From the IMG/VR virus record IMGVR_UViG_3300018876_000054, positions 1 through 33,781 of that record: DNA of 33,781 nucleotides, one strand, 5' to 3'. Of this stretch, positions 1 through 33,781 are shown piece by piece (the stretch's first letter is position 1; each line of letters opens with the position of its first letter). The DNA comes from a virus. Taxonomy: Duplodnaviria > Caudoviricetes. The notes beneath the pieces were generated by a model. That model searched no databases, had not been told where the DNA came from, and saw only the letters and a list, made by a program, of their open reading frames with translations. A program made the translations under genes and the position numbers.

Positions 1-615
1 AGGTTGTCTTGCCTGATATGTATAAGGTTGTGCAATAGTGTAAGGAACCTGATAAGGGTTTTGATATATCGAAGGTTGTCTTGCTTGTGCAATATACGGT
101 GTCTGTCTATTAACTGGATTCTGATATATAACTGGTTGTCTGTTTTGATACGTAAACGGTGTTCTACCAGTTACCTGACGTGTATAAGGTGCCTGATGTT
201 GATAGGTTGACGGTTGTTGTCCTTGTCTTGCATACGTATTAGGTTGTCTATTTTGATATGTGAACGGTGCCTGTGCATTTGCTATATACGGATACGGTTG
301 TTGTGCATTCGCAATATACGGATACGGTTGTTGAGCATTAGCAGGATACGGTTGTCTTGCATTCGCAATATATGGTGATTGATAACTTGCTGGTTGTTGA
401 GAAGTTATCTGATAACTTGCAATGTAAGGAACCCTATACGATACTGGGTTTCTATATCCAGCAGGTTGTCTTGCCTGATATGTAGTCGGATGTTGATACG
501 TATGTTGATATATCACTGGTTGTCTATTCTGATACGTAGAAGGTATCTGATTTTGATATATCACTGGATGCTGATAAGTAGCAGGATATGGTGTTTGTTT
601 TTGTCCTATTGCCAT
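1..615 (-). CDS. Gln/Pro/Tyr-rich repeat protein, probably virion fibre/filament (3'-truncated by the window edge; missing from the ORF track)
   Basis: Hand translation from the ATG at 615 gives 205 open codons to position 1 (MAIGQKQTPYPATYQHPVIYQNQIPSTYQNRQP...PYIANAQQPYPYIANAQAPFTYQNRQP...). A strong SD (AGGAGGT, 621-627) sits 5 nt upstream and overlaps the previous gene's stop codon. Confidence 0.9.
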   Translation of the reverse strand, partial: MAIGQKQTPYPATYQHPVIYQNQIPSTYQNRQPVIYQHTYQHPTTYQARQPAGYRNPVSYRVPYIASYQITSQQPASYQSPYIANARQPYPANAQQPYPYIANAQQPYPYIANAQAPFTYQNRQPNTYARQGQQPSTYQHQAPYTRQVTGRTPFTYQNRQPVIYQNPVNRQTPYIAQARQPSIYQNPYQVPYTIAQPYTYQARQP

Positions 616-625
616 TCTCTACCTC

Positions 626-1729
626 CTACTTAATAAATTTAATTGTAAAATCACCACCAGTTGGGTTGAAGGGGCTAGACCCTGTTGTTACCCATGTTGG
701 TGCTGGAAAACTCATACTATGAGATGCATTTGAATATGTCGCTAATGGAAATGCTGTTTCTGATAAATTAGGTGAACTGATTTTAACCTTAGTAAATCCA
801 GCATCTACCAATGGCATTGGCCCTCCTGGCGATGCAAGGAAAACACTCCAATTAGAAGCTATCATTGCAGAATATGATGGCCCATTTTTCCCTACCATTA
901 TTGCATTTGAACCACTGAATAAAGCTCCAAGAGTTGGTGATTGTGGTGAACTACCTAATCCTGCTGGATTACCATAAGGAACACCATCAGTAAATCCTAT
1001 GTAATATGCATATCCACTTGCTGAATATAAAGACATTATTCCTGATAAAGTGTAAAATTCTAAATCATATGTGTAAGTGGATGGGACACTTGCAATATAT
1101 GTTGCTGTTTGTTGAGCAGATGCTTCATATGGAGTTTGTCTATTTGCAATATATGGACTTTGTTTGTTTGCTGGTTGTTGAGCAGTATACTGAGCATTTG
1201 CGATATATGGAACACGATAACCAACAGGGTTTCTATAAGCAGCAGGTTGTCTTGCCTGATATGTAGCAGGGTGTTGATAAGTTACCTGATATATTACAGG
1301 TTGTCTACTATTATATGTAAATGGACTTTGTGCCTGATATGTAAATGGACTTTGACCTTGTCTTGCGTATGTAAAAGGTGACCTACCTTGTCTTGCATAA
1401 GTCGAAGGTTGTCTTGCCTGTGCAATATAAGGTGTTTGACTATTCGCAATATACGGATAAGGTGTTTGTGCATTTGCAATGAACGGATAGTTCGCATTCA
1501 CTGGATGTGGATACGGTTGTTGTGCATTTGCAATATACGGACTTTGTGCGTTTACTGGATTTCTATAAGTCGAAGGTTGTCTGTTCTGATATGTAAAAGG
1601 TGTTTGTGCATTTGCAATCGCTTGTCTTGTTGCTTGAACGTTTGCAGGCGTTTGACCAATAGCAGGTTGTTGTGCTTGGTATGGTTGTTGGAACGTAGTT
1701 CCTATATTTACATAGATTTCATCAGACAT
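626..1729 (-). CDS. Gln/Pro/Tyr repeat protein with a C-terminal globular Gly/Ser-rich domain; putative fibre/adhesin
   Basis: 367-aa ORF. About 210 aa of PYIANAQ / PFTYQxRQ repeats, then a non-repetitive ~145-aa domain. Starts 2 nt after the fibre gene stop, in the structural operon. Confidence 0.8.
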   Translation of the reverse strand: MSDEIYVNIGTTFQQPYQAQQPAIGQTPANVQATRQAIANAQTPFTYQNRQPSTYRNPVNAQSPYIANAQQPYPHPVNANYPFIANAQTPYPYIANSQTPYIAQARQPSTYARQGRSPFTYARQGQSPFTYQAQSPFTYNSRQPVIYQVTYQHPATYQARQPAAYRNPVGYRVPYIANAQYTAQQPANKQSPYIANRQTPYEASAQQTATYIASVPSTYTYDLEFYTLSGIMSLYSASGYAYYIGFTDGVPYGNPAGLGSSPQSPTLGALFSGSNAIMVGKNGPSYSAMIASNWSVFLASPGGPMPLVDAGFTKVKISSPNLSETAFPLATYSNASHSMSFPAPTWVTTGSSPFNPTGGDFTIKFIK

Positions 1730-1730
1730 A

Positions 1731-3143
1731 TCATACTACAAACCATAAGTGACCAGTCGATGTAGAACCAGCACTTGAAGGTGCAGAAGATACTATTTCA
1801 TAATCAAGAACTACATTGTCACTATCGGTTTTAACTCCGTTAGATGTATTTACAGAAAAACTTCCTGAACCACTTAATGTTAAACCGTCACCACCACTCA
1901 AATATGATTGAACATCTGAGTCTCCGTATTGAGCAGAACCATCTAGTGTTAATGTTCCAGCAGAGTCGTTATAAGTTGCAGTGATACCAGTTCCACCAAC
2001 GATTAATGCACTGACTCTATCGTCAACTCTTTCGTTAGTGAAATATAAATTGTTTGAACCTTCAGTGATACTATCTGAGGTTGTTGAATTGTCAGCAGGT
2101 TCCCAATACTGATTTGCGTTATCCCATACTAGAATTTGACCTGCTGTTGGAGTTGTGGTATAATTAACATCATCAAAGAAGTTTAAATCTTTACCACTCA
2201 TTCTTGAGTCTACCCTTGCATCAGTATAATACAAATTACTGCCTTCTGTCAAGTCTCCTGTATCATGGTTTGCAATACTTGAAACTGTCCCCGTGACATC
2301 TCCAGTGAGGTCACCAGTGACATTTCCAGTGAGGTTACCAGTAAATGATGTAGAGGTGATTGAACTAAATCCTGTTCCTGTTCCACCTGTAATAGTTGCA
2401 GTTCCATCTGTTAAACTTCCACCAGTTACAGCACCACTGAATGTTGCCGCAACACCTGAACTAATAGTTCCTGAGTTGATAGATAAAGTTCCATCTGTAA
2501 TTGTTGGAGCAGTAAATGTTCCACCCGTATTAAGTTTTAAATTACCATCTGCAAGTGTGTTACCAGCAAGTTCAATATTAAAATTAGACGAATCTGATAA
2601 TGCAGTTGTTCTGTTACTTCCATCACCATTTAATATTATACCACTATCGTTTGTATTATAGATGGATTGTGCAGCAGTGTTAGTAAAGAATCCTGATACA
2701 GCACCAGTGTCAACTACACCTAAGTAAGAACCAGTGTATGCATATACACTAAGTTTATCACCAGCACTTGCACCACCTGAATACGAACCTATAAGTGTAA
2801 GTGAACTATATGTGTTCCCACTTACAACTCCGAATCCACCAATAGAAAAGTCTGTATCTGCAACTAAGTGTTTATCATTTAGATACACTTGAACTCTTTT
2901 TGTTCTGAAAGACATAGTGTTTCCAAAACCATCAGCACCACTAAACGATGTTTGACTAGCAGATGCAGTAAATATAAATTCTTGGAAGAAGAAAGATTTA
3001 TCTTCTAAACTATTAACTGCATCAACAATAGTCTCTTGATTTTCAGTTCTAAGACCACTGATATCGCCGACATCATTTGCAAGGTCATTATACCTAGTTC
3101 TGAATTGTTCTAATGTTGAATATTGGTCTACTGTTTTAGCCAT
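1731..3143 (-). CDS. Tail fibre / baseplate-associated fibre protein
   Basis: 470 aa. N-terminal 'STLEQFRTRYNDL' attachment-type motif, G/T/S-rich beta repeats (TGNLTGNVTGDLTGDVTG), two 'TEGSN(N)LY(Y/F)T' repeats and a 'DDVN...AGQILVWD' motif, all typical of marine T4-like fibre proteins. Confidence 0.7.
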   Translation of the reverse strand: MAKTVDQYSTLEQFRTRYNDLANDVGDISGLRTENQETIVDAVNSLEDKSFFFQEFIFTASASQTSFSGADGFGNTMSFRTKRVQVYLNDKHLVADTDFSIGGFGVVSGNTYSSLTLIGSYSGGASAGDKLSVYAYTGSYLGVVDTGAVSGFFTNTAAQSIYNTNDSGIILNGDGSNRTTALSDSSNFNIELAGNTLADGNLKLNTGGTFTAPTITDGTLSINSGTISSGVAATFSGAVTGGSLTDGTATITGGTGTGFSSITSTSFTGNLTGNVTGDLTGDVTGTVSSIANHDTGDLTEGSNLYYTDARVDSRMSGKDLNFFDDVNYTTTPTAGQILVWDNANQYWEPADNSTTSDSITEGSNNLYFTNERVDDRVSALIVGGTGITATYNDSAGTLTLDGSAQYGDSDVQSYLSGGDGLTLSGSGSFSVNTSNGVKTDSDNVVLDYEIVSSAPSSAGSTSTGHLWFVV

Positions 3144-3348
3144 GAACTTTCTCTAATATAGTGTTTAACATTAATTTTATTTCGGAAATTTCTTCCTTTA
3201 AGTTATTTATCTCATTCACCTGAGACTTAAATACTTCTTTTCTTCTTCTTTGTAGTCTCCATGCATTTATATCTGTTGAAACTATTGCAGTGGATTCTTC
3301 ATCTCTTAATAATGATGAATGTCCTTCCACCTTAACATACTCTGACAT
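3136..3348 (-). CDS. Conserved small coiled-coil phage protein (likely start at 3348, MSEYVKVEGH...)
   Basis: The ATG at 3348 overlaps the upstream stop (TAATG). The 'KVEGHSSLLRDEESTAIV' motif and C-terminal heptads resemble the small gene that follows VrlC-like genes in cyanophage-type myoviruses. Confidence 0.7.
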   Translation of the reverse strand: MSEYVKVEGHSSLLRDEESTAIVSTDINAWRLQRRRKEVFKSQVNEINNLKEEISEIKLMLNTILEKVHG

Positions 3349-6300
3349 TATGCAAGTCCTATACATCTCAATGCAGATACCGAAGGAACGACTGCAGTAT
3401 TGGTTCCTTTACCTACAATCTTAACTGCGAAAGCAGTGAATTCAGGTAAGTCTTCTACTGTAAATTCATATTCCTTAAAGTTTCTTGCATCTGCTTCTAT
3501 TGTTGTATCGGGTGAACCATCTGTATTAAAGTATTTCCAATCTATGTCATCAAAAGATGTTGAGATATCGTTTTCTAATACTTTATACATGAACTCTACT
3601 TCTGTTGTAGGTGGTCTAAACACATCTGCAATCACTTTAATAGATGAAGCAGGTGTCTTCAAGTTAACTTTTCTTGTGCAATACACCATTACGTTGTTAT
3701 CACCGTCTGCTTCTGTTGATGGAACATATGTAGTTCCTGTAACAACGTCACTTGATGAATCAATTTTATTTAATCTGTTTCCGATTGCAATCGCACCAAT
3801 AGTTGCGATATCGATAACTGGTGACACGTTTGGATTCACTGACATTAACTGTAATATTGTTGTCATTGATTTTTCTGACTGTAGTAAGTGTGATGCACCT
3901 TCGTTAGTTGCAGAAGCAATAACGTGTGATGAATCAAAGAATACGTTATCATTCAATGTGATAAATTCGTTACTAGTTCTCTTACTGTATGCAGTTCTAT
4001 TTGAATAACCTTCAGGCGAATTCATAGGTGTCATCAATACGTTTCCACTTATTCTAGTCATTGCAAAAGTTAAATTTGGAATCATAGTGTGAAGTGTATC
4101 GAAGTAATAGTTTCTAGAACATGTTGCACTGTCACCACCACCCAATACGTTATCGTTTGCAGTGTATGATGAATCTAAATCGAATGATGTTAAATCAGGC
4201 GTTACTGTAAATGAATCAATATCTATATTTGATAGATTTGTTCCTGAACCAGTATATGAACTGTTGATTGCACTTACTGGAATACCACCAAGTGTATCTC
4301 CTACTGAATCAATTGCAAGTGTTAAGTCTGAACTTCCACCATCAAAGTTTGAGTAAGTCAACGTATCAGAAGTCGAATAACCACTGCCTGGGTCTGTAAT
4401 AGTTGCAACAATATCTGTTCCACTATTTGTGACTACTACTTTAATATTTGCACCTGAACCATTACCCACATCTAATCCATCTCCTGATAGATTATATGTT
4501 CCGTCATTTGGTGTTGAACTTACACTAGGTGTTCCTATTGTTAATACACCATTTAATTTATCACCAGTTACACCATCAATTACGACTTGTGAATTTTCAG
4601 TATACATTCCGTGGAAGTAATTATATACTTTCACATATGTTTGACCATCGAATGTCTCGATTGGATTATCTTGTAAGTCTGCAACTGGTAATGATTTATT
4701 TTCAAAAGTAAGTTTTGGTTGTTTTGAAGTATCAAATTGTGCATGTTTCATGTGGAACTTCAAGTCATCTTCTTGTGTTGCAGTCCATGTGGAAGCATTC
4801 TGAGACAAGAATAAAGAACCAGCATATGGTTGTCCTGAAATTGTTTGTTGTGTTGCAAGGTCTTTCTCACCCATTCTAGAAATCCAACACTCATAATTGT
4901 TTGAGTTTGAATATACTACGAATGCATATTCAACATTTTCTTCAACATAAACTGGTGAATCGAATGTAAATGTAGTTGCAACTGAACCGTCTTGTGATAC
5001 ATTCACTTCTGATGGGTTCTTAGTAACTGTTGAGAACGGTAAGATTGTCTTGCCTGGATATCCGTTATCCATAGTTCTAACTTCGATGGACACTGGTAGT
5101 GTTCCATCTTTTGCTTGGAAGTATAGGTCTATAGATGTCATGAACATACCACCTGACTTTTCTACAATAAATGATTGTGCAAGTGGGTCACCCCAACCTC
5201 TATCTGAAATATCAATGAAATTAAATCTTCTTAATTCTCTATCAAACATTACAGGAGCACTACCCAATGCTGTAGGTGCAAATATAGGAGGTTCTGGCTC
5301 AGGTATCGGTAACCTTGGAGGTGGTGGCGGTGGTAATACAGGCGCTATCGGTGGAACGAAAGGTAATTCAATTGTATCGATAGGTATATCAGGTGCCTCA
5401 AATATTGGTTCTTCAATAGCAGCAACGTTTATCGGAATTGGAATATTTGGAATCGGTGGAGGTGGCATTATTATTTCAGGTGCGATAATATCGAACTCTT
5501 CTGCGTTCATTCTCTCACCTCTTCTGATAAAGTCCCTCTGACCTGATATTCTTTCCATAATTACTCTACCGTTTCTTGTAGAAGTAATTTCTGTTTGATT
5601 AGATTGTAATAGACCTTGTGCCTGATAAACACCTGATGCTTGTGAATTTGGATTTGACAAGTCATAGAATGAAGATGTAATTCTTAGTTCTCTTTGACCA
5701 GTTGCAAATCTTTGTGAGTTATTATTAGGTAAATCGAAGTAACCTCTTAGTCTACCATTACCATCTGATTTAAGATTTGATGAAACTGTTGTTCCACCAT
5801 CTTGTGAATAAGTTGTGTTATAAGGTCTTACGAATGCATTTACATTTATTCCGTCAAAGAAGAAGTAATGGTTTGTGCCTGGTTTTAAGTTAGTCGCATC
5901 AATCTCAATTGTTCTTGCTCTCATGAACGGTATAATTGATACGGATACAACTCTATCGTTTCTTGTTTCTACGAAGTCTTCTACAACACTTGTTGTTACA
6001 CCTGTTCTTGTTTGTGTCTCTACAGTTTCAGTGACTTCTCTTGATACTTGTATACCTGAAGTCCATTCACCACCTTGTGTTGGGTCTCCACTCCATGAAC
6101 CGTTAGAAGTTGCTTGAACTTCTGTTGATACTACGTTAGGTTCCCCTGCCCATGTTGTTTGCCATGAGTTCCAAACTGTTCCTAATGAGTTTGTATTCTC
6201 AGCAAGAACTGCATCAAAGTTACCTTCTCTGTTGATTCTAACTTCAGGTAATTGTTCTGAGTCATTCCATATATCATTCTCAGGTGTTAATTTAACTGTT

Positions 6301-9300
6301 CCAAAGAAGTTAAATACGTGATACGGGTTGACATTGATATGTCTTGATGCCTTATCTTGATTTACATATGTTACTTGGTCATATGGTAAAGTAATTAAGT
6401 CTCCAGTCTTTTGGAAGTTTTGAGATAATGCAGAGTTAAACTCAATATCAAAGAATTGAGAATAAGACTTAGGTCTCATTGCACCAAGTTTTGTGTCGAT
6501 TGCAACTTGATAATCGGGATGGTTTACATCACCAACTCTATGTCCTCTGAAATTATCTACTAAGAAACCTGACTTGAATCTATCGAAACCATCAGCATCT
6601 AAAACCTGTTTTGTTTGTGTATCTCTTTCTAATAAAGATAAAGATGTAATTCTTTCTAAGTTTGTGACACGGTTATTAATCTTACCGATGTCTTTCATTG
6701 TAAATCTTCTATGGTCTTGTGACCTGACTCTAATATCTTTTAACTTGTTTGTATAAGCAGGTATTTTAAGTTCAAATAATTCTATTGCTTCATCAACTGC
6801 GTTTGGTTTTGTTGGTGTTAATGAAGGTATACCTGAAGATATTTGGAATGCACCTGATTTGTGTAAGAACACTTTGTCGATTCTTCCAACATAAAAACTG
6901 ATATCACCTACTATACTACTTCCAGGCACTGGTGTGTCTTGTGCAACAGCACCATTCGAACTTGAGAAATCTCTACTTTCATATTTGAAAGGAGATACAG
7001 TAATACCACCTGAAAGCGAATCTGATATATCAACTGGTGAAGTTGGATTCATAGTTGCTGATTCAAAACCTGATGTTCCAATTATGTCTGCGACAACTGG
7101 TCTACAGTCAACTGCATCTGATAATTCAAATGTTCCATCGGGTTCTAATCCACCTAAGTCTACTCTGTTTGGAGAGTATACTGGGATATCACCATAGTCG
7201 ATTGATGAATATGATTCAACATCAAAGTAATCACCAGCACTAGATGTGAAGTAATCAAATAGAATTAAGAGTTTACCTGTTGGTGTTGGAACTCCAGTCT
7301 TTCTTACTAGTTTACATAAGTCATAGTAACCATCTCTTTGACCATCATCAAAGGTAAAGTTGTTTTTGATATTGGGTGAACCTACTGCAATGTTTGAAAG
7401 TGTTGCAACACCTGAGTTGGTTTCACCAACCACTGATTCACCATCTGTAAATGTTCCACTAATGTAATAGTAGTAATATGTTGAACCACCTGAAGTGATT
7501 AGTTTTGCCCTTGCACCTGATGTTTGTCCTTTGACAATTTCATGAACTGAGAATGAACCTGAACTTACTGTAAAGGTTGCACTTGCTGGTAATGGGTCAG
7601 CACCACCAACACCTTCATAAATTCCATGAATTTTAAATACATCTGCAACACCTAATGATATTTCTTTATCATTGTATGCAGTTCCGTAGAAACCACCAGC
7701 ACTTCTTGCACTTCCTACTTGTAATAATCTTGATTGGTTAAGTGTCTTTTGTCTTGATGTTTGTGTTGTTAAACTTGTTGTATTCTTCTGAACAGTATAT
7801 GATACTAATAGTTTTGCATCATTGTTATCAGCAGGAACAGTCAATGATAATGTCTGACCACTACCTGAAGAAGCAGGTGTTCCACTTAATGTTGTTACAT
7901 CGATTAAGTCACCTTCTGCAAAAGATGTTCCAGCAGTATTTCCTGAATCTTGTTTGATACATGCAATGTTAAAATTATCAGTGCTTCTGTCACCGAATGT
8001 TGCATCATCACCTGTTGATAATGAGAATGCGTTTGATGTTACTGTTACAATCTCTTGTCTTTTAACTGTTACAAAGTCACCACTATGTGTCTTAACATAG
8101 TCTCTTGGCCATGCGAAGATAGATGCAGTTTGGTCTTGGTCAATTAATCTTGCACGTCTTCTAACTGCGTTACCTGTAAATGCAACAGAACCATTTGAAG
8201 TTAATGTTAATGCTGTATCACTTGTTACTGAAGAAACTATTCTTTCTGTTCCTCCACCGTCTACTATCACGTCACCTTCTTTTAATTCTTTTGTAAACTG
8301 AGTTGCGAAACCTGTAACAGATGTATTAGTTCCGATGGTGACTGTTCCAGTTAGAACTTTATCTGAATCTAGAACAACATCTGCAGTAAAGTCTTCGTTT
8401 GAAGATGATGTAGCATTTTGTGCAACACCTCTTGCACGGTCAATATTGTAATTTCTAACTGCAGTTAGTGTTGTTGTCCCTGAGGTTGCACCTTCAGTTG
8501 TAATTGTATCTCCACTTCCAAATGTTCCGACAACATCATATACTAATATTGTAGAACCACTGTTTACTGTTTCTGCAATAATACCAGTTGCACCTGAATT
8601 ACTTACAAGTTTATCTCCAGCAGTAAATATTCCACTTACTGTTCCTGATAATTTTGTATACATTTTGATATCAAATAGGTATACGTTGAATACTGATGAG
8701 TCTGCAAAGATACCACTTGATACAGAACCAGTTTCTAAATCAACACTTCTTGCACGTGCAACACCGATACGTCCACTTGTTGGAACTGTTCCACTTGTTG
8801 GAGTTGAATCTAAAAGATAGATTTCGTTATGTGGTGTTGGGCCTGTCTCATTTCCAAACTCAGGGAATGAGTGTGTATTTTTAACTTTTAATTTATTACC
8901 TAGTCTAACTGGTGTATTTGTATTTGCAAGTGATTGTGTTGACCTTGCTTTGTTTATTGATAAGTTAGTAGTTCCTACTTTATCAATTTCAAAACCTTTA
9001 ACATATGCTTTACCAGGCGATACTTGGAATACAAACTTGGATTCATCTCCACCATTTGCAAGGGAATAGAAACCTCTATTAATACCTGTATCTAAATGGT
9101 CTCTGATTGAATGTGTATATTGTCTTAATACAAAATCACCATTCGCATCAAATGTTCTTCTTGCCATTGCATTCTGAATTTCAGAATACATAGGTTTACT
9201 AATTTTAACTTCTAAGATACCTTTGTTAACTCTTGCAAGTTCAATAAAGTCTGTATCTTCTGTTGAGTCTAGAGTATATTTTGCAAGTGTAAGACCCATT

Positions 9301-10076
9301 TTAAGTCTGTCAGCACCAGCAGCATTCTCGTTTGTTGTTCCTTGTGAATTATCTAATAGAGATGAGTCGTCTGCAGAAGATATAAGTGATTCTGAGATTT
9401 CTAAACCAACTCTATAAGAAGGTTTACCTGAATACTTTTCTAAAATTAATGTTTGTTCATCAACCTTACAAAAGAATCCTCTAACAAAGACAACACCTTC
9501 TGTTATACTTGCAATAGAAGCACGACCAATTGGTCTTTCTGTAGTTACTTCAACTGTAAACTCATTATTGTTACCACTGACTGGTGTAATTGTTCCATCT
9601 TCACCAAGTGTAACCTCTCTTAAATCTTCGTTACCATAGAATACTGATGAGTTTGCTGAATCTGTTCCTTGAGATAGGAATTTAACAAATAGTGTTAACT
9701 TATCATCTGAAGTTTCTGCAGATGAGTTGAATACTTGTGCAACAACACCTGAAGATTTACCTTGAATAAATTTTTGGTGGAATGATGTTCTGTAAGACTC
9801 TACTGAAGAATCACCTGCTGAGTTTGGATTCGCACTTTTACACTTGACATAATACATTTCCATGTCTATGTCTGATTCAGCACCAGTTACTAATGAACCC
9901 TCCTCAAAAATATGTGAACCAAATCTTTCTATTTGGTTTTGTAAAATAGATTGAGTCTGAGTTAATTCTCTAGATTGTAAAGGACGACCTGCCCTAAAAA
10001 GAACTTTTTGAAATTTCTTATCTTCCGAGAAGTCATCGTAATATGGTGATATGTTTAAATCAGTTTTCTCTGGCAT
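3348..10076 (-). CDS. Large virion structural protein, VrlC/DUF4815 type
   Basis: 2242 aa. N-terminus 'TDLNISPYYDDF...KVLFRAGRPLQSRELTQTQSILQNQIERFG', plus 'DRFKSGFLVDNF', 'NVNPY' and 'DPLAQSF' motifs characteristic of this family. Follows gp8. Confidence 0.85.
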   Translation of the reverse strand: MPEKTDLNISPYYDDFSEDKKFQKVLFRAGRPLQSRELTQTQSILQNQIERFGSHIFEEGSLVTGAESDIDMEMYYVKCKSANPNSAGDSSVESYRTSFHQKFIQGKSSGVVAQVFNSSAETSDDKLTLFVKFLSQGTDSANSSVFYGNEDLREVTLGEDGTITPVSGNNNEFTVEVTTERPIGRASIASITEGVVFVRGFFCKVDEQTLILEKYSGKPSYRVGLEISESLISSADDSSLLDNSQGTTNENAAGADRLKMGLTLAKYTLDSTEDTDFIELARVNKGILEVKISKPMYSEIQNAMARRTFDANGDFVLRQYTHSIRDHLDTGINRGFYSLANGGDESKFVFQVSPGKAYVKGFEIDKVGTTNLSINKARSTQSLANTNTPVRLGNKLKVKNTHSFPEFGNETGPTPHNEIYLLDSTPTSGTVPTSGRIGVARARSVDLETGSVSSGIFADSSVFNVYLFDIKMYTKLSGTVSGIFTAGDKLVSNSGATGIIAETVNSGSTILVYDVVGTFGSGDTITTEGATSGTTTLTAVRNYNIDRARGVAQNATSSSNEDFTADVVLDSDKVLTGTVTIGTNTSVTGFATQFTKELKEGDVIVDGGGTERIVSSVTSDTALTLTSNGSVAFTGNAVRRRARLIDQDQTASIFAWPRDYVKTHSGDFVTVKRQEIVTVTSNAFSLSTGDDATFGDRSTDNFNIACIKQDSGNTAGTSFAEGDLIDVTTLSGTPASSGSGQTLSLTVPADNNDAKLLVSYTVQKNTTSLTTQTSRQKTLNQSRLLQVGSARSAGGFYGTAYNDKEISLGVADVFKIHGIYEGVGGADPLPASATFTVSSGSFSVHEIVKGQTSGARAKLITSGGSTYYYYYISGTFTDGESVVGETNSGVATLSNIAVGSPNIKNNFTFDDGQRDGYYDLCKLVRKTGVPTPTGKLLILFDYFTSSAGDYFDVESYSSIDYGDIPVYSPNRVDLGGLEPDGTFELSDAVDCRPVVADIIGTSGFESATMNPTSPVDISDSLSGGITVSPFKYESRDFSSSNGAVAQDTPVPGSSIVGDISFYVGRIDKVFLHKSGAFQISSGIPSLTPTKPNAVDEAIELFELKIPAYTNKLKDIRVRSQDHRRFTMKDIGKINNRVTNLERITSLSLLERDTQTKQVLDADGFDRFKSGFLVDNFRGHRVGDVNHPDYQVAIDTKLGAMRPKSYSQFFDIEFNSALSQNFQKTGDLITLPYDQVTYVNQDKASRHINVNPYHVFNFFGTVKLTPENDIWNDSEQLPEVRINREGNFDAVLAENTNSLGTVWNSWQTTWAGEPNVVSTEVQATSNGSWSGDPTQGGEWTSGIQVSREVTETVETQTRTGVTTSVVEDFVETRNDRVVSVSIIPFMRARTIEIDATNLKPGTNHYFFFDGINVNAFVRPYNTTYSQDGGTTVSSNLKSDGNGRLRGYFDLPNNNSQRFATGQRELRITSSFYDLSNPNSQASGVYQAQGLLQSNQTEITSTRNGRVIMERISGQRDFIRRGERMNAEEFDIIAPEIIMPPPPIPNIPIPINVAAIEEPIFEAPDIPIDTIELPFVPPIAPVLPPPPPPRLPIPEPEPPIFAPTALGSAPVMFDRELRRFNFIDISDRGWGDPLAQSFIVEKSGGMFMTSIDLYFQAKDGTLPVSIEVRTMDNGYPGKTILPFSTVTKNPSEVNVSQDGSVATTFTFDSPVYVEENVEYAFVVYSNSNNYECWISRMGEKDLATQQTISGQPYAGSLFLSQNASTWTATQEDDLKFHMKHAQFDTSKQPKLTFENKSLPVADLQDNPIETFDGQTYVKVYNYFHGMYTENSQVVIDGVTGDKLNGVLTIGTPSVSSTPNDGTYNLSGDGLDVGNGSGANIKVVVTNSGTDIVATITDPGSGYSTSDTLTYSNFDGGSSDLTLAIDSVGDTLGGIPVSAINSSYTGSGTNLSNIDIDSFTVTPDLTSFDLDSSYTANDNVLGGGDSATCSRNYYFDTLHTMIPNLTFAMTRISGNVLMTPMNSPEGYSNRTAYSKRTSNEFITLNDNVFFDSSHVIASATNEGASHLLQSEKSMTTILQLMSVNPNVSPVIDIATIGAIAIGNRLNKIDSSSDVVTGTTYVPSTEADGDNNVMVYCTRKVNLKTPASSIKVIADVFRPPTTEVEFMYKVLENDISTSFDDIDWKYFNTDGSPDTTIEADARNFKEYEFTVEDLPEFTAFAVKIVGKGTNTAVVPSVSALRCIGLA

Positions 10077-10095
10077 AATTCCTTAACCTGTTTTA

Positions 10096-10113
10096 GGGGA
10101 CATAATTGTCCCC
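10096..10113. other. Perfect 7-bp GC-rich hairpin between gp8 and the VrlC-like gene
   Basis: GGGGACA-TAAT-TGTCCCC. No U-tract follows on the coding (minus) strand. Confidence 0.6.
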
Positions 10114-10117
10114 AATA

Positions 10118-11584
10118 TTACATTTCGATAATTAGTTTAATATCTTCAATTTGGTCTGAAGCACGTGTTACAGCACCTCTGTTCTCAAGATACAACATGT
10201 TACCAGTAAATCTTTCCACTTCAGGGAAAGAAGCACTTACTGAGTTAATTGTTCCAATTGAGACACCATTTTTGTAAGCAGTTCCACTTGAGAAGTTTAC
10301 ATACTCACCACCACTGTTTGCCTGTGGTAAAAACGATACTACGTTTCCGTTGATTGAAGTAATGATACCTACTGCAACTGAATCACCGTTTGAAGATGCA
10401 TCCATTACAGTATCATCTACTGATAAACCTGAAACGTTTGATAGTGTCATTTGACTTACTGCCGAAAGAGTTGTTCCTGTTGCAACTGTTGTTGTTCCTG
10501 CTGTGAATGGGTCTTGTAATAGACCAATTCTTCTGAAATCATTATCTGTTGGGAAGTCACCTGAACCTTCGTTGAACTCGAATCTTGAGTTAACGATTAC
10601 ATAGTTTCCACCTAGTTCTTCAACTGCGTCAGCACCATGTCCATTCATAGGTGAAATTACTGGAACAACTACTGCGTTTGAACCACTACCGATTCCTGAG
10701 ATACTATCGATATCAATTGATGCACGTCTGTAACCTGAACCATAAGCAGGTGAACCACCAGCAGTCATTGATACTGAAGTAACAGAACCACCACCGACAA
10801 CAACCTCACAAGTTGCACCTGAACCATCTCCGTCCACTACAACTCCAGTGTATGTTCCGTTAGTGTAACCTGAACCACCGTTAGAAACTCTAACGTGATA
10901 AATTGCACCGTCAACTGCAGAATTCTCTACATCCCACTGAGCAGAACCATCGTTAGTTGCAGAAGAACCTAACTCACCGTTAGTTCCTGAACCACCAACT
11001 CCTGTTTTTGCACCCAATGTTTTAACTGGGATAAAGTCTGAGGTAACGTATTTAATTGTATCTGATGCAGAAACAGAGAACATATACTTCCAAATATAAC
11101 CGTTGGCAGCGCCTGTATCTGAAGTATAAACTAAGTCTGTTGCACTTGTTCCTGTTGGTTTAACAGTTGATTCAACTGTTGCACCGTTTGAATCTCTACC
11201 AGTTCTAAGACATTTATAGACGTTATAGTCATCTGTCATTACATAGAACCTTGCATCCCATAAATTGTTTGAACTGTTTCCTGTTGAAGTGTTAGATGCA
11301 CTGATATCATGACCGTATTCGTCATATGTTTGACCTGAAGTCCAGTCATATCTTGTGATACCATGTGATACATCAGAAATACCTACTTTCTTAAGTGAAA
11401 GCATGTCTGAAAATGCATCCATTTCCTCACTAACACCGTTTACTGGTGTTGGGGGTGAAGTGTCATCCGTCCATGGATAAGACCTTCCTATAAAAATATA
11501 CGTTGATGAAGCGGATTCACCAAAGTCCTCTCTGAATTGTTTCGCATTGTGAGTTCGAAACTTCTCTGTTATGATTGCTGCCAT
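10118..11584 (-). CDS. gp8: Baseplate wedge subunit gp8
   Basis: 'MAAIITEKFRTHNA', 'YIFIGRSYPW', 'FYVMTDDYNVYKCL', 'GYIWKYMF' and the C-terminal 'YLENRGAVTRASDQIEDIKLIIE'; gp6-gp7-gp8 synteny. Confidence 0.9.
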   Translation of the reverse strand: MAAIITEKFRTHNAKQFREDFGESASSTYIFIGRSYPWTDDTSPPTPVNGVSEEMDAFSDMLSLKKVGISDVSHGITRYDWTSGQTYDEYGHDISASNTSTGNSSNNLWDARFYVMTDDYNVYKCLRTGRDSNGATVESTVKPTGTSATDLVYTSDTGAANGYIWKYMFSVSASDTIKYVTSDFIPVKTLGAKTGVGGSGTNGELGSSATNDGSAQWDVENSAVDGAIYHVRVSNGGSGYTNGTYTGVVVDGDGSGATCEVVVGGGSVTSVSMTAGGSPAYGSGYRRASIDIDSISGIGSGSNAVVVPVISPMNGHGADAVEELGGNYVIVNSRFEFNEGSGDFPTDNDFRRIGLLQDPFTAGTTTVATGTTLSAVSQMTLSNVSGLSVDDTVMDASSNGDSVAVGIITSINGNVVSFLPQANSGGEYVNFSSGTAYKNGVSIGTINSVSASFPEVERFTGNMLYLENRGAVTRASDQIEDIKLIIEM

Positions 11585-11603
11585 TTTAATTTATCTCCTC
11601 AGA

Positions 11604-11622
11604 TATTTATATACTATTTATA
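11604..11622 (-). promoter_or_regulatory. Two tandem T4-type late promoters (TATAAATA) upstream of gp8
   Basis: Plus-strand tatttata at 11604-11611 and 11615-11622, followed on the minus strand by SD GAGGAG and the gp8 ATG. Confidence 0.75.
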
Positions 11623-11625
11623 ACA

Positions 11626-14600
11626 CTATGCAGACTTAATGTAAGAACTAAATGCAAAATTTGTTCTTTGATTCGCATGTGTTTCAAAAGTTGGTATGTA
11701 TCTCTTCGGATACATATCGTTTAAATCGTAAATTCTTATTCCTTCAGGTATGGATTCTTCACTTAGAATGCTTCCATAACCATCTTCCATCAAAATATCA
11801 TCCTCATCTGTTTCATCTTTGAGGTAATATGATATTCTGTATGTGTTTTGATTCTGTATTATATTTAGACTCTTCTTAGTAGACCCAAGAGGAGCATAAC
11901 TTGCGTTTGAGTTCTCTGAACTATGTTCGTCAACGATAGGACTTCCATCTTCTGCAATTAATCTATCTCCGTTTTCAAATAAAACGAATTTATCATTTAC
12001 TTCGATTGAGTTTTCAGTTACAAAATAGAATATCTCTTCGTCTGTTGTTGCTGATTCTAATCTTACAGACTCACCATCTTCCATTTCAAAGAAGTCACCA
12101 AACACACCTTTGACCTCTGCGTTGATTCTAGGTTCACCTCTTAGTAAACATATCTCATCTTCCAACTGAATTAGACCACCATCTTCTAAAATAAGTTTCT
12201 CATCGACTGGTGAATAACCATATTGTATCTTACCTTGGTCTGCTGCGATGAATTTTCTATTATGATAATCTAATACTTCGTCTGTATCTCTTAAATTGAC
12301 TGAACCGATACTTCTTACTTCACCCCTTGCAATAGGAGTGTTGATAGGTGTCTCATCAAAAGACTGTATCTTAATAATATTAACGTGTCTGTTTCTATGT
12401 GATGAATCACCATACTCTGTTCTTGGTTCTGTAATTGAACCACCCGTTCTTGGGTCTGTATTTGCAGTTGGTTGACCTGCTTCATCTAATGATAAGAGTG
12501 CGAATCCACCTTCAGGCCCTGTTGATGTCATATCTGCATGAAGAATCCATGTTCTCCATGAGTTAGAGAATGCATCAGGCCCAGTGTTTAGAACTGGTTC
12601 TAATATAAAGATAACTGTTTTAATACTTGATATCTGATTCTCTACAACTGTATTGATAGAGTTAGTGATACCAACCTCACCAAAGAATACATGTCCAGCA
12701 GGGTGAATCAAATCTTTCAGTATAGACCTATACTTGTTAATAGACTCACCTACTTTTACAACATAGGAGTGTGTTTGATAATACGAACTATCTTGTAAAT
12801 GTGCTGATTGAGCATTCAATGCACCTTTGTCGGTGACAAATTGTTCTTGCATTTTACCCTCACCACCGAACTGACCTCTTGCGTTGTAAGGATTATTTTT
12901 AAGAACATCAAAGTTATCATTTGTATTAAACTTAACATTTTCACCTTCAAGGAAACAACCCTGTAGGTTTGTGTAAGTCATGATGTGTCTGTCTGCATCG
13001 TATCTTAAAACCTCTGCAGTAGTCCCTGAGACCTCGCCAGTGAGTGTCAAACCTTTAAAAGGTGTTGACGTTGGAGTTGTAATCAACATAGGATAGTAAG
13101 AGTCACTTGAAACAATACCGTTCATTGTGAATTTACTACCTTGATTGTAAATGTTTACAGACCTTACACCACCAATGTTATCTGAATATGCAAATAGTTT
13201 TGCACCTGTTCCACTAGATACATTTGCTTGTAATAATGCTCTTGTTGTGGTGGATGTCTGACCAACGATTGTTTCAGTTTGTTGGAAAGCACCTGTATCT
13301 GTATCTAATCTTTTTACAACTAATCTACTCTTATCTGATTCGACACGAATGATAGTAGCAGTTGCATTTGAGTCTTGTCCTTGAACAACTTCATCTTCTT
13401 GGAATCCTGATACATCTGCAAGATATAAGAATCCGCCTGGATTTACTTTAGGAACTTGTGTATATCCTCCACCACCGTTTAGTATTTTAACACTTCTAAT
13501 GTTTCCTACAGTAGTTTCTAATGCAAGAGGGTCATCATTCTCATATACAAGTCTATTGAAATCTGTAAAGAACTCTACACGTTCTCCACCCGACAATGCA
13601 TTTGTAAATGTTACCCTGTCATTTTTTGAAGTGTAATCACCTACACTATAAGAAGTTGAAGGAGTTTGTAAAATTCCGTCTACGAAAACTTTTAATTCAT
13701 TATCATTAAAAATTATAAGTTGACCGAACTTATCTCTAACTCCAGGCCCACCATAAAGTGATTGACCATTGACACCATCGAATTCATAGTGACCAAATTG
13801 TGTTTGTGCTTCGAGTAATGCCTCATCACCAACAGCACCAATGATTGCTTCTGCACCACCACCACTGGTTCCGTCATTATCAAAGACAATTAAATCTCCT
13901 GCCTCATAGTTTTGTCCACCATCTTCGATATAGATGTGTTGAACTTCACCTTTTGATAATCCGTCAACTCTTGTTCTACAATTTTCTGTAGAATTATTTG
14001 CGATGTCCTCTTTACTTCCTTGGAAATTTATGTTATCATTAAAAGAGTATAGAGAACCAAGTGATGCATATTCTAAAAGAAGACCGCCACCATGATTTGC
14101 ACTTTGTAATAGGTTTTCACCCGACAATGCAACTGAAGGATTTGCAGTCAATGTGATTTCATCATCACTTAAAATTTTATTTACTGTAACTGTATAAGTT
14201 GTATCTGATACAACATAAGTTAATATATCACCTTCTGATACTTCTGATAAGAACTTACTTCCTGAACCTGATAATGTTGTTGAATCTGTTGTAAGTGTAA
14301 GTGTTCCAGTTAAGAAATTATTTTCTAAAAGAATATCTCCGTCATCATCGTGTGCAACGTATGTTGCTGAAGAGTCATTTGACACTCCATTGATAACACC
14401 TATAAGTGTTCCTTTGTATTCTGTTAAACCGTCTCTATCGATAAACGTAACTTCACTTCCTTCAGTGAAAGTTCCAATATGATTCTCTGTAATTTCTAAT
14501 GAATATCTTTTTTCTGAAACTGAATCAACGAATACATTCTCTACAACTGCTTCTGCATCTATAATTGTAGAACTACCAGGCCTAAATTGAATCATTCTAT

Positions 14601-15390
14601 CTGTTGCAACTGGTGGGCCTGAAGTTACTTGAACTCGAACCCTTCTGACTTCATTATAATCTGATTCAGAAACATAGATTGTTTCGTTGTCGGGATATCT
14701 TACTTCTGCATCTTGACCATACAGTAATTTCATTAAGAATTTTACTGAGTCTGCAGTTCCTTTATTTTGATAAAGGTCTTTAATGTGTTTGATTGTTAAT
14801 CTTTTGTTTGCAGTATCACCAATATCCAATGAAGGGATAAAGTCATTTTGGAAATACTGTAAAAACTCTTCAGACGTTGTATCAATATCTGAAGTTTGTA
14901 GTAATCTGTTGTTTGCTTCTAAAGCATTTTGTTTGTATGAACCAATAACACCTATTTGATTCGACTCTCTACCAGTAATCTTTTCACCACTAGAGAATCC
15001 TTCACCTAATACGGAAGATATGTGTAAGGTGTTTCCGTGTATAACATTAATCTTCGCAACTGACTTCGATTTACTACCAACAATATATTCACCCTCTGTA
15101 AAAGGTGATGCAGTTTGATTGGTATTAGTAACTGTTGATTCGAATGCAATTCTTGAAGAGTCTTGGTCGGGTGAAGGTGAGACGGTGCTAGTTTCCAATA
15201 CCATGGAACTAACACCATCTTCTAATAATAGAGTATCAATCGTCTCTTGAGATTCAAGAGTGATTATTTCTGACTCTAAGTATTCGGTATATGCATTCAG
15301 AAAAGACTCAAAGACAGGCGCTTCTTCACGAATAAAATCGGGAAGAATCGTTCCTAGTCTATCTTGAAGACTTTCTGAATCTTTATGCAT
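11626..15390 (-). CDS. gp7: Baseplate wedge initiator gp7 (cyanophage type)
   Basis: 1254 aa. 'LPDFIREEAPVFESFLNAYTEYLE', 'IKHIKDLYQNKGTADSVKFLMKLLYG', 'LQDSSYYQTHSYVVK' and 'HPAGHVFFGE' motifs; lies between gp6 and gp8. Confidence 0.8.
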   Translation of the reverse strand: MHKDSESLQDRLGTILPDFIREEAPVFESFLNAYTEYLESEIITLESQETIDTLLLEDGVSSMVLETSTVSPSPDQDSSRIAFESTVTNTNQTASPFTEGEYIVGSKSKSVAKINVIHGNTLHISSVLGEGFSSGEKITGRESNQIGVIGSYKQNALEANNRLLQTSDIDTTSEEFLQYFQNDFIPSLDIGDTANKRLTIKHIKDLYQNKGTADSVKFLMKLLYGQDAEVRYPDNETIYVSESDYNEVRRVRVQVTSGPPVATDRMIQFRPGSSTIIDAEAVVENVFVDSVSEKRYSLEITENHIGTFTEGSEVTFIDRDGLTEYKGTLIGVINGVSNDSSATYVAHDDDGDILLENNFLTGTLTLTTDSTTLSGSGSKFLSEVSEGDILTYVVSDTTYTVTVNKILSDDEITLTANPSVALSGENLLQSANHGGGLLLEYASLGSLYSFNDNINFQGSKEDIANNSTENCRTRVDGLSKGEVQHIYIEDGGQNYEAGDLIVFDNDGTSGGGAEAIIGAVGDEALLEAQTQFGHYEFDGVNGQSLYGGPGVRDKFGQLIIFNDNELKVFVDGILQTPSTSYSVGDYTSKNDRVTFTNALSGGERVEFFTDFNRLVYENDDPLALETTVGNIRSVKILNGGGGYTQVPKVNPGGFLYLADVSGFQEDEVVQGQDSNATATIIRVESDKSRLVVKRLDTDTGAFQQTETIVGQTSTTTRALLQANVSSGTGAKLFAYSDNIGGVRSVNIYNQGSKFTMNGIVSSDSYYPMLITTPTSTPFKGLTLTGEVSGTTAEVLRYDADRHIMTYTNLQGCFLEGENVKFNTNDNFDVLKNNPYNARGQFGGEGKMQEQFVTDKGALNAQSAHLQDSSYYQTHSYVVKVGESINKYRSILKDLIHPAGHVFFGEVGITNSINTVVENQISSIKTVIFILEPVLNTGPDAFSNSWRTWILHADMTSTGPEGGFALLSLDEAGQPTANTDPRTGGSITEPRTEYGDSSHRNRHVNIIKIQSFDETPINTPIARGEVRSIGSVNLRDTDEVLDYHNRKFIAADQGKIQYGYSPVDEKLILEDGGLIQLEDEICLLRGEPRINAEVKGVFGDFFEMEDGESVRLESATTDEEIFYFVTENSIEVNDKFVLFENGDRLIAEDGSPIVDEHSSENSNASYAPLGSTKKSLNIIQNQNTYRISYYLKDETDEDDILMEDGYGSILSEESIPEGIRIYDLNDMYPKRYIPTFETHANQRTNFAFSSYIKSA

Positions 15391-15391
15391 A

Positions 15392-15853
15392 TTATGCTAC
15401 CGTTGCACCATAGTTTGAAAGGACAAACCATCCACTTCCATCCCACATAAGGATACAAGCATCACCTTGTGTATTGAAGGTGATTGATGATAAGTGTGAT
15501 TCGTATGAACTTGTGACATTCACAACAGCGTCATAACTTCCTCTATCTTTCATCCAAATTGCTTTCAACTGACCAGTATCAGTTCCATCATCTAATGTGA
15601 AAGTAACTGAACCTGAGAAACCTGAACCATCAATTGCAGTTGCAAAAGAAGATGCAAGGTTACTTGCAGTTGCAGTTAATGTTGTAATGTCATCTACTGC
15701 AAGGTGAGTTGGAATGTTTTCAAAAAGTTGACCGATAGTCATCTTTTTGTTGACGGGTGTTCCGCCAGGGTTATCTACAATATGTAGTAAGTCATCAGCA
15801 CCGATTTCAGAATCTGCTACCGCTGTTAATGCACTAATTTTTTTATCTGCCAT
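15392..15853 (-). CDS. Small virion structural protein (MADKKISALT-type)
   Basis: 153 aa with an N-terminal 'ADKKISALT...DDLLHIVD...NKKMTI' motif and a C-terminal beta domain ending 'LMWDGSGWFV'. SD AGGAG at 15863-15867. Confidence 0.65.
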   Translation of the reverse strand: MADKKISALTAVADSEIGADDLLHIVDNPGGTPVNKKMTIGQLFENIPTHLAVDDITTLTATASNLASSFATAIDGSGFSGSVTFTLDDGTDTGQLKAIWMKDRGSYDAVVNVTSSYESHLSSITFNTQGDACILMWDGSGWFVLSNYGATVA

Positions 15854-15869
15854 TTTAGTTTACTCCTAT

Positions 15870-15930
15870 AAAAACCAAGTTAATGGGATGCTACTTCAAG
15901 CACGGAACCTACCGTCTTGAATCACTTATT
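15870..15930 (-). promoter_or_regulatory. Candidate structured cis-RNA in the gp6 / small virion gene intergenic region
   Basis: Minus strand UUCAAG-ACGG-(UAGGUU)-CCGU-G-CUUGAA, a 10-bp stem with one bulge (15895-15921), just upstream of the SD. Confidence 0.45.
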
Positions 15931-15933
15931 TCA

Positions 15934-17805
15934 TTAATAAGAAGCACTAGATGTGGATTGATAACCAACTCCAGCACTTGATTCACCACTTGCGATGGTG
16001 TCAACTTCACCTTTGACCGAAATAGACTGTTGGTCGATATCAATGAGAGCGCCTCTCGTTGCGACCACATCCGAACTACTTGGGACTACGGTAAAGTTAA
16101 TAGAGTTATCTGCATTATCTGTCTCCGTAAAGAAGATACTGTTGATAACAATTTTTCCAGTTGAATAATCTACTGTTCCAGCAGTATTATCCTGATAAAT
16201 TCTAGTTGAACCTGACAAGTAATATCTTCTTAGATTTCCTTTTCCGTCATCATCGAAGAACTGTAGATTTACTGAATCACCTGAAACTTTAAAACCTGTT
16301 GTGGATACTATTCCACCTGAATTTGCATTGTGTCCACTATGTGGATTGTATAATCCGTTTCCGAATTCTATTGTGACACCTCTTGAAGTGTCTGTCTTAA
16401 CCTTTACTGCTCTTCTCAATCTAATGTTTGTAATATTAGAGAGTATAGCACTATTTGAATCATCGATTGCACGAACAATGTTTGAGTGTCTAAAGATTGA
16501 GTCGAAGTTTTTTAAATTTGTTGAGTCAAAGTCGTTGATTGCATTTGTGACCACTGCTTCTAATTCTCCTTTAGAAAGTTCTGTTGCGTTTGCGTTATAT
16601 TTGAATGTTGTTGAAACTAATATCTTAATGATTTCAGGGTCTACGATTGTAGGTCTTACTGTCAACATATTTAGACCCTTCAAACTATTTACTACTGTTT
16701 TCTTTTCTGTCTCTGATAGATAGTCTGAGTTCTTTGGTTTGAGTGCAACGAACACTTTACCATACTCGGGTGGGTCGTTATCTTCACCACCCCACACTGC
16801 AACTGCATCTGCGTTTGGATAGTATTCTGAAATCTTTGCTTTATAGTCGTTAAGTGTTACAAGTCTATTTTGAGAAGTGTAAAACTTTGTTGCTTTAAAC
16901 TTGATTGATTCGATTGATTCTTTTTCTCCACCACCACTTGCATTTGATACAGTTGTTACTACATCATTTGAAAAACCATTGACTGCATTTTGCATTATAA
17001 AGTTTTTAGCACCATTTGCATGGAAGTCGTTTACAACAATATAAGTTACAGTGATAATATCACCGTCTAATAATTGATTTCCTAATACTCCATCACCAAA
17101 ATAGATTTCTCTAAATCCATCTTCGTTTTCTTGTTCGTAAAATACTTTTGAAGTTGTTGTAATATTAGATACGTTTGTTGACAATGTATATGCAGAAGAT
17201 ACTCCACCTGAGTTAACTGCAACATTGATATATTGTTTATCAACTCTCTGATTAGATAATACAAATTTCTGATTCTGTATTTGTGAATCATATACGAATG
17301 TATCTGAAGCATATGTTCCTTGAACAAGATTGACATCTGTATAGTTATATGTTGTTCCGTTTTGTGAAGGTTGGACTGAAGAAGGAACTACAAACTCGTA
17401 TGTAGAACCATCGTATACTGTTGTGAATATATTACCACGTGGGATAACCATTTCACTTGTTGTCGGGTAAGTTGAATCTGCATTTCTAACGTTTTTGATT
17501 TCGACATTGACAATTGCTTTTGAACCTGTTTCTGAACCAGGCACAAAACCTAAATCTTTTGCACGGGATACAACGTTCTTTCTGATTTGAGCAGAATCTA
17601 AGAACAGTTCACTACCAGCAATATTTGTATTGACTGCAGAAACATGAGCAGCATAAGATAACATATCAATCAATACTGACATGGTCGACCCTTCGAAGTC
17701 GTAGTCTTTAAATTTATCTTGTCCTTTTAAATAATCTTTGATACCTAAAGCGATATCGTCAAAATCTGTATCTGTAACGTTGATTTGTGAACTCTTAATT
17801 GTCAT
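15934..17805 (-). CDS. gp6: Baseplate wedge subunit gp6
   Basis: 'DFDDI...KDYDFEGSTMSVLIDMLSY', 'FLDSAQIRKNVVSRAKDLG', 'IYFGDGVLG', 'QNRLVTLNDY', 'VWGGEDNDPPEYGKV'. Confidence 0.95.
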   Translation of the reverse strand: MTIKSSQINVTDTDFDDIALGIKDYLKGQDKFKDYDFEGSTMSVLIDMLSYAAHVSAVNTNIAGSELFLDSAQIRKNVVSRAKDLGFVPGSETGSKAIVNVEIKNVRNADSTYPTTSEMVIPRGNIFTTVYDGSTYEFVVPSSVQPSQNGTTYNYTDVNLVQGTYASDTFVYDSQIQNQKFVLSNQRVDKQYINVAVNSGGVSSAYTLSTNVSNITTTSKVFYEQENEDGFREIYFGDGVLGNQLLDGDIITVTYIVVNDFHANGAKNFIMQNAVNGFSNDVVTTVSNASGGGEKESIESIKFKATKFYTSQNRLVTLNDYKAKISEYYPNADAVAVWGGEDNDPPEYGKVFVALKPKNSDYLSETEKKTVVNSLKGLNMLTVRPTIVDPEIIKILVSTTFKYNANATELSKGELEAVVTNAINDFDSTNLKNFDSIFRHSNIVRAIDDSNSAILSNITNIRLRRAVKVKTDTSRGVTIEFGNGLYNPHSGHNANSGGIVSTTGFKVSGDSVNLQFFDDDGKGNLRRYYLSGSTRIYQDNTAGTVDYSTGKIVINSIFFTETDNADNSINFTVVPSSSDVVATRGALIDIDQQSISVKGEVDTIASGESSAGVGYQSTSSASY

Positions 17806-18230
17806 TATCGTGCCCTACTTACTGTTAAACTTAACTCTTGATTCCTAGAACCATTTACTATACTATAAAAAATAGTCAATTCAAGAGTATTGGTATTCAT
17901 ACCTTCGTTATTGACTCTTACTGAAACATCTCTAACTCTAGGTTCGAATGTTCGTATTGTTTCTGATAATTGTTCCGATACTTTTCTTAATCCCCTATCA
18001 GTGTCTAAATTGAATAATAGTCCAATCAAGTTTCCACCGAAGCCTGGTTTAAAAGGTCTCTCATAATAGTTCGTCAATACAATATTTCTTATTGCTCTAC
18101 GAACTGCATCTGTATCAGTTTTACGAGTCACATCACCCGTGATTGGATGAGGAGTGAATTGCAAGTTCAAATCAGAATACAAATCCTTCTTTGCGACTGT
18201 TTTACCTTCGTTGACTACGTAATCTACCAT
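17805..18230 (-). CDS. gp25: Baseplate wedge subunit gp25
   Basis: 'YSDLNLQF.PHPITGD', 'AIRNIVLTNYYERPFKPGFG', 'FEPRV'; lies between gp5 and gp6. Confidence 0.92.
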   Translation of the reverse strand: MVDYVVNEGKTVAKKDLYSDLNLQFTPHPITGDVTRKTDTDAVRRAIRNIVLTNYYERPFKPGFGGNLIGLLFNLDTDRGLRKVSEQLSETIRTFEPRVRDVSVRVNNEGMNTNTLELTIFYSIVNGSRNQELSLTVSRAR

Positions 18231-18235
18231 AATAC

Positions 18236-18243
18236 TATTTATA
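18236..18243 (-). promoter_or_regulatory. T4-type late promoter 5 nt upstream of the gp25 ATG
   Basis: Minus strand TATAAATA-GTATT-ATG, with no SD. Confidence 0.75.
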
Positions 18244-18247
18244 CAAA

Positions 18248-19501
18248 CTAATCAGGTTTCTTTGTCTTTCCAGCAGAAGAACCTGAGGCAATTGTATGTG
18301 TATGTGTTGAAAGTTTGACACCCTTACCTGTAACTTCTCCACTTGCAGTAATACTACTTGAATTTGTCTGTTTACCACTGACATCTAATGTTGATTGTAA
18401 AGTAGTTGCATCTGATACTGTTAGTGTTCCAGTAATTGTTGTGTCCGATATAATTTCTGTTGTGCTATTACCAGTGATTGTAATCTTACCTTCTGATAAT
18501 ACATCTGTTGTTCCTTTGAGAATATCTGCTTTAAGATTTCCTTCTGTAATCTCTGAGGTGACATTACCTTTTAACACTTTCATATCTACATTACCAGTGT
18601 TAACATTGATTGTCACATTTCCTTTCTCTACTGTAAGGTCTGCATCTCCAGCAATATAAATTTTATCGTTCTTTGCAATGATTTGATAATTGTCGTTGAC
18701 GATTCTTTGAACGACACTACCATCGGGATGAACTTCTTGGAATGTTCCTGACCTATGTTCGATTGCAAGTCTCTCTGCATCAAGTGTATCGTCCACTTCT
18801 ATGACATGACCTGACTCAGTCTCTATAACTTTGTTATAAGGATACACTGGTTTTGCAACAGAAGGAATACCACCGACTTCACTTACATCTCTCGGAGTAT
18901 AATCTGCTGTTCCTCTTGCATAAGTTGACAAATCTGATTCATCGGTGTATAATGGATAGTAAGGTAAATCATCTTCTGTTAATTCTTGTTCAGTAATCTG
19001 AGAACCAGTTGCATCATATTTAATTTCTAATGACTCGGGTTGTTTTGGTGCTGTATCTAATGCAGTTGTTAATCCAAAAGTTCTAAGAGGATGTTCAACA
19101 GAGTTTGCACCATCGGGTTTATCTGTATAGTCATCAAGTGTCAATCCTCTTGGGTCATTAAACCCTTTACCGATTCCTCTTTCTAATAATTCATCAGTAA
19201 TAGTTTCTTTATATCCTGCTTGTGATATACCAGTTGCAACACCAGTTACTACAAAGTCTTGCATGAATTCACTGTCTCTAAAGAATCCAATTACCGTAGA
19301 CCCTTCTACGAGTCCGTGTTGTGTTCCAAAACCTGAAAGTCCACCAGCAGTTGTTGGTAGTATAACTTGTGACCACGATAAATCGGGAGTTGCAATTAAT
19401 GATTTATTATCTGTATGGATACCATGAACCCTAACTCTCACTCTCCCAATCATGAGAGGGTCTTGTCTATCTTCAACTATTCCGTAAAAGTATTTCATCA
19501 C
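18248..19501 (-). CDS. gp5: Baseplate central spike gp5 (no lysozyme domain; gpV-like HxH tip)
   Basis: N-terminal OB motif 'GIVEDRQDPLMIGRVRVRVHGIH', 'YPYNKVIETESGHVIEVDDT...ERL', a beta-helix region and a C-terminal 'LSTHTH'. Confidence 0.9.
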   Translation of the reverse strand: MMKYFYGIVEDRQDPLMIGRVRVRVHGIHTDNKSLIATPDLSWSQVILPTTAGGLSGFGTQHGLVEGSTVIGFFRDSEFMQDFVVTGVATGISQAGYKETITDELLERGIGKGFNDPRGLTLDDYTDKPDGANSVEHPLRTFGLTTALDTAPKQPESLEIKYDATGSQITEQELTEDDLPYYPLYTDESDLSTYARGTADYTPRDVSEVGGIPSVAKPVYPYNKVIETESGHVIEVDDTLDAERLAIEHRSGTFQEVHPDGSVVQRIVNDNYQIIAKNDKIYIAGDADLTVEKGNVTINVNTGNVDMKVLKGNVTSEITEGNLKADILKGTTDVLSEGKITITGNSTTEIISDTTITGTLTVSDATTLQSTLDVSGKQTNSSSITASGEVTGKGVKLSTHTHTIASGSSAGKTKKPD

Positions 19502-20946
19502 ATTTCCTCAGGGCCTTCCATGTTTTCTTGTGGACTGATATCTCTCAAGTCTACTGCAAAACTTTCTTTAACACATTCCATAACTAGTTGACCTGTATTC
19601 GATGTTGGATTGGCATTGATTGCAATATCAGTAATCAAATATCTTTTGTCGTTTGCTTTATCATCATTTTGATTTCCTGTTTCAGGTTCAGGTATTTCTA
19701 ACACTACAATAGTTCCAACTGATAAATCTGTTCTCAATGGAATAGTCACTACAATTTTATGTTGTTGTAATATCTCTAACATTGCACGTCTTTCCAATCT
19801 TGCATTATCAGATGTTTTGTGTCCTTCGAAGTTTTCTTTCTCTGTTATATCTGTTGAATTATCAAAAGGATGAAGTGTAGTGTAATCGTATAACACTATT
19901 GAATCAGGAACTTTGTTTGGTGCAAGGTCGACATCCACTTCAGTTACTTCAGGTGATACTGTTCTATCTATTACTTCACCAGTTGTCAAAGTCTTTTCTA
20001 AAAATTCTTTTTTACCGTCTGTTAAAATCATAGGAACACCTGATAAGTGTTTACCTCTATCGAAGGTTTCCTCCATATCATAGTATACATCTTCTTCTAT
20101 TTTTCTAACTGGGTCATATACTTTCATACTCGATGCATAAGCACCACCGATAGTTCCTCTAAGTGTATCAAAGATTTGTGGTTTGTAAAAATTTATAATT
20201 TGTGTATTCAAACCTTCAGCTGCGTTGATATCAATTTGTTCTGTATCGAGTGTTCCTGACCTTGGACGTTTTGAGAAGGTTAATGGGAACTCTGCCTCAA
20301 ACATTTCATCAATTGATTTGAATCTAAATCCACCATTAAGTGTTTGGTAAAAGAACATGCCGTTTCTATATGATGGATTGGGTGACTTATTTGCATTGTT
20401 TATAACATAATCCATGAAACTTGAAACAGTCCAATTAGGACAAATAAATTGCATATTCTCAGGAAGTGTTTTTTCCCAGTGGTCAAACTCTTCAGGTTGG
20501 ATATGTGCTTCATCAATCAACATGTTTTGAAGCATTTGGTCATATGAACCTCTCAATACTTTACTAATTCTTTTTCTTCTTGTAAAGAACATACGTGGGT
20601 CGCATAAAGATAACACATAAGTGTTTAAACTTTCTTTTGGACTGTTAACGTTTTTTACTTTATATACTCTGAGAGTTTTATCAATCGAGAATTCATTTTC
20701 AGCACTGTCACCAACACCTTCCACTTGTTTCATATTGATACGGACATATTCTTGACCCGTCATCTTAAAGTTTTTGATTAGATTTAGACCGTCAAATATA
20801 GATACATCACCAGTAATAAATTTTTTGTATATACTTTCATACAGACTAAACCCAACACAAAGGTTAGTGATATCTGTAGACTCACCATCTTGATTTACCA
20901 ATGTTAGGGCGTCTAGGTAAAAAGCACCCGCTTTAAAATTTTCCAT
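19498..20946 (-). CDS. Baseplate hub protein (gp27-like position and fold)
   Basis: 482 aa between gp53 and gp5. 'LYESIYKKFITG', 'FFYQTLNGGFRFKSI' and 'YLITDI' motifs are typical of this hub family. Call rests mainly on synteny. Confidence 0.6.
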   Translation of the reverse strand: MENFKAGAFYLDALTLVNQDGESTDITNLCVGFSLYESIYKKFITGDVSIFDGLNLIKNFKMTGQEYVRINMKQVEGVGDSAENEFSIDKTLRVYKVKNVNSPKESLNTYVLSLCDPRMFFTRRKRISKVLRGSYDQMLQNMLIDEAHIQPEEFDHWEKTLPENMQFICPNWTVSSFMDYVINNANKSPNPSYRNGMFFYQTLNGGFRFKSIDEMFEAEFPLTFSKRPRSGTLDTEQIDINAAEGLNTQIINFYKPQIFDTLRGTIGGAYASSMKVYDPVRKIEEDVYYDMEETFDRGKHLSGVPMILTDGKKEFLEKTLTTGEVIDRTVSPEVTEVDVDLAPNKVPDSIVLYDYTTLHPFDNSTDITEKENFEGHKTSDNARLERRAMLEILQQHKIVVTIPLRTDLSVGTIVVLEIPEPETGNQNDDKANDKRYLITDIAINANPTSNTGQLVMECVKESFAVDLRDISPQENMEGPEEM

Positions 20947-20949
20947 AGT

Positions 20950-21657
20950 TTACTTGGATATCACTCTTTCAAATTGTGATACTATCTGTCTTATGTAGTT
21001 TGGTTTAATAATTTTAATTGTTCTTTTCTTTTCGTTTTCTTCTTGTTCAACTTCGAAATTAGTAACTGCAGTATATCCCTCTGCTGAATCAGTTCTTTTA
21101 ATACCATCAGAATTCTTATAATGATTTGGTGCATCGGATGGAGTCAATACAGAACTAACTGTAAATGATTTTGAACTATTTGAACCAGTTACTATATCTC
21201 CTATTGAGAATGTATCTACGTCTACTCTTATTCTTTTGTGTAAAGGTTCGACACTTAGAACGTGTCCTGATTTAGTTGAATTAGTTATCTTCTCTCCGAC
21301 TAGAAACTTACTTGATGTAGTTATGATATCAGAAGTCTGAGAACCAACTAGGTATTGACCACTGTATTTTTTGGAGATATAATTATTAAAGGTTTCACTA
21401 TCTTTATACCAATCATAATAATTATCTATTTCGTTTACTAGAAAGAACACCCAGTGTAAATCACCATCACCATAAAGTTTGGTTGCTAATACATCAGGTC
21501 TCTCACCGTCACCCAAATCGTATAACTCATATTCAATGATTGAATCTAATTTTGCAGAATCAATCTTTGCCTTACGAAAGTAATCTTTGACTGTAACAAG
21601 TTTATCATTTAACTTGTATTGTATTTCAGGTATATTTGCAAATAGTTTATTACTCAT
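20950..21657 (-). CDS. gp53: Baseplate wedge protein gp53
   Basis: LysM-like 'GERPDVLATKLYGDGDLHWVFFLVN' and C-terminal 'NFEVEQEENEKKRTIKIIKP'. Confidence 0.92.
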   Translation of the reverse strand: MSNKLFANIPEIQYKLNDKLVTVKDYFRKAKIDSAKLDSIIEYELYDLGDGERPDVLATKLYGDGDLHWVFFLVNEIDNYYDWYKDSETFNNYISKKYSGQYLVGSQTSDIITTSSKFLVGEKITNSTKSGHVLSVEPLHKRIRVDVDTFSIGDIVTGSNSSKSFTVSSVLTPSDAPNHYKNSDGIKRTDSAEGYTAVTNFEVEQEENEKKRTIKIIKPNYIRQIVSQFERVISK

Positions 21658-22760
21658 TATCCACCCGTCCTATTTGTATCGAGAAGACTGATTTGTCCTT
21701 CACCTATATCTTCAGGTGGAGAAATTCTATCAGATGTTCCACTTGCAGCAATCTGTTGATAGGTTTCTTGTGTCAATATCTTAATTTCAGTTACACCTAA
21801 ATCCATAGTGACTGATACTGGTTGTCCGTCTTCAAATGTTGCAAACTTTTCACCATACTTTACATTACAATCTGTAATAACACAAGGTAAGAAACCATCC
21901 ATAGTTTTTGCAATATCACCATTCCATTTTATATCAACTATATTTGGATAATTGAAATAGTTTTCTACGTCTGCTGAAGATTCATCTGAACCAAACGTAT
22001 CAGGTAACATAGCAGTTTTGAAATTCCATATAATGTCATTTACTCTTGCAGCTTCTTTTTTAGACCTAGGATAAAATGAAAAATTAAAATTGAAAGACCT
22101 AAATTCAACTCCCTCTAACATTTGTTCTTTCATAGGGTTGACTGCCTGACCCTGTGTAAAGTTGACAAGGTCTCCAGTCATTTTATTTGCTAATGAATTT
22201 AATCCACTCGAAACAATTGCATTTAGACCGTCAAAAAATGCATTATCCTTCATGGACATTCCTACATTCTCACCACCTTCACCGATTGCACCTGTATTTC
22301 TTCCTATCAATGACCTTGCAGCAACACCAACTCCTTTTGCACTATACGATACTTTTGCATCGTTACTTATACCATTTGGAACATATAATAAAATGTCTGT
22401 TTGTTTATCACTTAATAAATTTTTACCGTTCTTAGTTCCTCTATTTCTTCTAGGTCTAATATTGAACTCGAGATAGTTATATAATTCTTCATCTAGTGGA
22501 TATTTTAATTCTATAGTTTGTGCCTTTGGTGGTTGTTTTGCAACTCGTAAACTCTTTGCTTTGTTTGTAGCGTCTTGATTCTTCTGTAAACTTTGTCTAC
22601 GTTTATCTAATTTTCTTTTTGCTTCTTCTGCCTGTTCAACCAACTTATCTACATTTGCAAGATATCCCTTACCCTGTATTTTGGATTTGATTCCTTTAAC
22701 AGAGTTTATTGCAGATGTTGCTTGATTGATTTTCGATAATAATTTGTTTATTGATGCCAT
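21657..22760 (-). CDS. gp48: Baseplate tail-tube cap gp48
   Basis: 'NPMKEQMLEGVEFRSFNFNFSFYPRSKKEA', 'YPNIVDI', 'PCVITDCNVKY'; adjacent to gp53 and divergent from gp4. Confidence 0.85.
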   Translation of the reverse strand: MASINKLLSKINQATSAINSVKGIKSKIQGKGYLANVDKLVEQAEEAKRKLDKRRQSLQKNQDATNKAKSLRVAKQPPKAQTIELKYPLDEELYNYLEFNIRPRRNRGTKNGKNLLSDKQTDILLYVPNGISNDAKVSYSAKGVGVAARSLIGRNTGAIGEGGENVGMSMKDNAFFDGLNAIVSSGLNSLANKMTGDLVNFTQGQAVNPMKEQMLEGVEFRSFNFNFSFYPRSKKEAARVNDIIWNFKTAMLPDTFGSDESSADVENYFNYPNIVDIKWNGDIAKTMDGFLPCVITDCNVKYGEKFATFEDGQPVSVTMDLGVTEIKILTQETYQQIAASGTSDRISPPEDIGEGQISLLDTNRTGG

Positions 22761-22761
22761 G

Positions 22762-22802
22762 TATAAATACCTATAATACTATGAAGGTTATATCTATTTA
22801 TG
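22762..22802. promoter_or_regulatory. Overlapping face-to-face late promoters between gp48 and gp4
   Basis: Plus-strand TATAAATA at 22762-22769 (toward gp4) and minus-strand CATAAATA at 22795-22802 (toward gp48, overlapping the gp4 ATG). Confidence 0.6.
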
Positions 22803-23231
22803 TCATACAGTGGTAAGTTTAAACCGAAGAACTATAAAAAATACAAAGGAGACCCTACAAAGATATTCTATAGGTCACTTTGGGAACGTAGATTCATGGT
22901 TTATTGCGATAACAACGATAAAATTATTGAATGGGGCAGTGAAACAATAATCATTCCTTATGTATCTCCCGTGGACAAAAGACCTCATAGATACTTTCCC
23001 GACTTCTATATAAAATATGTCAACTCAAAAGGTCAAGTGATTAGAGAAGTCATAGAAGTCAAACCAAAACGACAACTCAGTCCACCCAAAGAACCAAAGA
23101 GAAGAACAAAGAGTTGGTTAAACGAAGTGAGAACTTATATGGTCAATCAAGCAAAGTTCAAAGCTGCAGATGAATACTGTAAGGATAGAAAATACAGTTT
23201 TAGAATATTGACCGAAGACCACCTAACATGA
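22800..23231 (+). CDS. gp4: Head completion protein gp4 (TnsA-like nuclease fold)
   Basis: 'YSGKFKPKNYKKYKGDPTKIFYRSLWERRFMVYCD', 'HRYFPDF', 'IEVKP', 'NQAKFKAA'. Confidence 0.95.
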   Translation: MSYSGKFKPKNYKKYKGDPTKIFYRSLWERRFMVYCDNNDKIIEWGSETIIIPYVSPVDKRPHRYFPDFYIKYVNSKGQVIREVIEVKPKRQLSPPKEPKRRTKSWLNEVRTYMVNQAKFKAADEYCKDRKYSFRILTEDHLT

Positions 23232-23851
23232 AAAAACTAATTGCATTTGATTTAGATGGAGTTTTAATCAACTCCATTAAGAATATGGAACACTCATGGA
23301 GTGTAGTATGTTCTCAACATAACATTAATGTCCCCTTTTCCGAATATAAAAAAGGTATAGGAAAACCATTCTTTGATATACTGGACGAGTTAGGACTAAC
23401 TGACTCACAACAACAAATCAAAAATACTTATGATGAAGCATCAAACATGATTCTTGACGAAGTTGAGATATATGAGGGTGCAATTGAAACACTTGAAGAG
23501 ATAAAACGAAAAGGATACAAGATTGCAATATGCACATCGAAGGATATAACAAGAGTTAAGAAGGTTATTGCAAGTCTTATACTAGACGGAAAGAAATTTC
23601 CTAAGTTTGATTACGTCTGTTCACCTAAACAAGGTCTTAGAGGAAAACCTGCCCCTGACCAACTACTAAATACTATCGCATTCTGTAATGTAGACCCACA
23701 CGAAACATACTATGTGGGTGATATGGAATCAGATATGTATTGTGCAAACAGAGCAGGTGTAGATTTTATACATGCAGAATATGGTTATGGAGAAGTTGAG
23801 TGCGAAGTCTCAGTGAAGTCGATAAAAAATCTAATCTCGTTGTTGGATTAA
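23228..23851 (+). CDS. HAD-superfamily phosphatase (phosphoglycolate-phosphatase-like, cap type I)
   Basis: Motif I 'FDLDGVL', motif II 'CTSK', motif III 'KPAPD', motif IV 'VGDMESD'. Confidence 0.9.
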   Translation: MKKLIAFDLDGVLINSIKNMEHSWSVVCSQHNINVPFSEYKKGIGKPFFDILDELGLTDSQQQIKNTYDEASNMILDEVEIYEGAIETLEEIKRKGYKIAICTSKDITRVKKVIASLILDGKKFPKFDYVCSPKQGLRGKPAPDQLLNTIAFCNVDPHETYYVGDMESDMYCANRAGVDFIHAEYGYGEVECEVSVKSIKNLISLLD

Positions 23852-24528
23852 TACCAGCAAGGTGGAAATCCACACGATTTGAAGGTAAACCCCTTGAACT
23901 TATAAATGGTATACCCATGATTCAAAGGGTTTACAATCAAGCAAGTCTTGCAGAGACACTAGACACGATTGTTGTTTTGACGGATGACCATCGCATCTCC
24001 ACATATTGTTCGCAAAATCAAATTAGATGCATTGTAATTGACACTGAGTGTCGAACTGGAACTGATAGATGTGCAAAAGTATTAGATTTGATTGATGGTC
24101 ATACCTTTGTAAACATACAAGGTGACGAACCAATCATTGACCCTGAGAATATTGATGCAGTTGTCCGTGGATTGGATGATAATTTTAGTGTATCGAATGC
24201 ATACACTAGGATACAAGAAGATTTTAAGTCGTTTGATGAGAATGTTGTGAAGGTTTCACTCGGAAAAGACAACACAGCACTCTATTATTCACGAAAAAAC
24301 ATAAGTGAGTATCAACAATTGGGTCTTTACGCATTCAAAAGACACATGTTAGGTCTATTTCCCAACTTAATAGTAGGTAAAAACGAAAAAAGAGAGAAAG
24401 TAGAGATGTTAAGATACGTTGAGAACGGTTTTTATGTTAAAATGATTGAAGTAAACGATGCTGGACTCTCTGTAGATACTCCCCAAGACCTAAAACGAGT
24501 GGAAAAATATCTAAATGCTTTACATTAA
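23800..24528 (+). CDS. kdsB: 3-deoxy-manno-octulosonate cytidylyltransferase (CMP-Kdo synthetase)-like
   Basis: 'IPARWKSTRFEGKPL', 'TGTDR', 'VNIQGDEP', 'VKV', 'ALYYSR', 'GLYAF', 'EKVEMLR', 'SVDTPQDL'. GTG start with GGAG at 23789-23792. Confidence 0.9.
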   Translation: MRSLSEVDKKSNLVVGLIPARWKSTRFEGKPLELINGIPMIQRVYNQASLAETLDTIVVLTDDHRISTYCSQNQIRCIVIDTECRTGTDRCAKVLDLIDGHTFVNIQGDEPIIDPENIDAVVRGLDDNFSVSNAYTRIQEDFKSFDENVVKVSLGKDNTALYYSRKNISEYQQLGLYAFKRHMLGLFPNLIVGKNEKREKVEMLRYVENGFYVKMIEVNDAGLSVDTPQDLKRVEKYLNALH

Positions 24529-25291
24529 CAAAAATAACCTCTATCCACTTAAAACTCAGTTCTATGAAGTGTGTCAAGTGTCACAACCAAAGATAATTAC
24601 ACTTGGTGAAGCGAAAAACAAAAATTTCATACCTCCAAGATTCTTTCAGGTCAACGAAACTGGTTATTGGAGTTGTCATATGTTAAAACACATAGACATA
24701 GAACCTGTAACTGCAAAAACTTTTGGTGTTTTAGGTGGAGAACAACCACACGTCCATATGTTTCAAGCAATCAAGTTAATGTATCTTATACACTGTTTCA
24801 ATACAGTCGGATTTTATTCATTACCTCAAGCAATACTCAAAGATACTGGTGTATGGAAAGTCCATCCAGGCACTGTAAGAGTTAAAGTAAGTATACACAC
24901 TGAAACTTACGACCAAAAGTTTATCTTTTGGGATAAAGATAATCTAATAGATTCTCCAGTCATGTCTTTTGATGAATGGTGGGGTGTGTTTAAAGATGTT
25001 CCACGAAGAATGTGGACTGATAAACTAGAAAACATTTTAGAATTACATGTTGAAGAAGATAGAGAAGATTATTATGAATGGAATGAAAGTGTTCCATCCA
25101 TGTATGGATACAAACGTCCCTACTATCACGGTTCTGTTCCTGAAGAACTAAAAGATTGTTTCTCGGAATCACCTGATGTGCCTGTGCATGTCGAAGGTGA
25201 TATTAAAAACAACATGAAACACTTCCTAGATTTCAATCCAGTCAACAAATACTTTGAAAATGATAACATAAAAATCTATTGTAAAGTATAA
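24515..25291 (+). CDS. Hypothetical protein, translationally coupled to kdsB
   Basis: 258-aa ORF overlapping the end of kdsB. No confident family; 'VHPGTVR' weakly recalls the ParB/Srx-type GxxR motif. Confidence 0.7.
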   Translation: MLYINKNNLYPLKTQFYEVCQVSQPKIITLGEAKNKNFIPPRFFQVNETGYWSCHMLKHIDIEPVTAKTFGVLGGEQPHVHMFQAIKLMYLIHCFNTVGFYSLPQAILKDTGVWKVHPGTVRVKVSIHTETYDQKFIFWDKDNLIDSPVMSFDEWWGVFKDVPRRMWTDKLENILELHVEEDREDYYEWNESVPSMYGYKRPYYHGSVPEELKDCFSESPDVPVHVEGDIKNNMKHFLDFNPVNKYFENDNIKIYCKV

Positions 25292-25294
25292 ATA
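25287..25294 (+). promoter_or_regulatory. T4-type late promoter 5 nt upstream of the gp2 ATG
   Basis: TATAAATA-GTTAT-ATG, with no SD. Confidence 0.75.
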
Positions 25295-25299
25295 GTTAT

Positions 25300-25920
25300 A
25301 TGTCTGAAAATCTAACTATACTGGAACAATACGATTCTTTATCACCTTCAGAGTTAGAAGAGAAATCAGAAGAAGCATTAGATTGGTTTAGAGAATCACT
25401 GAGAAATATAAGACTTAGTCCAACCACTCTACAAGACGAAGGTGTGTTGTTAAAACAGTCACAACCATTGATAGGAATGATGGTTATGTTTACATATGAT
25501 GCAAAGACTAAAAAGAAATTACCCTATTGGGATAGGTTTCCAGTTGCAATCATAGTAGATGTTGATGAAGGGAATGATACATTTCTTGCAATGAACTTAC
25601 ATTACATTCAACCTCTACAAAGAGTTCAATTTTTAAGTGAACTATTTGAACTGGTAAGGGATTATGGTGAAGAAGACGGAGTTGAAGATATCTTCGCTAA
25701 AAGAATTTTCATCACATATGATTTCTTAAAAACAAGTTCACGTATGAAATATTTTAGACCATGTTTGAAAAGATACATAGGTGGTCGTATAGGAAGAGGA
25801 ATTAGAGTTGTCCCATATAAGTATTGGGATGTTGCAGCAATGTTACCATCTCAACAATGGGTGGGTGCAACTGGGAATTCAGTATATGCAGATAGTAGGA
25901 GAATAATCGCAAATGCCTAA
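25300..25920 (+). CDS. gp2: DNA end protector protein gp2
   Basis: 'MFTYDAKTKKKLPYWDRFP', 'MNLHYI', 'RPCLKRY', 'WDVAAMLP', 'VYADSR'. Confidence 0.92.
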   Translation: MSENLTILEQYDSLSPSELEEKSEEALDWFRESLRNIRLSPTTLQDEGVLLKQSQPLIGMMVMFTYDAKTKKKLPYWDRFPVAIIVDVDEGNDTFLAMNLHYIQPLQRVQFLSELFELVRDYGEEDGVEDIFAKRIFITYDFLKTSSRMKYFRPCLKRYIGGRIGRGIRVVPYKYWDVAAMLPSQQWVGATGNSVYADSRRIIANA

Positions 25921-26704
25921 CGAAAAGAATCAAGGAACAATAGATTACTTACTTGGTAACTTCAAGTCTCCAGCAATGGGTAATCAATACGAGGTTAACT
26001 TTCACTGTCCTCCTTTAGGTTTAAAATTAGAAGGAGTAAGATGCACAAGTGTAAACATCCCAGGCAGAACAGTAGAAACACAAGCAGTATCAGAATACGG
26101 TAAAGAAAGATATATGCCTACTGGTAAAGTAGATGATGGTGGTGCTGATTTCTCAGTATCTTTCATATGTGATAATGACTTCGAAGATAGACTTATTCTA
26201 CAAGCATGGACTGATTTTATTTCCAACACCGATACTGCTGGAACATCGGATACACTTCCACAAATAAATTATTACAATGATTACATCGGTAGAATAGAAG
26301 TGTATCATCTTCGAAGAGACACAACAGAAACAATAAAAGCAACTTTAGAAGAAGCATTTCCTGTATCCTTTGATGCAATTGCATTATCCAATTCTGTAAC
26401 AGAACCTTTAACGGTAACTATTAAGTTTCAATACAGATATTTTACAACAGAATACGTTGACCATAAACCAATGGAAAGAGAAGAACATCCAGTTTATGAC
26501 GGAGATAGACCATCTCCAAATGGTCTAAATAACAGAGGTAGAAACCAATTGAATGGAGTCTTAGATGCACTAAGTGTTGCATCAAGATTTAATAATAAGT
26601 CTAGAGATATTCTCGGTAGATTATCATCACTAGACACAGCACTCTCTCAGGCCAAAAAGGTCAAGAGAAACTTCACCAACTTCCGTGGAAGATTTGGTGG
26701 TTAA
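25913..26704 (+). CDS. gp54: Baseplate tail-tube initiator gp54 (gp19-like fold)
   Basis: 'CTSVNIPGR', 'YYNDYIGRIEVYHL', 'LEEAFPVS', 'TVTIKFQYRYF'; lies between gp2 and gp26. Confidence 0.8.
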   Translation: MPNEKNQGTIDYLLGNFKSPAMGNQYEVNFHCPPLGLKLEGVRCTSVNIPGRTVETQAVSEYGKERYMPTGKVDDGGADFSVSFICDNDFEDRLILQAWTDFISNTDTAGTSDTLPQINYYNDYIGRIEVYHLRRDTTETIKATLEEAFPVSFDAIALSNSVTEPLTVTIKFQYRYFTTEYVDHKPMEREEHPVYDGDRPSPNGLNNRGRNQLNGVLDALSVASRFNNKSRDILGRLSSLDTALSQAKKVKRNFTNFRGRFGG

Positions 26705-26723
26705 TATAATAATGGAGTAAATT

Positions 26724-27428
26724 ATGGCATTACCGATACAGTCGACACCGACTTATAGGACAACTTTACCTAGTAATGGTCAAGAAATAGAATACAGACC
26801 TTTTCTAGTTAAAGAACAAAAGATTCTTGTTATGGCAAAAGAAGGTCAAAGTCAAGAAGAAATAATGTCTGCAGTTAAGAAAATGATAACTGCGACAACT
26901 TTTGAAAAATTAGAGGTTGATAACCTCGCAATGGTTGACTTGGAATGGTTATTTGTAAAAATCAGGTCAGCATCCATTGGTGAAACATCAAAGTTAGCAT
27001 TTGGTTGTCCGAGTGAAGGATGCATGGAGACAGTCAAATATGACTTAAATTTAGAAGACATTAGTGTCAAAGGTGAATTGCCTGAAGACAATAAAGTTAT
27101 GATTAATGATGAAGTAGGTGTAACACTTAGAGTTCCTAGTGTTAAAGATTTAGACAAGATTGATAAAATTGAAGAGGAGTTAAGACCCTTGGAAGTTGTC
27201 AAAAGATGTATTGTCAATATCTTTGATGCGAATGACGTATATGAAGGTGTAGATTTATCACCAAGTGAATTGGACGAGTTTGTGGATAGTTTAACATTCG
27301 GTCAATTAGAATCATTAGGAAATTATTTTGATGACTTACCTAAACTTTCACATGAAATAGAATTTACTTGTGGGGGGTGTGGAACCTCAAACAAGAAAAA
27401 ATTGGAAGGATTGCAAAGTTTTTTTTAA
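26724..27428 (+). CDS. gp26: Baseplate hub assembly protein gp26
   Basis: 'MALP...PTY...LPS.G..IEYRPFLVKEQKIL', 'DLEWLFVKIRSASIGE', two Cys pairs and the terminal 'LEGLQSFF'. Confidence 0.92.
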   Translation: MALPIQSTPTYRTTLPSNGQEIEYRPFLVKEQKILVMAKEGQSQEEIMSAVKKMITATTFEKLEVDNLAMVDLEWLFVKIRSASIGETSKLAFGCPSEGCMETVKYDLNLEDISVKGELPEDNKVMINDEVGVTLRVPSVKDLDKIDKIEEELRPLEVVKRCIVNIFDANDVYEGVDLSPSELDEFVDSLTFGQLESLGNYFDDLPKLSHEIEFTCGGCGTSNKKKLEGLQSFF

Positions 27429-27610
27429 TAGGCCTTTCCCACGAGTCGGTATATAATTATTATAATACCAACTTTCAGTTAATGCAACACCACAAGTATT
27501 CATTAACTGAACTAGACGATATGATGCCGTGGGAACGAGAAATATACATCAAGTTATTACTTGACCATTTGGAAGAGGAAAGGCGAAAGGCGGAACAATC
27601 TAAAAAGTAA
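27419..27610 (+). CDS. gp51: Baseplate hub assembly catalyst gp51 domain, probably expressed by -1 frameshift from gp26
   Basis: 'SHESVYNYYNTNFQLMQHHKYSLTELDDMMPWEREIY' is the cyanophage-type gp51 motif. It is in the -1 frame relative to gp26 and is entered at a run of 8 T. Confidence 0.8.
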   Translation, partial: FFLIGLSHESVYNYYNTNFQLMQHHKYSLTELDDMMPWEREIYIKLLLDHLEEERRKAEQSKK

Positions 27611-27627
27611 CAAATAGAGGACACACT

Positions 27628-28017
27628 ATGAGTGAAGAAAAGAAAGTTAGTCAAGGAAACGTTGAGATAGACGTTGCCAAGTATACTGAAATGGTCTTGA
27701 AGTTAGATGAAGCTCAAGACAAAATTAAAGAGATGGAGAAGATATCTAAGGAATTGCAGATTGCAACTGCGGCTGCAAAACCTAAAGAGAGGTTCTCTAT
27801 CGGTGCATTATTTAGAGATGAGAATGATATCAACGAGAAATCAATCATTGGTTTCATATCATTCTTCTTGATGGTAGTCTTTGGTGTATGTGATTTAATC
27901 ACTGCATTTTGGGGACAAGACCTATTAATCTCTGATACCATTTACACATCATTTGTTGTTGTAACACTTGGTGCATTTGGTATATCAGAAGCAGGAAAAG
28001 CATTCGGAAAACAGTAG
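27628..28017 (+). CDS. Small membrane protein (N-terminal coiled coil + two hydrophobic helices)
   Basis: Hydrophobic segments 'IIGFISFFLMVVFGVCDLITAFW' and 'IYTSFVVVTLGAFGI'. SD GAGGA upstream. Confidence 0.75.
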   Translation: MSEEKKVSQGNVEIDVAKYTEMVLKLDEAQDKIKEMEKISKELQIATAAAKPKERFSIGALFRDENDINEKSIIGFISFFLMVVFGVCDLITAFWGQDLLISDTIYTSFVVVTLGAFGISEAGKAFGKQ

Positions 28018-28027
28018 GATTCAATAA

Positions 28028-30232
28028 ATGGCAGATGACGACATACGTAAACAACGGGAAGACCTTGCTAAAGAAATAAAGGACGTTGCAGATAAATTAA
28101 AACCTAAGTTTAGAAAACTTATCAAGAATATCGAAGATGCAAATGCTCCATTAGCAAAACAAGTTGCTGATATAAGAGAAGCGAGTAAAGGAACGTATGC
28201 TGGAACTCTGCAGGCACAAAAACTAGCAAATGTTGGAGGGATAATTAGTGATTACATTAAAGACCTCGACACTTCCCTAGACACTAGTCAATTAGACCAA
28301 CTCCAAAAAGTTTTGGGTGAAGAGTTTGACCTAGAAGGTTTTAGAGAATCATCTGTCAAAGTAAAACAATACGAAGAAGCAGTAATCGCTGCAACCGATG
28401 CCAGAGCAGAAAGACTTGCAATTGCAGAGAAGAAAGAAAATGCACTGGGTCAAATGGATGCTCAAATTGCAGACTTGAAAGAGAAACAAATGGAGCTCGA
28501 TGGTAAGGCTCTTGTCAATGCAACAAAAGCACTCAAAGAAGCAGAAGAAGCAAGAGAAAAGAAGAAGAAAGATATTCTTGCTGGTTTCGATAGAGAACTT
28601 GAAGAAGCAAATTCTTTACTTGAAAAAGAAACAAAAACACGTAAAGAATACAATGATGAAATCAATACTAAGTTTAAAGAGTTATCAGATGATGCTGGTA
28701 AACTTGGAGTATTCTCAGACGGTCTTAAAAAACTCACTGGTTTTGACATCATGGGTCTTGCAGATGGTGTTGTCGAATCTGTCAATGCATTTGGTAAGGT
28801 TGTTTCTTTAGGTAAGAATCAAGATTTAGCAGGTGATATACTTGCTGGTTTCCAAAGTTTACCTGATAAATTTAAAGGAGTAACAGAGGGAATCGGTAAA
28901 GGAATTTCTAATTTAGGTGAAGGAATGGGTGATGGTTTAAAATCACTCAAAGGTGGTATTGCTGGATTAGGTAAAGGTATTAGAAAAACTGCCTCAGGTA
29001 TGATGGCGAGTGCAAAATCTGTGGGTGGTAAGTTCATAGGAATCCTTGGAAAAGGTGCAAAAATGCTTGGTGGATTTGTCAAAGGACTCGCAAGAGGATT
29101 TATGGCTGCAGGTAAAGCACTTATGGCCGCAATCACTCCATTCATAGCTGCAGCTGCAGCATTTGTCGGTGGATTACTTATGACAGCAGGTTCTATGTTA
29201 TTGGCTGCAGCTCCATACATTGCAATAGGTGTTGGTATTCTCGCAGCCGCATACATGATGTATAAAGCATTTATGTATCTCTATGAAAACGTAGAGGGGT
29301 TCAGAGGATACATCGATACTGTTGTTGGTTTTATTATGAACATAGGTCAATCACTTTTTGATATCTTCTTAGGATTTAAAGATATGATTGTGGGTATCTT
29401 CACTGGTGACTTTGATATGGTCATGGAAGGACTCAAAGGTATCTTTGGTGGTCTATGGGATTTACTCCTCGCACCGTTTAAGGCAATCGGTGACTTCTTT
29501 AAGAATGTATTTGACATAGACATCGGTAAGATGTTAAAAGACTTTGCAAAAAAGATTCTGCCTGGATGGTTAGTTAAAAGATTATTTGGTGATGAAAGTT
29601 CAGAACCCGACTCAGCACCTAAGGCCGCACAAAGAGCTCTCGAAGACGAGGACACTCAAGGACTCATCAACAGAAGAAAAGCAAGAGAATCGATGGCTGA
29701 CAAAGCACAATCTATAATCGATAACCGTGAAACGGAAATAAATCGTGCTATGCAAGGGTCTATTGAAGTTAACGGTAGAATGTTAGAAGGTGATGAGAAG
29801 AGAGCATATCTAGAGAAACAAGCAGATACGGGTAGATTTGATATAGACAAAGATGGTAGAGGTATAACTACTGAACAACTTCGAAATATCAAAGATAGAC
29901 AAGATTTCAAAGCCATGGAAATCCAAGGCGAGTTAGACACTAGAAGAGACTATCTTAAGAAAGGTGAATACGGTGACTTCACTATTGAAGAAGACATTAC
30001 AGGTTATGGTGAAGACGTTAAGGTTTATGAAGACACTGGCGATAGAGTTAAGACTGCAAGAGAAATGAAAGAAGAAGCAACTAAAGGTATGGATACGGGA
30101 ATGGTAAACTCTGTAGTTAATCAAGTAAACAATAACACTTCTCAAAACAATAACACTACAATGTCGGGAACTCCAACTGCAAGTGACCCTGATAGCGGTA
30201 GTAAATTAGCAGGTGTTCCTGCTTTTGGTTAA
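28028..30232 (+). CDS. Tail tape measure protein (gp29 equivalent)
   Basis: 734 aa, helical and coiled-coil, with a Gly/Ala-rich hydrophobic middle (transmembrane-like), periodic Phe/Trp repeats and an Asn-rich C-terminus ('VNQVNNNTSQNNNTT'). Lies downstream of gp26/gp51. Confidence 0.8.
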   Translation: MADDDIRKQREDLAKEIKDVADKLKPKFRKLIKNIEDANAPLAKQVADIREASKGTYAGTLQAQKLANVGGIISDYIKDLDTSLDTSQLDQLQKVLGEEFDLEGFRESSVKVKQYEEAVIAATDARAERLAIAEKKENALGQMDAQIADLKEKQMELDGKALVNATKALKEAEEAREKKKKDILAGFDRELEEANSLLEKETKTRKEYNDEINTKFKELSDDAGKLGVFSDGLKKLTGFDIMGLADGVVESVNAFGKVVSLGKNQDLAGDILAGFQSLPDKFKGVTEGIGKGISNLGEGMGDGLKSLKGGIAGLGKGIRKTASGMMASAKSVGGKFIGILGKGAKMLGGFVKGLARGFMAAGKALMAAITPFIAAAAAFVGGLLMTAGSMLLAAAPYIAIGVGILAAAYMMYKAFMYLYENVEGFRGYIDTVVGFIMNIGQSLFDIFLGFKDMIVGIFTGDFDMVMEGLKGIFGGLWDLLLAPFKAIGDFFKNVFDIDIGKMLKDFAKKILPGWLVKRLFGDESSEPDSAPKAAQRALEDEDTQGLINRRKARESMADKAQSIIDNRETEINRAMQGSIEVNGRMLEGDEKRAYLEKQADTGRFDIDKDGRGITTEQLRNIKDRQDFKAMEIQGELDTRRDYLKKGEYGDFTIEEDITGYGEDVKVYEDTGDRVKTAREMKEEATKGMDTGMVNSVVNQVNNNTSQNNNTTMSGTPTASDPDSGSKLAGVPAFG

Positions 30233-30432
30233 TCTAACTTATCGTAGTATTTCGATTTTCTAGTATATTTTGTTTTGTCCGAATGGACTTTTGATACACC
30301 ATGTTTAGGTGTTATGACTCGGGTCTTAATTTTAGGTTCAGGTTTGCCAAAGATTTTCTCCCAATTATCTGAGTAGAGTTCTTCGTTTGAGTTCCTTCTT
30401 TTAGAACCCTTTCCACCATGCCAATTACTCAT
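30229..30432 (-). CDS. Small basic protein coupled to bS21 (ArfA-like motifs, tentative)
   Basis: 67 aa; ATGA overlap with the bS21 stop; 'GGKGSKRR...NWEKIFG' and '[15 protein letters not shown]'. Confidence 0.7.
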
Positions 30433-30662
30433 CTTACTTTTCTATAACCCTTGTTTTGTGATTTAAGTAAATCTAATTTCTTACGTCTCTTCAGTCTTTG
30501 ATTCTTCTCGTTACGAATCGTTGCTGGTTTGATGTAATATTTCCTATCTCTAACTTCTTGGACAATCCCAGCACGTTCACACGACTTCTTAAACCTTCTC
30601 AACATCCTGTCGAAAGGTTCTACTTGGTTTGTCTTTTTGTTTTTTCTAGGTGTTACTTCCAT
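30429..30662 (-). CDS. rpsU: Phage-encoded 30S ribosomal protein bS21
   Basis: '[36 protein letters not shown]' matches the bS21 signature. SD AAGGA upstream. Confidence 0.93.
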
Positions 30663-30679
30663 AATATAATCCTTTAAAA

Positions 30680-30845
30680 TAAGTGTTAAGTCGCCCCGTC
30701 ACTTTACAGCATTCCCGCTCTTAACCGATATTCCCGCCTTGACCCCGAATATCTTTCCCTTACTGAGTATCCCCAATTCCTCGACCTCAGTTTGATGATG
30801 ACCATGACACGGACACATTATGTATATCATCATCCCCGAATACCG
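30680..30845 (-). ncRNA. Candidate structured G-rich RNA between gp32 and rpsU
   Basis: Four consecutive inverted-repeat stems with G-rich loops and repeated GGA/GGGG motifs, in the longest non-coding gap of the window. Confidence 0.55.
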
Positions 30846-30848
30846 AAG

Positions 30849-31748
30849 TTAGTCTTGTGCTAACTTCTTGAAGTAATCCATCGCATCGTCATCCTCGGAA
30901 CTACTTAGGGATGCTTCTGCTGATGAGATTACAGGTTCTTCTGCAACAGTCTCTTTGTTTACGTCTGACCATGGCACTTCGTCAAGGTCTTCTGCAACTG
31001 ATTCTGCAGTAGAATTACTTACACTTCCAGTCAATCCTAACACTCTATCGAGTTTCTCTTTGAGTTCCTCGTAAGTTTTGAATTCACTAGGTGCAATTAC
31101 ATCTGACAAAGAATGAACTGAATTGTAGATTGTATTTAGTTTTTCCTCGTCATCGAACAATGGTGCGATACTATCGAACTCTGATTTATCATAGTTCCAG
31201 TAACCGTCCACTTTTCTGATTTTGATTTTGAAGTTCGCACCTTCCCTTAAATCAAAAGGATTGATTGCTTGTTCATCTTCAAAGGCAGGTGAGATAGCCT
31301 CTTTGAGTTGTTCAAAGATTTTTTTACCATATCTATACTTGAACACTTTACCTTCGTTGTCGGGATTCTTTGGGTCTGAAACAACATAGACGTTAGAAAC
31401 ATAATGCAATCTGCGTTTTTGTTTCCTTGCGATTTCTTTGTTTGCTTCAATACCAGTATTCCACAACTGAGTATTGTATTCTGACACTGGGTCTTTTTTG
31501 TTAAGAGTAGTCAAAGACTTCTCAATATACCAACCACCTGGCCCTTGGAACCCGTGGTCGAAGTAAGATACCCATGGCATTTCTTCACCCTCAGGTGTAG
31601 GCAAGAACCTTACTACTGCATAACCGTTGCCAGTTTTATCCAACTCGGGTTTCCACATAGTATCGTCTTGGTATGATTTTTTTGCACCTTCGGATGAAGG
31701 TGATGCAGACTCCATTGCCTGTCTTAATTTATCTAATGATGTTGACAT
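30849..31748 (-). CDS. gp32: Single-stranded DNA-binding protein gp32
   Basis: 'WKPELDKTGNGYAVVRFLP', 'HGFQGPGGWYIEKSLTT', 'YGKKIF', 'GANFKIKIRKVDGYWNYDKSEF', acidic tail 'DDDAMDYFKKLA'. Confidence 0.97.
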   Translation of the reverse strand: MSTSLDKLRQAMESASPSSEGAKKSYQDDTMWKPELDKTGNGYAVVRFLPTPEGEEMPWVSYFDHGFQGPGGWYIEKSLTTLNKKDPVSEYNTQLWNTGIEANKEIARKQKRRLHYVSNVYVVSDPKNPDNEGKVFKYRYGKKIFEQLKEAISPAFEDEQAINPFDLREGANFKIKIRKVDGYWNYDKSEFDSIAPLFDDEEKLNTIYNSVHSLSDVIAPSEFKTYEELKEKLDRVLGLTGSVSNSTAESVAEDLDEVPWSDVNKETVAEEPVISSAEASLSSSEDDDAMDYFKKLAQD

Positions 31749-31778
31749 TGTATTCTCCTATTGTATTAACATTGTATT
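31747..31778 (-). repeat. Three AATACAAT direct repeats around the gp32 SD and start codon (candidate autogenous operator)
   Basis: Plus-strand attgtatt at 31747-31754, 31760-31767 and 31771-31778, flanking SD AGGAG. Confidence 0.65.
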
Positions 31779-31786
31779 GCATCTTA

Positions 31787-32524
31787 TTATAATTCAGATT
31801 CTAGACCTAAACCTAGAACCCATCTATCTTCGATATTGAATCGAGACATAATACTATTATACTCGATTTTATCGAATCCATCAATGGGGTTTTTGAAAAA
31901 AACTTCCACTTTTGGATACTCTTTATTTATGTATTCTAGGAGTGCGATGAATTGTGCTTTTTGCACTTTTCCAACTGCCTGAATACTTCCATAGTTCTCT
32001 CTATAGTTGTATTGTCCTTGGAATACATTATTGAGTTCGTCAAACTGTAGTGAGTCATAACCCACTAAACATATCTTCTCATATCCATGATGAACTGCAT
32101 AACCTAAGGCATACATTCCTGATAAGAGATTCTTAAATGTAGGATGAGGATATGTTATAATGTTTTCACTATACTGATTATTATATCCAGTAAAGTAAAA
32201 CTTACCGTCTTGTTGTCCTGTTGTAAGTTCTGATTGTGCAACGAATGAATTACACTCTTCATCACGATACACTTCGATGGGTAAATGAACACCCATCATC
32301 ATCATGTCCATTGCTTCGATTGGTAATTCATTCCATTCACCAACAGACACTTTATTAGTTTTATAATATCCCGACTTTATAATTTCATGTTGAGGCCATA
32401 CGTCACCACAAAAAACTATGTCGGGAGTGTGAGTAGTGTAAATCATATTGAATCCCCACCACTCAGGTAAAGATTCTAAATCAACATTCTGTCTTGATGG
32501 GCCGTTACCAACTAAGTAGAGCAT
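31787..32524 (-). CDS. Putative CMP-ulosonate-dependent glycosyltransferase (GT42 CstII / Maf-MptE-like fold)
   Basis: N-terminal 'LVGNGPS' and later 'SGMYALGYAVHHGYEKICLVGYD' parallel the CstII-type motifs GNGPS and SG..M...A...GYK.IYL.G.D. Confidence 0.6.
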   Translation of the reverse strand: MLYLVGNGPSRQNVDLESLPEWWGFNMIYTTHTPDIVFCGDVWPQHEIIKSGYYKTNKVSVGEWNELPIEAMDMMMMGVHLPIEVYRDEECNSFVAQSELTTGQQDGKFYFTGYNNQYSENIITYPHPTFKNLLSGMYALGYAVHHGYEKICLVGYDSLQFDELNNVFQGQYNYRENYGSIQAVGKVQKAQFIALLEYINKEYPKVEVFFKNPIDGFDKIEYNSIMSRFNIEDRWVLGLGLESEL

Positions 32525-33105
32525 AATTCTATAAGTTCCTTTTTATAAGTGTTGTGGTCATACGATATAAAAGATTTGTATTTGTTAATTTTCAACATCA
32601 CATCAGGATACACAACTTTCTCTGATATGAGTCTATCCCAATCTTTTGTAAAACCGATAATCTCATCCATAATACAAATAGTCTCTAACGATATCTTCTT
32701 CGCAAGAAACTCTTTAAGCAATATTGGATGTTGTCCGTTCTTTACTTCTAAAACTTTCTGAATGTTTCGTTTACGTAAGAGGTCACTTACCTCTGTATTA
32801 AACATGTATGATAACTTTTGATTTCTCTTCTTCCATTCTATGTAGACTTTCTCACACTCATTGTCTAACAAATCACCTGCCCATTTATCTTTGAGTGATA
32901 GGTTTGCGATATAGAAATCTTGTAGTTCGTTTTTGTAAGTTCGATATAACTTACCAAAGTGATATTTGTCTTTTCGTTTGAGGAATGAGTTGATGTCACT
33001 CTTTACCTTGCCATTGTATTTTACAAAGTCATAATCCTTAGAATAGAAGTGTAACTTTATTCCAAGATAAAGAGTGTATGCATCATATCCCTCACGACTG
33101 GTCAT
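32512..33105 (-). CDS. gp59: Helicase loader gp59
   Basis: 'AYTLYLGIKLHF...YDFVKYNGK', 'FLKRKDKYHFGKL', 'GQHPILLK...ISLET', 'KINKYKSF'; gp33-gp59-gp32 synteny. Confidence 0.93.
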   Translation of the reverse strand: MTSREGYDAYTLYLGIKLHFYSKDYDFVKYNGKVKSDINSFLKRKDKYHFGKLYRTYKNELQDFYIANLSLKDKWAGDLLDNECEKVYIEWKKRNQKLSYMFNTEVSDLLRKRNIQKVLEVKNGQHPILLKEFLAKKISLETICIMDEIIGFTKDWDRLISEKVVYPDVMLKINKYKSFISYDHNTYKKELIELCST

Positions 33106-33392
33106 TAAGTTACAATCTTAGAATCAGGTGTAATTAACTCTCCAGTTGCTTCTTGGAATGCATTCTTTACATTCGTATTAGTAGGAACTACAAAAATGTA
33201 TTCATTGAATAGAACTTCACTAGGACTCTCTTCACCTGTTACAGCAATTCCTCTTGCAAAACCCATTTCTCCATTCTCAGGATTCCTAATAATCATTCTA
33301 GGGTTAGTGATTGTAAGAGGTGAAAGTTCTTTTACTTTACCAACATACTCTCCACTTTGTGCCACAATTGTGACGATATCATTTACTTTCAT
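33105..33392 (-). CDS. Small conserved phage protein, possible Sm-like beta fold
   Basis: 'DIVTIVAQSGEYVGKV...LTITNPRMI' beta pattern and a terminal 'FQEATGELIT' helix. The fold is inferred only. Confidence 0.55.
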   Translation of the reverse strand: MKVNDIVTIVAQSGEYVGKVKELSPLTITNPRMIIRNPENGEMGFARGIAVTGEESPSEVLFNEYIFVVPTNTNVKNAFQEATGELITPDSKIVT

Positions 33393-33394
33393 AA

Positions 33395-33634
33395 TTAATC
33401 CTTATAAAAACTCGTGATTGTTCCTTGTGAGGTTTTACCACGGTCAATTAAATTTAATTGTTGTGCTTCCGCCTGAAGTTTTTCTTTCAGGGGTTGCGAT
33501 AACAATCTTTTTGCAGACTCAGGTTCTAAACCATTGTCTTCACAAACTCTTAAAATAGCACTCATAACATCAGAACCTTTTCCACGTGTTACAAGTTTCT
33601 CTACTGCATCGGTGAACTCTTGTTTACTTATCAT
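33395..33634 (-). CDS. gp33: Late transcription co-activator gp33
   Basis: 'FTDAVEKLV...MSAILRVCEDNGLEPESAKRLLSQPLKEKLQAEAQQLNLI'; upstream of gp59. Confidence 0.9.
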   Translation of the reverse strand: MISKQEFTDAVEKLVTRGKGSDVMSAILRVCEDNGLEPESAKRLLSQPLKEKLQAEAQQLNLIDRGKTSQGTITSFYKD

Positions 33635-33780
33635 ATTAAATTTATTGGAGCGTGTTGGACTTCCTCACCATCATCAAAGTTTTCAATCCAATCCATCATG
33701 ACTCTATAGTATGCATAGTATGTTGGACTATGTCCATTCATATCCATACCTTGTCCATCTTCTGAATAAGGTGTTTCTAA
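33631..33780 (-). CDS. 3' end of a hypothetical protein (5'-truncated)
   Basis: Open frame ...LETPYSEDGQGMDMNGHSPTYYAYYRVMMDWIENFDDGEEVQHAPINLI*, whose TGA overlaps the gp33 ATG (ATGA). Confidence 0.65.
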   Translation of the reverse strand, partial: LETPYSEDGQGMDMNGHSPTYYAYYRVMMDWIENFDDGEEVQHAPINLI

Positions 33781-33781
33781 G

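What the first reader, a model, noticed from the sequence alone, without database searches (positions are those of the whole stretch)
30229..30848. Candidate phage translation-control module: structured RNA + bS21 + ArfA-like peptide
Seen: directly downstream of gp32 and on the same strand lie a multi-hairpin G-rich element, rpsU and a translationally coupled small basic gene. Established: bS21 sits beside the anti-SD/mRNA exit region of the 30S subunit, and phage-encoded bS21 is known in aquatic phages; ArfA occupies the mRNA entry channel of stalled ribosomes. Inference: the three parts may act together to reprogram or rescue host ribosomes. I do not know of this three-part arrangement being described as a unit, but could not search for it.
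Basis: partly seen in the sequence, partly recalled or inferred. Interest (0 to 1): 0.8.

Follow-up and report, generated by a model that had tools for sequence, protein, structure and literature searches.

The report
G-rich phage RNA beside ribosomal gene
A group of ocean viruses that infect bacteria carries a small folded RNA, matching no catalogued family, whose hairpins hold runs of guanines in fixed unpaired positions; it often sits next to a borrowed ribosomal-protein gene but seems to work on its own rather than as one unit with it.

Summary
In detail: gp32, a multi-hairpin G-rich element, bS21 and a coupled 67-aa basic ORF lie in that order on the minus strand of a marine T4-like phage.

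The element is a conserved structured RNA. It has no Rfam match, 17 of 27 pairs change on both sides in relatives, and it follows gp32 in 49 of 49 close relatives. A sister clade has a divergent homologue with its own T4 late promoter (31 of 31), often with no gene behind it, down to about 90 nt; there bS21 lies about 2.5 kb upstream. The universal core keeps four unpaired G tracts of the form G-(0-1 nt)-GG, which suggests a bulged G-quadruplex (inferred, not shown).

The three-part module is not fixed. The window's exact order occurs in 24 of 47 close relatives, other genes insert between the parts, and three cultured bS21 phages lack the RNA. The peptide fails ArfA tests (0 of 108 homologues hit PF03889) and carries a DUF7230-type tail.

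Best reading: an uncatalogued late phage RNA that acts in trans, beside an insertion slot. A ribosome link is possible but has no direct support.

The parts
30849..31748 (-). gp32 single-stranded DNA-binding protein gene; the constant 5' neighbour of the RNA
   Evidence: PF08804 and phrog_224. gp32 lies upstream in 116 of 120 hits of an RNA-only pattern.
30845..30867 (-). P0: 8-bp hairpin that covers the gp32 stop codon; possible processing or pause site at the RNA's 5' end (inferred)
   Evidence: A hairpin crossing the stop is predicted in 36 of 37 distinct close relatives; coordinates.
30680..30840 (-). Conserved structured non-coding RNA, about 160 nt; ends not mapped
   Evidence: Covariation; models R1 and R2 cross-detect the two clades; no Rfam match; held in RNA libraries of 4 studies.
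30794..30837 (-). 5' GGGG run and hairpin P1 (variable sequence; loop often GUGUC); lost in some relatives
   Evidence: Folds from different sequences; absent in L046 and L055.
30762..30791 (-). Hairpin P2; its loop opens with G-A-GG (30779-30782) and closes with GGG (30772-30774)
   Evidence: 5 of 9 pairs change on both sides; tract census.
30754..30761 (-). Single-stranded junction with GGG (30757-30759); G-N-GG in the sister clade. Start of the universal core.
   Evidence: Invariant columns in alignments A1, A2 and A7.
30727..30753 (-). Hairpin P3 with GCGG in its loop (30734-30737)
   Evidence: 6 of 7 pairs change on both sides; GCGG invariant in A7.
30685..30725 (-). Hairpin P4: a C-G pair flanked by two unpaired GGG tracts (30714-30716 and 30695-30697), an inner hairpin, then a U-rich tail
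   Evidence: 100% paired, 6 of 8 pairs change on both sides; the inner part is 4 to 29 nt long while the tracts stay.
30670..30674 (-). Ordinary Shine-Dalgarno-like AAGGA, 7 nt before the bS21 start
   Evidence: Sequence.
30429..30662 (-). Phage bS21 (rpsU), 77 aa
   Evidence: PF01165 over its cut-off and phrog_21469.
30229..30432 (-). 67-aa basic, mostly unfolded phage peptide: a widespread N-terminal module (GKGS...NW.KIFG) plus a DUF7230-type tail; not ArfA by sequence
   Evidence: 158 homologues; 1026 clusters; DUF7230 below its cut-off in 13 of 60 members, ArfA in none; model pTM 0.27 with short helices only.
28028..30232 (+). Convergent tape-measure-like gene; its stop codon overlaps the peptide's stop
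   Evidence: phrog_58, E 7e-5; ORF list.

Best explanation
The element is a structured non-coding RNA that belongs to the 3' side of gp32 in one clade of marine T4-like phages, not a leader of bS21 (fold and position shown). In the sister clade it is made from its own T4 late promoter (promoter shown, transcription inferred). In the window's clade it is most likely the 3' tail of the gp32 message, trimmed or protected as a stable piece (inferred). Its helices hold four universal unpaired G tracts (junction, P3 loop, two in P4) that probably stack into a three-layer, bulge-tolerant G-quadruplex (inferred). That would give a compact, nuclease-resistant RNA that acts in trans late in infection as a decoy or ligand for a host G-rich-RNA-binding factor (inferred). 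The small ribosomal subunit is the most concrete candidate, but the target is not shown. bS21 and the peptide sit in an insertion slot between the replication operon and the convergent tail genes and are expressed by read-through or by their own promoters.
For: Covariation in both clades; G-U outnumber A-C 79 to 3 at paired columns, which points to this strand. In gp32-selected sister-clade loci with downstream sequence, 31 of 31 have the RNA with an exact TATAAATA 6-32 nt after the gp32 stop; the same octamer precedes late genes in the window. 7 of 9 distinct late-promoter elements have no ORF of 35 aa or more within 200 nt behind them. A roughly 90-nt form exists (L521-L524). When a gene inserts, the RNA stays with gp32. 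Every observed change in a core tract keeps three G: junction GGG versus GAGG, GCGG or GTGG; P4 5' tract GGG versus GAGG in 3 of 41 gp32-selected elements. GGG runs are 3.2 per 100 nt against 0.22 in gp32, CCC runs 0.04, so the tracts have no partners inside the RNA. GGA is not kept.
Against: No late promoter lies upstream of the element in the window or its clade. RNA contigs run continuously from gp32 into the element, so a free RNA is not shown here. ViennaRNA with the quadruplex option predicts none in the window element, although it does not model helices nested between tracts. Invariant G columns cannot covary, so the quadruplex rests on pattern only. The counts used patterns that contain some of the tracts; only searches are gp32-selected. 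No target, ligand or host is identified. Every clade member with enough sequence also has bS21, so a link to it is not excluded.
Confidence: 0.42

Rival explanations
1. Cis-acting 3' end device: the hairpins and G-rich core end or protect the gp32 transcript and insulate it from the convergent tail operon. It is an elaborate terminator or exonuclease block, not a trans-acting RNA.
For: Always directly 3' of gp32. P4 is followed by a U-rich tail in most relatives. In four RNA runs no deep contig continues beyond P4 into bS21 (weak). Phages without the RNA have a simple hairpin with a U run at this place (by eye).
Against: A late promoter sits between the gp32 stop and the RNA in 31 of 31 sister-clade loci, which a gp32 3' cap would not need. 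Invariant unpaired G tracts and four to five helices far exceed a terminator. The identical contig stop at 30701 is explained by a 30-mer shared between relatives.
Confidence: 0.25
2. The first reader's module: RNA, bS21 and peptide act together on host ribosomes. The G tracts engage the anti-Shine-Dalgarno region beside phage bS21 and the basic peptide enters the mRNA channel like ArfA.
For: All clade members with enough sequence carry both RNA and bS21 (47 of 47, and 23 of 23 with enough upstream sequence). bS21 occupies two different positions yet stays within about 3 kb of the RNA. The junction reads as a Shine-Dalgarno-like motif in both clades (duplex -5.3 and -6.3 kcal/mol with a recalled canonical 16S end). 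Short peptide variants in the same slot line up collinearly with ArfA's tail by eye. A true ArfA-domain gene is reported in pelagiphage HTVC027P (PMC12753301, passage).
Against: The exact order occurs in 24 of 47. bS21 without the RNA in 3 of 3 cultured phages and in L308. No peptide within 3 kb in 31 of 31 sister-clade loci, and about 60 kb away in G010. ArfA: 0 of 60 and 0 of 48 Pfam hits; hhalign probability 0.8% and 1.4%. GCGG and GUAGG variants pair poorly with the anti-SD. There is a single origin on the tree.
Confidence: 0.13
3. 5' leader that regulates translation of bS21 (autoregulation or a ribosome-loading structure).
For: bS21 directly follows the RNA in 36 of 49 close relatives, usually 20-40 nt after P4, and many of these starts lack a clear Shine-Dalgarno motif.
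Against: A methyltransferase-like gene takes the same place in 13 of 49. Of 110 distinct elements, 9 have a sigma-70-like promoter and 3 a TATAAATA between the RNA and the next start. In the sister clade bS21 is upstream and often nothing follows the RNA.
Confidence: 0.1
4. The G-rich transcript stays hybridised to its template as an R-loop and primes replication or marks a packaging start, in the manner of T4 transcription-dependent origins or ColE1 RNA II (analogy from my own knowledge).
For: A promoter followed by a G-rich, C-poor transcript beside the SSB gene; one copy per genome in 5 of 5 long contigs.
Against: The G tracts are held inside folded hairpins whose pairing is conserved. The promoter is of the late class. 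No whole genome was at hand to test skew (G000 is only the window).
Confidence: 0.08

Closest known systems
Phage-encoded bS21 (PMC9723584: abstract, passages and section 14; PMC7029224: passages)
   Same: A bS21 gene in an aquatic T4-like phage; late expression is reported for the freshwater phages.
   Different: Those reports place bS21 near capsid and terminase genes or in no fixed cluster. In the parts I read they mention no structured RNA ('non-coding' and 'intergenic': 0 occurrences in PMC9723584). Here it sits in the gp33-gp59-gp32 region.
ArfA, alternative ribosome-rescue factor A (PF03889)
   Same: Small, basic, largely unfolded; contains GKGS; tail pattern K.K..Y.RK.K.
   Different: No profile match. 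GKGS is at the N-terminus instead of inside the tail. It has a normal stop codon and no hydrophobic C-terminal extension. The N-terminal module belongs to a different, widespread phage family.
DUF7230 (PF23876) / phrog_2701
   Same: The peptide's last 20 residues match weakly; a homologue (P0380) carries the full domain at E 4e-6.
   Different: The window protein is below the cut-off and has only the C-terminal half, fused to another module; function unknown.
Candidate structured RNAs upstream of gp32 (PMC10690425: passages; supplement files 3 and 5 searched)
   Same: Conserved phage RNA structures next to gp32 in IMG/VR.
   Different: Those lie 5' of gp32, this one 3'. No candidate is listed within 25 bp upstream of a Ribosomal_S21 gene. 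Their alignments could not be read, so a piece of this RNA may be among their unnamed candidates.
CsrB / RsmY / RsmZ protein-sponge sRNAs
   Same: Works-like comparison: a multi-hairpin small RNA with repeated G-rich single-stranded motifs.
   Different: GGA is not conserved (GGGT, GGGC, GGCA, GGGTT variants); no Rfam match.
Bacterial RNA G-quadruplexes (review PMC8191793, passages)
   Same: G tracts with bulges and long loops are tolerated forms.
   Different: The described bacterial cases lie in coding regions and such structures are reported as depleted in bacteria. I found no conserved phage non-coding RNA family built on one.

Membership tests
bS21 | PF01165 above the curated cut-off | tested here: met
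   48.6 bits against 27.
bS21 | Incorporation into host 30S subunits | not testable with these tools
   Needs ribosome proteomics or cryo-EM.
ArfA | PF03889 match | tested here: not met
   None for P0001, 0 of 60 and 0 of 48 homologues, 0 of 4 short variants; none in the own genome at E 10 while E. coli rings.
ArfA | Profile or solved-structure similarity to E. coli ArfA | tested here: not met
   hhalign 0.1%, 0.8% and 1.4% (the ArfA alignment is shallow, enterobacterial only); no ArfA chain in the PDB sequence searches; one Atlas cluster with 34% ArfA at 0.81, a lead only.
ArfA | KGKGS inside the basic C-terminal channel-binding tail (motif; role recalled) | tested here: not met
   The tail lacks the GKGS insert; GKGS is at residues 7-10.
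ArfA | Made from a non-stop message, full-length form with a hydrophobic tail (recalled) | tested here: not met
   In-frame stop after 67 codons and polar C-termini across homologues; message processing itself not tested.
ArfA | Recruits RF2 to non-stop ribosomes | not testable with these tools
   Needs an in vitro release assay.
DUF7230 | PF23876 above its cut-off over the whole domain | tested here: inconclusive
   15 bits against 27 for P0001, C-half only; 13 of 60 members weak; one homologue passes.
Any Rfam 15 family | Covariance-model score at the gathering threshold | tested here: not met
   0 hits in the window, two chance hits at E 7-10, 0 in 5 sister-clade loci.
tRNA / tmRNA | ARAGORN call | tested here: not met
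   0 genes in the window.
CsrB/Rsm sponge sRNA | Repeated GGA kept in loops | tested here: not met
   The base after GG varies at the junction and in P4.
RNA G-quadruplex | Four or more unpaired tracts of three G, bulges allowed | tested here: met
   Four universal tracts; 5 to 7 per element.
RNA G-quadruplex | Potassium-dependent tetrad formation | not testable with these tools
   The energy model predicts none; needs experiment.
T4 late-promoter transcript | TATAAATA just upstream | tested here: not met
   Absent before the window's element; met in 31 of 31 sister-clade loci.

The most novel reading that the evidence does not exclude
A phage non-coding RNA built on a helix-scaffolded, bulged G-quadruplex binds host 30S subunits carrying the phage bS21, while a remote ArfA-like peptide occupies the mRNA channel; together they redirect or rescue host ribosomes late in infection. 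A weaker form, a conserved G-quadruplex-core phage RNA family whatever its target, has about 0.45 probability.
Probability: 0.1. Interest if true: 0.92.

Novelty: categorically new. Interest (0 to 1): 0.66.

Why it matters
A covariation-supported RNA family with a minimal form of about 90 nt and its own late promoter can be tested directly in vitro. If its invariant G tracts form a quadruplex, it would be a conserved natural G-quadruplex RNA in a bacterial setting where such structures are reported to be depleted (PMC8191793, passage). It also gives a handle on the open question of what phage bS21 does. The clade offers natural variants (bS21 before or after the RNA, own leaderless-type promoter, inserted genes) with which to separate a true partnership from mere neighbourhood. 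The rating 'categorically new' refers to the RNA; bS21 is known and the three-part module is not established.

Tried and rejected
Single-sequence folding: no signal (z -0.35; core z -1.2).

The 44-aa ORF 30699-30833 as a gene: no Pfam or PHROG hit. Core length falls in all three frames across relatives, and 67 of 95 have no ORF of 40 aa starting there. Rejected.

Identical RNA-contig end at 30701 in three studies as a mapped 3' end: explained by a 30-mer shared by relatives with different flanks. Low contig depth over bS21 (2-3 against 29-49 in X1 and X2; no bS21 piece listed for X6 and X7) cannot rank genes. No DNA run was laid.

Host identification: the GTDB scan gave only 39-62% matches to unrelated groups and the protein search gave phage-type records without hosts. 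A gammaproteobacterial host is my inference from the best hits, not established.

Cultured phages: no match for the peptide and only chance matches for the RNA.

Plain MAFFT alignment of both clades misaligned the core and was not used. A hand-typed structure was off register and was redone. Model R2 gave one noise hit of 17.8 bits in E. coli DNA, so scores under about 20 bits are not evidence.

Kissing-loop ideas (P1 loop GUC with GGA or GGCA) lack covariation and P1 is dispensable; not pursued.

Full report
SETTING. The window is a fragment of a T4-like phage: baseplate and tail genes, then gp33, gp59 and gp32 on the minus strand. The own 'genome' is only the window, 18% complete. The RNA libraries that hold it are marine, aquatic or salt-marsh. 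The nearest cultured phages by gp32 are Melnitz, HTVC008M and cyanophages, at 50-60% identity. The host is not identified.

OBSERVATION. gp32 (30849-31748), a 186-nt gap, bS21 (30429-30662) and a 67-aa basic ORF (30229-30432, 4-nt overlap with bS21) follow each other on the minus strand. The gap has no Rfam or tRNA/tmRNA match and alone folds no better than shuffles.

THE ELEMENT IS A CONSERVED STRUCTURE. In 46 aligned elements RNAalifold predicts P2, P3 and P4, with 17 of 24 pairs changed on both sides. On 31 core sequences my 27-pair structure is 96% paired, with 17 pairs changed on both sides, 0 of 500 shuffles reaching the score, and 31-37% paired for slid controls (relatedness inflates the shuffle test). 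G-U pairs outnumber A-C 79 to 3, pointing to the gp32 strand (the structure was derived on that strand). P1 folds from unrelated sequences. A further hairpin covers the gp32 stop codon in 36 of 37 distinct relatives.

IT BELONGS TO gp32, NOT TO bS21. Of 120 RNA-pattern hits, 116 have gp32 just upstream. Three others are not matched by model R1 and one is cut by a contig end. Among the 49 gp32-selected close loci with downstream DNA (73-89% identity; near-duplicates included), all 49 match R1. bS21 is next in 36, and a DNA methyltransferase-like ORF (label from my reading of the sequence) is next in 13. bS21 is found in 47; the other two contigs end within 400 nt. The peptide is found in 44 of 47: coupled to bS21 in 29, separated by a membrane ORF, a GAPDH-like gene or others in 13, start unresolved in 2. 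The remaining 3 carry a shorter relative. The window's exact order occurs in 24 of 47. Of 110 distinct elements, 9 have a sigma-70-like promoter between RNA and bS21 (7 of them with the -10 box 6 nt before the ATG, i.e. leaderless by inference) and 3 have TATAAATA there.

A SISTER CLADE SHOWS AN INDEPENDENT RNA. R1 weakly hit phages with gp32 at 56-63% identity. A scan with one of these gp32 proteins (best 80 of 597) gave 31 loci of that clade with downstream DNA. All 31 carry the element, and all 31 have an exact TATAAATA 6-32 nt after the gp32 stop. bS21 lies about 2.3-2.9 kb upstream, between gp33 and gp59, in the 23 with enough sequence, and none has the peptide within 3 kb. Three other loci of this clade have the peptide directly behind the RNA (L293, L294, L297). 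In 7 of 9 distinct late-promoter elements no ORF follows within 200 nt. Their structure is 92% paired with 15 of 33 pairs changed on both sides, and the model built from them finds the window element at E 3e-5. L521-L524 hold a form of about 90 nt. None of the 45 more distant gp32 loci of that scan has the pattern (a few have under 110 nt downstream). In a tree of 64 dereplicated gp32 proteins all RNA-bearing tips form one clade with support 1.0 (the two tips labelled 'none' inside it match R1 at 79 and 90 bits). There is one copy per genome in 5 of 5 long contigs. HTVC008M, Mosig and Melnitz-3 encode bS21 (3 of 3) but not the RNA (0 of 3, model R2 only). L308 has gp32 and bS21 without it.

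WHAT IS CONSERVED INSIDE. Stems vary freely; the unpaired G tracts do not. Four are universal: the junction before P3, GCGG in the P3 loop, and two tracts stacked on the closing C-G pair of P4. In 41 distinct gp32-selected elements the pattern census gave P2 5' tract 41, junction 40, P2 3' tract 39, P3 38 and P4 5' GGG 38. The printed misses are one pattern artefact, one true loss of the P2 3' tract, and three elements with GAGG instead of GGG in P4. The junction is GGG in the window's clade and GAGG, GCGG or GTGG in the sister clade; the P2 5' tract is GTGG, GAGG, GCGG, GTAGG or GAAGG. So changes add a bulge but keep three G. The RNA has almost no CCC runs. This is what a three-layer quadruplex with bulges would require; bulged and long-loop forms are recognised (PMC8191793, passage). 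It fits GGA-binding sponges or anti-SD pairing less well. It remains inference: the energy model does not predict it, and invariant columns carry no covariation.

EXPRESSION. In 4 of 4 RNA runs from four studies, contigs of 302-375 nt with 1-4 differences cover the element and the 3' part of gp32. These are assembled contigs: they show presence in RNA libraries, not strand, ends or level. Their common stop at 30701 coincides with a 30-mer shared between relatives.

THE PEPTIDE. It has 158 close homologues and 1026 clusters at E 0.001, most of the 150 listed matching only the N-terminal module. The tail is DUF7230-type. It is predicted to be mostly extended. It fails ArfA tests: Pfam 0 of 60, 0 of 48 and 0 of 4, hhalign at most 1.4%, no PDB hit. 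What remains is a collinear look-alike between short variants and ArfA's tail without the GKGS insert and an Atlas lead at 0.81. 'Works like ArfA' stays open at perhaps 0.2; 'is ArfA' is not supported.

MECHANISM. Shown: fold, position, late promoter in one clade, independence from the downstream gene. Inferred: a stable RNA with a quadruplex-on-helix core that acts in trans late in infection as a decoy or ligand (0.42).

LITERATURE. Searches returned no paper describing this RNA or the arrangement; the library lacks most subscription papers. I read passages of PMC9723584 (also abstract and section 14), PMC7029224, PMC12753301, PMC8191793, PMC10931766, PMC12320835 and PMC10690425. In the last, the table of candidates within 25 bp upstream of genes has no S21 entry, but its alignment and diagram files could not be read, so a fragment may already be listed there without a name. 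Earlier scan notes gave nothing by place or sequence and one untested note of a hairpin-dense spacer after gene 32 in another T4-like phage.

VERDICT. Observation confirmed; interpretation partly supported. The valuable part is the uncatalogued RNA, not a fixed three-part module.

Noticed in passing
L011, L013, L055, L067, L120, L268, L269, L279, L286, L287 (between P4 and the bS21 start): A sigma-70-like promoter whose -10 box ends 6-8 nt before the bS21 ATG, i.e. a probably leaderless phage bS21 message; it might be read preferentially by ribosomes lacking bS21 (inference).
   Followed up: partly
window 30845-30867 and 36 of 37 relatives: A hairpin that buries the gp32 stop codon; its downstream arm tracks sequence changes in the coding arm.
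   Followed up: partly
L053:1374-2255, L099:1263-2144, L061:1367-2263 and others: A 293-298 aa DNA methyltransferase-like gene inserted between the RNA and bS21 in scattered members of the clade.
   Followed up: partly
L268, L284, L147 (after bS21): A GAPDH-like gene inserted between bS21 and the peptide; a 39-58 aa membrane-anchored basic ORF occupies that place in others (L243, L073, L278).
   Followed up: no
L259:3142-3300, L273:3174-3326, L024:2900-3055, L016:1069-1218: Shorter peptide variants whose middle (LF.KDSPF..K...K) resembles the DPLFRQR stretch of ArfA more than the window peptide does; not significant (hhalign 1.4%).
   Followed up: yes
L046:2088-2221, L055:2086-2221: Natural deletion variants lacking P1 and the P2 3' G tract but keeping the four core tracts; both have their own bS21 promoter.
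   Followed up: partly
L337, L395, L359 (upstream of gp33): An IscU/NifU-like iron-sulfur scaffold gene next to gp33 and bS21 in the sister clade (label from my reading of the sequence).
   Followed up: no
window 30229-30232 and 30208-30223: The stop codons of the peptide and of the convergent tape-measure-like gene share one TTAA; a terminator-like hairpin lies just inside the tape-measure gene.
   Followed up: no
window 23228-25291 (+) and 31787-32524 (-): A HAD hydrolase, a cytidylyltransferase and an unknown ORF between gp4 and gp2, and a weakly sialyltransferase-like gene before gp32: a possible sugar-modification set.
   Followed up: no
L035-L038: Another T4-like group has a similar bS21 behind a sigma-70-like promoter and before a uvsX-like gene, with no RNA match in the fetched flanks.
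   Followed up: partly
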